A stretch of 64,000 nucleotides of DNA from Gemmatales bacterium (GTDB taxonomy: Bacteria > Planctomycetota > Planctomycetia > Gemmatales > HRBIN36): NCBI GenBank assembly GCA_025060195.1, contig JANXCQ010000017.1:18479-82478 (forward strand), read 5' to 3'. The notes under the pieces are model-generated. The model saw only the letters and a program-made list of their open reading frames with translations, had not been told where the DNA came from and ran no database searches. The translations under genes and the position numbers were made by a program. This document shows, one piece after another, positions 1-64,000 of the stretch (the stretch's first letter is position 1; each line of letters begins with the position of its first letter).

Positions 1-747
1 GTTCAAGAGATTAGAAGTCGCTTGGACGAAATCAGGCAGGCTCAGGAAGATCACCTCACGGCTTTAGTCCTGTCGCCGTGGCTGACGCTGGAGGAGGCCT
101 GGCTTGCCTGTCAGTGGATGCGTCAGATGTGCCCGCGTGCTAAGTTAGTTCGAGGACCTATCCGAGATCTTGGAGAGGATGATATCTACCCAAAAACTTC
201 ACGCGGAGAAGCCGTTCCCCGAGACAAGGCCAAGTTTATCATCCGTGGAGAGAAAGCGCCGAATCGTTGTGGTTTGGACATTATTCTAAGACATTATGAG
301 ACCACGATAGTCACTTGGACGCAATGGCTCGAATCGATCGCTCAACAAAATATCCTGCATGTTTACTTCATTAATTCGGATCCGCTTTGGGAAGCGTCTG
401 CATTGGAATTAGAAGCGTTGCGCTCCTTGAGGACACTAGTAGTCCATGATATTTTCCCGCGGGATTGGCCGAGTGTGGCTCATTGGCTTATTCCTGCGAC
501 CACGTTTGCGGAGAAGTCCGGTACTTATATTAATGCCGATGGCTTGGCGCAAACGGTGCGACCAGCGATTATCCCTCCCGAGGGAATGTGGTCTGAAGCA
601 CGCTTTTTCTGGCAGTTATTAGATCGGACAGGCTTGTATCACGCTCCGACAGTTCGTCGTGAGATCGCCTCTACCATAGCGGCGCTTCAGCCGCTCGATG
701 CGGATGAGCTCGGCGAATCTGGCATCCCGATTCGCTCATGCGCATGA
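1..747 (+). CDS. nuoG: NADH-quinone oxidoreductase subunit G, C-terminal part (5' truncated by window)
   Basis: Frame is open from base 1; molybdopterin-oxidoreductase-like motif LIPATTFAEKSGTYINADG; lies directly upstream of nuoH. Confidence 0.8.
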   Translation, partial: VQEIRSRLDEIRQAQEDHLTALVLSPWLTLEEAWLACQWMRQMCPRAKLVRGPIRDLGEDDIYPKTSRGEAVPRDKAKFIIRGEKAPNRCGLDIILRHYETTIVTWTQWLESIAQQNILHVYFINSDPLWEASALELEALRSLRTLVVHDIFPRDWPSVAHWLIPATTFAEKSGTYINADGLAQTVRPAIIPPEGMWSEARFFWQLLDRTGLYHAPTVRREIASTIAALQPLDADELGESGIPIRSCA

Positions 748-771
748 GCTAACGCTTCCGAGAAATCCGAC

Positions 772-1887
772 ATGGACTGGCTCACGATAGGACTGATTAT
801 TTTCGTGATAAGCTGGCTACAAATTCTGTGTGCTTATCTAATTTACCTGGAACGCAAAGTGGCCGCGTGGGTACAGGATCGGAAAGGGCCCAATCGTGTT
901 GGCCCCTGGGGACTGTTTCAGCCGATTGCAGATGGCCTGAAGTTCCTCTTCAAAGAACAGGTGGTGCCTGCCCACGTGCATCGTTTTTTATATATCCTGG
1001 CACCAAGTATCGCCGTGATCACGACGATGCTGGCGTTTGCTGTGGTACCTTTCGGTCCGACGGATGTCCCTGATCCGAGGCAAAAGCGGTTTATTATCGC
1101 ACCTAACCTAGATATAGGTTTACTATTTATTTTTGCGATCGCAAGTCTAAACGTTTATTCGATTATTCTAGGTGGCTGGGCCTCCAATAATAAATATAGT
1201 CTGTTAGGCTCCTTACGGTCAGCGGCGCAGATTATCAGTTATGAAATTCCTCTGGCGTTATCAGTATTAGGAGTTATAGTACTAGTAGGTTCCTTGAATC
1301 TGGAGCATTTACTAAATGAGCAGGCGAGGTTGGGAATAGGTGGCTGGCTGATCTGGTATCAACCTCTAGGTTGGTTATTATTTTTCGCCAGTGCTCTAGC
1401 GGAATCAAATCGCTTGCCGTTCGACTTACCCGAGGCGGAGCAGGAGCTGGTGGGCGGCTACCATACCGAATATAGTGGTATGAAGTTTGCCATGTTTTTT
1501 CTGGGCGAATATACCCACGTGACGACGGTAAGTTTGCTGATGGTGATTCTCTACTTTGGTGGCTGGCACTTTCCGTTCGTCGCCGAATTTAACGCGAATT
1601 ATCCAGGTGCCACCGGGGTGAAGGTGCTCGTTTTGTGGACTAAGGCGAGCTTAGTTATATTGGTGATCATGCTCCTGCGATGGACGTTACCTCGCTTCCG
1701 CTTTGATCAGCTGATGCATTTAGCGTGGATGGGTTTGGTGCCGCTCTCCCTGCTCAATTTACTAAGTGTCATGATAGTGCGGCATTGGTCACTAAGCCCC
1801 TGGCTGTTATTACCATGCTCTGTGATAATCCTCACTGCCATTCCGCTATTGCATCGGTGGAAATCGCGCCAGCTTGACTGGGCTTAG
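772..1887 (+). CDS. nuoH: NADH-quinone oxidoreductase subunit H
   Basis: Motifs ERKVAAWVQDRKGPNRVGP, QPIADGLK, NRLPFDLPEAEQELVGGYHTEYSG, RWTLPRFRFDQ. Confidence 0.97.
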   Translation: MDWLTIGLIIFVISWLQILCAYLIYLERKVAAWVQDRKGPNRVGPWGLFQPIADGLKFLFKEQVVPAHVHRFLYILAPSIAVITTMLAFAVVPFGPTDVPDPRQKRFIIAPNLDIGLLFIFAIASLNVYSIILGGWASNNKYSLLGSLRSAAQIISYEIPLALSVLGVIVLVGSLNLEHLLNEQARLGIGGWLIWYQPLGWLLFFASALAESNRLPFDLPEAEQELVGGYHTEYSGMKFAMFFLGEYTHVTTVSLLMVILYFGGWHFPFVAEFNANYPGATGVKVLVLWTKASLVILVIMLLRWTLPRFRFDQLMHLAWMGLVPLSLLNLLSVMIVRHWSLSPWLLLPCSVIILTAIPLLHRWKSRQLDWA

Positions 1888-1899
1888 GAGGGCAAGATC

Positions 1900-2478
1900 A
1901 TGCCAATAGCCCCCTCCGAGGTAAAGTGGATAGATGAGCGTACTTTGAGTCCCTGGGACTGGCTTTACTTACCTGCTTTGTGGGAAGGGCTAAGCACAAC
2001 CGTGCGCCATATGTTTTCTAAGAAAGTCACTATTGAGTTTCCGGAGCAACGTCCTTCGGTTCCACCGCATTATAAAGGTGTGCATCGGCTGAATCGGGAT
2101 GAGCAAGGCCGTGTACGGTGTGTGGCCTGCTATTTATGTGCAACAGCTTGTCCAGCACATTGTATAGATATTGTTGCGGCTCCATCCCCTTGGCCGGATC
2201 GCGAGAAGTATCCTGAATTATTTGTGATAGATGAGTTGCGTTGCATTTATTGCGGGATGTGCGAAGAGGCGTGTCCCGTGGATGCGATTGAGTTGACTAC
2301 GCTCTACGACTTAACTGGTTTTTCTCGAGAGGAGATGTTGTTTGATAAGGAAAAACTGCTGGCAGTTTATGACTATACGGTTAACAAAGGCACAGATGCG
2401 ATCCGCACATTGCGGGGAACTTTGGGGCCAGCATCAGAAATTCTGGAGCAACAGTCTGCCCCGTTGCCAAATACATAA
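1900..2478 (+). CDS. nuoI: NADH-quinone oxidoreductase subunit I
   Basis: Two CxxCxxCxxxCP 4Fe-4S motifs (CVACYLCATACP, CIYCGMCEEACP); AGGAGG RBS. Confidence 0.96.
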   Translation: MPIAPSEVKWIDERTLSPWDWLYLPALWEGLSTTVRHMFSKKVTIEFPEQRPSVPPHYKGVHRLNRDEQGRVRCVACYLCATACPAHCIDIVAAPSPWPDREKYPELFVIDELRCIYCGMCEEACPVDAIELTTLYDLTGFSREEMLFDKEKLLAVYDYTVNKGTDAIRTLRGTLGPASEILEQQSAPLPNT

Positions 2479-2614
2479 TTTCTTGTAAGCAAAGGAAGGA
2501 TGCAGAACCGGTCCCCCGAAGCCGTGGAGCTATAATTGTTAGCACCAGGGGTTTTGCAGGGTGGGTATTATTATCAGGGGCAAGATTTGCGTATCTAGAA
2601 AAAGACTTATTTAC

Positions 2615-3814
2615 ATGATGAACGTCTTAACAAAACTGGCCGGATGGGTTTTGGATTATAGCTGGGCGGGACCTGGGGTGGCCTTTGTTTTAGGTGCGAT
2701 CATCGGGAGTTTCCTGAATGTGTGCATTTATCGCCTGCCAGTAGGTGAGAGTATATTCTGGCCGCCCTCGCGCTGTGGCCATTGCGGCCAAAAAATTCGT
2801 TGGTATGATAACATTCCCCTGGTGAGTTATTGGGTTCTTCGTGGCCGTTGTCGGCGCTGCGGAGCGCGATTTTCCATGCGTTACTTTTGGATCGAATTGC
2901 TGACGGCGACGCTTTTCGCTTTGGCATTTTGGTGGATAGTGCAACGGGACGGTTACGGCTTTGTAACGCAGTCGGGCGGACAGTTGTTCAGTCGTGAGGA
3001 GATTCAAGCGTTGGAGGGCTGGGACACGGAGCAGCGTTTGCGGGCTTTGCAGGAAAGGGTAACGTTGCGATTGATTGGGGTCTGGCTTTATAACATGGTG
3101 CTGGCGGCAATGTTGATCGTGGCGACGTTTACCGATATAGACACAATGACGATTCCCTTGCCCTTGACGATTGTGGGGACAGTACTAGGCTGTGTAGCGG
3201 GGGCGTGGGCGGCTTGGCCTTGGCCGATGGCTCCGGAAATGCCGCGGTTGTCTCCTTGGGAAATGGAGCTGGTGCAGTATGGTGGATTGGCTAGCACTGC
3301 GACTATTTTGCCGGTGCCGTTAGGAGCGCAACTCTGGCCGGTGTGGTACCCTTTGCCAAGTTGGGTACCCGCGGGGAGGTGGTGGACAGGGTTGGTGAAT
3401 GCGGTGGTGGGGGCGGCGTTCGGCACGGGGCTGATGCATCTAATCCGAGCATTGTTCTCGTGGGCGTTTCGACGCGAAGCGTTGGGCTTAGGCGACGCCG
3501 ATCTCATGATGCTTATTGGCGCTTTCCTTGGTTGGCAGGGAGTGCTTGTGGCGCTGGGTGCCAGCGTGTTTCTCGCGCTGGGCTATGGGATTTTTTTGCT
3601 GATCACCGCCCGAGGACATGAATTACCATTTGGCCCATTCTTAGCGGGCGGAGCGTTGCTGACTATGGGGACCGCACATTGGGTTATGAGGCCTTTACAG
3701 GCGGTATTTTTTGACCTGCCGTTGTTACTCATCTTGGCCGCAGTTTTCACGATACTTTCCGTGTTCTTAGGTATGGCCATCCGCTTGGTTACTCTGATTT
3801 TGTCAGCTCGTTAG
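2615..3814 (+). CDS. pilD: Prepilin peptidase (A24 family, PilD-like) with insertions
   Basis: GSFLNVCIYRLP, Zn-binding CGHC/CRRC, DNIPLVSY, catalytic TDID and LGLGD, PFGPFLA; ATG at 2615 preferred over upstream GTG at 2561. Confidence 0.9.
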   Translation: MMNVLTKLAGWVLDYSWAGPGVAFVLGAIIGSFLNVCIYRLPVGESIFWPPSRCGHCGQKIRWYDNIPLVSYWVLRGRCRRCGARFSMRYFWIELLTATLFALAFWWIVQRDGYGFVTQSGGQLFSREEIQALEGWDTEQRLRALQERVTLRLIGVWLYNMVLAAMLIVATFTDIDTMTIPLPLTIVGTVLGCVAGAWAAWPWPMAPEMPRLSPWEMELVQYGGLASTATILPVPLGAQLWPVWYPLPSWVPAGRWWTGLVNAVVGAAFGTGLMHLIRALFSWAFRREALGLGDADLMMLIGAFLGWQGVLVALGASVFLALGYGIFLLITARGHELPFGPFLAGGALLTMGTAHWVMRPLQAVFFDLPLLLILAAVFTILSVFLGMAIRLVTLILSAR

Positions 3815-4008
3815 AACGAGGTTACTAAGCCGAGTCGCCGTCAGCGTCTGAGCCAGCCGGATCGGAAGTTAGCCCACAAGAAATTGTGGTGAGTTTGCGG
3901 ACTGGGGATGGTTTTTGACCTATGCTTTGAGGGAACCATCGTCCGAAGCGGTAGGCTAGTAAGCATAAATCGACATGGGATTATTTTTGTCATAGTCAGG
4001 GGAGAGGT

Positions 4009-6018
4009 ATGCGCGAAGGAGTTTGCGAACTAGTGCCGAGTAAAGCACGGGAGAAAGGGTCGCCGCTGACGTGGCGTCCTTACTTGGCGCGCTTCGATGA
4101 GATGAAGGCCACCAGGCAGTTGCCGAGCCCGACGGGCGTGGCGCTGGAGATTATGCGCTTAGCGCAAGATGAGAGCGTGTCTTGTGGTACGCTGGCGCGA
4201 GTGTTGATGGCTGATCCTGCCTTATCCGGGAAGGTAATTAAGTACGTCAATTCAGCATTAATGCAGACGGGGCGTGCGGTTCATTCGGTGCAGGAGGCGG
4301 TATTGCGTCTTGGGGTGGGTACGCTCCGACGCATTGCGCTCAGTTTTTCGCTCGTGTCGGCCCATCGGGAAGGGCGCTGCGCCGCATTTGATTATCACGG
4401 CTTTTGGTCGCGATCGTTAGCCTTAGGTGTGGCAGCACAAGAGTTGGTGCGGCATACGCGCTATGTGCCGCCTGATGAAGCTTTCACCACAGGATTATTA
4501 GCCCATATTGGTCAGCTGGGGCTGGCTTGTGTGTATCCCGACAAATACGCCGAGGTGCTTCGACAGGCTCGCGGCGGCGCCTTGGAGGAGTTACTTTTCG
4601 TCGAACAGGAGGCATTCGCAGCGAATCATTGCGAGTTATCAGCGGCGATGTTTTTGGATTGGGGCTTACCTGCGGAACAGGCGGCTGCAGTGGAGCGTTA
4701 TGTATTCGGAGAACCCGAGGATGCCTACGAAACGACACGGAAATTGATCCGAGTCCTGCGGGTGGCCGAGAAGTGTGCGGAGTTGTGTGTTCTCCAGCAA
4801 GCTAACCGCACTGCAGTGGCGCAGCAATTATTAGCTCGTGCGGAACTGCTGCAACTCCAGCCGCTTCACCTGGCGGAGTTGTTCGAACATATAGCCCGCG
4901 AGTGGCAGAGTTGGGGCCGCATCCTGGAAATTCGCACGTACCCGGTTGGCCCGATTCGTGAGCTGGTACATCAGGCTCAAGTGGCCTTGAGCACCGAAGC
5001 GATAGCAGGTCATTATGGCACCGAGAAGTCGGCCCACCCGAATTGGCGAGCGCTAGTCGTGGGCATCGACATGTCGCCAAGTCAAGAGATGGCCGATATC
5101 CTACGGCAAGCTGGTTACGAAGTGTTCACTGCGGTTGACGGGGAGAGCGCGTTAGCACTGGTACTAGAGAACTTACCGCAATTTATTCTCTTGCCTCTGC
5201 GCATGCCCAAACCGGGGAAAAGCTCGGCCGGAAACTCGGAATGGGGTGGATCCCGTTGGTGTCGGCAGCTTCGGGAAACGCAGGTGGGCAGACAGTTATA
5301 TTTGGTTATGTGGGCCGACCAGCCTACGGAGCAAGAAGTGGTAACCGCTTTTGAGGCTGGAGCGGATGATGTTATCAGCTGGCCGATGTCGCCGCGAGTC
5401 TTGCTGGCACGATTACGGGCAGGTCAGCGAGTCATTGAACTGCAACGGGAGGTTGAACGGGAGCAGGCGGAACTTCGACGCGTGACTGCGGAGTTGGCCA
5501 TTGCCAACCGCAAATTGCAGGATGCGGCCTTGACCGACCCCCTCACGGGATTGCCCAATCGTCGCTATGCCTTCGACAGACTCCATCAGGAGTGGCACGA
5601 AGCAATGCGGCACGAATTGCAGTTAGCTTGCCTGATGTTGGATGTGGATCACTTCAAACGTATCAACGACTCCCACGGTCACGACATGGGCGACCTGGTG
5701 CTGCAACAAATGGCCGAGCTCTTGCGCCAGGCAATACGTCGCAACGACGTGGCATGTCGTATCGGGGGCGAAGAGTTTCTGATCTTGTGTCCCCGTACTC
5801 CCTTGCAAGGGGCTGCTGCCTTGGCGGAACGAATACGGCAACTGGCCGAGAATAAGACCTGGGGGTCAGATAGAGTCCCGCTGCGGGTAACCCTTAGCCT
5901 TGGCGTGGCCGCTCGGTCGGAGAAGGTGTGTTCTCCTGAAGATTTATTCCGTCAGGCAGACCAGGCCCTCTATGCAGCGAAGCAGGCGGGACGCAATCGC
6001 GTGCACTGCGCCGGCTAA
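4009..6018 (+). CDS. HDOD - degenerate REC - GGDEF diguanylate cyclase
   Basis: HDOD motifs (LPSP, DPALSGKVIKYVNS), DPLTGLPNRR, DVDHFKRINDSHGH, intact GGEEF, RRND I-site. Confidence 0.92.
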   Translation: MREGVCELVPSKAREKGSPLTWRPYLARFDEMKATRQLPSPTGVALEIMRLAQDESVSCGTLARVLMADPALSGKVIKYVNSALMQTGRAVHSVQEAVLRLGVGTLRRIALSFSLVSAHREGRCAAFDYHGFWSRSLALGVAAQELVRHTRYVPPDEAFTTGLLAHIGQLGLACVYPDKYAEVLRQARGGALEELLFVEQEAFAANHCELSAAMFLDWGLPAEQAAAVERYVFGEPEDAYETTRKLIRVLRVAEKCAELCVLQQANRTAVAQQLLARAELLQLQPLHLAELFEHIAREWQSWGRILEIRTYPVGPIRELVHQAQVALSTEAIAGHYGTEKSAHPNWRALVVGIDMSPSQEMADILRQAGYEVFTAVDGESALALVLENLPQFILLPLRMPKPGKSSAGNSEWGGSRWCRQLRETQVGRQLYLVMWADQPTEQEVVTAFEAGADDVISWPMSPRVLLARLRAGQRVIELQREVEREQAELRRVTAELAIANRKLQDAALTDPLTGLPNRRYAFDRLHQEWHEAMRHELQLACLMLDVDHFKRINDSHGHDMGDLVLQQMAELLRQAIRRNDVACRIGGEEFLILCPRTPLQGAAALAERIRQLAENKTWGSDRVPLRVTLSLGVAARSEKVCSPEDLFRQADQALYAAKQAGRNRVHCAG

Positions 6019-6047
6019 CCTTCAGCATCGGATCGTTATCGCTGTAG

Positions 6048-7517
6048 TCAACCTAGGAAGTCCAACAGATTGGGTTGAAGTATTTGGGCAGTGGCCCCGA
6101 GAAGCAAGGTCAGCAGATTTTGCTGGGCCTGCAGACGCACGACTAACTCGGCAAGATCCGCTTCTTCGATGCGTCCTAATTGAAACTGTAAACTGAGTTT
6201 CACCTGTTCCAGGTGCTCCTCCAGCATGTCCAGACTAGCCAGGCCAGTAGATTGTTCACCCAGGGCGTGTAAGATCGTCTGATGCACGGCGTCGAGGGCC
6301 GTGATCATGCGACTCAAGGCCTGCGTCTGGCCCGCAGCAGGGAGACGCCGACTATTTTCTAACTCGTCGCGGAGATGGATTAGCGCCGTGAAGAGATCGT
6401 AGCTATGGGGAAACTCTACCCAATTTTCGCCCGTCCGCCGCAAGCTGCTTGTGTCTAAAAATAACACGTTGCCCTGGTTATCAATCACCTGCTGGTCGGG
6501 AGTGAAGGTGATTGGGTGATTGGTCGCCCCGCCATCGAGCGATAAAGTGCCTTGCGCGGTAATGGCCACGGTTCCCGAAAAGCCCGGCGTGATGTTAGTC
6601 GTGTTTACGAACACTACCTCGCCATTTGGCCCGACAACCCGCAGATCAGTATCCGTGTTCGTCCAAGCGATAGCTGGCCCACCATTGAGCGATACGAGAC
6701 CGCTGCTGCCCGTGCCGCTGGTATCCTGGAGATGTAACCAATGCGTGCCACTCGGGCCCAGCACCGTGTCTCCGACTGGTGAACTGTTTCCTGGCGCCAC
6801 GCCCGAGCCGCTGCCATACGTCGTCGCGGTGTGCTTGATCAGCACATGTACACGCCCTTGAACGCGACTCGTTCCCGTGCCGAGAGCCAGACCGGTAGGA
6901 TCACCCATGATCTGGCCGCTACCCACTGAGGAACTGCGGAACACTTCTATCCCTGGGTAAAGAAACTTTGCCCAATAGGAAGGAGCCACGGATGCTGAAG
7001 CCCCGTGGGAAGCGCCCGCATACTCGACCCGCACAATCCGCCCTGAGGAATCACGTACCACGCGGAACGGAGCTTTAGTGGCATCGGCCCCCGCGAACAC
7101 ATAATGGTTTGGCATGCGACTGTTAGCCAAGCCCACTACCTGTTCGAGCAGCCCGTCGATTTCCGTAGCCAGTGCCCGTCGCGCGTCTTCGGTAAGTGTG
7201 TCCTGAGCTCCCTCAATGGCCAGCGCTCTCGCCTGCGTCAGTATGCCGCTGATTTGCTGTAATACCTGGGACGAGGTATGCAATGTTAGCCGCACTTCTG
7301 TGAGATTCTCCAAAAAGGTTTCGATCTGTCCGAGCGTGCTACGATAAACTTGGGCCGCGATTACGCCTTCGGGTTGCTCCGAAGGACGCAGCCATTTCTT
7401 GCCCGTGAGGGCTTGGAGCTGCAAGCGCTGGACTTCCGCCAAGGCCTGACGGAGGTGGTAAATCGAGCGGCTCACGAGATGACTAAGCGTGGTACGCTCC
7501 AGCATAGTGGGGTTCAC
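6048..7517 (-). CDS. flgL: Flagellar hook-associated protein 3
   Basis: Flagellin-like termini (TGKKWLRPSEQP; EEADLAE...NLLDFL); follows flgK. Confidence 0.9.
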   Translation of the reverse strand: MNPTMLERTTLSHLVSRSIYHLRQALAEVQRLQLQALTGKKWLRPSEQPEGVIAAQVYRSTLGQIETFLENLTEVRLTLHTSSQVLQQISGILTQARALAIEGAQDTLTEDARRALATEIDGLLEQVVGLANSRMPNHYVFAGADATKAPFRVVRDSSGRIVRVEYAGASHGASASVAPSYWAKFLYPGIEVFRSSSVGSGQIMGDPTGLALGTGTSRVQGRVHVLIKHTATTYGSGSGVAPGNSSPVGDTVLGPSGTHWLHLQDTSGTGSSGLVSLNGGPAIAWTNTDTDLRVVGPNGEVVFVNTTNITPGFSGTVAITAQGTLSLDGGATNHPITFTPDQQVIDNQGNVLFLDTSSLRRTGENWVEFPHSYDLFTALIHLRDELENSRRLPAAGQTQALSRMITALDAVHQTILHALGEQSTGLASLDMLEEHLEQVKLSLQFQLGRIEEADLAELVVRLQAQQNLLTLLLGATAQILQPNLLDFLG

Positions 7518-7559
7518 CCGGATAGTAGTGGTCTCCCGCGGCAGCTGGCCACCGGGAAA

Positions 7560-9521
7560 TCACACCAGACGCAGCAATTCCTCGAAAGTCTCGTGGACGA
7601 TCACGATGTAGCGGGCCGCTAATTGGAAGGCTCGCTGATATTGCAGCAAGCGGACTACCTCTTCGTTGGCATCCACTCCCGAAATGGCCTGCTGATGGAC
7701 CTGGAGTTGTTGGCCCACCACCTGCAAATGTTCTCGGTTCTGACGCATCGCTTGCAGTTGCGTCGCCAGGTCGGCTATTAGGCGGTCGTAGTAGCCACCC
7801 AGGGTCAGGCCCGAATCGAACACGGGTTGCTCGCGCAGTGCCAACATTTGCTGCAAACGCTCAGTATCGGCCGTGGCCCCACTTCGCGAGAGGGCTAACC
7901 GCTCAGGCGACGCTGCCACTTCGGGGTGTACACGCATCGTACCCGCATCACTCCCCGCAAACAGGGTATTGAGACCTAGAGCAGTCAGCAGACCCGAGGT
8001 ATCAGGCTGAGCGATCACGGGCACCTGAAACGCATCCCCCGCTTGCAACGTCCCAGGGCTCATTTCCAATATCAAGCCATCCACCAAGCTCACCGCGCTT
8101 CCCGGTGCATACCCTTGGCCGACTGAGACGGTGCCCAGTAACTGTCCCGCACTATTGCGTATTTCCAGCGTTAGATGCGGCGTTACACCCACCGTGCCGC
8201 TGTTGACAGCTTGAATTGTGTACACATCGTTCTGGCTGCCCGTATAGCTGCCCGAAACCCGTGGCCGGGCCGTGCCCGTAATCGTACCGGACAATTGTGT
8301 GGGCAGGCGTCCGGCAAAGTCGAAAACGTAGCCGGGTTCAGCGAGAAACTGCAAGGTGCGCGTCTGGGGGTCCGCAATCGCCTGTATATGCGGCACGCTC
8401 GAAAAGGCCACCGCTAGCTGGGCCAACGTCTGTGTCTGCGGATCAATGTTGACCGCATGGATCGTCCTTTCCCCCGTGCTGGTATTGGTTACGCTCACCC
8501 ATACGGCACCACGGCGAATCGTAAATGCGGGTTCCGCATGCTCCAGGGCTAAATTGACATTACTCACAGAACGCACGCCCGCTAAAAAGCGAAATTCTCC
8601 GGATAAACCTAAGCCAGCCACGTGGACATTATCCAAGCACCTCATCACCTCTTTCGCTAACCGATTCAGCCGCGTTGTCAACTCCGGCAACACTCCGTTG
8701 CGGACCGCCAATAACCCTGCTAACGACCCCGCGGTAACTTCTATGGGCACACCTGAGCCTTGCAGTGTCACCCGTACCTGATTCTGGCTATCCACATCCA
8801 CATGCCAGCGATGACTCGTATCGCCCATCACCAACATTGCCCCCCCAGCCAAAACGTTCACCTGCTCCAACGGCTGCTCCACCACCTGGATGGCAACTAA
8901 CTCCGCTAACTGACTTAGTAACTGATCACGACGGTCTAAGGCATCATGAGGCGTTGCACCTTGAGCTATCCCGCGGCTTATCGCGGCGTTTAACTCGGCT
9001 ATCTGAGTGGCCAACGCATTGATACGTGCTACAGTTGTTCTTATCTCTTCCGTGAGCTGATGCTGCCAGTTCAGGAGTTGGTCATTCACCTCGCGAAACC
9101 GCTGTGCTAACCGTTGCGCCGCCTCCACCACCAGGCTTCGCGAGGTCAAATCCGTTGGCCGAACTGACAATCGTTCCAGCCGATTGAAAAACTCGTCTAA
9201 TAAGCCGCGCAACGAATGCGTTCCCGTCCCGAAGAACGACTCGATTTCCTCCAAACGCATTAACCGACTCTGTAAATCCGCCAATTCGGAACTATGTTGC
9301 CAAATGGTCTGTTCCAAAATCGCATCACGCAGTCGACGAATCTCCGCAATCTCTACTCCGAAACCGATCGGGTCATCGGGCACGAACCGCGCTGCTAACA
9401 GTGGCTCCCGACGATGGTAACCTGGCGTATTGATGTTGGCAATATTGTGCCCCAACAGCTCCAGTACCCGCTGATTGACCTGCAACGCGGACAATCCAGT
9501 GGCAAAGTTTACGATAGCCAT
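7560..9521 (-). CDS. flgK: Flagellar hook-associated protein 1
   Basis: GHNIANINTPGYHR N-terminus; SGVDANEEVVRLLQYQRAF C-terminus. Confidence 0.95.
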   Translation of the reverse strand: MAIVNFATGLSALQVNQRVLELLGHNIANINTPGYHRREPLLAARFVPDDPIGFGVEIAEIRRLRDAILEQTIWQHSSELADLQSRLMRLEEIESFFGTGTHSLRGLLDEFFNRLERLSVRPTDLTSRSLVVEAAQRLAQRFREVNDQLLNWQHQLTEEIRTTVARINALATQIAELNAAISRGIAQGATPHDALDRRDQLLSQLAELVAIQVVEQPLEQVNVLAGGAMLVMGDTSHRWHVDVDSQNQVRVTLQGSGVPIEVTAGSLAGLLAVRNGVLPELTTRLNRLAKEVMRCLDNVHVAGLGLSGEFRFLAGVRSVSNVNLALEHAEPAFTIRRGAVWVSVTNTSTGERTIHAVNIDPQTQTLAQLAVAFSSVPHIQAIADPQTRTLQFLAEPGYVFDFAGRLPTQLSGTITGTARPRVSGSYTGSQNDVYTIQAVNSGTVGVTPHLTLEIRNSAGQLLGTVSVGQGYAPGSAVSLVDGLILEMSPGTLQAGDAFQVPVIAQPDTSGLLTALGLNTLFAGSDAGTMRVHPEVAASPERLALSRSGATADTERLQQMLALREQPVFDSGLTLGGYYDRLIADLATQLQAMRQNREHLQVVGQQLQVHQQAISGVDANEEVVRLLQYQRAFQLAARYIVIVHETFEELLRLV

Positions 9522-9526
9522 GGCAC

Positions 9527-10033
9527 TTAGCCCAGGATTTCAAGCAAATATCCGGAACCACCCTGTTCCAGTGTCCCCCGCCGATCGTACTGGCTCACGC
9601 TCTCGAGGCCGCCCACAAGCGCCCGCAAAAGCCTGCCATACAGTTCTTGCCCAAACCAGGCTAACACTGCCACTTGGCGTAAATCGGCTTGTACCCGCTG
9701 CGCTAACGCACTGACACGCTCTCGTTGCCGATGAACCGCCCGACCCGCTGCCTCGCCCATCAGTTCTTCTACCTCAGCCCAACGAATCCTGCCACGCTCA
9801 TCCGTAGGCAATCTCGCCCATAATGCCGCGCGCTGCGACCGCAACGAGTCTGGCTCCCCGAAGTAACACACCAGGCGCCCGACCGCTGCCTCTAACTGCT
9901 CCACCGAACCACTTACCAGGGCAGCCCGCAATTGTGCTAATTCTCCGGCTAACGTTTCGAGACGCGCTTCCTCCTGTTCGAGGTATCGCGCTAACTCCGT
10001 GGCTAATCCACGTACTGCCTCATTTTCATGCAT
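9527..10033 (-). CDS. flgN: Flagellar export chaperone, FlgN-like
   Basis: Helical protein of about 170 aa with C-terminal YDRRG motif, immediately upstream of flgK. Confidence 0.65.
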   Translation of the reverse strand: MHENEAVRGLATELARYLEQEEARLETLAGELAQLRAALVSGSVEQLEAAVGRLVCYFGEPDSLRSQRAALWARLPTDERGRIRWAEVEELMGEAAGRAVHRQRERVSALAQRVQADLRQVAVLAWFGQELYGRLLRALVGGLESVSQYDRRGTLEQGGSGYLLEILG

Positions 10034-10066
10034 CGCAGCACTTCCGCCAGGCCTCGAGAACCGTGC

Positions 10067-10498
10067 TCACTCCACTTCTGGTCGCTCATCCAAGTTTAGC
10101 TCAGAACTTTCTAAACTTTGCGTGGCGTAGTGCTCTTCGATCAACCGCGCCAGGCCCACCCCTGAATGTTGGGCCAGATGTTGCCCCAGGTAAAAGTCGA
10201 AAAGTCCGCCATAAACGTCTGCCTGGTCTTCACCAAACAGCCCTTCGCCTAACTCGTGCAAGGTCGTACGTAGCTGCTTGATGAGCATACTCAAAAAAAT
10301 GGCCTCAAAGCTCCGCGCGGCTTCTTTCAGCGATTCGCTCGAAACGCTCGGCCTACTCGCCGAAGTCGGCGTACACCGCATCTGCTGAGCTAAGCGTTCC
10401 GCCTGCGCGCCCAGCACATCCACAATCACGCGCGGCGGCCCAAGCCAATCCATCGCATTCTCCCAAGTCCTAATGGCTGTCCCCAAATCCGAGCTCAC
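10067..10498 (-). CDS. flgJ: FlgJ-like rod-binding protein (no muramidase domain)
   Basis: LKEAARSFEAIFLSMLIKQLR ... GVGLARLI rod-binding motif; overlaps the flgI stop. Confidence 0.8.
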   Translation of the reverse strand: MSSDLGTAIRTWENAMDWLGPPRVIVDVLGAQAERLAQQMRCTPTSASRPSVSSESLKEAARSFEAIFLSMLIKQLRTTLHELGEGLFGEDQADVYGGLFDFYLGQHLAQHSGVGLARLIEEHYATQSLESSELNLDERPEVE

Positions 10499-11649
10499 TC
10501 AATAATCAACTCCGCGTGCAATGCACCAGCGGCCTTTAACGCTTGGAAAATGGCAATCAAATCCCGCGGCGTAACGCCCAGGGCGTTCAACGCCCGCGCC
10601 AACTCGGCTACGGTTACCGATTGCTCCACCACTGCTAACCCACCTCCTTGTTCGGTGACATTCAACTGAGTCCGTGGCACGACTACCGTCTGCCCACGAC
10701 TGAACGGTAACGGTTGGGAAACTTCTGGATTCTCTGCAGCCACAATGGTCAAGTTCCCATGCGCCACTGCCACGGTCGAAATCTTTACATGCTGTCCTGC
10801 GACCACCGTTCCTGTCCGCTCATTGATGACCACCACGGCCACAGCATCGGGGGACACCTCCAACAAGCCAATTTCTCCAGCGAAACCCACGACGTTGCCC
10901 CGTTTCTCCCGCGGGATGAGCACCTCGACAGTTCCAGCATCCAACGTAACGGCCGACTCAGGATATTTCTGGTTAATTGCCCGGGCGATGGCCTGCGCGG
11001 TGGCAAAATCGGGCTTTTTGAGCAACAAGCGCAGCCGTCCGTTACAGACAATCTCCCCTCGCGCCTCGGCCTCGACAATGGCTCCGCCGGGTATCCGTCC
11101 CACGGTTGGGAAATTCTGTTGTGTGGCAGCCGCTCGACCGCCAAACACAAATCCTCCCACCGACACCGGCCCCTGCGCTACCGCATAAACTTCTCCGTCC
11201 ACACCTCGCAACGGCGTCAACAGTAATACTCCCCCCTGCAAACTGCGGGCATCGTCCAATGCCGAGACGGTAACATCTATTCGGCTTCCCTTGCGTGCAA
11301 ACGGCCCCAGCTCCGCGGTCACCATTACCGCTGATATGTTCCCTGAACGAAACACCGGATCGATCTGAGACTCCCGCACCGCCTTAGCATTGACCGCCAT
11401 CCGTTGCAACATATCCGCGGCCACTTGCTGCGTAAACTGGCTTCGTCCCCCCGTATTACCCAAGCCGACTACTAAACCGAAACCATAAAGCTGATTCGGT
11501 CTCGCCCCCTCAAAGTCGGTAATATCCTTGATTCGCACCGTCTGCCCTCTGGCAGGCGCAACTAATACTAACAAACTCATCCACGCTACTACTTTTAGGC
11601 CTAACCCGCGCATTCTAAGCAATGGCAATCCTTGCCACATATCCAACAT
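10495..11649 (-). CDS. flgI: Flagellar P-ring protein
   Basis: RIKDI, NQLYGFGLVVGL, SLQGGVLL, VVINERTGTVVAG, ALKAAGALHAEL; start codon uncertain (ORF extends to 11712). Confidence 0.95.
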   Translation of the reverse strand: MLDMWQGLPLLRMRGLGLKVVAWMSLLVLVAPARGQTVRIKDITDFEGARPNQLYGFGLVVGLGNTGGRSQFTQQVAADMLQRMAVNAKAVRESQIDPVFRSGNISAVMVTAELGPFARKGSRIDVTVSALDDARSLQGGVLLLTPLRGVDGEVYAVAQGPVSVGGFVFGGRAAATQQNFPTVGRIPGGAIVEAEARGEIVCNGRLRLLLKKPDFATAQAIARAINQKYPESAVTLDAGTVEVLIPREKRGNVVGFAGEIGLLEVSPDAVAVVVINERTGTVVAGQHVKISTVAVAHGNLTIVAAENPEVSQPLPFSRGQTVVVPRTQLNVTEQGGGLAVVEQSVTVAELARALNALGVTPRDLIAIFQALKAAGALHAELIIE

Positions 11650-11672
11650 CCCTACCGCTCCGTATGCCTGAT

Positions 11673-12320
11673 CTAAAACGGCCACAATACATTCATAATG
11701 CGACCCCACCAATTTGGATCATTATAGCTAGATTCATAGCCGCGTCCTAAATATTCGATGGTTAGATTAGCAATAAATTGCGACTGCACCGTATTATTGC
11801 TAGCTATGTCAATAGGCCGAACAATTCCTCGCAACCGTAAAATACGCTGTTCCCCACTAATTAAACGACTCCGAAAACCCTCGATGACTAAGTTCCCATT
11901 AGGCAACACAGCCACCACTTCTACCGTCACGCGATCTACCATACGCCGATCCGCACGGTAATCAGCGCGACCCTGAAACTCTCGCTGAGCGTCGTTCGCT
12001 ATGGTAAGATCCGCCGCAGCCTGCCTGGTCGAGACATTCCCCTGCGTTTTACCCCGAAACTGGAATATCTCAGAGCTCCGCGTCTGCTTTTCCATATTCC
12101 GATTATCTCGGTGCTCTATATCGGTGGCTTCATTAATGATTACTGTCAACACATCCCCTACACGTCGCGCCCGTTGATCTACGAACAGGAACGCGCTCTG
12201 CGGATGCCTCCGGTCCCACAGCGACTCCCCAAGCGCTTCACTTAGGATCAGCACAGACCAACTTCCTAACACTGCCAGCCATCGGAAATGCCTCTCCAGC
12301 CTATCCATAGATGACACCAC
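11673..12320 (-). CDS. flgH: Flagellar L-ring protein
   Basis: RARRVGDVLTVII, VLPNGNLVIEG, GIVRPIDI, C-terminal WPF. Confidence 0.92.
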   Translation of the reverse strand: MVSSMDRLERHFRWLAVLGSWSVLILSEALGESLWDRRHPQSAFLFVDQRARRVGDVLTVIINEATDIEHRDNRNMEKQTRSSEIFQFRGKTQGNVSTRQAAADLTIANDAQREFQGRADYRADRRMVDRVTVEVVAVLPNGNLVIEGFRSRLISGEQRILRLRGIVRPIDIASNNTVQSQFIANLTIEYLGRGYESSYNDPNWWGRIMNVLWPF

Positions 12321-12357
12321 TATCAGCCTCTCGATTTTACCTAGATGACATCATTAT

Positions 12358-13170
12358 CTAGTAATCTACCTGACAGACCGCGGGACGCGTAACCCGTGCA
12401 TGTACGGTTTGCTTCGAGTCTAAATTCCGCACGGGGATGATTTGCCCTAATTTACCATCGGCCAATGCCTCCCCACGCGTACTAACTTCCAGAGGCCCCA
12501 CCCGAGCCACGAGCCGCACAAAATCGCCTTTTCTGACTATAACGGCTTCACCCTGAGCTACATCCGAAGGGCGTGCCGAGAGTGTGCCTTGTCCATCTAC
12601 GCCCTCTCTACGGTTCGCCTGACCTTGAGGATGCCCACTCCTGACTAATCTCGGCTCGGTTGCTGGCTTAGCCGAGGAGCCTAGTGATCTGGGTTCTTGG
12701 CCGCTGTAACTTACACGCTGCAAGTCCGACTGTAAGTTCGCCTTTCTAATTATCTTCACCTCATCCGCGCCAACTATTTGCACGGCATTTATGTCTATAC
12801 CTGCTAACTGAATGCGATAAATTACTCTTCGTTTGGTTATAATTAGCGTTTCCAGTGCGTTGTTAGCTTCCTCCAATTCCAATCTTGATAATCCTTGGCG
12901 CAGTCCGATTGGGCCTCCTACGATCTCCGCTATATCGCCTAAGGTAATGCGATGGCCAGGATGAACCACCTCGCAACGCAATCTGATTTCCACACAATCA
13001 TCCTCAGCTGATAAAAGACTTAGGTTGATAAGCGAGCTGGCCATAAATATGCCTGCCACCATCGCCACGAGCGAAAAAGGCTGGTGCCTGGTGGTTGCGG
13101 AACGACCATCTAACGTTGCCCGAGGTTTCCAGTTATAGGATTCAAATGGACGACTTGCGCTCAGCTTCAT
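12358..13170 (-). CDS. flgA: Flagellar P-ring chaperone
   Basis: C-terminal VRKGDFV...GEALADGKLGQIIPVRNLDSK motif; lies between flgG and flgH; true start probably downstream of 13170. Confidence 0.8.
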   Translation of the reverse strand: MKLSASRPFESYNWKPRATLDGRSATTRHQPFSLVAMVAGIFMASSLINLSLLSAEDDCVEIRLRCEVVHPGHRITLGDIAEIVGGPIGLRQGLSRLELEEANNALETLIITKRRVIYRIQLAGIDINAVQIVGADEVKIIRKANLQSDLQRVSYSGQEPRSLGSSAKPATEPRLVRSGHPQGQANRREGVDGQGTLSARPSDVAQGEAVIVRKGDFVRLVARVGPLEVSTRGEALADGKLGQIIPVRNLDSKQTVHARVTRPAVCQVDY

Positions 13171-13272
13171 AACACTGCACCGAGAGTCGAAAATAATCCA
13201 TGTGCGAGTTATTCATCCGAGTGCGATCCGTGATTGCGTTTAAGCCGATCAGGGAATTAAGCACCAAGATAA

Positions 13273-14064
13273 TTATCGCACGAGTTCATTAGAGGTAGCG
13301 AGCATATCATCAGCCACGCGAATTGCTTTCGTGTTGAATTCATAAGCTCGTTGAGCGAGGATTAAGTTAATGAGCTCCTGAACCACATCCACGTTGGATC
13401 GCTCAAGGAATCCTTGTCGAATAGTCCCTAAACCATCTTGACCAGGCGTTCCCTCAATCGGGGCCCCTGAGGCTGCGGTATCGGAAAAGAGGTTCCGTCC
13501 TTCACTACTCAACCCCGCTGGATTCGGAAACCGCACCAAGATCAGGTTGCCCACCACGTTGGTGGTATTCGGAGCATCGGCGGTGATCACGGAAACAGTC
13601 CCGTCGGTCGCGATGGAGATGGATAACGTATTGTTGGGGACAGTGATTGGTGGGTCTAATAAAAACCCGTCGGAAGTCACGATCTGACCATTGGCATTAA
13701 TGCGAAACGAGCCATCGCGAGTATAGCGAAACGTTCCATTTGGTAATTGAACGCGGAAGAAGCCATCCCCTTCAATGGCTAAATCAAGGGGGTTATTAGT
13801 ATTCTCCAATACGCCTTCGTTAAATACCTTAGTCGTTCCTGCAATTCGCACACCGCTGCCGATCTGCAAACCGTTCTGCTCTTGCTGCCCTGCTGCGGTC
13901 TCGGCACCGATAGGCCGCTGTGTCAGATATATCAAATCTTGAAATGACACTAGGCTGCGCTTGAATCCTGTAGTATTCACATTCGCCAAATTGTTCGCGG
14001 TATTATCCACGACGAGTTGCTGAGCGGCCATGCCCGTAGCACTGGTAAATAGCGAGCGGATCAT
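13273..14064 (-). CDS. flgG: Flagellar distal rod protein
   Basis: ANNLANVNTTGFK, DLAIEGDGFF, YTRDGSF, LERSNVDVVQEL; 263 aa. Confidence 0.96.
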   Translation of the reverse strand: MIRSLFTSATGMAAQQLVVDNTANNLANVNTTGFKRSLVSFQDLIYLTQRPIGAETAAGQQEQNGLQIGSGVRIAGTTKVFNEGVLENTNNPLDLAIEGDGFFRVQLPNGTFRYTRDGSFRINANGQIVTSDGFLLDPPITVPNNTLSISIATDGTVSVITADAPNTTNVVGNLILVRFPNPAGLSSEGRNLFSDTAASGAPIEGTPGQDGLGTIRQGFLERSNVDVVQELINLILAQRAYEFNTKAIRVADDMLATSNELVR

Positions 14065-14085
14065 GGCTCACCCTCCCGATGCTCC

Positions 14086-14811
14086 TTAGCCGCTGGGCCT
14101 CGTATACCAGTGCAAACTTTCCGCGAGTGTCCGCAAAGCGCGCTGGGCTGCCTCGAAATGACGGAAGCCAGCGATCAGCTGAACCAGTTGGGCCACGATA
14201 TTCACATTGGAACTTTCCCGGAACCCTTGCAGGACTGAGCTTTCCCGAGCTTCCTGAATGGCGGACTCGGGAATACGAAATAGAGTGGCTCCCACAGGCT
14301 CTACCCAACGCGCATCACTCACTTCGACCAAACGCATCTGACCTACAGGTTGACCGTTAGCAAATACAGTTCCATCCTGAAGCACTGTTACAGAAGCAAC
14401 ATTTTCGGGAATGGTGATGCGTCCCCCTATACCAAGAATCGGATAACCTCCAGGGATAACTAATTCCCGGGCCGCATTAAGAGATAGTGTCCCGACGCGG
14501 GTATATAGCATGCCGTTTGGCCCTTCCACGACGAAAAAGCCCGGGCCGCGAATAGCTAAATCTAGTGGCGCGCCTGTATATTCCAATGGTCCGGGGGTTA
14601 GATCTATACTTGCAGGTGCTGACTTTACCCCTAAACGCTCCGCCACTTGACTAGATGCCAATAGTTGAAATACCGCCTCAAAAGTGGCCGCCGTGCTAAT
14701 ACGTTGACGGTAGCCCGGAACGTTTGCGTGGGCGAGATTAAAAGCCACCAGCTCATGATGCTGGTGGGCCCGTTCCAAAGCAGTCGCAGCGCTATAAAAT
14801 CCACTCAGCAT
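14086..14811 (-). CDS. flgF: Flagellar proximal rod protein
   Basis: NLAHANVPGY, TGAPLDLAIRGPGFF, ESSNVN; upstream of flgG. Confidence 0.85.
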   Translation of the reverse strand: MLSGFYSAATALERAHQHHELVAFNLAHANVPGYRQRISTAATFEAVFQLLASSQVAERLGVKSAPASIDLTPGPLEYTGAPLDLAIRGPGFFVVEGPNGMLYTRVGTLSLNAARELVIPGGYPILGIGGRITIPENVASVTVLQDGTVFANGQPVGQMRLVEVSDARWVEPVGATLFRIPESAIQEARESSVLQGFRESSNVNIVAQLVQLIAGFRHFEAAQRALRTLAESLHWYTRPSG

Positions 14812-15309
14812 TGTCTCGAGCGACCTTCAGCCTCAGATGAGTAACCGTAGTTCCTCCGAGTTTTTGCTCTTCCCGGTTACTTTTGGGTAGCGATCCAGGC
14901 TTTGATTTCGTAATGCGGTAGGATGTCACGACTTTACTAAATATAGCATGCAGAAGACCTGGCCGCGAGGAAGATCTTGGTAATTCTGCTAAAGAATCGG
15001 GTCTTAGCAATTTTTCCAGCGATGGTAATAATCAGCCCAGGACATAATCCTTAGGCATTTATCGGACGTGCGGCGCAACAAATTGATCGCGAGTGCTTAG
15101 TTTATTAGCCGACACCGTGGCTCGATACATCTGACCTTTTTTCTTCGACTAGAACATATAGGTAGGCTCCTCTGGCAATAAGGGTCGCGCGAACGTTCGA
15201 TGTAGTGACGATAACAGGCCTAACGAGCGGCCTATGCCAGACTGCTCAGATGTCATGGCGCAAACATCTTAATAAGCAGAGTTGGAGCAGCAATGAATGC
15301 TGTGATAAC

Positions 15310-16764
15310 TTAGACAGCAATGTCGGCTCGTTGGCATAGATAAGCTCGGTAACGTTCTCGGATGGGAGCAACAATATCGCGAAGAAATTCATCGACTTGT
15401 TGTGGGGCACGTCCGACAAAAGCCCGAGGATCCGATAGAGCATCTAAATCCAGTTCCTCAAAGATAGGTTCTCGAGCTAAACGGCTAAGTAAGTCGTTAG
15501 TCCCTCCGCGTTTGACTTGCTCGGCCACGGCTAAGCTATGACGGCGGATAATCTCGTGAGCGGTTTGACGGTCAGCTCCACGGCGCACGGCTTCCATGAG
15601 AATGGTTTCCGTGGCCATGAAAGGTAATTCCCGCTGTACATGCTGCGCAATCATCTCAGGATTCACTTGCAAGCCGGATACGATATTGAGATATAAACGT
15701 AAGATAGCGTCTGCAGTGAGAAAAGCTTGGGGCAGAACCAATCGCCGGTTCGCACTATCATCCAGAGTGCGCTCCAGCCACTGGGTCGCCGCGGTATATT
15801 CGGCGTTGTGACTAAGTTCGATAAGAAAGCGAGCTAGGCTGCACAGGCGTTCCGCGCGCATCGGGTTGCGTTTATAAGCCATGGCCGAGGAGCCGACTTG
15901 TTCTGCCTCGAAGGGTTCTTCGACTTCGTGTTCATGTTGGAGCAGGCGCAGGTCGGTGCCAAATTTATGGGCGGATTGGGCAATACCACTAAGGGTGTGC
16001 AGAATTTGCACATCTACTTTCCGACTATATGTCTGTCCGGTTACAGGATAAACTTGCGAAAACCCCATTTTTTGTGCTACTAACAAGTCGAGTTTCCGCA
16101 CTTTCTCATGGTCGCCGTGGAATAAAGCAAGGAAACTGGCTTGAGTGCCGGTGGTCCCTTTAGCACCACGGAAAGCCAAGCTAGTTAGGCGATGTTCTAA
16201 GTCCTGTAAGTCAAGCACTAAGTCATAACACCATAAAGTGGCTCGCTTTCCGACGGTGGTGAGTTGAGCGGGTTGAAAATGCGTGTAACCGAGAGCAGGA
16301 AGGTCGCGGTAACGGTAGGCGAAATCCGCTAAAGCGTCTATGGTTCCGACCACCTTTTTTATGAGTAGTTGAAGTCCATCGCGCATGAGAATGAGGTCGG
16401 TATTATCCGTGACGTAACAACTTGTCGCTCCCAGATGAATAATGTCCCGGGCTTCTGGGCAGACATCCCCGAGTGCATGGATGTGAGCGACCACGTCGTG
16501 TCGAAAACGGCGTTCATAAGCCGCCACTTTCTCCCAGTCGATATCGTCGAGGTGAGCGCGGAGTGCTTCGAGTTGACGGGGCGCAATGCGGGGAGTGATA
16601 CCGTCCTCCGCGGTAAGGCCTAGTTCATATTGGGCTTCGGCTAAGGCCAGCCATAAACGACGCCACAAACCATACCGTCGTTGTGGACTCCATAATTCAA
16701 TCATCTCAGGCGAAGCATAACGTTCGATAAGCGGATTGTCATACGCTTGTTGTTTCGTGCTCAC
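15310..16764 (-). CDS. purB: Adenylosuccinate lyase
   Basis: Signature [28 protein letters not shown]; GTG start at 16764 with AAGGAG RBS. Confidence 0.96.
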
Positions 16765-16957
16765 GTTCGGCTCCTTAGCTAAATCCCCCGGACTTCGCCG
16801 ATAGATTTGTAATAATAGGGGAACTGGTCGCAATAATCGCTGCTTTTAGATGAATTTAGGGGACTTTCATGTTAGATATTATGTCAGTTGCTTAGTTTCT
16901 CAGCGAGCTTGTAAGATAATTCTATAAGAGATTGCTTTGGTGAAAGGAGAGGCATTG

Positions 16958-17257
16958 ATGACCGGAAAGCGATGGGCTTGGGCGTGGCTGGGACTATTTT
17001 TCCTGAGCGTCGGCATGGCTTACGGACAGTATCCGATTCCAAGCGCGAATCCGACCACTTACTACTATTACCCCTACTATTATTTTCCCCATAATTACTG
17101 GCCTAACCACCAGCCTTGGCCTAATCCGAATCAATCCTTCCAATTACCACCTCCCTATATGGCTTACCCGCCGTATTTAGATCGCAGATTTCGCTATGAG
17201 TTGTTTTCGCCGAAGCCGTATTATAAAGGATTTCACTTCTGGTTGGACCAATTTTAG
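16958..17257 (+). CDS. Small secreted Tyr/Pro-rich protein
   Basis: AGGAG RBS, signal peptide (AYG|Q), YYYYPYYYFPHNYW, C-terminal GFHFWLDQF. Confidence 0.75.
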   Translation: MTGKRWAWAWLGLFFLSVGMAYGQYPIPSANPTTYYYYPYYYFPHNYWPNHQPWPNPNQSFQLPPPYMAYPPYLDRRFRYELFSPKPYYKGFHFWLDQF

Positions 17258-17530
17258 ATTGCATGTTACTAGGCTCGTTCACCTGGCGGCGTGCTCCTTC
17301 ATAGTTGGCCTCGGAGATGGTGCTGTGGACGGAGGTGTGGGTTACAGCTGCGACGATCGTCCACTGGTTCGTTGCAAAACCTTGCGTTCGTTTTCGCGAG
17401 GACTGGGATTGCAGTCAGCATTGGGGCATTCTTAGCAGTTGGTGGGAAACGCAAGATGACTGCTTGCCTCGGGCGAAGAGGATCGTATAATGGCGGGACA
17501 ATTCTAGTGAGCCACATAAGGGGAGCTGTC

Positions 17531-17731
17531 ATGACCGCAAAAACTGGAGGAGAACCGCTAGACATAATTGAGGAGCTGCGCCTGCGTCGGTGGGCCCGCG
17601 AGAACTACGTGCCCCCTGAGAAAAGAAATCCGGCTTGGCATGAAGTGATCCATGACGAGATGGCCCGCCGAGATTTAGAATTGTTGGAAGCGAGTCCGCC
17701 CCATGTGATCCCAACGGGTACCCGTTGTTAG
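17531..17731 (+). CDS. Small hypothetical protein (66 aa)
   Basis: GGGAG RBS; natural-looking motif DIIEELRLRRWARENYVP...WHEVIHDEM; the upstream extension of the ORF looks spurious. Confidence 0.7.
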   Translation: MTAKTGGEPLDIIEELRLRRWARENYVPPEKRNPAWHEVIHDEMARRDLELLEASPPHVIPTGTRC

Positions 17732-17871
17732 TGCCGCGCCTAGTTGGGCGATGCCGAGTAAATCTGCGGCTAACTGAGCCGAGGTATTGCAAAAGGTTTA
17801 CGAAATCGCGTAAGTTCGACCGACTGTTTCGTTGGCGTTACTGAACGGCCCCGGGAGTCTAGGTGCAGTTC

Positions 17872-17908
17872 TTGACGCGGTGGTATTATGGGCTTAGAAT
17901 AAGTCTAA
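17872..17908 (+). promoter_or_regulatory. Sigma70-type promoter with overlapping palindrome upstream of the metal ABC genes
   Basis: TTGACG-17 nt-TAGAAT; inverted repeat TTAGA-ATAAG-TCTAA at 17894-17908 overlaps the -10 box. Confidence 0.6.
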
Positions 17909-17914
17909 CGAAGT

Positions 17915-18928
17915 ATGACGGGCATCGGAGTGAAGGTAAAGGAAATGAGAGGACAAGGCTTCGGTCGCGCTGTGGTCGTTATTTTGTCCTTAGCAGCGCT
18001 AGCGGGCCAGGGGGGTTGTTTGCGGCGTGTTGAAGGGGATGCCTGGGAAGGTACGAAGAAACTGCGCGTCTTAGCGACGATCGTGCCTTGGCACTGCCTG
18101 GCTGCCTTGGTTGGAGAGCCGGACGTGGAGGTGCGGTGTTTCTGTATCACCAATGGGCCGCATGAGTTTCAACCGACGGTGGAGGAAGCGCGGCTCCTAA
18201 ACGGGGCGGACTTGGTGATTGCTAATGGATTGGGCTTGGAAGGTTTTCTGATGCCGATGGTGCGGAGTAGCGGTCGGCGGGATTTGCGTGTCGTCCGAAT
18301 TGCGGAAGAGTTGGCGAAAAAGGGGGTGCCCTTGATTGAGGTGCCTGGTTACCAGCATCATGGACACTATCATGGACCTGGCAATGATCCGCACGTTTGG
18401 TTGGGTTGGGACGAAGCAGAGCGGGCGGCGGAGATGATCTGCGATGTGATGTCCGAAATGCGCCCCGACCACAAGGCGGACTTTGCGCTACGATTGGAGC
18501 AAGTGCGGCAACGGTTCGCGGAGTTGCGAAAATTGGCCGAGCCGTTACGTCAGACCGAGGGGGCGTTGGTAACCGCGCATGATGCGTTTCGCTATTTCGG
18601 TCGGAGTGTTTTTGGACCGGACTATGAGCAGCGCCTGTTGGCGGTGCGCGGTTTGCACGGTGAAGAACTTAGCCCTCGAGAGTTCAACAATTTGGTGAAG
18701 CTGTGTCAAGAGAGAAATGTGCGGGCGTTGGCTTATGAACCGGGCAGTTCGCCTGCGTTGTTGGAGAGATTGCAGGAAAGTCTGAAGAAGAAGCTGCCGT
18801 TGATAGAATTAGATCCTGTCGAGACAGCAGAGCCGTACGAGGGAAGGCGGTTTTATGTATCGGCGGATTGGTATTTTCGACGTATGGAGATAAATATGCA
18901 ACGGCTGCGTGAGGCTTTGTTACCATGA
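17915..18928 (+). CDS. Zn/Mn ABC transporter substrate-binding lipoprotein (ZnuA-like)
   Basis: PHEFQPT, NGLGLE, His-rich loop HHGHYHG, DPHVWL, HDAFRYF; Cys after the hydrophobic leader. Confidence 0.9.
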   Translation: MTGIGVKVKEMRGQGFGRAVVVILSLAALAGQGGCLRRVEGDAWEGTKKLRVLATIVPWHCLAALVGEPDVEVRCFCITNGPHEFQPTVEEARLLNGADLVIANGLGLEGFLMPMVRSSGRRDLRVVRIAEELAKKGVPLIEVPGYQHHGHYHGPGNDPHVWLGWDEAERAAEMICDVMSEMRPDHKADFALRLEQVRQRFAELRKLAEPLRQTEGALVTAHDAFRYFGRSVFGPDYEQRLLAVRGLHGEELSPREFNNLVKLCQERNVRALAYEPGSSPALLERLQESLKKKLPLIELDPVETAEPYEGRRFYVSADWYFRRMEINMQRLREALLP

Positions 18929-19689
18929 AGGTGGAGCAGTCGGAAGCGCTCGTCACCATTAGCGACCTAAACGTGACGCTGGGGGGCAAGCAGATCCTGC
19001 AGCATTTGCACACGTGGATACCGCGGGGTCGAATAACCGCCCTGATTGGTCTGAACGGTTCGGGCAAGACCACGTTGTTGCGGGCAATTTTGGGGGAAAT
19101 CCCGTATCAGGGCCGAATCCAGTTTCACTGTGGTCATGCCCACCGTCCTGGACATCCCGAACGAATCGGGTACGTGCCTCAACGGTTGCTCTTCGACACG
19201 AATCTGCCGTTGACCGTGTGCGAACTATTGGCGTTGGGCATGTCGTGGCGGCCTATCTTTTTGGGCGTCAGCAAGGGACTGCGACGCAAGATCGTGGACT
19301 TGCTCCGGCGCGTACAGGCGGACCATTTGGCAGACAGCCCCGTGGCAGGGCTTTCAGGCGGCGAGTTGCAACGGGTGTTATTGGCATTAGCGTTGGAACC
19401 TTTGCCGGAGTTGCTCTTACTCGACGAGCCTGCCGCGGGAATTGATTTTCGCTACCAGGGAGAGTTTTACGGTCTGATTACGCGACTGAACGAGGAGCAC
19501 GGCCTAACGATCCTGCTGGTGTCACACGACTTGAGTGTGGTGAGTAGTTCTGCTCATCACGTCCTGTGCTTGCGGAATGGTCAGATTTTGTGTGAGGGGC
19601 CGCCGCGCGAGATTCTCAGCGGGGAGCGAATCGCGGAGATTTTTGGGGAGGACAAGGCAGTGTACGCCCATTCCGCTCATGCGAGTTAG
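18925..19689 (+). CDS. Zn/Mn ABC transporter ATP-binding protein (ZnuC-like)
   Basis: GLNGSGKTT, IGYVPQ, LSGGELQR, LLLLDEP, VSHD; ATGA overlap with the binding-protein gene. Confidence 0.93.
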   Translation: MKVEQSEALVTISDLNVTLGGKQILQHLHTWIPRGRITALIGLNGSGKTTLLRAILGEIPYQGRIQFHCGHAHRPGHPERIGYVPQRLLFDTNLPLTVCELLALGMSWRPIFLGVSKGLRRKIVDLLRRVQADHLADSPVAGLSGGELQRVLLALALEPLPELLLLDEPAAGIDFRYQGEFYGLITRLNEEHGLTILLVSHDLSVVSSSAHHVLCLRNGQILCEGPPREILSGERIAEIFGEDKAVYAHSAHAS

Positions 19690-19907
19690 GCGGAAGGTGC
19701 ACGCTCAGCGGCGTGAAAACCCGCGGTGCGATGAGAACCGTCGCAGAAGGGTTTGGTTTTGGAGTGGCCGCAGCGGCAGAGCGCAAAGGCAGGTTTGCCC
19801 GCAGGAATCGGGAACGGTTTTCCTTCAGCGTCGAGCACTTGGACGGGGCCTTCCACGACATAGGGACCGTTATCGCGCACGCGAATGATGACGGGCGCAT
19901 CGCTCAT
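19686..19907 (-). CDS. CDGSH iron-sulfur domain protein
   Basis: CRCGHSKTKPFCDGSH motif; NGPY. Confidence 0.92.
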   Translation of the reverse strand: MSDAPVIIRVRDNGPYVVEGPVQVLDAEGKPFPIPAGKPAFALCRCGHSKTKPFCDGSHRTAGFHAAERAPSA

Positions 19908-20062
19908 AGCCGAGATCTCCGAAGTCGTGTGGTGGCGTTGAGCCTAGCTGGAGAGTCAGCTAGCCAGGCAGACGTTATTTAGGCATTCGTTACAAATATG
20001 ACCTCACCTGACTTCGTCGAGGTGCGAAAACAACTCGCTCACTGGCACGATGGGAAACAGCG

Positions 20063-20818
20063 CTATGGGATCGGGTCGCGAGCGATAGCGTCCTTAGGAT
20101 CTTGGGGCAGGAAGAGTCGGGTAATTTCTTGGGCTAAATAACGGACGAATTGCCGGCGGAAACGGTCGGGAGTAACGTCGGGGTCGGCGGCGACCGGAGC
20201 GGGATGGCGTGGATATTGCGCTTCTAGATGGGCCTGCTCGATGAGTTGGTTATAAAGGTCATCGGCATCGTTCGCTTGGGCCGCGGCCACGGTAACTTGC
20301 ACCTCGGCTCGGCCGCGATACAGCGTGCGATTGGAACGGCCTTCGTAAAGACTGGGATTGTTCAGTTCGACGAAAATGACCAAGTCAGCGCCTAACTCGC
20401 GGGCCATCTCGCTGGGATGCAGAGCTGACCATTGGTCTTGGCGTTCTTGCCAGCGATGCACTGTAGCGGCGGAGAGGATGACCAGGCGATCCCTTTGCTG
20501 GGCAAATTCCTTAGCTAACTCACGAGCCAAGGCCTCGTCTAACTCGCGGGGTAAGGGGCCAAGGTGGATTTGTGTCCCTATGTCGGCGTAACAAACCACG
20601 GCCACGCGGAGTGGTTCGTTGCGCGGTTTTTTGAGCTTGTCGCGATAGGCCAGCAGATCAATCACGGGAGGCTGGCGCATGTCTTGGCCCAGCATGGCCG
20701 CGGTAAAGTACACCAACGTGGGCAGTCGGCATCCAGCTAGGAGGGAACTCAGAAATAACCAGCCCCAAGCCCAACGACGGAGTATGTGGGCATCCCGCCT
20801 CCAGGTAGTATTCCCCAT
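20063..20818 (-). CDS. Hypothetical lipoprotein
   Basis: Lipobox LLAGC after a hydrophobic leader; GGAGG RBS. Confidence 0.7.
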   Translation of the reverse strand: MGNTTWRRDAHILRRWAWGWLFLSSLLAGCRLPTLVYFTAAMLGQDMRQPPVIDLLAYRDKLKKPRNEPLRVAVVCYADIGTQIHLGPLPRELDEALARELAKEFAQQRDRLVILSAATVHRWQERQDQWSALHPSEMARELGADLVIFVELNNPSLYEGRSNRTLYRGRAEVQVTVAAAQANDADDLYNQLIEQAHLEAQYPRHPAPVAADPDVTPDRFRRQFVRYLAQEITRLFLPQDPKDAIARDPIP

Positions 20819-20838
20819 CTTGGCCTCCTATCCTGCAC

Positions 20839-21426
20839 TTATTGTCCCCCGAGAAGGAAAATGGCTATGAGGCGTCCCGTCCAAGCACCTAAAACGAGTA
20901 GAAGAATGGCCCAGGCAGCAACCGTGCTCAGCCAATGCCAAGAAGGCAGGCCGCAGCGTTGCCCCGTCCATGCCGCCATGAGAAACCACATGCCCCCGAA
21001 GATGCATACGAATACCAAAATCGGTCCCGCGCTGTGGGCCCGCCAAGCCGCCTGCAAGTCCCCGTGCATACACAGGCTGAAGCTCGTGGTCAGGCCGCAG
21101 CTGGGGCACGGCAACCGCGTGGTGCGGAAGAAACCGCACGGTGGTAAGCCCAATTGCTCGTGCGTGCCGTAAAGGCGCGGCTGACCGTCGGCCTCGTATG
21201 GGTTCAGCCTATACGCGACGAGCAGCACCCCAAGCATGCCCAGCCCCACCAGTGTTAAGATGCCACGTTCCCATCGAGCTAAGACATTCGTCGGGTCGGC
21301 GAGGGTGACAGTCGGGATGACATGCGGTTGAGCATTTGGGGTACTCGGCTCGTTGCGACCATCGTTTGGCTCTGTCCAGGTTGGTGCTGGAGTATTTGAC
21401 GGCTCAGGTAGCCCGATCGGTTGCAT
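20839..21426 (-). CDS. DUF2752-like membrane protein
   Basis: GTHEQLGLPPCGF...PCPSCGLTTSF motif plus three TM segments. Confidence 0.8.
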   Translation of the reverse strand: MQPIGLPEPSNTPAPTWTEPNDGRNEPSTPNAQPHVIPTVTLADPTNVLARWERGILTLVGLGMLGVLLVAYRLNPYEADGQPRLYGTHEQLGLPPCGFFRTTRLPCPSCGLTTSFSLCMHGDLQAAWRAHSAGPILVFVCIFGGMWFLMAAWTGQRCGLPSWHWLSTVAAWAILLLVLGAWTGRLIAIFLLGGQ

Positions 21427-21500
21427 AGCGTGTTGCTCGGCGTTGACAAGCTCAACTGGGAGCTAGGCTTATTGTAGTTTACACGGGGTTTGGGCGCAAC

Positions 21501-21529
21501 TTGACAGAGTCTAACCAGCGGCAGATAAT
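21501..21529 (+). promoter_or_regulatory. Sigma70-type promoter of rnc
   Basis: TTGACA-17 nt-GATAAT. Confidence 0.7.
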
Positions 21530-21684
21530 GAGGCAGATAATCGCGTGGCGGGTCCATGCGCGGTGGCAGCAAGTGGGCTGCCGATTTCGCCTACACTTAG
21601 TAACGTACCCGGCGGCTGCTCCGCTGCTTGAGGCGCGTGGCCCACGCCTTGGAAGATGCTGCCTTGTCAGCGAGTCCTAGTCTC

Positions 21685-22416
21685 ATGACGGTGCCGACCG
21701 CTGCGTCGTCCTTGGAGGCTTTGTTAGAGGAATGTCAGCAGGCCATCGGTTACCGTTTCGGAAATCCGAAATTATTAGAGTCGGCTTTGACCCATGCCTC
21801 TACGGCGCCGAGTCGGCTGGGTTCCAATGAACGACTGGAATTTTTAGGCGACGCCGTGCTCGGGCTGATTGTATGCGAGCGACTGTATGAAAAGTTTCCC
21901 GACTATCTGGAAGGCGAGTTGACTAAGCTCAAATCGTTCATCGTAAGCAGACGCGTGTGCGCCCAAGTGGCCCAGACGCTGGGCTTAGAGCGCTTCCTGC
22001 GCGTGGGGCCTGGTATTGGTCGGTTCGGCACTTTGCCTGCGAACCTTTTAGGCGACGTCTTCGAGGCCATCGTTGGCGCTATCTACCTCGACGGGGGCCT
22101 GGAAGCCGCTCGAGCGTGGGTCTTACAGCACATGGGTTCCCTGATCGACCACATCGGCAGTACCGCCCCGATTGAAAATGCCAAGTCGTTGTTACAGCAT
22201 TTGGCCCAGAAACAGTTTGGCACTACACCTGCCTACCGCGTCCTCGATGAAAAAGGCCCTGACCATTCAAAATGTTTTCTCGTCGCGGCCTACTTGGGCG
22301 AGCAAGGTTACCCGCCCGCTTGGGGACGCAGTAAAAAAGAGGCGGAACAGAAAGCGGCCGCGAACGCTCTGGCCGTGTTGCATCACCAACCCGTACCGTA
22401 CCCGAGTCCAGGCTGA
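21685..22416 (+). CDS. rnc: Ribonuclease III
   Basis: NERLEFLGDAVL, DVFEAIVGAIYLD, dsRBD (GPDH, GRSKKEAEQKAA); start at 21685 or 21628. Confidence 0.97.
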   Translation: MTVPTAASSLEALLEECQQAIGYRFGNPKLLESALTHASTAPSRLGSNERLEFLGDAVLGLIVCERLYEKFPDYLEGELTKLKSFIVSRRVCAQVAQTLGLERFLRVGPGIGRFGTLPANLLGDVFEAIVGAIYLDGGLEAARAWVLQHMGSLIDHIGSTAPIENAKSLLQHLAQKQFGTTPAYRVLDEKGPDHSKCFLVAAYLGEQGYPPAWGRSKKEAEQKAAANALAVLHHQPVPYPSPG

Positions 22417-23204
22417 CAGTTCTGCCCCAAACCGAACAGGCGCTGTGCGTTGGCGGTACATTGCTGAGCCAGTTGCTCAGCATCTGTTTGACGGACTCGA
22501 GCCAAGCAATGCACTGTGTGAATGACGTGCGCAGGTTCATTACGGGAAATTCGCCCGCGCAGCGGGACGGGGACCAGGTAAGGACTATCTGTCTCGACGA
22601 GCAAGCGGTCGGCAGGGATGCGCCTGGCCAATTGACGCAACGGCTCCGCGTTTTTGTAGGTGACCATGCCCGCGAAGGAGACGTGCAGTCCCAGACTTAA
22701 GCCGACTTCGGCCGTGCTGGCTTGGCCGCTGAATGCATGGAGAATCCCTCGAAGCGGGCCATGATGTTCGTAGTCGGCGCGCAATACGCGCAACAAATCT
22801 TCCTCGGCATCGCGACAGTGAATCACCACCGGTCGGTTAGCAGCGCGGGCCAGCGCCAAGTGCCGAAGGAAATAGTCTTCCTGCACCTCGAACGGCGTGT
22901 AGTGCCAATAACGGTCTAAGCCCGTTTCCCCCACCGCGACCACGCGCGGATGTTCCACGAGGCGCTCTAGCCTCGACCAATCCCCCGGCTGGGCAGATGC
23001 GGCATAATTCGGATGAATGCCGACGGCGGCCCACACCTGGCCATAGTTTTCCGCTAACCGAATGGCTGACTCGCTCGAGGCCAAGGTTATGCCCACGGCT
23101 AGGATGCCGACCACGCCCGCAGATTGCGCGCGCTGGAGAACTTCCTGCAGGTCGTGGGCAAATGCCTCATCATCCAAGTGGGCATGCGTGTCGAACAACC
23201 GCAT
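22383..23204 (-). CDS. tatD: TatD family hydrolase/DNase
   Basis: DTHAHL, GIHP, VGETGLD, IHCRDA, LVETDSPYL, NEPA. Confidence 0.94.
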   Translation of the reverse strand: MRLFDTHAHLDDEAFAHDLQEVLQRAQSAGVVGILAVGITLASSESAIRLAENYGQVWAAVGIHPNYAASAQPGDWSRLERLVEHPRVVAVGETGLDRYWHYTPFEVQEDYFLRHLALARAANRPVVIHCRDAEEDLLRVLRADYEHHGPLRGILHAFSGQASTAEVGLSLGLHVSFAGMVTYKNAEPLRQLARRIPADRLLVETDSPYLVPVPLRGRISRNEPAHVIHTVHCLARVRQTDAEQLAQQCTANAQRLFGLGQNCQPGLGYGTGW

Positions 23205-23212
23205 AGCGGGAC

Positions 23213-23686
23213 TCACGCGGCAGGCGACCTGGCAGCGGTGCCTTTCCAACCGTAACGCTCGTGCAGCTGTTCCAGCATGGCCAAATGACGGCGTTTCATC
23301 GCCAGGATTTCTTCCACCAAGGCCTTCGCCTCGGCGTCGTCCAGTTCGGCCAAATCTTTCTCCAGTTCCCCTATCATCCAGCGTTCATATGCCACCAGCC
23401 GCGGCAACAAATGAGCTAGCGACATAAAATGGCTCTCGCTGAAACGTTCCTCAAACACCGCCTTGGCTAGGATACCTTTCCGCCGCAGAATCAGTTCGGC
23501 CAGGCGCTGCAGCATTTTGTCTTCTTCCTGGATGAGGCGTTGGATCTCCCGCCAGACGGTGCGTCCCTCCGCGTCGGTCCAAACCCAAGCATCGCGCAGG
23601 TACTGCAGGTACGATACTTTTTCCCGCGCAAAGATGCGGTTGAGCACGGTGAGCGTCGGGGGCAAGGATTCGATACTGGCACTCAT
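23213..23686 (-). CDS. Ferritin-like four-helix-bundle hypothetical protein
   Basis: Helical pattern with ELILRRKG and a C-terminal KRRH...L; ATGA overlap with nuoN. Confidence 0.55.
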   Translation of the reverse strand: MSASIESLPPTLTVLNRIFAREKVSYLQYLRDAWVWTDAEGRTVWREIQRLIQEEDKMLQRLAELILRRKGILAKAVFEERFSESHFMSLAHLLPRLVAYERWMIGELEKDLAELDDAEAKALVEEILAMKRRHLAMLEQLHERYGWKGTAARSPAA

Positions 23687-25290
23687 CGCGGCGACACCGT
23701 CAGACGCGGACTGATTTCATAGAAAGACGACACAGCTTTATTCGACCCACTGGCCAGCGGATCCCAGAAGAAAATTCCCACTACCAAAACCAGCGACAAA
23801 AAGCCCGTATAAACGAGGGCCAACCCCGAGACGGGTTTGCTCGCGGGTATTTCCTTTGGCTCGTGTAACACCATCACCTTCAGGACGTTTACATAGTAGA
23901 AGAGGCTCAGCACGGTGTTCAGCACGCCCAGAGCCAATAACACTAACAGCCCCGTTTGTTGCTGTGCCTGCCAGGCGTGATAAACGGCGGCGAAGATTTG
24001 GAACTTAGCCATGTAACCTGCTAGCGGTGGAATGCCCACGAGGCTGAGCAAGAAAATGGCCATGGTCACCGTCAGCCAGGGAGCGCGATAAACCAACCCG
24101 CTATAATCCGATAGGTCTTCGCTGCCTACCAGGTTACGCAGGAACGCAACCACGGCAAAAGCGCCCAAGTTCATGAAGAAATAAACCGCCAAGTAAAACA
24201 GGGACGCTTCTACTCCCTCGCGCGTCAAGGCACACAGCCCCATCATCATGTAACCCGCATGGGCAATGGTCGAATAAGCCAACAAGCGTTTGAGATTGGT
24301 TTGCGCATAAGCGGCCAAGTTGCCGAAGGTCATGGTCAACGCCGACAGAAACACGAGAGCGGGGCCCAGATACCAACTGACTTGCGCCCACCAGGGTGGC
24401 GCCAGTTCATGTCCTTCCAAACGCATACCACCCAGCAATGCGACCAGCACGCGCCCCAGTAACGCCACTGCCGCACCCTTAGAAGCCACCGACAGAAATC
24501 CCGCTACTTCAGCCGAGGCGCCTGCAAACACGTCGGGACACCAGAAGTGGAACGGTACGGCAGCGAGCTTGAACCCAATGCCCGCCAAAAGCAACAGCAC
24601 ACTGATCAGGGTGACGGCATCAAACTGTTGACTGCCGAAGGTCGCGGCGACGCTGGCCGCTACGTCGGGCAGAAAGCCCGTGCCCACTTTGCCCGCCAGC
24701 ATGCTAATGCCGTACAGCATTAATCCCGAGGCACCGCCGCCGTACACCACGTACTTCAAAGCCGCCTCGCTGGAATCGCGCCGCTGTTTCAAGAAGCCCG
24801 CCAAGGCGTAGCTGGGGAGGCTGGCCATCTCCACCGCGATATACACCATGAGCAAGTGCGCCGCCGACGCCATCAGCATCATGCCCAACGTCGCGCCGAG
24901 CAGAAGCACGTAGAAATCAGCGCTGTCATCAGGGTCGGGCACGCCGCTTAGTAAGCACAGCGCGACCATGAACAAGCCGAACGAGGTCAGGAACAACCGG
25001 AGATACACCGTGAACGCATCGTAAGCCAACATGTACGAAAACAAATAGCGCGTCTCGCTCAGGCCGCTGCTAGTCGGCTCCAACGTCTGGTCGGTCACCC
25101 ATTGCCACCATGAGACGACCAACGACAAGCCAAGCACAACCGCGGCCAGGCCACCAAAAGGCACACGCTCGCTGCCGCGGAACATCCGCACCATCAGGAT
25201 CAAAATGATGCCCAAGACGATAATCACTTCGGGCCCAAAAGCCAGCAGGTCGCGTCGTAAGACACGCACTAATTGTTCTGGACTAATCAC
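23683..25290 (-). CDS. nuoN: NADH-quinone oxidoreductase subunit N
   Basis: SSEAALKY, FKLAAVPFHFWCPDV, KRLLAYSTIAHAGY, GIPPLAGY.AK. Confidence 0.95.
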   Translation of the reverse strand: MISPEQLVRVLRRDLLAFGPEVIIVLGIILILMVRMFRGSERVPFGGLAAVVLGLSLVVSWWQWVTDQTLEPTSSGLSETRYLFSYMLAYDAFTVYLRLFLTSFGLFMVALCLLSGVPDPDDSADFYVLLLGATLGMMLMASAAHLLMVYIAVEMASLPSYALAGFLKQRRDSSEAALKYVVYGGGASGLMLYGISMLAGKVGTGFLPDVAASVAATFGSQQFDAVTLISVLLLLAGIGFKLAAVPFHFWCPDVFAGASAEVAGFLSVASKGAAVALLGRVLVALLGGMRLEGHELAPPWWAQVSWYLGPALVFLSALTMTFGNLAAYAQTNLKRLLAYSTIAHAGYMMMGLCALTREGVEASLFYLAVYFFMNLGAFAVVAFLRNLVGSEDLSDYSGLVYRAPWLTVTMAIFLLSLVGIPPLAGYMAKFQIFAAVYHAWQAQQQTGLLVLLALGVLNTVLSLFYYVNVLKVMVLHEPKEIPASKPVSGLALVYTGFLSLVLVVGIFFWDPLASGSNKAVSSFYEISPRLTVSPR

Positions 25291-25638
25291 CGCTACTTCT
25301 CTCCCAAGTCGCGGGAATCAATTGCACCGGGCAGTACGCCAGCACCGCTGTCGGGGCGCTGCTACTCTGTTTTAGCAGAGCGCTGTTGCTCGACCAGATG
25401 CTACCATCCACAACCGACTGGGCAGTTTCTCAACGGGAAATACTAAGTCCTATCGGTGGCTTGAGTCGCGGGCTACATGGGGCTAATCTTCGGCCGCGAA
25501 AGCCGCATGGTCCAGGTCGGCTTGCCAAGGTTGCGTAATTCGTTATGAGCACTTTTTCCCGAAGCGGAAAGCGCTGTCGGCTAAGTCGGTAACTCGGAGG
25601 CCGATAACTTCCCCGATCTTTAGACGAGGAGTACAGAC

Positions 25639-26403
25639 GTGGAGCTCGCCTGTTCCACCTTAGCATTCACGGGCCACAGCTTGCACGAAGCCCTGCGGCG
25701 GATAGCGGACCTAGGATTCACCCAGGCCGAATTGGCGATCCAACCGCACAGTCGCCACCTCACCGCCGAGCAGGTGTGCCAAGACTTAACTGGCACGCTC
25801 GAGCAGTTGCGGGGAGCAAGCGGAATCAGCATCGCGGCCTTCCTGGTGGAACTGGCAGATTACGATTTGGAGCTATGGCGCTGGCAGTTTCCTGAGATTT
25901 GCCGACTAGCTAACCTGCTGGGCATTGTGACCATCACGATATCGGCCGCGCCGCGCGGCACCGATTGGTCGCGGGAAGTGCAACGGCTTCGGCAAATTGT
26001 GACCTGGGCATTCAGTTACGGCGTGGTCGTATGTGTGGAAACCCGCACAGGCACGCTGGCGGAAAGCCCCGAGTCGGCGGTCGAATTATGCCGTTGCGTT
26101 CCTGGGTTACGTGTGACTTTCGATCCCAGCTATTTTTTGTGTCAGGGCTTGACCGAGAAATCTTGGGAGTCCATGTTGGCTCACGTTCACCACGTGCATC
26201 TGCGGGACAGCGGTACCAGTCCGGACAAACTCCAGGTCCGCGTTGGGCAAGGCCAAATGCCTTTCGGTCGTATCATTCAGCAACTGCGGCGCCATGATTA
26301 TCGCGGACTGTTGACCCTGGAAATGTTCGACCACCCGCGGCCTCCGTTTCCGCTGGAGCCGGAACTACGCACTCTACGCTTATTGCTAGCCGGCATGATA
26401 TAA
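25639..26403 (+). CDS. Sugar phosphate isomerase/epimerase (AP endonuclease 2 TIM-barrel family)
   Basis: CVET, FDPS, HVHLRD, VGQG, YRG.LTLE motifs; GAGGAG RBS. Confidence 0.85.
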   Translation: MELACSTLAFTGHSLHEALRRIADLGFTQAELAIQPHSRHLTAEQVCQDLTGTLEQLRGASGISIAAFLVELADYDLELWRWQFPEICRLANLLGIVTITISAAPRGTDWSREVQRLRQIVTWAFSYGVVVCVETRTGTLAESPESAVELCRCVPGLRVTFDPSYFLCQGLTEKSWESMLAHVHHVHLRDSGTSPDKLQVRVGQGQMPFGRIIQQLRRHDYRGLLTLEMFDHPRPPFPLEPELRTLRLLLAGMI

Positions 26404-26489
26404 TCGGCAACTCTCTTGTGCGCCCACTGCCACGTTAGCACTGCAGATTCTTCGCGCGAAATTCGGCGCGCATCCCTCGCATAACCAAG

Positions 26490-26561
26490 TGGGCGCTGCA
26501 GGGTTCGAACCTGCGACCCCTGCCTTGTAAGGGCAGTGCTCTCCCACTGAGCTAAGCGCCC
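26490..26561 (-). tRNA. tRNA-Val (anticodon TAC), CCA not encoded
   Basis: Reverse complement GGGCGCTTAGCTCAGTGGGAGAGCACTGCCC-TTACAA-GGCAGGGGTCGCAGGTTCGAACCCTGCAGCGCCCA forms a cloverleaf with T-loop GTTCGAA. Confidence 0.96.
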
Positions 26562-26757
26562 TAGGGTTTGTCGCCGTTTTAGGGAAATTTGTCCATCCTC
26601 CCTCAGAGTCTCCCACGCCGTATGGGTTTTTCCCATGCCCATTATTATAAGTTTCCGGTAGCCGCTTTGAACGCCAGCAATCTCCAAAACCCCAAAGACC
26701 TCCCAGAAAAAAGATAGTACTCACGATTCGATTCGCCAGAATGGGCAAATAACGAAA

Positions 26758-28869
26758 CTATGGCGCGACAGAAGGGCCACCGAAAACGAGCCGGCCATCG
26801 CCCAGGACGAAGCGGATGATTAGTTCGCGGTCAAGTTCGCTCAGAGGCAACCACGTGCATGCCTGCCGAAGGACTTGCCATCGCTCCTCGCGTTTGGGAT
26901 CGTCTTCGGGAACACGCTCTTGCAACTGTTGCAGCAGCCGTTCCAGATCGCGCTGCCAAAGAGCGGCATTGGTACTTTCCGTGTCGCGGAAAGCAGGCAT
27001 CCAGGCTCGTTTAATCGGATTCCGTGACCATCGAACCATGCTCGGACCGTAATAGCTCATCTCGAACGGTGCATGGAGCAAACCGCGCAGCCAGTCGGCA
27101 TCGCCGTAGCCCGTAAAATCAGGGCCCTTGGTGTCCCCTCCCCCTAGGCCGTTATAGGGATGGCAGCGGAGGCAGCGAGCTTCGAAAGCGCGGTAGCCGC
27201 GAGCGAATAAAGAAGGGTCTTTGTCGAAGGTTTCCCGCTCTGGTCCCTCGGACGGCACTGGACGACGCGGATGGCTCGCCAACCACTCGGCGATGAGGCG
27301 CAAGTCCTCTTCCAGTTTGGCTACGGCCTGGGGCGTTACCCCCGCCATACGCTCCTTTTCATCGGCTCGAGCGGCGCGGTCATATTCGCGGCGAAGCCAG
27401 CTAGCCATCTGCGGTAGGACTTGAGACTCAATACTCTTCTCGTCCCGCATGTTTTGCAGGAGCCGGTAAATCCAATCTGGCTTGGCGAAGTTTTCTAAAT
27501 CGGGAGCGACAGGATTGGAGGCGGGTATCGTCATGCCGAACGCATGGCAACTGGCGCAGTGGGTTCGATATAATTCCCGCCCTCGGGTTAGCGGGTCGCG
27601 GCGCAGTAACTCCGCAGCACCCTCAGCGGGAATGCCTTGAAAAGCAAGGATTATCGCGCGTTGTGCCAGTTGGCGTTGCTGATGAACTTCGGCGCGAAAT
27701 TTTTCTGCCGTCTCGGTCGGCCCGTAATCTTTCCACCACGTTCGCGCTATCAGGAACGATACTGCGATCGCCAAGCTGATTATCAAGACCACGCTAAGGA
27801 CATAGATTGGCTGACGCGCACGACCGCGACCTGCCAAGGGAAGCAAAAACAACACCAGGAATACTATCACTGGGCCAAATACGGTCGCCCACGCCGCCCA
27901 CGGGCCTTCCAAGCTTTGGCGTAGCTCAAACAGGAACCAATACGTCCACTTCGGTCGGGCGATGGGATAATCCCTGCTAGGATCAGCGGGAGCTTCTAAC
28001 AGCGCGCCCACGCCCCAACGGCCGAGCCAGGCAAAACGTTGCCACCAGGTCATCTCACTTGCAGTCATCGCATCGGGTTGCGACGCGGAAGTTTCGCTCG
28101 TGATACCAAGCGGCACGGCATTGCGCGTGAAGCATAGGCCGAGCAAGATGGACAAAACTACCAAGCGCGCTAAGACCTTGTGACCACCAGCCAACGAGCT
28201 TGGGAGCGAGCTCACTGTAATTGTCGTCGCACGTTGAAGATAACGCCGCAGAGCCAAACGGTGCCCCAACAATAACAGCGCCGTTATAGCCGGCAGGATG
28301 AAAACGTGCAGGGTATAAAGCCGCGTGAGGGTCAGTTGCCCTGCCTCGTTGCCAGCTTGCACCCATTGGCGCACCGCGGACCCTAAGCCCGGGATGCCGC
28401 CCACGATGTTCAATTCCACATGGAGAGCCCAGTAACCTTTTTGATCCCAGGGCAGTGGATTACCAGTAACGTCGTTGGCAAATGCCACTGCCAGGAGCAG
28501 TAACGCCGTCCACCACACCACTTCGCCGGGTGGTAAATGCAGGCCCACGAACACCAGGAACAACAAATATGCCGCCAATAGCACCAGGAACACCTGGGCC
28601 GCGAAATGGTGTAAAGCTCGAATGAGCCAGCCAAAGTGCATCTCGTACTGCAGGTAATAAACGCTGCCCCAAGCCGTGCTGACACCAGGACTATAAACCA
28701 GCATCAGCATTATGCCCGTTACCACCAGGACGATGAGAACACAGCTCAAGGCGCTGGCCCAGACGAAACGCCACGGTTGGCCAAGGCGTGAAATGTCCAA
28801 GGTCAGGATGTGCATTAATTCGCGATAGCCCAGTCGGTCATGGAGCCAATCGCGCAGACGCTGCCACAC
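26758..28869 (-). CDS. Cytochrome b/b6 fused to a two-heme cytochrome c region (atypical)
   Basis: TGIMLMLVYSP, AWGSV, LPWDQKGYWA, TLTRLYTLH; CASCH and CLRCH heme-c motifs. Confidence 0.9.
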   Translation of the reverse strand: MWQRLRDWLHDRLGYRELMHILTLDISRLGQPWRFVWASALSCVLIVLVVTGIMLMLVYSPGVSTAWGSVYYLQYEMHFGWLIRALHHFAAQVFLVLLAAYLLFLVFVGLHLPPGEVVWWTALLLLAVAFANDVTGNPLPWDQKGYWALHVELNIVGGIPGLGSAVRQWVQAGNEAGQLTLTRLYTLHVFILPAITALLLLGHRLALRRYLQRATTITVSSLPSSLAGGHKVLARLVVLSILLGLCFTRNAVPLGITSETSASQPDAMTASEMTWWQRFAWLGRWGVGALLEAPADPSRDYPIARPKWTYWFLFELRQSLEGPWAAWATVFGPVIVFLVLFLLPLAGRGRARQPIYVLSVVLIISLAIAVSFLIARTWWKDYGPTETAEKFRAEVHQQRQLAQRAIILAFQGIPAEGAAELLRRDPLTRGRELYRTHCASCHAFGMTIPASNPVAPDLENFAKPDWIYRLLQNMRDEKSIESQVLPQMASWLRREYDRAARADEKERMAGVTPQAVAKLEEDLRLIAEWLASHPRRPVPSEGPERETFDKDPSLFARGYRAFEARCLRCHPYNGLGGGDTKGPDFTGYGDADWLRGLLHAPFEMSYYGPSMVRWSRNPIKRAWMPAFRDTESTNAALWQRDLERLLQQLQERVPEDDPKREERWQVLRQACTWLPLSELDRELIIRFVLGDGRLVFGGPSVAP

Positions 28870-28920
28870 GGTTGCTACCCCGGTTGCGCCTGGTCGTGTT
28901 AGTGAGGCTCGTCGTTCGAC

Positions 28921-29586
28921 TCAGGCTTTAGGTATCTTCTCTGGCACATCGGGCACAAAATCTAGATAACGCACCTCAACAAAATAATCCTGCTTCTCGG
29001 CGGAACTACTCGGGTCGGCCACGAGGCGGATTTCCAGTCGGTCCATGGGTCGCGACGGCGGGCCCTCTAGAACTCGCCCCGATATATCGAAGGTGCCCGC
29101 ATGACAAGGACAGCTAAATCGTTCGTTCTCAGCGTCATAGCCGACCGCACAACCTAAATGCGGACAGACGCTGGTGAAGGCAACGAGCGTCTCATCGGGC
29201 TGGTTCGGGTCGAGCGGCCGGTGTACGTCAAGCACCAGCCAGACGCGGCCTATTATTTCGTTGGGAAACAGTGTCCATCCATCGCGACGGACGTCCCGAA
29301 TCACGGCTTCATAAACACGCTTGCCCGTTTTCGCCGATAATTTCCCCTGCAGGAGGATGTCGCTCAGTTTCGCGACACGACGAAATCCTTGCGGTCGAGT
29401 GGAGGGTCGTCCAGAACTCAGGAAATAGACTACGGTAGGCACCCCTAGCACTGCGGCAAGAACCGTTTCCAATCCGCGCAATAGCCAGCGCAGGAAACTT
29501 CGCCGATGCGGTAGCGAAGCCGACGTCGGCGAACTCGCTGAGTTGGCAACCCCGGGGGATGAGCCGAGTACGTCACCTTCGGACAT
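28921..29586 (-). CDS. Rieske 2Fe-2S subunit of a cytochrome bc-type complex
   Basis: Tat motif RRSFL plus TM helix; CPHLGC and CPCH boxes; GPP..P. Confidence 0.93.
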   Translation of the reverse strand: MSEGDVLGSSPGVANSASSPTSASLPHRRSFLRWLLRGLETVLAAVLGVPTVVYFLSSGRPSTRPQGFRRVAKLSDILLQGKLSAKTGKRVYEAVIRDVRRDGWTLFPNEIIGRVWLVLDVHRPLDPNQPDETLVAFTSVCPHLGCAVGYDAENERFSCPCHAGTFDISGRVLEGPPSRPMDRLEIRLVADPSSSAEKQDYFVEVRYLDFVPDVPEKIPKA

Positions 29587-29793
29587 ACCAATAGCTCACG
29601 ATTAGCTACTCGCCGGAAATCATGACGTCTGAGGCCATCATTCTCCGAGGATTAGGCACCTATCCACGTTCACAAAGATTTCCCTGCCTTCGGGAAATTA
29701 TTCCAGGCGAAGTTGGTCAGGAATTAGCAATGCAGGTGGGGGCGTTGCTTTCATGGGCCGGTGTAACCATAACACTGGTCTGGGGGGCTAAAG

Positions 29794-30252
29794 CTATTTG
29801 CTATATTCCTTGAGGTAGCCTTGGAACTGTTGCCGATGGCTTTCCTCTTCTTCCAAGATTTCGACCGCCAGGTTTTCGGTTACGTAGTCATTATGCTGGC
29901 GGGCCAACTCGATAAGTCGTTCATAATGAGCGATGGCTTCCTCCTCGGCGGCGATGACACCTTTGATCACGGCAACGACATCCGTGGGATCGCTAGGCGG
30001 CTGGAGCATCTTCTGCTCGAACTTTAGCGATAGACTGCCGTAGATGGCGCCGCCTAGTTGCTTGATACGGTTGCCTAGTCGCTGGGCGTGTCCCAGTTCC
30101 CCTTGAATGTCATTGAGCAAAGACTGCTTGATATGGTCAGCACGAACGCCTTCCAAGTGCAGGGCGTTCCCCAGGTAATTCACCACGGTCTCGACTTCCA
30201 TGCAATAAGCACGCTGTAAGGCGTCTAAGACCTCTTTACTGGGTTTACTCAT
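29794..30252 (-). CDS. Ferritin-like / bacterioferritin-family protein
   Basis: Diiron ligands ME.E, E..H (ELGH), EEEAI..Y, EE.H. Confidence 0.88.
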   Translation of the reverse strand: MSKPSKEVLDALQRAYCMEVETVVNYLGNALHLEGVRADHIKQSLLNDIQGELGHAQRLGNRIKQLGGAIYGSLSLKFEQKMLQPPSDPTDVVAVIKGVIAAEEEAIAHYERLIELARQHNDYVTENLAVEILEEEESHRQQFQGYLKEYSK

Positions 30253-30288
30253 GCAAGCTCTCCTTCTCCGACTGAGTTAGCATCTATC

Positions 30289-31743
30289 TTAGGAACTCGG
30301 TGGCACCGAAGTAGAGGAAATTGGCTCCGAGGTGTTGGCGACGTGTCGTTTCCAGCGAGCGGCCACTGCGACGAGGAGCAAAATACCCACGCCCAAGCCG
30401 ACGCCGATTAGCAGCAGAATTTCCCGACTCACGTGTCCTGGCCGCTGAACGGTGACCGAAGGGGTTCCCAAAATGCGCCGCGCTTCGATTTGCACGGCAG
30501 CATTCGAGCTATGGCGCAACTGTTCGAGGCGGCCCAGGAGGTCTGCTTGCTCGCGAACGAAGCCAGGGCGTTTGCGTTCGGCATCGTACAGTGTGCGTAA
30601 CGTAGCTAGCTGCACCATAGCCACCGCGGCCACATCGTAGCCCTGGGGCGAATCGTTGCGGTAGCGCTGTGCCAAGGCCGATTCGTCGAGCAATTCTTCG
30701 ATGAGCCGCCACGGCGTCCGCGCACTATGCCGACGGAGCAGGGCCAACGCGGCGTTATATTGAATCTCCTGGATTGCCCGTGCGGCAGTCGCGCTTTCCA
30801 AAAGACGAGGCGGCTCTTGGCGATGCAACAGTTCGACCAGCAATGGCTCCAGCTCCGGCTCGGGCCAATTCGCTAATGCCAGGCAGGCAAACTTTCGACA
30901 CATCTCGTCGTCGGCAGTCGCGGCTAAGGTCAACGCTTCCTGCAGTTGCTCCACTAACCTCGGGGCTTTGGGAACAAATGAGGCCGTACCAGGCCGACGT
31001 GCTTGCCAGTATTCCAGTGCCAATTGTGCCAATTCCCCCTTGCGTCCCTCCTGCGCTGACCATTGCTTCAAATCGCGCAATAAGCGCTCTCGTTCGTCCT
31101 CGGAAATCTGTTCAAGTTCCTCGATCCGTCCGCCCAGATTGGCCAAGGCAACTAAGCTGTTGCGGACGCGTAAACCGGCGACGTTCACTTGCCGACTAGT
31201 GGTGCCCTCGGTCGGTTCTTCGAGGAAGTCAATATGGCGCACATAGTCGCATATCATGCGGCACAATACAGGTGCACCGACGGGTACATGGAAATGTCCC
31301 AAAGCGGCGGGTAAAAACTCGGCCAAGTGTGGGGCTCGCGTCGGATTCGCTGCCGCTGTGGCTGGATTTTCCCGATTCAATTCGTCTTCTAACAACCCCG
31401 CGAGTTCGAGAGCAAAGGCCACGTCCAAACGTAACGCCTGCTTCCGCGGCAGAATTTGGGCCAGGTCCTGGGCTGTGCGCCAGCGTACGGGGTCGTGGTG
31501 AGAGCGAAGCCCTCTAAGAAAGTCGTGCGGTTCGTAACTGCCTGGTGCCAACCAACCGAAGAAGAGCCACACCAAAACGACCAACACCGCGACTACCAGG
31601 CCAGGAATTAGAAATAGCTGGGCAATCAGTCGGGCGCTCGGCGGCTCCACGGGCGGTAAGGACTCCGCCGCCGGTGGGTCTTGGTTGTTTTGATCGGGTT
31701 GACCATCAGGCGCGGGTAAGTGATCTGCGTTCGGTTCAGCCAT
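30289..31743 (-). CDS. Membrane-anchored HEAT-repeat-like protein
   Basis: N-terminal TM (QLFLIPGLVVAVLV), repeated ALA/LG helices (IQYNAALAL), C-terminal TM. Confidence 0.7.
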   Translation of the reverse strand: MAEPNADHLPAPDGQPDQNNQDPPAAESLPPVEPPSARLIAQLFLIPGLVVAVLVVLVWLFFGWLAPGSYEPHDFLRGLRSHHDPVRWRTAQDLAQILPRKQALRLDVAFALELAGLLEDELNRENPATAAANPTRAPHLAEFLPAALGHFHVPVGAPVLCRMICDYVRHIDFLEEPTEGTTSRQVNVAGLRVRNSLVALANLGGRIEELEQISEDERERLLRDLKQWSAQEGRKGELAQLALEYWQARRPGTASFVPKAPRLVEQLQEALTLAATADDEMCRKFACLALANWPEPELEPLLVELLHRQEPPRLLESATAARAIQEIQYNAALALLRRHSARTPWRLIEELLDESALAQRYRNDSPQGYDVAAVAMVQLATLRTLYDAERKRPGFVREQADLLGRLEQLRHSSNAAVQIEARRILGTPSVTVQRPGHVSREILLLIGVGLGVGILLLVAVAARWKRHVANTSEPISSTSVPPSS

Positions 31744-31883
31744 GGATGAGCCCGTGATATCGTAAGACTTTGTCGCGTAAAATGAACGCGGGTAAGACCA
31801 GTGAGATGGGCAGATTCACCCACAATCTAGGCGCATACATACGCATGGCAAGCATTCTTAGGGCATTATAAGCGGGTTCCTGT

Positions 31884-32843
31884 ATGCCGTTGACCTTGGA
31901 AGAATACGCGGAATATTTGGACAAGCGAGCCGACTTAAGTTGGCCGACTCCACCGGCAATCCAACCGCGTAAGGCGAAACCCTTTCTCACGAAGCTACCT
32001 GGGATTCGTGCTGTGCTCTGGGGTTGTTACGGGGTGCTAGTGGCAATTAGTGGCGGCGAATTAATCTGGCTTCCCGAAGATGAGTTCCTAACCGAGTTGG
32101 CTTTTGACAAACTAGTGCGCGAGTTTAAGCTGTGGCAAGCGATGACCAGGAAACCGGGTAATCCTGCCATGCAGTTGTGTGCGATATATCGTCAAGCTCT
32201 CGAAGAGCTCCAGTTCCAAGCGGGAGGCCGAGATCGCTACCCTGAAGTGCGAGCCGACAAGGTCTGGGAAAGCGTCTTCCGCAAGCTCAAGCCGAGCGAA
32301 TTCAGCTTCGATCCGCTCTTTTACGGCGATTTACCGGAGTTTTGCCTCAAGGTGGCCTACTTTTATCAGCGGAGTATTCAAGCGACGCAAGGCATGCCTC
32401 ACGCCTGGTCGGCCATCGAGCAAGTGAGTGAATACGTGGACTTTCAAGGGATCTTGGCCGACGGTCAAGCCTTTAGCTGGCTTCACCTCAAACGGGGGCT
32501 CCAGGAACAAGGCCTGAGTGAACCTTTGGAAGATTTCCTCCCGACCGCGTATCAAGTTTGGTCGTACCAGGTGGGCGCCAGGAAACCTTCGGAACGCCTA
32601 TTTCGGGATATGGCGCAGCGCTTAGAGCATGCTGGGGTAGAACCGCACGAGGTGCTCTACGTCGGCTGTAATGTGGAGGCGGACGTCGCGCCCGCGCGCC
32701 GCCTAGGTTGGCGTACCGCATTGTTTGTGGGCGACAAAGCAGCAGTGCGGGCCAGGAACTCTCAGTTCAACGACCCAAAAAGCCGACCCGACCTGTTATG
32801 TACCGAGCTGACTCAAATTGTCGAATGTCTCGCATCCAGTTAG
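31884..32843 (+). CDS. HAD-superfamily hydrolase-like protein (degenerate motif I)
   Basis: RKPS..LF, VLYVG....DVAPARRLGWRTALF; motif I reads LWGCYG rather than D-x-x-G. Confidence 0.75.
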   Translation: MPLTLEEYAEYLDKRADLSWPTPPAIQPRKAKPFLTKLPGIRAVLWGCYGVLVAISGGELIWLPEDEFLTELAFDKLVREFKLWQAMTRKPGNPAMQLCAIYRQALEELQFQAGGRDRYPEVRADKVWESVFRKLKPSEFSFDPLFYGDLPEFCLKVAYFYQRSIQATQGMPHAWSAIEQVSEYVDFQGILADGQAFSWLHLKRGLQEQGLSEPLEDFLPTAYQVWSYQVGARKPSERLFRDMAQRLEHAGVEPHEVLYVGCNVEADVAPARRLGWRTALFVGDKAAVRARNSQFNDPKSRPDLLCTELTQIVECLASS

Positions 32844-32950
32844 TGCCTCGGCCTTGGCACCATGTCGCACCCTGGCTGACTTTTCCGTGCATTTTCGCTA
32901 GCTTAGCACACTGCTTGCCGACACTCCTTTGGCCTACAAGGTACCTACGC

Positions 32951-33445
32951 ATGCCTCGAGCCGCTCTCTTCGACATTACCCAATTGGACTTCAGCCGTCC
33001 CATCTTCCGCCTTGAAGAAATTCGGCAATATAACCCCCAGCGTTATGAAATGGAGCTGCTCACCGCGGTGGTGTATGCCGACCCCGAAAAGCGCCTGGCC
33101 GTAGGGTATTACGACGTGCCGCAGGAACCGTTCTGGCGTCGCGGTCACATGCCCGGATTTCCCCTGATGCCAGGCGTGCTGCTCTGTGAAGCAGCGGCGC
33201 AGCTGAGCAGTTTCTATGCTCGCTACTTGAATCTGGTCGGGGGCGATTTCCTGGCCTTCGGCGGGCTGGAAAACGTGCGCTTTCGGGCACCAGTGTTTCC
33301 CGGCGACCGTCTGGTGGTTGTCGCCCAGCTGTCGCGGATCCATCGGCTTCAGATTCAATCCCAGACGCAAGAATTCGTCAACGGGAAACTCGTCTTTGAA
33401 GGCACGGTCATCGGTGTGCCGTTCTTTCGGGAGCGCCAGCCATGA
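32951..33445 (+). CDS. fabZ: 3-hydroxyacyl-ACP dehydratase (FabZ/FabA hotdog family)
   Basis: NPQR, GHMPGFPLMPGVLLCEAAAQ, VRFRAPVFPGD. Confidence 0.85.
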   Translation: MPRAALFDITQLDFSRPIFRLEEIRQYNPQRYEMELLTAVVYADPEKRLAVGYYDVPQEPFWRRGHMPGFPLMPGVLLCEAAAQLSSFYARYLNLVGGDFLAFGGLENVRFRAPVFPGDRLVVVAQLSRIHRLQIQSQTQEFVNGKLVFEGTVIGVPFFRERQP

Positions 33446-34107
33446 GCCGGACGCTAATCCCCCGAGATAAGCGCCTACCCCTTGAGCAATTAACCCCTTA
33501 TCTGTTGCCCCTGAGCGATCCTCCGACCGCTTTTGACTTCGCTGCCATCTTCGGCAATACCAATCCCCTCGAGCTCGAAGTAGGCTTCGGCAAGGGCGGC
33601 TTTCTATTGCAATCTGCCCTGAGCTATCCCGAAGTCAATTACCTCGGCATCGAAATTGAAAAGGCTTATGTGTTGTACGCGGCAACACGACTGGCCAAGC
33701 GGAACTTGCGGAACGTGCGTCTGATTCACGGCGATGCCCGACGGGTGATCCCCGCCTACTTCCCGGAAGCATGCCTACGCACTGTGCACGTTTATTTTCC
33801 CGATCCTTGGTGGAAGCGTCGGCACAAAAAACGGCGGCTGTTTCAGGAAGATTTCGTGCGCCAATGTGAGCGTATCCTGCAACCAGGCGGAAAGCTTCTT
33901 ATTGCCAGCGACGTGGAAGAATATTTCGGCGTAATGAACGAGTTGCTTTGCAATCAGACGCATTTACAAGCGACAGACGCACCCCTGCCGCCCAGCGATC
34001 CACGATGGCTTACCAATTTCGAACGCAAAGCGCTCCAGGAAGGTCGGAAGGTGTTTCGTGCCGCCTACGTCAAGCCCCTGGCCCCAACTAACGCCTCAGT
34101 TGCATGA
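33442..34107 (+). CDS. trmB: tRNA (guanine-N7)-methyltransferase
   Basis: LEVGFGKG, LGIE, FPDPWWKRRHKKRRL, SD, TNFERK. Confidence 0.95.
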   Translation: MSRTLIPRDKRLPLEQLTPYLLPLSDPPTAFDFAAIFGNTNPLELEVGFGKGGFLLQSALSYPEVNYLGIEIEKAYVLYAATRLAKRNLRNVRLIHGDARRVIPAYFPEACLRTVHVYFPDPWWKRRHKKRRLFQEDFVRQCERILQPGGKLLIASDVEEYFGVMNELLCNQTHLQATDAPLPPSDPRWLTNFERKALQEGRKVFRAAYVKPLAPTNASVA

Positions 34108-34191
34108 GCTGGCACTACGTCCATACCAAACGCCTGACGCTTGACTGCAAACACCACCACCGCCCCTAAGACACTCCGTGAGGGAATCACC

Positions 34192-35475
34192 GTGTCTGAG
34201 ACCATTCTCATCGTCGAAGACGAGGATTCCGTTCGCCGCACGCTTTATGAGTGGTTGCGCGATGCCCATCTGGGCTGCGAACTCTTGCAGGCCTCCGACG
34301 CTGAGTCGGCCTTACGCATCGCCAACGAACGACCGATTGACCTGGCTCTTCTCGATTGGCATCTCGGCGCAGGTCTCAACGGTCTGCAATTGTTACAGGA
34401 CCTCCAGGTTTTCTCTCCCGACGTGGTTGCCATTCTCATCACAGCTTACGCACAACAAGCCACACCACTGGATGCCTTACGCATGGGCGTGCGGGATTAC
34501 CTCGACAAAGACCGCGACCTGCGTCGCGAAATCTTGGTCGGCACGGTACGTCGCCAATTGGAGCAAATCCGCCCCGCCAAACGGCAACGCGAACACCTTC
34601 AGAGAGTCCAAGCATTCCGCCAAACCATCGAAACTATCTTGCCCATCGTGCAGACTTCCGCTGAGTTGGCTTCGCCCGTTCCCGTCTCCGAAACTCTCCG
34701 GGCCTTGCTGCAGTTGGCCCAGACCATTTTTCACACCCGCCAGGGGGTCCTGATTATTCACTCACCTCATCGTGCTCCAGCTCAGACGGCCACTCAAGGG
34801 ACCTCGGCGCACCTTCCTCATCAGGTTTCCGCAGAATCAATTGAGAGAGAAGTGCACGCGCCATGCACCGTCCTGGATTTGCAAGCCCAGCCCTTGGCAG
34901 GTCCCCAATCCTTTGCCGATACGCTAGCTGCTGCCACTTTAGCTCTGAGAGAAGCTTGCACGATTGCGAATTTAGACGAGGCCGAGCAGCGATTTGGCGT
35001 GCGGCTGGAAGACTACGAGCGAGGCCATAGCAACCTGTTAGCCTTACCGTTAACGCTGGAAAATGACCAAGCCGCGGTGTTGGAGCTGTTCGACACCCCC
35101 TGGGCCGTAAAGCCGCTCGAGGAGCATCAGCGCTCGCTCTTGCGCTACTTTCAACAGCTGGCGAGCGCCGTGTTGACAGAAGTCTTCGCCACCCGGCAAC
35201 TGCATACGGCGCTACTGAGCGCGCTCCAGGCCGCTCTGCAGGCCAGCCACGAAACGCCCGGGCCGGAAATGCTTAACAAGCCGGAATGGAAAATGTTGTT
35301 GACCCAGACCGACCTACTCCCTCGCGAACCTGAAGAAGTATTACAACTGGCGGCACAACTGCATGCCTTGCATCGCAAATACGGACCGGCCGCCCTACGG
35401 TTTTGTCAACGAATACTTGAACAACTGGAACATTTTTTGCGCGAACTTTTGGGACCTGGCACCTCTGCGGTCTAA
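34192..35475 (+). CDS. Response regulator with a C-terminal GAF-like region and helical tail
   Basis: Intact REC (IVEDE, LLDW, ITAY, DYLDK); later LLALPL...AAVLELFD GAF-like strands; GTG start with GAGGGA RBS. Confidence 0.8.
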   Translation: MSETILIVEDEDSVRRTLYEWLRDAHLGCELLQASDAESALRIANERPIDLALLDWHLGAGLNGLQLLQDLQVFSPDVVAILITAYAQQATPLDALRMGVRDYLDKDRDLRREILVGTVRRQLEQIRPAKRQREHLQRVQAFRQTIETILPIVQTSAELASPVPVSETLRALLQLAQTIFHTRQGVLIIHSPHRAPAQTATQGTSAHLPHQVSAESIEREVHAPCTVLDLQAQPLAGPQSFADTLAAATLALREACTIANLDEAEQRFGVRLEDYERGHSNLLALPLTLENDQAAVLELFDTPWAVKPLEEHQRSLLRYFQQLASAVLTEVFATRQLHTALLSALQAALQASHETPGPEMLNKPEWKMLLTQTDLLPREPEEVLQLAAQLHALHRKYGPAALRFCQRILEQLEHFLRELLGPGTSAV

Positions 35476-35504
35476 GGCTCGCTGCCACCGGGTTCGCGAA
35501 CATT

Positions 35505-36302
35505 ATGCCCTCCCTTCCCGATTGGCTACAGGAACTGGCCCGCTTGCTCGACCGGCATCGACTGTTGACTGACCCGCAGGCCGATGGCCAAGGCGTGCGC
35601 GTGTGCGTCGTGGACACCGGGGTCGATTTCGCCCTGTTACAATCGCGCTGCCGAGAACGTGGCCAGGAGCCGCCCATCATCGAGGGCGCGCGGTTCACCG
35701 CCACAGGACAGTTACTGCCCGCCTCCGGCAAACACAGCGCGCCGCACGGCACCACCGTGGCCGACGTCATTCTCCGCTGGGCGCCTCGGGTGCAGCTCTT
35801 TTCGGCCGACGTGTTCGGCCCTGAAGGCCAGTGCACCGTCGAAAAGCTTGTCGCTGCACTGCGTTGGGCCGTCGATATTTGCCAATGTAAACTTATCAAT
35901 TTGTCGCTGGGGATTCCTGAGGAACGCCTCAATCCCCCAGCACGCCGGCAGGCACTCCAGCAAATCATCCAATACTGTTACCATCGCGACGCCGTGCTCG
36001 TAGCCGCAGCCCACAACGATCATCCGTTGGTCTTGAGTTTCCCTGCAATTATAACGCCACCGCTGCTCTCGGTGCGTAAGGCCGAGTTTCCCGACCCATT
36101 ACAGTTCCAATACGCCCCTGACACCTTCACTGAGTTCTTAGCGCATAGCCGCGCCTATCTCGGCCCATTCGCTGCCATCCCCGCCACCAGTTGGGCTGCC
36201 GCTCACCTAACTGCGGTCGCGGCACGCCTACTTTCGCTCAAGCCCGACCTCAAACCGTTCGAAATCAAAACACTCCTGTATTGGCTCAGCCGCTCACTAT
36301 GA
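35505..36302 (+). CDS. S8 (subtilisin-like) serine peptidase, compact, no signal peptide
   Basis: VVDTG (Asp), HGT (His), INLSLG, AAAHN (oxyanion Asn), ATSWAAAH (Ser). Confidence 0.88.
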   Translation: MPSLPDWLQELARLLDRHRLLTDPQADGQGVRVCVVDTGVDFALLQSRCRERGQEPPIIEGARFTATGQLLPASGKHSAPHGTTVADVILRWAPRVQLFSADVFGPEGQCTVEKLVAALRWAVDICQCKLINLSLGIPEERLNPPARRQALQQIIQYCYHRDAVLVAAAHNDHPLVLSFPAIITPPLLSVRKAEFPDPLQFQYAPDTFTEFLAHSRAYLGPFAAIPATSWAAAHLTAVAARLLSLKPDLKPFEIKTLLYWLSRSL

Positions 36303-36332
36303 ATAGTCGATCGCTCCAGTTTTGCTGAGTTG

Positions 36333-36360
36333 GAAAACCGACACCTTGGTCGGCTTTTCT
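36333..36360 (+). terminator. Probable intrinsic terminator after the S8 peptidase
   Basis: GAAAA-CCGAC-loop-GTCGG-CTTTTCT hairpin between convergent genes. Confidence 0.5.
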
Positions 36361-36500
36361 AGTATGTTAATCTGGTAGTAAGATAAGTCTCATGTCGATA
36401 AGATTAGACCCATTAGCGGCCAATTGTGCTTATTAAGATTCCGCGGGATTGTACACCTAACCCGACGAAGTAGCCCGAACTTAACTTAGATGAGTATCAG

Positions 36501-37919
36501 TCAGCGACGGTAAGTGACATGCCCTTCCTTAACAGCCTTACTAATTTTATTATGAACATAGAGACCCTCTAATAACCATTCCACTATGCTGGCGGCTAGC
36601 GCGTCCCGATATTGGCTTGATACTTTATCAGCATAGGTGCTTAGCTGATGCACCACTTCCTTTCTCAGTACCGGGATTCGCTCTAATTGTTCCCAGTAAT
36701 TTCGACTAGGCAACATGTCGCCAATAAGAAACGTGTGCCCCGACTCAAACCATTCGACGACCGCTCGAAGGGATTTCAGGTCGAAGTGCTCAGCAAAAAC
36801 GTTCTTGACCGCCTCGCCTATCAGCTTTTGTAGCACTCTATCTTCGTGGGTTTCATCCTCACTGAGAACTAATTCGATCTTTCCCCGTCCACTAGCGAGC
36901 ATATAGGTCAAGTCACTTACGCGAGGCACTGCCACTGGTTCCGATAATAACAATGCCCGCCGCTCCGCATTGCTGACTACGTTTTCCAACCCTGCAATCG
37001 AAAAACGCACACTCACGCCTGAGAGTTGATTAATCGCGGGCGATTGCCGAGCTAATCGCGCTGTTTCTTCCACTACCGCCTTGATATAGTCCGGTATATA
37101 GACCGGCACGTCCCCCCGCGATGTCGAAGCCTCACTTTCGATGATCGCCATACCTGTCTGGCGGTCGCGGGGATAATGCGTCCGGATCACTGAGCCGATA
37201 CGATCCTTCAGCGGTGTCACGATACGTCCGCGGTTCGTATAGTCCTCTGGGTTTGCCGTGAATACTAAGCAGATATCTAGCGGTAAGCGAACTGGAAAAC
37301 CCCGGATCTGTACGTCGCGTTCCTCCAGCACGTTAAATAACGCAACCTGGATTTTCGGACTTAGATCAGGCAACTCATTAATCGCGAAGATACCGCGATG
37401 ACTGCGGGGAATCAGACCGTAATGAATAATGCGTTCATCGGACAGATACTTGCCCTCAGCGTGCTTAATAAGGTCAATCTCCCCAATGAGATCGGCCACG
37501 GTGACATCAGGCGTAGCCAGTTTTTCCTGATAGCGCTCTTCACGGCTGAGCCAAGCAATAGGTGCCTCATCCCCATATTGTTCGATAAGATCCTTTCCCT
37601 CCCGACTAATAGGAGCAAAGGGATTATCATTAGTAGGCGTGCCTGCTAACACTGGAATATAGTCATCTAGGAACCGGGTCAGCATGCGAATGATACGAGT
37701 CTTCGCCTGGCCCCGCAGACCTAATAACAACATGTCGTGTTTAGATAAAATCGCGTTGCAAATCTCCGGGATAACCGTTTCCTCATAACCATAAATACCC
37801 GGAAATAATGTCTCCCGCTCACGAAGCATACGTATGAGGTTGCGTCGCATTTCCTCCTTGACGCTCACGGGCTGATAGCCCGACGCCTTCAATTCACCCA
37901 AGGTGCGGGGCCGATGCAT
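36501..37919 (-). CDS. Magnesium-chelatase/MoxR-like AAA+ ATPase
   Basis: LGLRGQAKTR Walker A, FAINELPDL, NVLEERDVQIRG, TANPEDYTNRGRIVTPLKDR. Confidence 0.9.
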   Translation of the reverse strand: MHRPRTLGELKASGYQPVSVKEEMRRNLIRMLRERETLFPGIYGYEETVIPEICNAILSKHDMLLLGLRGQAKTRIIRMLTRFLDDYIPVLAGTPTNDNPFAPISREGKDLIEQYGDEAPIAWLSREERYQEKLATPDVTVADLIGEIDLIKHAEGKYLSDERIIHYGLIPRSHRGIFAINELPDLSPKIQVALFNVLEERDVQIRGFPVRLPLDICLVFTANPEDYTNRGRIVTPLKDRIGSVIRTHYPRDRQTGMAIIESEASTSRGDVPVYIPDYIKAVVEETARLARQSPAINQLSGVSVRFSIAGLENVVSNAERRALLLSEPVAVPRVSDLTYMLASGRGKIELVLSEDETHEDRVLQKLIGEAVKNVFAEHFDLKSLRAVVEWFESGHTFLIGDMLPSRNYWEQLERIPVLRKEVVHQLSTYADKVSSQYRDALAASIVEWLLEGLYVHNKISKAVKEGHVTYRR

Positions 37920-38068
37920 GGATAACCTCCCTCTCAGCCTGTCGATGTTGAGACTTAGATCAACCAGTGGTAAGTGCGTTTATATTAGGCCTAAGTGTTT
38001 ATAGCCGGGTATGAATTTTGAGGGTCTCGTATAAAAGCACTTATCTTCTAAGTTGAGAAGCACCTAGC

Positions 38069-39253
38069 TCAGGACGAAGGCGGCGAGGGCGAGCAATAGC
38101 AGGCGGCCACGGTCTGGAGGATCTCAACTAGGGGTCGGCCAGTCTGACGCGCCAAGCGTGCGCAGTCCTCATACTCGGGGCTAAAACGAGGCGGACCCTG
38201 AGGGACGTGAACCAGTTTTCCGCGTACAGGCCCCCAAGGCGTGGACACTTCGATATTATCTCGCGGATATTTGTGGCGCTGGCAACTGTAGTGGCGGACA
38301 CCTAATGTTCGGGTTTCGCGGAATAAGATGTTTTCCAGTTTGCCGACGTTCGTGGGTTCAGCCAGAACGGTGATCAACACGCCGGGACGATTTTTCTTCA
38401 TATAAACTGGTTGCAACAGCACGTCCAATGCCCCGGCGGCGAATAATTGTTCCTGACAGTAAGCCAGTGCCTGCGGAGTCACGTCATCTACTTGCGTTTC
38501 TAAAACAGTGATGGTTTCCTCAAGCACACCTGCCGGGGCTTGGGTAGTTCCAAGTATCAGGCGCAGCACGTTAGGTCGGTCTGGGAAATCCCGGCTGCCT
38601 GCACCGTAGCCGACATTTTGTACCGTAAACGCGGGCAGAGCTGTCCACTCTTGAACCAAGGTGGTGAGAATGGCGGCGCCCGTGGGAGTGGTAAGTTCGG
38701 CTTCAACGCTCGACGGAGCCAGCGGCACGCCTTTGAGCAGTTCCAAAGTTCCTGGCGCTGGGATCGGCATCCAACCGTGGGCGCCGCGCACCTGACCTGT
38801 ACCGGTAGGCACGGGCCGGCTGGTATAGCGTTCCGGACGCAGCCAACATAGGCCGACGGCCACTCCGACAATATCCGCGATGCTGTCCAAGGCACCGACT
38901 TCGTGGAAGTGCACTTGGTCCACGGCTTGCCCGTGGACGGCAGCCTCGGCCTCGGCCAGTCGGCGGAAGATCCGTAAGGCCAAATCTCGCGCCTCAGCGG
39001 GCAGATCGCTTCGGAGCAAAATCTGCTCAATGTCGCGTAAATGGCGATGGTGATGCTCGTCCTCGGCCTGCACACGCGCTTGCACGGCGGCGAAGCCGCA
39101 GCGCTTCACCGGCTCAAATTCCACGCGCATGGGCAGATGTAAGCTGGCCAGCCCCGCTTGGATCACCTCCGCAGGCACGCCTAAGCTGACCAGCGCTCCT
39201 AGGGTCATGTCGCCACTGATACCGCTGAAGCAGTCAAAATGCAGCACCCGCAT
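38069..39253 (-). CDS. larC: Nickel pincer cofactor biosynthesis protein LarC
   Basis: FDCFSGISGDMTLGAL, HHHRH, VHFHEVGALDSIADI, ELTTPTGAA, MKKNRPG, PEYED; ATG at 39253. Confidence 0.93.
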   Translation of the reverse strand: MRVLHFDCFSGISGDMTLGALVSLGVPAEVIQAGLASLHLPMRVEFEPVKRCGFAAVQARVQAEDEHHHRHLRDIEQILLRSDLPAEARDLALRIFRRLAEAEAAVHGQAVDQVHFHEVGALDSIADIVGVAVGLCWLRPERYTSRPVPTGTGQVRGAHGWMPIPAPGTLELLKGVPLAPSSVEAELTTPTGAAILTTLVQEWTALPAFTVQNVGYGAGSRDFPDRPNVLRLILGTTQAPAGVLEETITVLETQVDDVTPQALAYCQEQLFAAGALDVLLQPVYMKKNRPGVLITVLAEPTNVGKLENILFRETRTLGVRHYSCQRHKYPRDNIEVSTPWGPVRGKLVHVPQGPPRFSPEYEDCARLARQTGRPLVEILQTVAACYCSPSPPSS

Positions 39254-39375
39254 GCACGCTATTGTATGGCCGGCGGAGTGACCAGCACGGCTTTGTGAGC
39301 TATGCTTTGCAAGAGCGGGCTGAGATGTATTACTGACGATGAAGCATCCACTTTGGCTCGGCACGGGGGATAAAT

Positions 39376-39762
39376 ATGCGGAAAGGGGTGTGGCTGAGAC
39401 CGACGGCTTTGGTGTGCATCCTTGTGGCAAGCGAGGCTGGTGCGCAGGAGATCCTGAGTCCGAGCGGCAGGTACTTCGTCCGCATCAGCACGGTGCCCTC
39501 GATTAGCCATTACTATCCCGCTGGGGCGGTATTTTTACCTTACGTGCCGCCTGTGCAGCCGAATTTTTCGCAAGTGGAACTGTACTACCCATCCGCGTGG
39601 CGTTATTATCCCAACATCCGATTTGCCACGGATTATTACTGGTATCCGTACCCTTATTACAACTACTATGTGCATATGCCGGGCTACTGGTTCGGCCCTG
39701 GAGGATTACCGCCTGAAGGGGAAGCGCCGTTGCCGGCACCTCGACCGCAGCCGCGACAATAG
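39376..39762 (+). CDS. Small secreted Tyr/Pro-rich protein
   Basis: Signal peptide (AGA|Q), YYWYPYPYYNYY tract, Pro-rich tail. Confidence 0.65.
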   Translation: MRKGVWLRPTALVCILVASEAGAQEILSPSGRYFVRISTVPSISHYYPAGAVFLPYVPPVQPNFSQVELYYPSAWRYYPNIRFATDYYWYPYPYYNYYVHMPGYWFGPGGLPPEGEAPLPAPRPQPRQ

Positions 39763-39832
39763 CCGCCGGCCGGTTCGGTAAAATACGTTGATTGAGCTAC
39801 TCACGAGAAACTAATCGACACGGGCTCCGCTC

Positions 39833-40861
39833 ATGGAGGCGTTAGCCTTTTTAGCCGACAGTCAACCGCTGCGAACAGTGCGTCCGCTTTACGTGTTGGC
39901 CGGGCCCGAGCGGTTCTTGAAACGCCTGGTTTTAGAGCACCTCGTGAAACGCCTGACCGCTGGGCAACACGAGGAGTGGTCGCGTTCTGAGTATGCAGGC
40001 GATAGCGAGCATTTGGCCGACGTGCTCACCGAAGTTCAGACCCCCGCATTCTGGGGTGGTCGGCGGGTGATTATTGTGGACGATGCTGAACCCTTCGTGT
40101 CGCGTTATCGGGAAACCCTTGAAAAATTGGTACAACGCGAACTGACAGGTGTGTTGGTCTTGTTGATGGAAAAATGGGCGAGCAATACGCGCTTGGCCAA
40201 GGCGTTGCCTCACGATGCTCTGATTAGTTGTGAGGCACCTAAGCCCCGGCAACTGATCGCCTGGTGTCAGGCGCGAGCACAGAAACAGTACGGTAAGAAG
40301 CTTCCTGCCGACGCTGCGGAGTTGCTCGTGGAATTGGGCGGAGGCGACCTCGGTATACTCGAGCAGGAACTCAACAAGTTGGCCGTGTATGTGGGAGATC
40401 GTGATACTATCACGTCTCAGGATGTAGACAAATTAGTGGCGGGCAATCGCGTGCAAACGGTTTGGCAAATTCTTGACGCCTTGGGACAAGGTAATGTCGC
40501 ATCGGCCCTGGTAATTCTGGATCGCCTCCTCGAACAAGGCGAGGAACCCCTGGCCATTTTGGGAGCGTTGAGTTGGCAGTTACGGAAAGTGGCTCAGGTA
40601 GCGCGGCTCCTGGCACAAGGTACACCGGAAACGCAGGCGCTCCTGCGTGTCGGTGTGCCGACTTGGCAACGCGAGCGGGTGTTAGCTTTACTCCGACGAC
40701 TGGGAAGGCGAGCCCTGCGCGTTTATGACGGCTTGCTTCAGACCGACTTGCAAATCAAGAGTACTCACATGTCGCCGCGGTTAGCGTTAGAAACGTTACT
40801 GGTACGTTTATTACCGCGAGACGTGCCCGCTCAAACCGAGACGCCGACGGCTCGGGCGTAA
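39833..40861 (+). CDS. holA: DNA polymerase III delta subunit
   Basis: LYVLAGPERFL, FWGGRRVIIV, LEQELNKLAVY, GEEPLAIL, DLQIKS. Confidence 0.9.
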   Translation: MEALAFLADSQPLRTVRPLYVLAGPERFLKRLVLEHLVKRLTAGQHEEWSRSEYAGDSEHLADVLTEVQTPAFWGGRRVIIVDDAEPFVSRYRETLEKLVQRELTGVLVLLMEKWASNTRLAKALPHDALISCEAPKPRQLIAWCQARAQKQYGKKLPADAAELLVELGGGDLGILEQELNKLAVYVGDRDTITSQDVDKLVAGNRVQTVWQILDALGQGNVASALVILDRLLEQGEEPLAILGALSWQLRKVAQVARLLAQGTPETQALLRVGVPTWQRERVLALLRRLGRRALRVYDGLLQTDLQIKSTHMSPRLALETLLVRLLPRDVPAQTETPTARA

Positions 40862-41418
40862 CAATATTCGAACAACAGTTGCCATTCGGCCAGTTGGATT
40901 TGCTGGCACACCGTTTCCAGCGGCGTGCCCGTATCGCGGACTGCAGCACACAAGTCCACGAAGCGAAAAGGATCCCATGTTGGGCCTGACCGTAGCCAGG
41001 AAGCCTCAGCGGGAAGAGGCTCTAGGCGGGCAGCACACTCCGCTGCATGCTGGGCTAAGGCGGGAAAGATCGGATGCTGACCAACGCGGCGAAACCAGTA
41101 TTTGCTGTTATCCTCGTCAGGTTCGCGTCGGTGCATCAAAGCATGCCAGTAACTTCCCTCGGCGGTCGGGATTGTTTGGCAGATGCGATGGCATTCCTCG
41201 AGAAAGTCATAGAGCAACCATAAGCCTGCCAGGCAGCAATGAGCCGCGGATTCATCGCGGAGAGTCTGTCCCGGACTGCAGAGCGCTTCGGGCCGAAGCT
41301 GAGCTAAGGCAGCACGTTTTTCTTCCACGGGCCGACCGGGGCCCAAGGCCATCAGCCGAGGTTGCACCAATTCGGATAAGGGCGGGAGATATTTATTCGT
41401 CAGGGAGTGAGCCGACAT
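40831..41418 (-). CDS. Conserved hypothetical protein
   Basis: Motif-rich: AGLWL..D....H..CQ, GSYWHALMHRREPD..NSKYWFRRVGQHP, WDPF.F, EWQLLF. Confidence 0.8.
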   Translation of the reverse strand: MSAHSLTNKYLPPLSELVQPRLMALGPGRPVEEKRAALAQLRPEALCSPGQTLRDESAAHCCLAGLWLLYDFLEECHRICQTIPTAEGSYWHALMHRREPDEDNSKYWFRRVGQHPIFPALAQHAAECAARLEPLPAEASWLRSGPTWDPFRFVDLCAAVRDTGTPLETVCQQIQLAEWQLLFEYCYARAVGVSV

Positions 41419-41536
41419 AGCCGCTTTCCGTCAAGATCATTGTGAGGGCATCATTTCTCTTGGGCTAGATATCTCTTTGGCTGGAGGGCCTAGTGGGTGA
41501 TAACAATAGTAAAGAGCCACCTGAGGAGGCGAGGCC

Positions 41537-43336
41537 ATGCTGAGGGGGCGAGTTGAGTGGGTAGTCTTGGGGTATTTGATAACCACTCTGTCCTTGTGGA
41601 GCAAACCGCAGACCGCTCTAGACCCGCTGCTAAGGCGCTACGAGCAGCTGCGGCGTCAAGGTGATCGGGTTGCCGCGGAAGCTATTTTCTGTTATCTCCA
41701 GCTGCATCATGGCCACGACCCCCAGGTGCAAGTGTTACTGGCGCGGGAAGCCATGCGCTTGGGCCAGTGGGACTATGCACTCGCGTTACTAGCGGATACC
41801 TTGCGCCTCGACGATAGGTGTATACCGGCGCGAATGGCCCGGGCGGAGCTGTTGCGGCGCATGAACCGCCTGAGTGAGGCGATGCAGGATCTGGAAGTGG
41901 CTCTGCGCCAGGCGCCCCAGCACGATTTGGCCGAGCGTATGCTGGGATTGTTGCGCCTGATGCAAGGGCAGTGGGATGCAGCAATTCTGCATTTGACGAG
42001 GTATATCAATAGCGCGGATGACCAGGATGGCGACGTTTACTGTTGGCGCGGTTTGGCATGGTTACGGTCGAATCGCCCGGCTGCGGCCGAGGTGGATTTT
42101 GCTCGGGCGTCGGAACTGGCCCCCGATGTGTCAGAAGTCTGGCTCTATCGCGCCCAGGCGGCGGAGAATCAGGGAAAATTGGAGGTTGCGGCCCAGGCCT
42201 ATGCGCGGTATTTAGCCGCCAATCCGCAAGATACTGAGGCACGGCTCGCTTATGTGCGTTTGCTGCAAAAGCTGCGTCGGCCCGGCGATGTTTTACGGGA
42301 GTTACGTACGGTATTGGAATTGCAACCCGGACGGCGGGAGGTCCTCGAGTTGACGTTTCAAACTGCCCGGCAATTGGGGCAATATCATTTAGCGCTTGAA
42401 GCGCTCGAGCAAATTCTCCAGCTCGACCCGGATCACCTTGGGATGTGGTTCCAGAAGGCCTTGTTATTACAAAATATGTCCCGTCCCCAGGAGGCTCTGG
42501 CCGCGCTGGCGGAATACGAAAAGCGCCTGGACAAAAAAACGCGACCAGGTCTTCTGCCCAGACCGACACCGATCTTGCTTGCGGCGCGCGGCGAAATTTA
42601 CCGTCAGCTGGGACAACTGGACAAGGCGCTCGCCGCGTTGGACGAAGCTCTCAAACTTAACCCGCAATATGGCTATGCGTACTCCTTGCGCGCTGATGTT
42701 TATTGGCGCATGGGTAAGGTTGAGGCCGCGTTGGATCAAATTGAAACAGCTTTGCAAATCAATAGCCAGGACGCTTACCAATACCTGAAGCAGGCGGAGA
42801 TTCTAGTTTCTCTGAGAAAATGGGACGAAGCCAGGAAAGCTGTGGAACGTGCGGTACAGGTGGCCCCGGAGATGATGCTTGCCGGAATACGACAAGCCAC
42901 CACTTTGCTTCTCTTAACCCGTTGGCAGGAAGCTCTACCGGTGCTCACCCGCTTAGCCAAGAAGGAAGGACAACATCCTGCCGATGTGTTTTACGCTCAG
43001 GCCATCTTGGCCGGCCTTCAGGGATATTGGGACGAAGCAGAGCGTTCGCTCGAGCAATTTGCGTCAGAAACTCCTTTGAATCACATCAACACGTACAATC
43101 TGGCTTGCACGTGGTCGTTGCTGGCCTACATTCGCCTGCGCAAGTTCGGTGCCCTGAATAGTGATGCACAAGTCCGGGAATATAAGCGACGGGCCCTCGA
43201 CTTCCTCGAAAAAGCTTTTCAACTGGGCTACAGAGACCGTTGGCATACCGTGCATGACCCCGACTTTTTCTGCTTACACAACGAAGCACGGTTTTGGCAC
43301 ATCGTAGGAAAAGATCGGCCTTTCACGGAGCCTTAA
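41537..43336 (+). CDS. Multi-TPR protein with a C-terminal capping domain
   Basis: Many TPR units (e.g. ALAALDEALKLNPQY..AY); C-terminal YNLAC...LEKAFQLGY...DPDF; N-terminal hydrophobic leader; GAGGAGG RBS. Confidence 0.88.
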   Translation: MLRGRVEWVVLGYLITTLSLWSKPQTALDPLLRRYEQLRRQGDRVAAEAIFCYLQLHHGHDPQVQVLLAREAMRLGQWDYALALLADTLRLDDRCIPARMARAELLRRMNRLSEAMQDLEVALRQAPQHDLAERMLGLLRLMQGQWDAAILHLTRYINSADDQDGDVYCWRGLAWLRSNRPAAAEVDFARASELAPDVSEVWLYRAQAAENQGKLEVAAQAYARYLAANPQDTEARLAYVRLLQKLRRPGDVLRELRTVLELQPGRREVLELTFQTARQLGQYHLALEALEQILQLDPDHLGMWFQKALLLQNMSRPQEALAALAEYEKRLDKKTRPGLLPRPTPILLAARGEIYRQLGQLDKALAALDEALKLNPQYGYAYSLRADVYWRMGKVEAALDQIETALQINSQDAYQYLKQAEILVSLRKWDEARKAVERAVQVAPEMMLAGIRQATTLLLLTRWQEALPVLTRLAKKEGQHPADVFYAQAILAGLQGYWDEAERSLEQFASETPLNHINTYNLACTWSLLAYIRLRKFGALNSDAQVREYKRRALDFLEKAFQLGYRDRWHTVHDPDFFCLHNEARFWHIVGKDRPFTEP

Positions 43337-43419
43337 TCGGTCGTTCTTAACATGATAGTGAGGCCAGCACATAGGGTGCCTGCGAAGTAGTGAATTCCCC
43401 TAAATCGGAGGGTCGAACG

Positions 43420-44118
43420 ATGCGGTACATGGTGTTCGGTGTGACTTTGGTTATAGGACTGTGGCTGGTGGAGCAAATCCAGGCTCAGGACAAGCCCCGG
43501 CCAGGCTTTGGTCGCGGACTACTTGGTGCAAATCGCCTGGTGCTACTGACCCAGGAATCGGTGCAGGCCGACCTGAAGCTGACCGAGGAACAGCGGTCCA
43601 AGATCCGGGCCTTACAAGAACAACAACGTCAAGCCTTCCGCGACCTGGCGAACCTAGACCGGGAAGAACGAGCCAAACGCATGCGAGAACTGGCTGAGAA
43701 GACGGAGAAGGAACTCGGCAGTATTCTCACACCTGAACAAGCGAAGCGCCTGGGCCAGATTCAATTGCAATTACAGCTGCGTCGTGGTGATTATCGGGCG
43801 GTCCTGGCGAATTCTGAGGTCGCGTCCCAGCTCAGCCTGACCAATGAGCAAAAAGAAAAAATCAGCCAACTCGATGCTGAGTTCGAAAAAATCATGCGCG
43901 AAGGCTTTCAGGGAGGGAACCGACAGGAGATTTTCCAGCGGCTGCAGGAACTTCGCGGTAAGTATGAAGCTGTTTTGACGGACCAACAAAAAGCGAAATT
44001 GAAGGAACTCAGTGGCGAGCCATTTACGGGTGAGATTCGCTTCGGCCCGGGTCAACCTGGTAAACCTGGCGCGGTGCCCGGCAAACCCGGCGTTCGTCCG
44101 CGTAAGCCCGACGCGTAA
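43420..44118 (+). CDS. Secreted Spy/CpxP-like (LTxxQ repeat) protein
   Basis: Signal peptide; four LTxxQ motifs (LTEEQ, LTPEQ, LTNEQ, LTDQQ). Confidence 0.75.
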   Translation: MRYMVFGVTLVIGLWLVEQIQAQDKPRPGFGRGLLGANRLVLLTQESVQADLKLTEEQRSKIRALQEQQRQAFRDLANLDREERAKRMRELAEKTEKELGSILTPEQAKRLGQIQLQLQLRRGDYRAVLANSEVASQLSLTNEQKEKISQLDAEFEKIMREGFQGGNRQEIFQRLQELRGKYEAVLTDQQKAKLKELSGEPFTGEIRFGPGQPGKPGAVPGKPGVRPRKPDA

Positions 44119-44170
44119 CCGCTTGGCTCTTCCATTCGCGGCGAACCCTACCCTCAAGTCGGTCTTCGAG

Positions 44171-44224
44171 GCGGCGCGCCTTGGCCTGGGACTTTTCACG
44201 GCAAAAGGCGCCGCTTTTTGTTTT
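44171..44224 (+). terminator. Probable intrinsic terminator
   Basis: GCGGCG...CGCCGC stem followed by TTTTTGTTTT. Confidence 0.5.
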
Positions 44225-44318
44225 CACAGACGTGTACGTTCAGGGACGTCAACCAGGATGGAAAGGCCAACCCTCTGCCAATAACGTGAGCCCGGCGTTA
44301 TAACCCGCTGTGGGTTGT

Positions 44319-45755
44319 CTAGTGAGAGCGCTGTAGTTGGCTTTGCCATTGCTCGACGAGCTTGCCGATATCCCGGTAGAAATAGTCGAGGTTGGCGACC
44401 TCCGTGCCGAGGCGAAGAGCGGTTTCGTAATCTTTGTCCTGAGCCGCCAGTACTGCTAACTCGTAGAGCAGTTCCTTGCGAAGTTCTTCTTCGTTCGCAG
44501 GTAAAACTTCGAGAGCTTCCTGAAAATTGCGTTTGGCCAAGGCATAGTTTTTCTTATGAATAAAACATTTGCCCAAGCCAATCAACGCTCTGCAAGCATG
44601 TTTGGGATCCTTGCGGGCCAGTTGGAACTCACGGATAGCCTCATCCAACAATCCGAGGAGCATCAGGCGTGTCGCCAAGGCGACACGCGCCGCGTTATCA
44701 TTGGGGTAGCGATCCAGCCGCGCGCGATACAAGTCCATTTCTCTACGAAGTATCTCTAAGGCCAGTTTCTCCCGTAGCTGTTTTGCTAACTCGTCGTCGG
44801 GATTCTCTTCGACACGGCGATTGGCCACGCGAAGATTCTCGCGTAGCGACTCGATTTCGATTTCCGCTAGGGCTTGGTTCAGCTCAAACTGGGGGCCAGC
44901 CTGCTTTAGGCCCTCATGAAGCACGTGAAGAGCGTCTTCCAGTTTGCCGCGCCGCTTATAGATATCAGCCAGGCTGAGATAATGGGACACATGAGAGGGG
45001 TCGGCCGCAATCCGCTGGCGAAGCAAGTCGATTTGATGCTGCATCGGGTCGGCAAGACCGATGGTGGGTTCTCTGGGAGTGTCGGCCTCGGATTCGCCAT
45101 GCTTGGCGGAGACCATCTGTTCTTGGGCTCGGGCAATGTGGCGTTCGTAACCGCCGCGCGCGATGGTTTCCATAGCGGCCAAGTCTTTCTGCTTGCGGTG
45201 GGCCTCATCATCGGTGGGACAGAGTTGGGCGACAATGGCCCAGAGCTTAACCGCCTTCTGAAAATCTCCTAAGCGCTCACATAGGCGTGCGTACTGCCGA
45301 TGGCTCGCCGCATGGTGCGGGTCAGCGCCACATGCCGTCTCATAAAGCCAAGCGGCCAGATTGTATAATTCCAAAGCCTCCGCGGCTTGGCCCATGGCCA
45401 GGAGTGTGCTTACGTCCCAGGGATTGCTACACAGAATACGCTCACCTAAAGCCAGTACATCGCGGTAATCCTGTTGTTGCTGAGCTAAGCGGAGTTTGGC
45501 ACGTTGCCGCAACGTTTTCAACCATGCCCACCAACGCCAAGGTCGGCGATTATGCCAACGGGCCTTTTGCACGCTTCGCAGTTGTTGGCGATACTCTAGA
45601 TTCGCTGGGTCTAAGCAGCAACATTCCTGCAGCAACGACATGGCATAATCCAATCCCTTGCCGCCTTGCCGGATTAGCTGCCGTGCTCGTTCGTATTGTT
45701 GGCTGGCGACACGACGCTGCTCGGGAGTGACCTGGAGAACTTGGCGCACACTCAT
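44319..45755 (-). CDS. TPR-repeat protein
   Basis: TPR helices; C-terminal YELAVLA...ANLDYFYRDI; ATG overlaps the mptG stop (ATGA). Confidence 0.82.
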   Translation of the reverse strand: MSVRQVLQVTPEQRRVASQQYERARQLIRQGGKGLDYAMSLLQECCCLDPANLEYRQQLRSVQKARWHNRRPWRWWAWLKTLRQRAKLRLAQQQQDYRDVLALGERILCSNPWDVSTLLAMGQAAEALELYNLAAWLYETACGADPHHAASHRQYARLCERLGDFQKAVKLWAIVAQLCPTDDEAHRKQKDLAAMETIARGGYERHIARAQEQMVSAKHGESEADTPREPTIGLADPMQHQIDLLRQRIAADPSHVSHYLSLADIYKRRGKLEDALHVLHEGLKQAGPQFELNQALAEIEIESLRENLRVANRRVEENPDDELAKQLREKLALEILRREMDLYRARLDRYPNDNAARVALATRLMLLGLLDEAIREFQLARKDPKHACRALIGLGKCFIHKKNYALAKRNFQEALEVLPANEEELRKELLYELAVLAAQDKDYETALRLGTEVANLDYFYRDIGKLVEQWQSQLQRSH

Positions 45756-46789
45756 AGTCGGCCTCGCATGGTTGGATTTTGCGGATAACGCGCCCCCCGG
45801 ACATGGCGCGGAACCCACTCCCCAGATTGGTGTTGGCATAAGATAGCCCCGTCCAGGCTCGCTCTAGTAATGATAATGCTACCCAAGGTAGCATTCAAAT
45901 GCACGTCCACCTGAGTGAGCACTTCTTGCAAGCGTTGTTCTGGAGCGATAAGAAATACCGTGGGCCCCCAGGAGGACTGGCCGACCGCCACGGGTGCATA
46001 TTGCCGCAAGAAGGCCACCAAGTCCACTACCTCAGGACTATGATAACTTCCTGCTTGCCACGCCTCGAAACACTTTCCCGCCAAGCGATTATACTCCCAT
46101 AGCCCCTCAGCGAAGTCCTCATAGCGCCCTTCCAATAGGGCAGGAATGATCTGCAACAGGGCGAGCCGGCATAAGCGTTCACTAACACGATTGGCCTCTG
46201 GCCCCAGCTGGGCGAACACTGCTTGTTCTTGGGCACCATGCAAGCCCCGAGCGTCCTTGGGCAAAAATAGGGCTACTTGCCATTCTTGCGGAAATTCAAA
46301 ACGCAGATAAGTCGCGGTCTGCGAGCTATCGCCAGCTCGCCCGAGATCCACGATGAAACCACCACTGGCAAAGACTGCAGCACCCACCTTGGAGCGGGCG
46401 CCCCGTCCTGTCCAGCGGAGCAGGTCAGACAACGACGGGTCGAAGTCAGCGCTGCGGGCCACTAACCACGCCAGTGCGCAGGCCAATTGCGTGCCGCTGC
46501 CCAAGCCGACGTGAGCGGGTATCGCCCGCACGATGTGGATGTCCAACGGTCGCGCTTGGCCCAGAGCTTGGTGCTGCAGGAGTCGGGCCAGATACCGCTC
46601 CGCCCGTTCCGCTTCCTCACCCCGAACTCGCCAAGCACTTGACGGACGAGCTTCCATCAGATAGCCAGGCTCTGCCAATCCCAACCCTAGACCGCCATAA
46701 CGCCTCACCTCGCCCGGGCCGGGGACCAGTAAGCCGAAGTGAAGTCGGCTCGGCGTCTGGATGCGTATGGGAGAAACCGAGGCGTCCAT
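45752..46789 (-). CDS. mptG: Beta-ribofuranosylaminobenzene 5'-phosphate (RFAP) synthase
   Basis: PSRLHFGL, GHMP motif IPAHVGLGSGTQ, GRGARS.VG...F..GGFIVD.G, GQSSWGPT. Confidence 0.92.
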   Translation of the reverse strand: MDASVSPIRIQTPSRLHFGLLVPGPGEVRRYGGLGLGLAEPGYLMEARPSSAWRVRGEEAERAERYLARLLQHQALGQARPLDIHIVRAIPAHVGLGSGTQLACALAWLVARSADFDPSLSDLLRWTGRGARSKVGAAVFASGGFIVDLGRAGDSSQTATYLRFEFPQEWQVALFLPKDARGLHGAQEQAVFAQLGPEANRVSERLCRLALLQIIPALLEGRYEDFAEGLWEYNRLAGKCFEAWQAGSYHSPEVVDLVAFLRQYAPVAVGQSSWGPTVFLIAPEQRLQEVLTQVDVHLNATLGSIIITRASLDGAILCQHQSGEWVPRHVRGARYPQNPTMRGRL

Positions 46790-46942
46790 ATCTCCTAATC
46801 AAGGCCTTGGCGGCTCTGATGGCAAGCCTGACTTTAATAAGTTCCTGCTTGGTGCGTTCCCTCACCGCCTGAGCCATTATTAAAGAGTTTTTCCGCATGG
46901 ATTCGGTTGGGAAGAAAACCCGTCGCGCATCTCGCTTCAACC

Positions 46943-47548
46943 TCAGCATTGTGCGCTCCCATGCGCGTGTATATACCGATGCAACAGGGCGAACGCGGCA
47001 TGCTCCCTTGGGCCGCCGGTTTTTTCTACCAACGGCTGAAGTCGGCGGAGTTCGTCGCATACTTGTTCGAACGGCAAGATATGAAGACGTGTCGCCAAGA
47101 TGGCGGCCTCCAGGACGGCATGACACGCCCGATTAAATCCGAGAAAATCACGAAATCGGCCACAGGCTACCACCTCGGCGCGCAGCAGGGCACGTTCCGC
47201 ACGGTCGTCCACCTCAACAATGCGAAACTCATAATAACGGCAAACGTCCTGGACAACGTAACCGAGCACCTGGTGCGCCGGTCGCACCTCGGGGAACGGC
47301 TCGACGGCATCGATGGCCGCTTGTGCCAGCAACAGCACGTCATCGGTCAAGTGAAACACCCCTTCCGGATGGTGCCGCAGATTACGATAGGTCTGCGCCG
47401 TCTGAAATGGACGCAGCAGCATGCGATGCCAATTCACTCGCGGACGGCCATGAACGTCCAGGTCTTCGGGCAGAATGGTCGCTCCCATGGGGGCCAGGTG
47501 CAACTGGTTGTCCGGCGTCAGAGTGCTCACCAAACCTTCCAGGATCAT
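46943..47548 (-). CDS. DUF447 family protein (methanopterin cluster Orf22-like)
   Basis: MILEGLVST, HLAPMG, RPFQTAQTYRNL, GFNRACHAVLEAAILATR, KTGG..E. Confidence 0.85.
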   Translation of the reverse strand: MILEGLVSTLTPDNQLHLAPMGATILPEDLDVHGRPRVNWHRMLLRPFQTAQTYRNLRHHPEGVFHLTDDVLLLAQAAIDAVEPFPEVRPAHQVLGYVVQDVCRYYEFRIVEVDDRAERALLRAEVVACGRFRDFLGFNRACHAVLEAAILATRLHILPFEQVCDELRRLQPLVEKTGGPREHAAFALLHRYIHAHGSAQC

Positions 47549-47567
47549 TTACCCTCTGTTGACTCCA

Positions 47568-49055
47568 CTACTCCAGGGCACGCAAGATTCCCTCGGCCTT
47601 ATGCAGCGTTTCTTCATATTCGCGAGCAGGTTCGGAATCCGCCACAATGCCGCCACCTACGGGGAACTGAATCCATCCTCGAGCCACCGTACAGGTGCGA
47701 ATCAGGATGTTCCACTCCGCGCTACCATCGAAACCGAGAAATCCTAGGGCACCACAGTAAGGCCCGCGCACGGTTGGTTCCAGTTCGGCAATGATCTCCA
47801 TGGCGCGTACCTTGGGCGCACCTGTAACCGAACCACCGGGGAACGCCGCACGCAACAAGTCGAAGGCATCACACTCGGGCCGCAATTGACCGCGTACCAC
47901 GCTCACCAGATGATGTACCGTGCGATAGCTCTCCAGCCGACATAAGTCCGCCACCTGAATCGTGCCATAGCGACAAACCCGGCCCAAGTCGTTCCGCAAC
48001 AAATCCACAATCATGACGTTTTCCGCACGGTCTTTGCCACTGGTCAACAGCTCTTGCTGCAAGCGCAGGTCTTGCTCGCCAGTGGCTCCACGCGGACGCG
48101 TTCCCTTGATGGGACGAGTCTCCACCCAACCGTCCGGGCTGACCCGCAGGAACAACTCGGGCGAAGCGCTGACCAGGACGTATTCTCCCGCGTCAAAATA
48201 CCCAGCGAACGGCGCGGGATTGCACTGGCGCAAGCGCCCGTACAGCTGCAACGGGCTGAGCCGTGCCGGGTACAGCAGCCGCTGCGCCAAATTGACTTGG
48301 AAACAATCCCCCGCATGGACATAGTCAATAGCGCGACGCACGGCGGCCTCGAAACCCGCCCGCGAAAAATTGCTGGTCAGTCCGGCTAACCGCGGCAGCG
48401 AGAATTGCGGACACCATGACACCGCGGGCTCTGCCAATTGGGTCGCATGACGCTGCGTCAAATCCACCCCAGGCCGATGCTCGAGCCACGCTTGCACCTG
48501 ATTCAACCGTTCCCAGGCCCGACGGTAACGCTGCTCGACCTCCGGTTCGGGCCAGCCGCTACTCACCAGCCAGCATTGCTCCGTCTGGTGATCCCAGGCC
48601 AATACCCAATCATACACGCCGACGACTAATTCGGATAAGCCCAATTCATCTTGGCCCGCACGAGGCACCCGCTCCAAGTGCTGCACCAGTTCATAACTCC
48701 ACACCCCTGCGGCACCGCCTGGAAACGGCGGTAAATCCCGATGTGGCCACTGCCGAAAGGGAGCGAGGAAACGCCGCAACGCTAGCCACGGGTCGCCGTG
48801 TTCCAAGAACGTTTGGCCCTGATAGTGCCAACGCAACTGACGACCCCGCGCACGCAACACGGCAAACGGTTCGGCCGTCAACCAGGAATACCGCCCACAT
48901 TCGCCGCCGACTTGCACACTTTCCAGCAAAATCGGCATCGAAAGATCAGCCAAACGCAATAAGGCGTCCCAAGGCGTGAGCTTACTCGCCCACGGCACCG
49001 CGAGCGGCAAGGCCGTTTGCAGGCGTTCAGTCGTGGCCGATGCTAATGCGGTCAT
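47568..49055 (-). CDS. pabB: Aminodeoxychorismate synthase component I
   Basis: GDCFQVNL, SPELFL, TRPIKGT (PabB-type Lys), KDRAENVMIVDLLRNDLG, FPGGSVTGAPK. Confidence 0.9.
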   Translation of the reverse strand: MTALASATTERLQTALPLAVPWASKLTPWDALLRLADLSMPILLESVQVGGECGRYSWLTAEPFAVLRARGRQLRWHYQGQTFLEHGDPWLALRRFLAPFRQWPHRDLPPFPGGAAGVWSYELVQHLERVPRAGQDELGLSELVVGVYDWVLAWDHQTEQCWLVSSGWPEPEVEQRYRRAWERLNQVQAWLEHRPGVDLTQRHATQLAEPAVSWCPQFSLPRLAGLTSNFSRAGFEAAVRRAIDYVHAGDCFQVNLAQRLLYPARLSPLQLYGRLRQCNPAPFAGYFDAGEYVLVSASPELFLRVSPDGWVETRPIKGTRPRGATGEQDLRLQQELLTSGKDRAENVMIVDLLRNDLGRVCRYGTIQVADLCRLESYRTVHHLVSVVRGQLRPECDAFDLLRAAFPGGSVTGAPKVRAMEIIAELEPTVRGPYCGALGFLGFDGSAEWNILIRTCTVARGWIQFPVGGGIVADSEPAREYEETLHKAEGILRALE

Positions 49056-49257
49056 GACCAGCAAGGTACCTCAGTATAGTGCGGGCTATAGCTAGCCCGG
49101 CACGGTGTGTTGTTACCCATGGGCTGATTCGACACATCTGTGAACAATCATATGACTTAGCCGTTATCGAGTTGCCCAGAACGCGGCCAATTGACGTTCG
49201 GCGCTCGTCTGGCGCTAAGAACCACTTGTCTTGGTAACAACCTGCTAATGAGCGGGA

Positions 49258-50616
49258 CTAAGCTTGGTCGCTGCCATGGGAGTTCTCAGGGCGCGTGAGC
49301 AAACCCCATTGTAGGGCTTCGTCCTGAACATAGTTCTTGCCCAGAGTCAGCGCCGTAACCGCCTTAGCCATTTCATAACCTAAATAAAAAGCATGGTCAG
49401 GTTCGAGGTTCTCCTGGCGCAGGATCTCCCGAATGATGCGGAACGGGTCTTGGCCCCGCCAATAGCCTCTACCGCTAATGACATGGAGCTGGTCATCCTC
49501 GGCGAAAATACGAAAATTCCGATCGCGGATTTGTCGTGCCCATTCTTGGAGTAACTGGCTACCATAACGCCGCAATCGTTTATCTCGGAGCATAACTAGG
49601 CGGGGGTCTAAGTTCTTAGGCGGCACCCGCTGCTCGACGGCATAGCATACTATACGCCGGGCTAAGTCTAATTCACGAACACAAGTGCGACACCAGTTAG
49701 CTACCTGAGTGGTCAGAACGCTCGTGATATTCAGTTCCTCACAGAATCCCGCCAGCAGCAAGTTAATACCGGCGGAGTCGACCTCTGAGAGTTCCGTGAG
49801 GTTACCGACCCCCATAAGCATCTTCACTTCGGGATAGCGCCGACGTACTTCGAGATAGCGACCTAATGAGGCGGCAAAACCGCTTCCGATGGGCTCTAAT
49901 ATAGGGTCGACCCGAAACGGTACTCCCCGAGATGCGAGCCATTCTATATTTCGATCTAAACCCTCTAAGTTTGCGGGAACGTCGGGTATCAGCACTACTT
50001 CACTGCCCCAGTCGGGAGCAGCTTCGATGTTCGAGCTATGCACACTAAGCACTAACTCCGCTCCCGCTCGCACTGCTTCGCTGATCTCCTGAACATTGAA
50101 ACTGTCCACGGAGACGCGGAGTCCGGCATCGCGTAGGCATTTAACTGCATCGCCGATAGTCGTCCACGTAGTTCCCGGCTCGCAACCTAAGTCAATGATG
50201 TCGGCGCCTTCGCGGCGTAGCCGTTGGGCTTCCGCCAGTAATTCCTCGCGCGTCAGACGAGGAGCATAGTTAATTTCCGCCAGGATTTCGATGTGATACT
50301 TATCTAAACTCACTTGCCGCTTCTGTCCGAAATAGCTGGGCAGGTCGATCAGATCTTTAGGGCCTACCTCGACAGGGACCTTAGCTTTTTGCAGGAGGGG
50401 GGTCAAGTCTCCACCACACCATCCTGGGATCATAATACGGTCTATATGTTCGGGAGGCTGTAAGTGTCGGGCGATCCAGTCAGGCGTCATGAGCGCAGCC
50501 ACGCTGATATTGAGAACAGCTATCTCATACTCCCAGCCCGCCTTGGGAGCTAACTCAGCTAACACACGTCTTAGCGCCGGTTCCGCTAATTTCCCAGTTA
50601 CAAATAAGTAGCGCAT
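49258..50616 (-). CDS. Dihydropteroate-synthase-like protein of the methanopterin pathway (Orf20/DUF6513-like)
   Basis: LFVTGKLAE, VAALMT, GPKDL.DLP.YFG, GADIIDLGC, DPILEPIG.GF..SL.RY, HAFYLGYE, YVQDE.L.WG. Confidence 0.88.
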   Translation of the reverse strand: MRYLFVTGKLAEPALRRVLAELAPKAGWEYEIAVLNISVAALMTPDWIARHLQPPEHIDRIMIPGWCGGDLTPLLQKAKVPVEVGPKDLIDLPSYFGQKRQVSLDKYHIEILAEINYAPRLTREELLAEAQRLRREGADIIDLGCEPGTTWTTIGDAVKCLRDAGLRVSVDSFNVQEISEAVRAGAELVLSVHSSNIEAAPDWGSEVVLIPDVPANLEGLDRNIEWLASRGVPFRVDPILEPIGSGFAASLGRYLEVRRRYPEVKMLMGVGNLTELSEVDSAGINLLLAGFCEELNITSVLTTQVANWCRTCVRELDLARRIVCYAVEQRVPPKNLDPRLVMLRDKRLRRYGSQLLQEWARQIRDRNFRIFAEDDQLHVISGRGYWRGQDPFRIIREILRQENLEPDHAFYLGYEMAKAVTALTLGKNYVQDEALQWGLLTRPENSHGSDQA

Positions 50617-50640
50617 AGAACATCGGCAGGCCCACGAGGG

Positions 50641-50668
50641 ACTGTATTTAGTGGTACATGGGTGTCAA
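50641..50668 (-). promoter_or_regulatory. Possible sigma70 promoter of the DHPS-like gene
   Basis: Minus strand TTGACA-16 nt-TACAGT about 25 nt upstream of the ATG. Confidence 0.45.
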
Positions 50669-50867
50669 GATAGCTTATAGTACCGATACAGTTATAACCT
50701 GACTGAAGTCACGCTCCATATACAGTGGCACATGGACGCCAGGATAGCTTCCAAGGACTAAACCTGCGAGGCTGGCGTTTGGCACTCATTGATGTAAGCC
50801 CCGCGGTTCTATATACTGCTTAGAGGTCTATGCTTAGAAGGGGGATAGCTGGCCTCTGGGTCTAAGC

Positions 50868-51212
50868 TCATTCGACCCACTTTTTGGGAAAGCCCGGCAG
50901 CGGCGAACCAGGCTCCGGTTTCCAGGTGGCTAATTGTTCGATGCGTTTGGCCAGTTCGAAATCGAGTTCGGTGATGCCGCGGACTTTGTGCGTCTGTAAT
51001 TTCACGGTCAGCTCGGCATAGCCCAAGGTGAGATCAGGATGGTGGTAGGCGGCCTCGGAAATGTAGCCAATAGCGTTAGCCAGCAACAACGTGTGGGCGT
51101 AGCCTGGCGTGCGGTATTTGCGACGCAGCCAGCCTTCGCGATATTCCCAATGCGGTAATTGCTGCAACCGCTGTTGAATTTCCTCTTCGCTCAGCACACG
51201 AAGCTCGACCAT
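50868..51212 (-). CDS. Pterin-4-alpha-carbinolamine dehydratase
   Basis: EAAYHHPDL, LQTH...GITELDFELA. Confidence 0.9.
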   Translation of the reverse strand: MVELRVLSEEEIQQRLQQLPHWEYREGWLRRKYRTPGYAHTLLLANAIGYISEAAYHHPDLTLGYAELTVKLQTHKVRGITELDFELAKRIEQLATWKPEPGSPLPGFPKKWVE

Positions 51213-51238
51213 AAGTTACCTCCCCCTTCGAGTGGCCA

Positions 51239-51652
51239 TCAGCCTTCGCGGTTGGGTGCATAGGTAGCATAGCAACTTTCGGTTTCCCAGAGACTGACGG
51301 AGACTACGGGAAATCCCTCACGCTGGGCGTATTCATAGATGAGGCGCGCTATGTTTTCTGCAGTGGGATTAACATCTAACACATAAAACGGCTCTCCCAA
51401 TTGGCGCAGATAAGGCAGGATCGGATCATCGCGGTGCAGAATCATCTTGTGGTCAAGGTTCGCATCTATCCAGCCTTGAATAACCCGTTTGATCTGGCCA
51501 AAATCTAGTACCATGCCTCGCGCATCGAGGTGTGGTGCCTCTAAAGTGATTACCGCTTTACCGTTATGGCCATGCAGGTAGCGACATTTGCCATCATAGT
51601 TCAGCAAGCGATGGCCATAACAGAAATAAATTTCGCGCGTGACGCGATACAT
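51239..51652 (-). CDS. queD: 6-carboxytetrahydropterin synthase / PTPS family
   Basis: F.YGHRL, CRYLHGHN (Cx3HGH), DF, LDH, PTAENIA, WET. Confidence 0.88.
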   Translation of the reverse strand: MYRVTREIYFCYGHRLLNYDGKCRYLHGHNGKAVITLEAPHLDARGMVLDFGQIKRVIQGWIDANLDHKMILHRDDPILPYLRQLGEPFYVLDVNPTAENIARLIYEYAQREGFPVVSVSLWETESCYATYAPNREG

Positions 51653-51755
51653 CAGGAATCTCCCCTCAGCTAGTAGGCTGGGAATGCGCGACTAAGAAAA
51701 TTATCAGGGGCCTCTATTTCTTAGAGTAGAGGACGACTGAATGGCCGAAGGTTGA

Positions 51756-52436
51756 TCAATTCGCATATTCTGTGGGATCGGGCAAGCCACACCGAGCGAA
51801 CGCCTGCTGACGTTCGGCACACTTGTTACAGCGACCGCAGTGGCGTTGCTGTTGCGGGCTGATGCAGGAGAAGGTCCACTGCAAGGGGAAAGCCTGCCCC
51901 GCAGAAATTACCTGCGTTTTATCTAAGTGGCGCAGGGGCTGAAGAATGCGTAAGCGGGCTTGACAGGCTTCGTTGACGAGGTCGGCCAGGTGACGCATAA
52001 AAGTCGGCGTGGCGTCTGAGAAGGGATTGCCTTTGAGCGTTCCCAGCGCTAGTACGCCGACGTTATTCAGGTGGCACCACAGCAGCGCTTTGCTCAGGAG
52101 CAAGACGTTGCGTCCTGGCAGATAAACTGCTTCATCCGGCGAATTAGCATCGGGCACTTGGCGACCATCCAGGCTCCAGTGTGCCCCGTAGAGGTCGGCC
52201 ACGGGTACTTCCAGCAGCACTAACGGCTGCAAACTCGGCAGGCGCAGGTGCTGGAGAAACTCGCGGAGGTAATACAGTTCCACCGCTTCCCAAAGCAAGC
52301 CGCATCGGATATATACCGGGTGCACGCGATGCTGCCGTTGTGCGGCCAGCGCTAGTAGTACGGCACTATCTAACCCGCCACTGACTAAGACGGCCAAAGG
52401 CTCTTCGGGAGTGATGCTGGAAAAGTCGGGGGTCAT
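51756..52436 (-). CDS. QueC-like PP-loop ATPase (divergent)
   Basis: SGGLDS, PGRN, Zn motif FSC-x8-CGRCNKC.ER, DPT.Y; canonical YGQ and YPDC motifs are altered. Confidence 0.85.
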   Translation of the reverse strand: MTPDFSSITPEEPLAVLVSGGLDSAVLLALAAQRQHRVHPVYIRCGLLWEAVELYYLREFLQHLRLPSLQPLVLLEVPVADLYGAHWSLDGRQVPDANSPDEAVYLPGRNVLLLSKALLWCHLNNVGVLALGTLKGNPFSDATPTFMRHLADLVNEACQARLRILQPLRHLDKTQVISAGQAFPLQWTFSCISPQQQRHCGRCNKCAERQQAFARCGLPDPTEYAN

Positions 52437-52563
52437 GATTGGGTATCGTTGTCGCGAGATCAGACAGTCTCTGCCGGTCGCGGCTCAGGGAATTGTATGA
52501 GCTGAATTTCGGAATCCACTTATCCGCGCCCAGGTGGGTCGCTGGACGTGGGGATGGGCTAAG

Positions 52564-52592
52564 TTGACAGCCGGGCTTGGTTAAGCGATAAT
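52564..52592 (+). promoter_or_regulatory. Sigma70-type promoter of prs
   Basis: TTGACA-17 nt-GATAAT. Confidence 0.7.
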
Positions 52593-52630
52593 GGCGGCAG
52601 ACAGCTAGTGGCGGCAACTCGGAGCGGGGC

Positions 52631-53590
52631 ATGCATGATAATAATTTCGAACTCAAGGTCTTCAGTGGGCGGAGCCATCCCCAGTTGGCCGCGGATATTT
52701 GCCAAGCCCTCGGGATTCCGTTAGGCAAAATCTCGTTAGGTAACTTTCCCGACGGCGAGATTTCAGTGCGAATTGAGGAAGATGTACGCGGACGCGACAT
52801 TTTCCTTGTGCAGCCGACCTGTCCGCCGGTGAACGAGAACCTGATGGAATTGCTGATCATGATCGACAGCTTCCGTCGGGCCAGCGCGGCGCGAATCACT
52901 GCGGTGTTGCCTTACTACGGTTATGCTCGACAGGATCGAAAGGACGTGGGGCGTGTGCCGATCTCGGCCAAGTTGGTAGCTAACTTGCTTACGGTAGCCG
53001 GGGCCAATCGCTTGCTGACTGTGGATTTGCATGCCTATCAGATTCAGGGGTTTTTTGATATTCCTGTGGATCATTTGCTGGCGGCACCGGTGTTCGATGA
53101 GTACATCCAGCGCACCTTGCGGCTGCGCGCTGAGGAGATTGTGATTGTCAGTCCCGATGAGGGCCGGATCAAGATGGCGTTAGCCCATCAGAAGAAGCTG
53201 GGGGGCGGCTTAGCGATTGTAGATAAGCGGCGGGCCAGTGCTACGGAAACGAGGCAGGCCAACTTAATCGGCGATCCGTTGCGCGGGAAAATTGCCCTGC
53301 TGTTTGACGACATGATCGCCACCGGGGGCAGCATTGTCGGTGCGGCCCAGGTTTGCAAGGCTCACGGAGCGCGGGCGATTTATGCCTTTGCTAGCCATGC
53401 GGTACTGTGCGGTCCCGCCATTGAGCGGTTACGCGAAGCACCGTTTGACGAAATCGTGGTCAGCGATAGCATTCCCGTGCCGGCGCACAAACGTCTGCCG
53501 AACCTAAAGATACTAAGTCTCGCCCCGATGCTGGGCGAAGCGATTCGCCGAATTCATCGCAACGAATCGGTCAGCGCTTTATTTCAATGA
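52631..53590 (+). CDS. prs: Ribose-phosphate pyrophosphokinase
   Basis: FPDGE, PYYGYARQDRK, DLHAYQIQGFFDIPVD, VSPD, DDMIATGGS. Confidence 0.97.
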   Translation: MHDNNFELKVFSGRSHPQLAADICQALGIPLGKISLGNFPDGEISVRIEEDVRGRDIFLVQPTCPPVNENLMELLIMIDSFRRASAARITAVLPYYGYARQDRKDVGRVPISAKLVANLLTVAGANRLLTVDLHAYQIQGFFDIPVDHLLAAPVFDEYIQRTLRLRAEEIVIVSPDEGRIKMALAHQKKLGGGLAIVDKRRASATETRQANLIGDPLRGKIALLFDDMIATGGSIVGAAQVCKAHGARAIYAFASHAVLCGPAIERLREAPFDEIVVSDSIPVPAHKRLPNLKILSLAPMLGEAIRRIHRNESVSALFQ

Positions 53591-54726
53591 CTGTGCCGCT
53601 GGACAAGCTGGTTACTGACAATCCTGCCGAGGCAGGGTTTGACGCGGCGCGGTTGGAACGAGCCTACGACTGGCTTGCGCGTTGGACGAAGGAAGACAAG
53701 ATACCGGCCGCGGCCATCTGCGTGGGTGGCCGGGGCCGCATGGTGCGTCCCAGGTTTTTTGGTCGCCAGGACCCTCAGGGGCAGGCGGCGTTACGGAGTG
53801 ATGCGTTGTTCCTGGTGGCCTCGATTACGAAACCGGTCACGGCCACGGCAGTGATGCTACTGGTGGAGCGAGGTTATTTGCGGTTGGAGGATCGCGTAGT
53901 GGAATACGTGCCCAAGTTTGGTCAGCTGGGTAAGGAGAGCGTGCAAATACGCCATCTGCTTACCCACACTTCGGGATTGCCCGACATGTTGCCTAACAAC
54001 GAAAAGTTGCGAGCGGCGCATCAGCCCTTGTCCGTGTTTATTGAGGAGATTTGCCGCACGCCCTTACTGTTTCCGCCGGGGACGAAAGTCAGTTATCAGA
54101 GCATGGGCATGGCGATGTTGGCCGAGGTGGTGCACCAGATTAGCGGCATGAGCTTACGCGACTTCCTGCGCAAGGAAATCTTCGAGCCGTTGGGCATGCA
54201 CGATACCTCATTAGGCTGGCAACCGCAAAAGCGGGATCGTATCGCACGCATCCGCATCAGCCCCGAACTGGAAAAGACCGATTGGCACTGGAACAGTGCT
54301 TATTGGCTGGGTTTCGGAGCACCGTGGGGCGGGTTGATCACCTCGCCGAGCGATTTTGCACGGTTCTGTCTGATGATGTTGGGACAAGGCCAGCTTGGCC
54401 CGGTGCGGATACTTAGTCCGGCGACGGTGCGGGCGATGACGTGTAACCAGCTCGCGGCCATGCCGCTGGTGCCCGAGGAAGATCGCCGTTGTCGGCCCTG
54501 GGGCTTGGGATGGCGCTTGAACTGGCCGGCCAGTAGTGCCAACTTTGGCGATCTGCTTGGCCCGCGCACTTATGGGCATTGGGGCGCCACGGGCACCCTG
54601 TGTTGGCTCGATCCGGATGCGGAGGCTTTCTTAGTATTGTTTACCACCCAACCACAGGAGCCCGAAGGCCGATTCCTGGCGCGGATTTCTAACTGTGTGG
54701 CCGCGGCCTTGTTGCCCAAGACCTGA
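53587..54726 (+). CDS. Serine hydrolase, beta-lactamase class C/esterase family, no signal peptide
   Basis: SITK (SxxK), LLTHTSG, F.PG...SY, GHWG; ATGA overlap with prs. Confidence 0.9.
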   Translation: MTVPLDKLVTDNPAEAGFDAARLERAYDWLARWTKEDKIPAAAICVGGRGRMVRPRFFGRQDPQGQAALRSDALFLVASITKPVTATAVMLLVERGYLRLEDRVVEYVPKFGQLGKESVQIRHLLTHTSGLPDMLPNNEKLRAAHQPLSVFIEEICRTPLLFPPGTKVSYQSMGMAMLAEVVHQISGMSLRDFLRKEIFEPLGMHDTSLGWQPQKRDRIARIRISPELEKTDWHWNSAYWLGFGAPWGGLITSPSDFARFCLMMLGQGQLGPVRILSPATVRAMTCNQLAAMPLVPEEDRRCRPWGLGWRLNWPASSANFGDLLGPRTYGHWGATGTLCWLDPDAEAFLVLFTTQPQEPEGRFLARISNCVAAALLPKT

Positions 54727-54735
54727 ATTGAAAAC

Positions 54736-56370
54736 TCAGGGGTTCGGTTCGAGCGGCGATTCCGGATCGGTCAAGAACCGAGCGGCGATGAGGTAACCTT
54801 GCGGCGTCGGTTGCACGCGGACGATGTGCGCTGGCAATGCCACCGCGCCCGGCCGGCCGTCCTGGAAAGGAATGATTTGGACTTGTTCTTCAGGCAGAGG
54901 TTGCTGCGCTAGAAAGGAGATACCTGTCGAAGATATGTCCTGACCGACCACCTGAAGCTGATTACCGCCTGGGCTATCGGAAACGCCATAGCAAACCAGC
55001 AAAGGTTCGTGAAACTCGAAGCGTTCATGCTGTCGGCGTTCAGGGGTGGCCATAAGAAAAGAACGCAACTGCTCGAGAAACATCGGACCGAACGATTCCA
55101 GGATTTCCCGTTGCCGTTGGCGATATTTTCCGACATATTCTATCTCAATGCTTACTTTTGTCATACTCGACCAGGCGGGCTCGAACCACAGACGTACCTC
55201 AAATACGTCGCGTACTACGGGCAGCACTTTCTGCCACCAGCTTTCCTGCCCGGTAATGCGGACGACGATGTGAAAACTGTCCACCTGCAGCAGGCGCGTA
55301 GGCCATTGTGAGAGAAACCCCATGACTTTCTGCCACGCCAGGCCAGGGGCAAGCACGGCGGCGCAGGTGTGCTGCAACACGCCCTGGGCAATATAGCGAT
55401 AGCGCATGCCGCGAAATTCGCGCACTTCAATACCGCGACTGGCAAACCCGACCAGTCGGCTGACGCTGCGATGAAGTCGCCAATCCTGTTGCCAACCCGG
55501 CACATAGAGTTGGGGACTCGGCCCAGACACAGACTCGACACGTCCGGGGGCCTCGCGCAGAGCCCGCACCAATTCGCAGCACGTGGCAAAGCGCTCTTCT
55601 GGTCGGCGAGCCAAGGCACGCGCCACGGCCTCACGATCCTTTGCAGGCAACGGCTCCAAGTCAGGTTGTTGCCAGGACTCCCCGCTCAGATCGCGCAACC
55701 GACCAATGTGAAACGGATGGGAACCCGTCAACAACTCCTGATACAGTACCGCCAAGCTGAATTGATCACTGGCCCAGTGCGGTCGGCCGGCGAAGACTTC
55801 GGGAGCCGCATAGCGGGGACTGTATTGCGCCGCAGGGCGGCGTTGCGGCACCCACAATAACTCGACCACACCATAATCACTCACAGCCGCCTGACCATTG
55901 CGTAGCCATAACACCCGCGGACTTAGGCCTAAGTGCATCAAGGCATGTTCCTGACGCAAGAAGTCTAAGGCCTCCGCCACCTGTCCGAGCAGGGTCAGCA
56001 GTTTCTGTCGCCTTAAACCATAAGGGCCTTCTAACGGGATGGTTCGGAAATACTCCGCCCAGGTGCAATCCGCTGCCTCGGTTATCAGAATCAGGCGTCC
56101 GCCTTCGGGAATCACCGCTTCCACAGGCAGCAAGTAAGGATGCCGTATCGAGGTGAGCCGTTCCTCGGCCAGCGTAGGCACCGGACTATCGGGATGAACC
56201 GCAAAACCCTTGACGTAAGTAACCAGCCGCGGCTTACCGTCGGGTCCGATGGCGCGCCATACTGCGCGTAACCGATTCTCCTCCAGGCAGCTTTCAAACC
56301 GCAGCCCCTGATGTAGAACTAGCTTGCGCTCGGCTGCCAGCGTGGCCACGAATCCTCCCTCCCCGCCCAC
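54736..56370 (-). CDS. Ser/Thr kinase-like pseudokinase fused to a C-terminal PilZ domain
   Basis: Kinase C-lobe YAAPE, SDQFSLA, ELLTG..PF; PilZ motifs ERRQHER and DISSTG. Confidence 0.8.
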   Translation of the reverse strand: MGGEGGFVATLAAERKLVLHQGLRFESCLEENRLRAVWRAIGPDGKPRLVTYVKGFAVHPDSPVPTLAEERLTSIRHPYLLPVEAVIPEGGRLILITEAADCTWAEYFRTIPLEGPYGLRRQKLLTLLGQVAEALDFLRQEHALMHLGLSPRVLWLRNGQAAVSDYGVVELLWVPQRRPAAQYSPRYAAPEVFAGRPHWASDQFSLAVLYQELLTGSHPFHIGRLRDLSGESWQQPDLEPLPAKDREAVARALARRPEERFATCCELVRALREAPGRVESVSGPSPQLYVPGWQQDWRLHRSVSRLVGFASRGIEVREFRGMRYRYIAQGVLQHTCAAVLAPGLAWQKVMGFLSQWPTRLLQVDSFHIVVRITGQESWWQKVLPVVRDVFEVRLWFEPAWSSMTKVSIEIEYVGKYRQRQREILESFGPMFLEQLRSFLMATPERRQHERFEFHEPLLVCYGVSDSPGGNQLQVVGQDISSTGISFLAQQPLPEEQVQIIPFQDGRPGAVALPAHIVRVQPTPQGYLIAARFLTDPESPLEPNP

Positions 56371-56504
56371 GGGTCGGCCCTAAGCACGAGAGCCTCGATG
56401 CTGCGCCACGAAACTCGACGCGCGTTTCAGCACGACTTCCCTTAGGTCGTCGCCGGATACCGTCGCCTAGGTCACAAAAGCTGGCCTATCCAATCACCGC
56501 GCAT

Positions 56505-56635
56505 AAAAAGGGCGAGAGAGGGTCCCCTCACCAGCTCCCAGCTCTCCCTCCCTCGCCTGGTGCTGGCGCCCCTCCCCAAAGGCACCAGCCCGCCAAAGAG
56601 GAGGACCATGCGCAGTCACTCGTGCCTCTCTTTGG
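56505..56635. ncRNA. Putative structured RNA (three adjacent hairpins)
   Basis: Stems 56511-22/56546-57, 56557-63/56582-88, 56593-600/56628-35; A5 tract at 56505-09 (U-tail on the minus strand). Confidence 0.4.
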
Positions 56636-56671
56636 TCGCTCTAATCTAGGTCATAATCTTGGCTCAGTCAA

Positions 56672-58132
56672 ATGAAACGTCTTAGTATGCAACCCCAAGT
56701 GGTCGATCACGGCGTGCGTTACCGCGTGCTGGCTTTTTTGTGTGTGCTCTCCATGATCACTTATCTGGATCGCGTGGCCATGGGCGCAGCGGCGCCGGCG
56801 ATTGCTGCGGCATTATTCGGCCCGGGCACGGGTGTGGAAGTTCTCAAGTGGGCATTCACCGCATTCACGTTCGCCTACGCGGCATTTGAAGTGCCCAGCG
56901 GCTGGTTGGGGGACGTTTTCGGACCGAAACGCACCTTGATTCGCATCGTCCTCTGGTGGTCAGCTTTCACCGCCCTGACTGGATTCACTGCTTGGGAAAT
57001 TGTCCAAGGGCGCTATGTCTTCGGTACTGGCGAAGTGGCCCTATTATGGCTCATCGCCATTCGTTTCCTCTTCGGCGTCGGTGAGGCGGGCGCCTATCCC
57101 AACATTACACGGGCCCTGCACAACTGGATGCCCTTGAGCGAACGTGGCCGTGCCCAAGGAGCTATCTGGTTCAGTGGCCGACTTATGGGCGGATTGACCC
57201 CCCTGATTTGGGTCCTGCTCGTGGAATGGTTCTTAGTGCGTGCCCTGGGGCTGTCTCATGACCTGAGCTGGCGGGTAGCCTTTTGGATATTCGGCGGTTT
57301 GGGGGTAATCTGGTGCCTAGCCTTTGCGGCCTATTTTAGCGACCGCCCAGAACAGCATCCCCAAGTCAGCCAAGGCGAACTGGATTTCATCCAACTAGGC
57401 CGCCTTGGTGAAGAAAGTGCCCACGCGGGAGTCCCCTGGCTGCAACTGTTGACCGACCGCAATCTCTGGACGCTGTGCCTGATGTATTTCTGTGCCGCCT
57501 TCGGCTGGTATTTTCACATCACCTACCTGCCCGGCTTCCTGGAGCGTCACTACAACGTCCCCAAAGAAAGCCTGCTGGGCGGATTGTTCAAAGGCGGCCC
57601 GCTGATCTTCGGGGCACTGGGATGCATAGTGGGAGGCTGGCTCACCGATGCCTGGCTACGCCGCACCGGCGACCGCACATGGGCACGCCGTCGTTTTGGT
57701 ATCCTGGGCCACTTGCTCTGCGCCGCGTGTTTCCCCCTGTGCATCTTCGCCCCCTGGGCCTGGTTATTCGCCCTGTGCATCTCCCTCGCCGCTTTCTGGA
57801 ATGACATCACTATGGGGCCTAGTTGGGCCATCTGCCAAGACATCGGCAAACGTTACGCCGCTATCGTCGCAGGGTGCATGAACACCATCGGCAATCTCGG
57901 CGGCGCCGCCGCTAATCTGGTAACAGGCACGATCGTCGAGTGGACGAAACACTACCTGCAAAACACGCATCCATCGTTAGATGCGGAACGCCTCGGCTAC
58001 AACTTGAACTTCGTCCTCTTTTCAGCCGTTTACCTCACCGCCACTGTGCTTTGGTTCTTCATTGACGCTACGAAACCCGTTGCCGGACAACGTGATTTCG
58101 ACCCGGAGCATCAAGCTGGGCGAAAAGCGTAA
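56672..58132 (+). CDS. MFS transporter (ACS/anion-cation symporter-like)
   Basis: ITYLDR, YAAFEVPSGWLGDVFG, RFLFGVGEAGAYP, ERGRAQG, MNTIGNLGG. Confidence 0.92.
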   Translation: MKRLSMQPQVVDHGVRYRVLAFLCVLSMITYLDRVAMGAAAPAIAAALFGPGTGVEVLKWAFTAFTFAYAAFEVPSGWLGDVFGPKRTLIRIVLWWSAFTALTGFTAWEIVQGRYVFGTGEVALLWLIAIRFLFGVGEAGAYPNITRALHNWMPLSERGRAQGAIWFSGRLMGGLTPLIWVLLVEWFLVRALGLSHDLSWRVAFWIFGGLGVIWCLAFAAYFSDRPEQHPQVSQGELDFIQLGRLGEESAHAGVPWLQLLTDRNLWTLCLMYFCAAFGWYFHITYLPGFLERHYNVPKESLLGGLFKGGPLIFGALGCIVGGWLTDAWLRRTGDRTWARRRFGILGHLLCAACFPLCIFAPWAWLFALCISLAAFWNDITMGPSWAICQDIGKRYAAIVAGCMNTIGNLGGAAANLVTGTIVEWTKHYLQNTHPSLDAERLGYNLNFVLFSAVYLTATVLWFFIDATKPVAGQRDFDPEHQAGRKA

Positions 58133-58532
58133 CTTATGGCGCGCCAACATTACTCTAAACGGTTCCATAGACCTGCGCTCTGTCCGGCGTTTCACCAGAC
58201 GCGGAGTTAGCCTTCCTTCGTAAGAATAGAACGCTCCGACGTTTATGCCGCCATGGCCTTGGTATTGTGGATTCTCAGGCACCCTGAGAAACTCGTTGTT
58301 TCTCGCCTGGCCAATTTTGTCACATTCGTGCCCAGGGGAAAGTTTCACCTAATAGTAAGGGGATAATGTGTGCCGGCCGTCAATAATGCTGAATTCCAAG
58401 CGCTGTTAGCCCACGGCACATGGCCGTGTGCTTCTCGATAAGCAATCCTTGAGACCATGAGCGACCAGGTCCGAGGTCTGAGTCACAATCAAGGCCTCCG
58501 GACATTGGGATGATCCATCAAGGAGTAAACGC

Positions 58533-60026
58533 TTGGCAAGCGACCTGACCCAACCCAACCACGCGGCTCCGCATCAACCCGGTATTGTATTGCTCATGGA
58601 TTGCGAACACGCGGGTCGGCTCAAACCTTCACACTTACTTATCCTTCGCGACTGGCTGACCCATCACTTCGGCCCTGTTGCGGGAATTCACCTGTTTGTT
58701 CCCATCTCTCGTGAATCGAAACGACTACGCCCTTTCGCTGAGTTAGGCTGCCAAATCCACTGTCTTCCCAACCGCCAAGTCTCGGTGCCCGAAATTCTGA
58801 ATCAGGTCTTACGCAACAACCTGGCACATTGGCCCAAATATGTGGCGGTTTTTTCCGGCCGAACCGCAACGGCTTCAGCGGTAGATGTAATCGTGCAAAA
58901 CAACCGGTTACCCATTCTTTTGGGGCGCGCTCGGCAGATATCTAAGAAACTGGCTTTCGAAGTGCAACGCTACATCGGTCAGGTCTATTCGGTAAGACTT
59001 CTCCAAGGCCAGGAAGATTCCCCCTTGGTGATCAAACCCGTAGGCCGCATACCAGGTACAAATGGTAAACGGAATGCCACTGCTAAAGTGTCCAATCAGC
59101 CAACTCAAACTGCGGAGAGTGGCGCCTCAGCGTCGTCAACAATACCTAGTGCCCCTAAAGTATCTCGTCAGCCCAATCAAATTGCCAGGGCGAAGCCAGC
59201 TCGACCGCTATCATCTCACGCCGCTGGTTTGGCCGTCTTCGTGGATTTGGAAAACCTCTCTTGGTTACGGGCAGATGTCTTGCAACAATTGCTTACCATC
59301 CTTAGCGACCGATTCGGTTTGGCCACTCTGGTACGTGTATATGCGAATACAGATTTAGGGCGCGGGTTCATCCAGACCATGCGAGGTCAGCAGTTTCATG
59401 TAGTCCTCGTGGACACCACGCGTAACATTGTAGACGAAGTCATCATGTGCGAGATAGCTAATCAACTGGCGCAACTGCCGCAGACAGTCGCGCTGTTCAC
59501 CGGCGACGGGGATTTCGTAAGCACGCTAAGCCGCATCGCCGATACGGGCCGCACTCCGGTTGTGCTCGCAACCTCAAAAAGTTTCAGTCCGCTCTTGTAT
59601 CGGACCATTAGCCGTGCTAGAGGCGCCCTCTACTTAGTGCAACCCGAGCGAAATCGCATTGTTTTCACGCCCGTCCTGGAAGCACCGTATCAGACCCCTC
59701 CGATTTCGCATAGTGCCTCGGACCAAGCTTCTGTTTCACCCCATATCGAGCCCACTGGTCCCGTTTACGTCGGCTCTCAAACAGGCAATCACTTATCCAC
59801 CCAGCAAGACAACCCAATATCCCACGCCTCTAGTGCCCCCAAACTTCCTGTCTCCAACGCCAAGGATTGGTGGACCTCTCATTTCGACCCGAAGCCAAAA
59901 CAGCTACCTACACCCTACGACTATTCCCCAATGTCTGGCCCTCAGGAGACGCACCAACAACCGAGGCCCAATGGCATTTTGTCGCGCTTACGGCAGTGGT
60001 TCATAAATTGGTTGGACTCCCTCTAA
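58533..60026 (+). CDS. Tandem NYN (LabA/DUF88, PIN-like) domain protein
   Basis: AVFVDLENL...VD...LFTGDGDF in the second half; degenerate copy VLLMDCEH...AVFSG in the first half; AAGGAG RBS before TTG. Confidence 0.72.
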   Translation: MASDLTQPNHAAPHQPGIVLLMDCEHAGRLKPSHLLILRDWLTHHFGPVAGIHLFVPISRESKRLRPFAELGCQIHCLPNRQVSVPEILNQVLRNNLAHWPKYVAVFSGRTATASAVDVIVQNNRLPILLGRARQISKKLAFEVQRYIGQVYSVRLLQGQEDSPLVIKPVGRIPGTNGKRNATAKVSNQPTQTAESGASASSTIPSAPKVSRQPNQIARAKPARPLSSHAAGLAVFVDLENLSWLRADVLQQLLTILSDRFGLATLVRVYANTDLGRGFIQTMRGQQFHVVLVDTTRNIVDEVIMCEIANQLAQLPQTVALFTGDGDFVSTLSRIADTGRTPVVLATSKSFSPLLYRTISRARGALYLVQPERNRIVFTPVLEAPYQTPPISHSASDQASVSPHIEPTGPVYVGSQTGNHLSTQQDNPISHASSAPKLPVSNAKDWWTSHFDPKPKQLPTPYDYSPMSGPQETHQQPRPNGILSRLRQWFINWLDSL

Positions 60027-60150
60027 TCAAGTCCTATAACGAGACGATTGCCGCGATAATTAGCTTCCCCTATCTTAAGGCGAGCAAGTCTAAGCCCGAG
60101 ACCAGGGGCCTACTTGATCAAGCTTTACGTCTTAACCAGGAGGGCTTACT

Positions 60151-60630
60151 ATGCGCAAAGTTCACTGGTTGAGGGTGATATTGCTCGGTACTGGACTAAT
60201 CGTCAGCGCGGTGAGATTTGAACTGCTGGCTCAAGATCAGTTCAAAATTGTCAAGGAGTGGAAAGGCGGCTTCAGTGGGGTAGATAAGCCCGCCCAAGTC
60301 GTGATCCGAGATGCCAAAACTTGGGCCGATTGGTGGGACAAAGTACATAGCCGCGTTATCCCAAAACCCGAGTTACCCGAAGTAGATTTCACTAAGCACA
60401 TGGTCGTGGCCGTGTTTATGGGCATGCGCAGCACAGGGGGTTATGCCATCCGCATTACGGACGTTCGCTGGGATAAAGCCAAAGACAAACTCCAAATCTT
60501 AGTTCAGGAGATATCACCTGCGCCCGGTGCTATCGTCACCCAGGCCCTCACTCAGCCCTACCATATCGTGGTCATACCCAGAACGGAAAAAACGGTCGAA
60601 TTTATCTTAGAAAAAATCACAGGTAAATAG
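60151..60630 (+). CDS. Secreted PrcB-family (protease complex subunit) domain protein
   Basis: Signal peptide; PEVDF...VVAVFMG.RSTGGYAI, TQALTQPYHIV.IP. Confidence 0.8.
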   Translation: MRKVHWLRVILLGTGLIVSAVRFELLAQDQFKIVKEWKGGFSGVDKPAQVVIRDAKTWADWWDKVHSRVIPKPELPEVDFTKHMVVAVFMGMRSTGGYAIRITDVRWDKAKDKLQILVQEISPAPGAIVTQALTQPYHIVVIPRTEKTVEFILEKITGK

Positions 60631-60696
60631 CCTTCTAAGTGCGACTTAGAAGCGCCGTAGCACAACGCTCAACTGGTAGAGCCTTAGGAGGAGCTT

Positions 60697-61689
60697 ATGC
60701 AGCGCATTAGCTGGGTCTTGCTAATTGCGTTTAGTGGCACATGGTGGCTCAGTATTCATAACCCCGTTCCTGGACAAAGTCCACTTAGCATCAAGATCGA
60801 ACAGGTGGCCTATGGAGGTTGGAAGAATAATCTTCGGATTAGCAACGGGGAAGTGGAACTCATCGCAACTTTAGATGTCGGACCCCGTATTATTCGCTAT
60901 GGTTTTGTCGGCCATCAGAACGTTTTTCACGAATATGCCGATCAATTGGGCAAATCCGGCGAAAAAGATTGGCAAATTCGCGGCGGCCACCGGCTCTGGG
61001 TTGCTCCTGAAGACGAAAAACGCACCTATTTTCCTGACAACGCCCCTGTCAAATATCACCAGCGCGCTGGACGAATCGTACTTACTCCACCTCCCGAAAC
61101 TCCCTGGGGCCTGCAAAAGGAAATCGAAATTCTTCTTCATCCGCAAGGGACCCGGGTCGACGTATTTCATCGCATCCGCAACGTTGGAAAGGAACCGACG
61201 CAACTTGCCCCGTGGGCACTTAGTGTGATGGCGCCCGGAGGCGTCGAGGTGATTCCCTTACCCCCGAAACAACCTCACCCTCAGGCTCTCCTGCCGAACC
61301 AGGTATTAGTGCTCTGGCCTTATTTCGACTTCACCGACCCTCGTTACACCTTCGGTAAGCAGGTGATTCTCTTACGCCACGACTCGAAACGCGGACCCAC
61401 CAAGATCGGACTAAGACACACTCTCGGCTGGGCCGCTTATGCCAACCGCGGGACCTTATTTATCAAACGTTTTCATTTCCTGGCCGAACGAACATATCCC
61501 GATTTCGGGGTCAATTATGAAACTTTCACTAACGAAGACATGTTAGAAATGGAAACCCTAGGCCCCTTAGTCACTCTTCAACCTGGTGAAGAAGTCCTGC
61601 ATAGCGAAAGCTGGGAGCTACGTCGCTTCGACCGTAAGATCACGAATGAAGACGACGCCCTGCGTCTAGTAGTTAGTCAAATTCGCTAA
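60697..61689 (+). CDS. Secreted conserved hypothetical protein (possibly galactose-mutarotase-like beta-sandwich)
   Basis: Signal peptide; DVGPRII, GGHRLW.APE...TY.PDN, YPDFG...E, LEMETLGP. Confidence 0.75.
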   Translation: MQRISWVLLIAFSGTWWLSIHNPVPGQSPLSIKIEQVAYGGWKNNLRISNGEVELIATLDVGPRIIRYGFVGHQNVFHEYADQLGKSGEKDWQIRGGHRLWVAPEDEKRTYFPDNAPVKYHQRAGRIVLTPPPETPWGLQKEIEILLHPQGTRVDVFHRIRNVGKEPTQLAPWALSVMAPGGVEVIPLPPKQPHPQALLPNQVLVLWPYFDFTDPRYTFGKQVILLRHDSKRGPTKIGLRHTLGWAAYANRGTLFIKRFHFLAERTYPDFGVNYETFTNEDMLEMETLGPLVTLQPGEEVLHSESWELRRFDRKITNEDDALRLVVSQIR

Positions 61690-61741
61690 TCATGTTCGGT
61701 AATCATGCAAGTAGAGGAAAAGCGTACCGACGAGGAACTCA

Positions 61742-62317
61742 ATGATGGCTGCAAAGAAGATTCTGATATTAGTGGGCGATTATGTCGAAGACTATGAGGC
61801 GATGGTGCCATTTCAGGCGCTGCTCATGTTAGGACACACAGTCCACGCGGTCTGTCCTGGAAAACGAGCCGGTCAGACCGTGCGGACCGCGGTTCACGAT
61901 TTTGAAGGCGACCAGACTTATAGCGAAAAACCCGGCCATCACTTCCGCCTAAATGCCACGTTCGAGGAAATTCGCCCCGAAGACTACGATGCCTTAGTCG
62001 TGCCCGGTGGTCGTGCCCCCGAATACCTCCGGCTGAATCCCCGCGTTTTAGAAATTGTTCGACATTTTGCGCAGGCTCGAAAACCTATCGCGGCGATCTG
62101 TCATGGCTTGCAATTATTAGCCGCTGCCGGCGTTCTACAAGGCAAAAAAGTTACCGCCTATCCGGCCGTAGGCCCAGAAGTTCGCGCCAGCGGTGGCGAA
62201 TATATCGAAATTCCTGTGGATCAGGCCCTGACCGATGGAAATTTAGTGACTGCCCCCGCCTGGCCGGCTCACCCAGCGTGGCTCGCTCAATTTATCCAGC
62301 TCCTCGATAGCCGATAG
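61742..62317 (+). CDS. DJ-1/PfpI family protein
   Basis: [50 protein letters not shown]. Confidence 0.95.
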
Positions 62318-62336
62318 CACGATCGGAGTTACGAGC

Positions 62337-63881
62337 ATGGTAGCCCAAGCAGAAACATTACGCCTGGTATTAGAGATTCGCGATCGGGAGGTAATTGAAG
62401 AACTGAGCAAGTTTTCCGACGAGGCTGAACGTCAAGCCTTTGCCTTAGCGGCTTTACGTATAGGTATCTTAGCGCTGCGCCAGGCCCGCGGCGACTTAGA
62501 TAAACAAACCATTCGGGAAGAGGCCGACCGATTGTTAGAAAACCTGCGCAGCTGTCTTTCCTCGCATCAGCAGCTCCTCAGTGAACAACTCGAATCAGCA
62601 CTACGACATTACTTCGACCCGCGAGACGGACAATTTCCCCAGCGCGTCGAGCGCCTCATCGGACAGAATGGCGAGTTAGAACAATTTTTACGCCGTTATA
62701 TCGGTCAGCAGGATTCGGAATTAGCTAAGACCTTAGCAGCGCATGTCGGCGAAAATAGCCGTCTCATGCAGTATCTCTCTCCCCAGCAACGCGAGGGTTT
62801 ATTAGCACACTTACAAAAGCTCGTGGAAGATAAACTCCGTGAACAACGCGAACACGTCTTGCAACAATTTTCCCTCGACAACCAAGACGGGGCCTTATCC
62901 CGATTCCTACGCCAACTCAAGGAGCATCAGCAACAAGTAGCCGGCGACCTGCAAACCAAGATCGCTACTGTCGTGGAAGAGTTCTCCTTAGATCGGGAGG
63001 ACTCCGCATTAAGTCGTCTGGTACGCAACGTCCAAGACGCGCAGAATAAGATTATCTCGGAGTTTTCGTTGGATAATGATAACTCAGCCTTATCGCGCCT
63101 TCGCAAAGAGTTGATAAGCACCTTAGAAAAAATCCGGGACTCGCAACAGGCATTTCAGCAGGAGGTGAAGAAGGAACTGGCGGCCCTCCAGGCGCGCAAA
63201 GAGGAGATGCAGCGGTCGGTGCGGCATGGTTTGCAATTCGAGCAGGCGCTATATCAACACTTGCGTAATGAGCCCACCCTCTTCGGACACCTGGTCGAAT
63301 TTGTGGGCGATAAAGTCGGTAAGTCGCCGCGCTCGAAAGTCGGCGACATCGTTATCCAACTGAACAACGATTCTGCGGCTGCCGGCGCCCGCATTGTCAT
63401 CGAGGCCAAGGAACAGCAGAGCTATACCGAGAGGCAAGCCCTGGAGGAACTCGCCCAAGCGCGGCAAAACCGAGAAGCCCAAATCGGCATCTTCGTCTTC
63501 TCGCGAAAAACTGCGCCCAAAGATATCCGGCCCCTCTTTCGTCAGGAGAATGACATCCTCACGCTGTGGGACCCGGAAGATCCAAGCACCGATATCTATT
63601 TGCAAGGCGCCGTGCTTGTTGCCTTAGCACTATGCGTCCGTGCGGCCAAGCAGAGCACCCTCGCCAGTGCCGATATCGAAGTTCTTGAAAATGCATTAAG
63701 ACAGCTGGAAAAATCTCTCACGGGACTGGAAAAAATCGAAAAATGCGCAACCACGATTCGCAACCAGGCAGACGAAGTTCACAAGGAAGCCACGAAGTGC
63801 CGTAAAGAACTCGAGAATCAACTCGACGCCTTACGCCACTCTCTCGAAAGCTTGCGCCACTTGTTCCAGCGCGGCAATTAA
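62337..63881 (+). CDS. Coiled-coil repeat protein with a C-terminal PD-(D/E)XK nuclease-like domain (RmuC-like architecture)
   Basis: Long coiled coil; G..FE...GDIV...IVIEAK...ARQNR.A..GIFV; terminal coiled coil; GGAG RBS. Confidence 0.7.
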   Translation: MVAQAETLRLVLEIRDREVIEELSKFSDEAERQAFALAALRIGILALRQARGDLDKQTIREEADRLLENLRSCLSSHQQLLSEQLESALRHYFDPRDGQFPQRVERLIGQNGELEQFLRRYIGQQDSELAKTLAAHVGENSRLMQYLSPQQREGLLAHLQKLVEDKLREQREHVLQQFSLDNQDGALSRFLRQLKEHQQQVAGDLQTKIATVVEEFSLDREDSALSRLVRNVQDAQNKIISEFSLDNDNSALSRLRKELISTLEKIRDSQQAFQQEVKKELAALQARKEEMQRSVRHGLQFEQALYQHLRNEPTLFGHLVEFVGDKVGKSPRSKVGDIVIQLNNDSAAAGARIVIEAKEQQSYTERQALEELAQARQNREAQIGIFVFSRKTAPKDIRPLFRQENDILTLWDPEDPSTDIYLQGAVLVALALCVRAAKQSTLASADIEVLENALRQLEKSLTGLEKIEKCATTIRNQADEVHKEATKCRKELENQLDALRHSLESLRHLFQRGN

Positions 63882-64000
63882 CTAAGTATTTCGCGCTCAT
63901 GGGCTAATTAATCTAAGTCTTTAGCTTCAGGCGGCCCTATCTTGGTTGCGTTGCTGCTTGTTCTATAAATGCATTACTTACTGATTAACCAGTAGACCCC

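Follow-up and report, generated by a model that had tools for sequence, protein, structure and literature searches.

The QueC-like protein encoded in a methanopterin (H4MPT) gene island of a Gemmatales bacterium belongs to a family set apart from canonical QueC, one that is rare, unstudied, patchy in distribution and strongly conserved. With somewhat less than even confidence, we read it as a QueD-coupled, queuosine-independent, ATP-dependent enzyme that would amidate 6-carboxytetrahydropterin, and whose position next to H4MPT genes is confined to this lineage. The product in this reading is inferred.

The window, which is the whole stretch of DNA analyzed, comprises 64,000 nucleotides of assembly GCA_025060195.1 (contig JANXCQ010000017.1, positions 18,479 to 82,478, forward strand). 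An earlier note on this DNA described a co-oriented run of seven genes from the QueC-like gene through mptG, and all seven are intact on the minus strand. The features of the region are as follows.

45752–46789, minus strand: MptG, beta-ribofuranosylaminobenzene 5'-phosphate synthase (beta-RFAP synthase); TIGR00144, 133.8 bits, cut-off 113.5
46943–47548, minus strand: DUF447 protein; DUF447_N 44.4 bits, DUF447_C 56.3 bits
47568–49064, minus strand: PabB, aminodeoxychorismate synthase component I; TIGR00553, 334.8 bits, cut-off 328.4; Chorismate_bind, 300.9 bits
49258–50616, minus strand: DHPS-like protein of the Orf20/MptH type (DUF6513, Pterin_bind and DUF4346, above the Pfam cut-offs); TIGR00284, 197.7 bits, below the cut-off of 256.65
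50641–50668, minus strand: weak sigma-70-like promoter match, TTGACA-16-TACAGT, 10 of 12 positions
50868–51212, minus strand: pterin-4a-carbinolamine dehydratase (PCD/pcbD); NF002017, 92.6 bits, cut-off 80
51239–51652, minus strand: QueD-type PTPS-I, 137 aa; PTPS, 110 bits; TIGR03367, 80.5 bits, cut-off 89.25
51756–52436, minus strand: QueC-like PP-loop ATP pyrophosphatase, 226 aa; Pfam QueC, 95.5 bits
52631–53590, plus strand: Prs, ribose-phosphate diphosphokinase (PRPP synthetase); NF002320, 413.3 bits, cut-off 297

Prs is divergent from the island, lies inside the range 45752–53590 and was unnamed in the earlier note. Its position is kept in three related loci (L011, L012 and L013). PRPP is the co-substrate of MptG, which catalyzes the first committed step toward H4MPT; PabB supplies p-aminobenzoate, and the DUF447 protein is presumably tied to H4MPT islands as the Orf19 type. 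The QueD protein carries the motif C23-x3-H27-G-H29 and is presumed to be a 6-carboxy-5,6,7,8-tetrahydropterin synthase; PCD starts 26 bp downstream of it. The promoter match sits between PCD and Orf20, which are 251 bp apart, and it is weak because the region holds 6 such sites against 3.5 ± 1.6 in shuffles. It could divide the run into a QueC-like/QueD/PCD unit and a unit from Orf20 to MptG. No queE or queF was found in the window, as claimed, either among the 47 ORFs of at least 100 aa in an NCBIfam scan or among 10 other ORFs.

The canonical queuosine genes are elsewhere in the genome. Contig C42 encodes a canonical QueC (PF06508, 243.6 bits; TIGR00364, 196.3 bits, cut-off 150.3) and, adjoining it, QueF (TIGR03139, 170.4 bits, cut-off 86.9). 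A QueE-like radical SAM protein is on C33 and TGT (532.4 bits) on C54. Since all four are on other contigs, the island copy, which reaches only 67.3 bits with TIGR00364, is a paralog, as had been supposed.

Among the 35 carrier genomes, PF06508 matches fall into two score ranges: one of 139–254 bits, seen in 16 genomes, and one of 73–118 bits, where the family copy of every one of the 35 lies, so both types occur together in 16. A quick ML tree separates 17 canonical and 76 family rows at an SH-aLRT of 100. An alignment of 55 members has a mean column identity of 59% and 50 invariant columns. The AF2 model of the QueC-like protein (pLDDT 96.1) has Cap9 and QueC as its nearest solved folds.

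The family shares its Pfam assignment, fold and approximate size with canonical QueC. The motifs quoted earlier, VSGGLDS, LPGRN and C(x)8CxxCxxC, are in the island translation, as are the substitutions of YIRCGLLW for YGQRH and GNPFSDAT for GYPDC. The family signature runs SGGxDS ... RxG[LF]xWE ... HWS ... LPGRN ... NPFxD[AS][TS] ... FSCI ... HCGRCNKCAER, in which E42 and D133 are kept along with the PP-loop, the RN of VPxRN and the zinc site. The differences emerge on comparing 76 family members with 17 canonical QueC. The equivalent of Y35 is tyrosine in no member; Q37 is replaced by L, S or A; H39 gives way to W, and C134 to A or S, each in 75 of 76; and in all 76, F stands for Y131 and one of I, L, M or V for Y189. 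New family invariants are W49, E50, H86-W87-S88 and the N-K in CGRCNKC. In the mutational results given in PMC13329287, Y35A, Y131A and Y189A each abolish E. coli QueC function, and three of the four residues essential there are replaced in every family member. A substrate-pocket signature different from that of canonical QueC is supported across this comparison. The PP-loop that binds ATP, the RN motif and the Cys4 zinc site are retained in the family, and its substrate pocket is remodelled.

The claimed coupling to QueD, not QueE, is also borne out. A PTPS is found in 54 of the 80 family loci. In 51 of these it is an intact ORF, usually on the same strand and less than 200 bp away, and all 51 carry the CxxxHGH motif of PTPS-I, following the motif classes in PMC5041015 (COG0720 comprises PTPS-I, -II, -III and the hybrid -I/III). 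The partner proteins come from two different lineages, GKC[RK]xLHGH and H[KR]CxRLHGH, and a PTPS is somewhere in 36 of 36 genomes. What differs from the usual PTPS-I setting is that QueD is here paired with a non-canonical QueC. A pterin context speaks for our reading. An adjacent SDR in six loci from four phyla has the pteridine reductase model NF006598 as its best NCBIfam match, at 167–251 bits, and PCD is found in 35 of 36 genomes. The SDR scores are below the cut-off of 288, and the model also matches ordinary SDRs, which counts against our reading. HPPK is found in 35 of 36 genomes and FolB in 19 of the 20 non-Planctomycete carriers, where MptG is found in none; this speaks against a folate or H4MPT step. 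A tetrahydropterin cofactor would most obviously serve an aromatic amino-acid hydroxylase, and the presence of this enzyme in only 10 of 36 genomes, the window's own not among them, also tells against our reading.

The family is present in genomes where QueE, QueF or TGT is not found. QueE (TIGR03365 and TIGR04508) was not found in 12 of 35 carrier genomes and TGT was not found in nine of those 12, nor in G095; no strong QueF was found in the 19 genomes without canonical QueC. Most carriers are metagenome bins of unknown completeness, and so the absences mean "not found" only. Since the family accompanies QueD even without the queuosine pathway, it probably makes a pterin derivative.

The main counter-evidence comes from seven of the 19 genomes with only the family QueC, six Verrucomicrobiia and one Nitrospirota, which have clear QueE and TGT. 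This fits a working QueC. On that view the family would be isofunctional with QueC though divergent, another kind of preQ0 synthase with 7-carboxy-7-deazaguanine as its substrate; it would duplicate the canonical copy in Planctomycetes and stand alone in Verrucomicrobiia and Nitrospirota. The conserved PP-loop, RN motif, E42, D133 and zinc site are compatible with that. QueD is also required in the canonical queuosine pathway, so the order QueC-like, QueD and, directly after them, a Cx14CxxC-type QueE in two loci (L016 and L023) is explained by it, and the distinction is blurred. That order counts against our reading, and so does QueD adjacency itself: by the account in PMC13329287 it is typical of queC operons and marks out true QueC (32.6% of cluster 1). 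However, the same seven QueE-positive genomes have no QueF above 28 bits, which would leave preQ0 without a reductase. The 12 carriers where QueE was not found, nine of them also showing no TGT, likewise tell against this role, as do the 16 that hold both types. The essential residues replaced throughout the family are kept by Cap9, which uses CDG. We therefore consider a second preQ0 synthase unlikely.

Cap9 (type IV CBASS) and QatC (QatABCD), QueC-family protein-deazaguanylating ligases, show that the fold can be repurposed away from preQ0 synthesis to ligation onto protein amines, as related in PMC13329287. A similar enzyme would take CDG or a carboxy-pterin as its carboxylated base, adenylate it and join it to a protein N-terminus or other amine instead of ammonia. 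Cap9 (9nto_B) heads the PDB matches to the QueC-like protein in sequence (E 1.6e-12, over the C-terminal half) as well as in fold (E 4.8e-11), and the family's rare, patchy occurrence resembles that of accessory systems. Yet the 131 neighbor proteins scanned include no CD-NTase, no QatA-, QatB- or QatD-type protein and no other defense gene, and no conserved candidate acceptor adjoins the QueC-like gene. Cap9 retains the Y/FxQ and YxDC motifs that the family has lost, and QatC differs by its long extensions and by its motifs. With the PADLOC Cap9 model, the QueC-like protein reaches 80.5 bits and the genome's canonical QueC 76.9, so the model does not favor the former. We regard this activity as improbable.

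The earlier note proposed that the QueC-like protein and QueD tailor the pterin half of H4MPT or provide an alternative route to it. A carboxy-pterin substrate is plausible, given the paralogy, the altered pocket, the QueD coupling and the occurrence in genomes that showed no QueE, QueF or TGT. The link to mptG and orf20 did not hold up. H4MPT genes flank the QueC-like gene in three of 80 related loci (L011, L012 and L013, the closest relatives, which keep the arrangement as far as the contigs reach); in a fourth, L053, MptG is about 7 kb away. In the remaining 76, no H4MPT gene lies within the fetched flanks. MptG is somewhere in the genome of 15 of 16 Planctomycete carriers, which favors the proposal. 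Against it, FolB was found in none of the 16, and among 201 Planctomycetota genomes in an even sample, only the one that the window comes from showed a strong family member. Moreover, the genome has a second H4MPT cluster on contig C126, where a PTPS with the hybrid PTPS-I/III motif (CERLHGH) adjoins Mch and would be a simpler source of the pterin precursor. PCD, Orf19/DUF447, Orf20, PabB and MptG were rightly called H4MPT companions; islands of this kind (orf19-orf20-afpA-orf21-orf22; pcbD-mptG; pabB) are reported in methylotrophs, in a passage of PMC3615186 that does not name QueC or QueD. To these, the QueC-like/QueD pair is an addition seen in four of 81 loci, the window included. A methanopterin-specific branch is thus very doubtful, and we favor a lineage-specific juxtaposition within this small group of Gemmatales, in which regulation may be shared, and no defining link.

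We give least credence to a PP-loop enzyme acting on tRNA or other RNA in place of a free base: in three metagenome proteins (P0123, P0124 and P0126) a family member is fused to a CCA-adding/poly(A) polymerase-type enzyme, and these rare fusions hint at tRNA, against our reading; many PP-loop relatives (TtuA, ThiI; fold matches) act on tRNA, but each fusion is one sequence on one contig that may be a gene-calling read-through, the QueC-sized protein has no extra RNA-binding domain, and the QueD coupling is left unexplained.

Under the amidating-enzyme reading, two units would lie side by side. One is an ordinary bacterial methanopterin island (PCD, the DHPS-like Orf20, PabB, DUF447 and MptG, with Prs divergent), and the other a separate two-gene module of QueD-type PTPS-I and QueC paralog. 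QueD would convert dihydroneopterin triphosphate to 6-carboxy-5,6,7,8-tetrahydropterin (CPH4). Canonical QueC adenylates 7-carboxy-7-deazaguanine; its paralog would adenylate the C6 carboxylate of CPH4, and the activated carboxylate would then be transferred to an amine, ammonia or some other. This would yield a tetrahydropterin with a 6-carboxamido or 6-cyano group, or a pterin–amine conjugate, and the whole route would be independent of queuosine synthesis.

The QueC-like gene heads a run of seven minus-strand genes, from which a PRPP synthetase gene diverges. The assignments are from Pfam and NCBIfam matches.

51756–52436, minus strand: QueC-like protein
51239–51652, minus strand: PTPS/QueD
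50868–51212, minus strand: PCD
49258–50616, minus strand: protein with DUF6513, Pterin_bind and DUF4346 domains (Orf20/DHPS-like)
47568–49064, minus strand: PabB
46943–47548, minus strand: DUF447 protein
45752–46789, minus strand: MptG
52631–53590, divergent from the seven-gene run: PRPP synthetase

With MptG above its cut-off (133.8 bits against 113.5) and the H4MPT-dependent enzyme Mch encoded elsewhere in the genome (361.9 bits), the run is an H4MPT island. PMC3615186 names PCD–mptG, orf19–orf20 and pabB as companions of H4MPT genes. The PTPS carries the motif GKCRYLHGH, which is CxxxHGH without a Glu at position −3. By the motif classes in PMC5041015, this assigns it to PTPS-I, that is, QueD; it scores slightly below the cut-off of the equivalog model TIGR03367 (80.5 bits against 89.25). 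The 47 further ORFs scanned in the window are of housekeeping type, with Nuo subunits, flagellar proteins, PurB, a zinc ABC transporter and LarC among their products; as the earlier note had stated, neither QueE nor QueF is among them. A promoter-like match, at consensus level only, lies at 50641–50668 on the minus strand, inside the 251-bp gap between the PCD and Orf20 genes, and could divide QueC-like, QueD and PCD from the remaining H4MPT genes. The LarC (nickel-pincer cofactor) gene is at 38069–39430 on the minus strand; its partner LarE is another member of the PF06508 superfamily.

The QueC-like protein matches PF06508 at 95.5 bits against a gathering cut-off of 22, with residues 16–215 of 226 covered, and falls below the cut-off of the canonical QueC equivalog TIGR00364 (67.3 bits against 150.3). 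The motifs first quoted for it are present in the translation. As a reference for what the family has kept and lost, we used the experimentally defined catalytic signature of QueC (Libby et al. 2026, PMC13329287). The SGGxDS PP-loop and the C(x)8CxxCxxC zinc site are invariant in 76/76 family members. VPxRN, in which R99 is essential (PMC13329287), is represented by LPGRN, with the R and N again in all 76. Of YxQxHxxE, only the final E (E42) is kept across the family: no member has Y at the Y35 position (T, C, F, S, V and other residues occur), Q37 has become L, S or A, and H39 is W in 75 of the 76. YPDC is replaced by F-x-D-[AS], in which Y131 is F in every member, D133 is kept and C134 is A or S in 75/76. 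Y189 is aliphatic (I, L, M or V) throughout the 76. In E. coli QueC, the substitutions Y35A, Y131A and Y189A abolish activity, and Y131F leaves part of it (PMC13329287). Cluster 1 of that survey takes in 91% of PF06508 at the coarse threshold, and the family's clade is not singled out.

The family is rare. A protein search returned thousands of matches, called QueC wherever they are named, the best 120 at 55–95% identity. Every source name met for the family is '7-cyano-7-deazaguanine synthase', and the ESM Atlas matches carry generic QueC names only. Across 185,579 species genomes there were 441 relatives, the best 80 of which are the loci analysed here. Among these 80, the Planctomycetota comprise Gemmatales, Gemmataceae, Isosphaeraceae (two Singulisphaera genomes among them), Pirellulales and Phycisphaera, and the other carriers are Verrucomicrobiia, Acidobacteriota, Acidimicrobiia and other Actinomycetes, Omnitrophota and Nitrospirota; the taxonomic labels of a few carrier bins are unlikely. 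One carrier, Singulisphaera acidiphila DSM 18658 (locus L044), is in culture. A quick IQ-TREE of 76 family and 17 canonical sequences, from which five loci dropped at ORF picking are missing, separates the family from canonical QueC with an SH-aLRT of 100 and long branches. Conservation within the family is 59% mean column identity with 50 invariant columns (55 sequences). Strong matches to the family profile occur in 2/151 genomes of an Actinomycete class sample and in 1/201 evenly drawn Planctomycetota, the one being the window's own genome. Another of the 201 has a degenerate relative next to QueD (locus L113, G225:C147:66500–73500, ORF 3114–3779, minus strand). This relative has SGGMIS as its PP-loop and retains the zinc cysteines but neither the RN nor the NPFxD motif; its gene is divergent from the Planctomycete-type QueD. 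No description of the family was found in the literature searched on QueC, QueD, methanopterin, pterins and DUF4254, and the 2026 PF06508 survey leaves it untreated. We take it for a QueC paralog whose substrate is probably new.

The island gene is a paralog. The earlier note had proposed to search the genome for a second, canonical queC with queE and queF, and largely these are present in it (3.94 Mb in 126 contigs, completeness 93.4%). Contig C42 encodes a canonical QueC (PF06508 243.6 bits; TIGR00364 196.3 bits against 150.3) adjoined by QueF (TIGR03139 170.4 bits against 86.9). Contig C33 encodes a QueE-like radical SAM protein, whose five best NCBIfam matches are QueE models, each below cut-off, and TGT is on C54 (532.4 bits). 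Thus, the genome has a queuosine pathway apart from the island gene. Weak PF06508 matches also occur on C46 and C49.

There is also a second H4MPT cluster. On contig C126, a second PTPS with the motif CERLHGH (locus L008, G000:C126:46885–50322, ORF 1435–1959, plus strand) lies among MptN-like ATP-grasp, CitG-like and HisA/F-like genes, with Mch just upstream. CExxHGH marks the PTPS-I/III hybrid class in PMC5041015. This clarifies the island, in that the H4MPT pterin precursor more likely comes from the hybrid enzyme of the second cluster, the probable source of 6-hydroxymethyl-dihydropterin for folate as well as H4MPT. The genome's own HPPK (FolK) domain is part of a 429-aa open frame (G000:C11:101267–102460) that an SDR/pteridine-reductase-type model also matches at 135.5 bits. 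HPPK frames of 400–470 aa recur in most of the other Planctomycete genomes; together, these observations suggest a FolK–SDR fusion.

The surroundings of the family were compared over the 80 loci, 69 of which extend for 600 bp or more to either side of the gene. Only PTPS is widely conserved as a neighbour, being detected by tblastn in 54/80, with an intact neighbouring ORF bearing CxxxHGH in 51. It is mostly directly downstream of the QueC-like gene in Planctomycetes and directly upstream, with a 4-bp gene overlap, in Actinomycetes. The partner role is filled by two different QueD lineages, and this favours a linkage through function over one through descent. H4MPT genes adjoin the QueC-like gene in just three of the 80 loci (L011, L012 and L013), which are the three closest relatives at 73–95% identity, and one more (L053) has MptG about 7 kb away; MptG is found in 0/20 non-Planctomycete carriers. 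The proposal that QueC-like and QueD form a methanopterin-specific pterin-tailoring branch is not borne out by this distribution. The separate clade that the proposal called for is there, while the expected linkage to mptG and orf20 extends to few loci. The island is a standard H4MPT gene set juxtaposed with a mobile QueD/QueC-like module.

Other neighbours recur more locally. In nine Actinomycete loci (L060, L067, L068, L073, L080, L082, L083, L085 and L087), QueD and QueC-like are followed in a conserved block by a GT9 glycosyltransferase and a protein of ~400–450 aa without a Pfam match. In those of the loci that were scanned, the block has a luciferase-like monooxygenase at one end, and the opposite strand encodes DUF4254 and a thioredoxin-reductase-like flavoprotein. 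The block resembles a small, uncharacterised pathway. In six loci from four phyla, an SDR lies beside QueD or QueC-like, and its best NCBIfam match is the pteridine reductase model NF006598, at 167–251 bits against a cut-off of 288. That model is not specific, matching eight SDRs in the window's own genome, with the control positive in 13/14 genomes, and because it cross-hits other SDRs we take pteridine reductase as a lead only. No mention of 'pteridine reductase' was found in the papers retrieved on carboxytetrahydropterin, QueC and QueD. A UbiD neighbour in Verrucomicrobia was rejected as a functional partner, being a menaquinone decarboxylase of SCO4490 type (623 bits, above cut-off).

Gene content was compared in 35 carrier genomes chosen from the 80 loci. 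Most of these are bins, so each absence means 'not found'. A canonical-range PF06508 match besides the family copy is present in 16/35 (14 Planctomycetes, one Acidobacteriota and one Acidimicrobiaceae), and strong QueF is in exactly these 16 and no others; the remaining 19 have the family copy only. QueE is present in 23/35, 20 by TIGR03365 and three more by the Cx14CxxC model TIGR04508. It was not found with these two models, and for four genomes also TIGR04322, in 12 of the 35 (G004 and G021–G031), and TGT was likewise not found in nine of the 12. The same holds for TGT in G095, which is an additional carrier drawn from the unbiased class sample. Counts for the other families include the window's own genome. 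PTPS is in 36/36, PCD in 35/36 and MptG in 15/16 Planctomycetes.

The most economical mechanism is that QueC chemistry has been retained and its substrate changed. QueD would make CPH4, and the QueC paralog would adenylate the CPH4 carboxylate and then amidate it. We prefer this because the ATP and zinc machinery is retained, the pocket is altered, the QueD partnership is constant, the neighbours are of pterin type and the family occurs in genomes where QueE and TGT were not found. What the mechanism assumes of QueD, QueE and QueC is established enzymology. In this respect the core idea of the earlier note, a QueC paralog acting on a carboxy-pterin, stays as the best available explanation, shorn of its methanopterin-specific part. 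Listed against it are rare single-copy fusions among metagenome proteins, of which P0123 (QueC-like part at residues 443–663), P0124 and P0126 join the family to a CCA-adding/poly(A) polymerase-type enzyme, and P0125 to a class-III aminotransferase; the fusions could be genuine, or the gene calls could have read through.

The strongest alternative is that the family is an isofunctional QueC. It would look like one in six Verrucomicrobiia and one Nitrospirota that have unmistakable QueE and TGT and the family as their only QueC type; these are the main evidence against the carboxy-pterin reading. Also against that reading, QueE directly follows QueC-like and QueD in loci L016 and L023. Those seven genomes also showed no QueF, so neither reading completes a pathway there. 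In four Verrucomicrobiia genomes (G013, G014, G016 and G018; loci L091–L094), QueE and TGT are present and canonical QueC and QueF were not found. In L091–L093, QueE is flanked on one side by a class-III aminotransferase together with a LuxE-like acyl-adenylate enzyme, and on the other by a GFO/IDH/MocA oxidoreductase; of these three, the aminotransferase alone is near QueE in L094. Speculatively, a carboxylate to aldehyde to amine route could lead from CDG to preQ1 there, bypassing QueC and QueF.

The remaining alternatives fare less well. Cofactor supply to aromatic amino-acid hydroxylases is a weak candidate, since a hydroxylase is present in 10/36 genomes and not in the window's own. Replacement of FolK or FolB was rejected because HPPK is in 35/36 genomes and FolB in 19/20 of the non-Planctomycetes. 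FolB is in 0/16 Planctomycetes; Pribat et al. 2009 reportedly noted that folB is missing from that group. Finally, the AF2 model of the QueC-like protein is confident (pLDDT 96.1), and the solved folds closest to it, Cap9 and QueC, are about equally distant. The PADLOC Cap9 model gives 80.5 bits on QueC-like and 76.9 on the genome's own canonical QueC, the QatC model gives QueC-like 15.8 bits, and no CD-NTase, QatA, QatB or QatD is found among 131 neighbour proteins of 13 loci or in the window. With no defence neighbours and no preference of the PADLOC models for QueC-like, a defence role was rejected.

Returning to the carboxy-pterin substrate, we tentatively extend it to a fuller picture that we regard as possible, though with the balance against it. 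In a hitherto unrecognised pathway, two enzymes, QueD and the QueC paralog, would turn dihydroneopterin triphosphate into a pterin of a new class, either a tetrahydropterin with a 6-carboxamido or 6-cyano group or a pterin joined to another molecule by an amide link. Pteridine-reductase-like SDRs and PCD would keep the pathway reduced and recycled. The pathway would have spread horizontally through at least seven phyla and been co-opted beside methanopterin synthesis in this Gemmatales lineage. QueC is automatically annotated as preQ0 synthase wherever PF06508 matches, and should the family's substrate be a pterin carboxylate, the preQ0 synthase annotations of its members are wrong. If so, CPH4 would gain a second metabolic fate besides queuosine, and a new pterin metabolite or cofactor would be there to be discovered in Planctomycetes, Verrucomicrobia, Acidimicrobiia, Omnitrophota and others.
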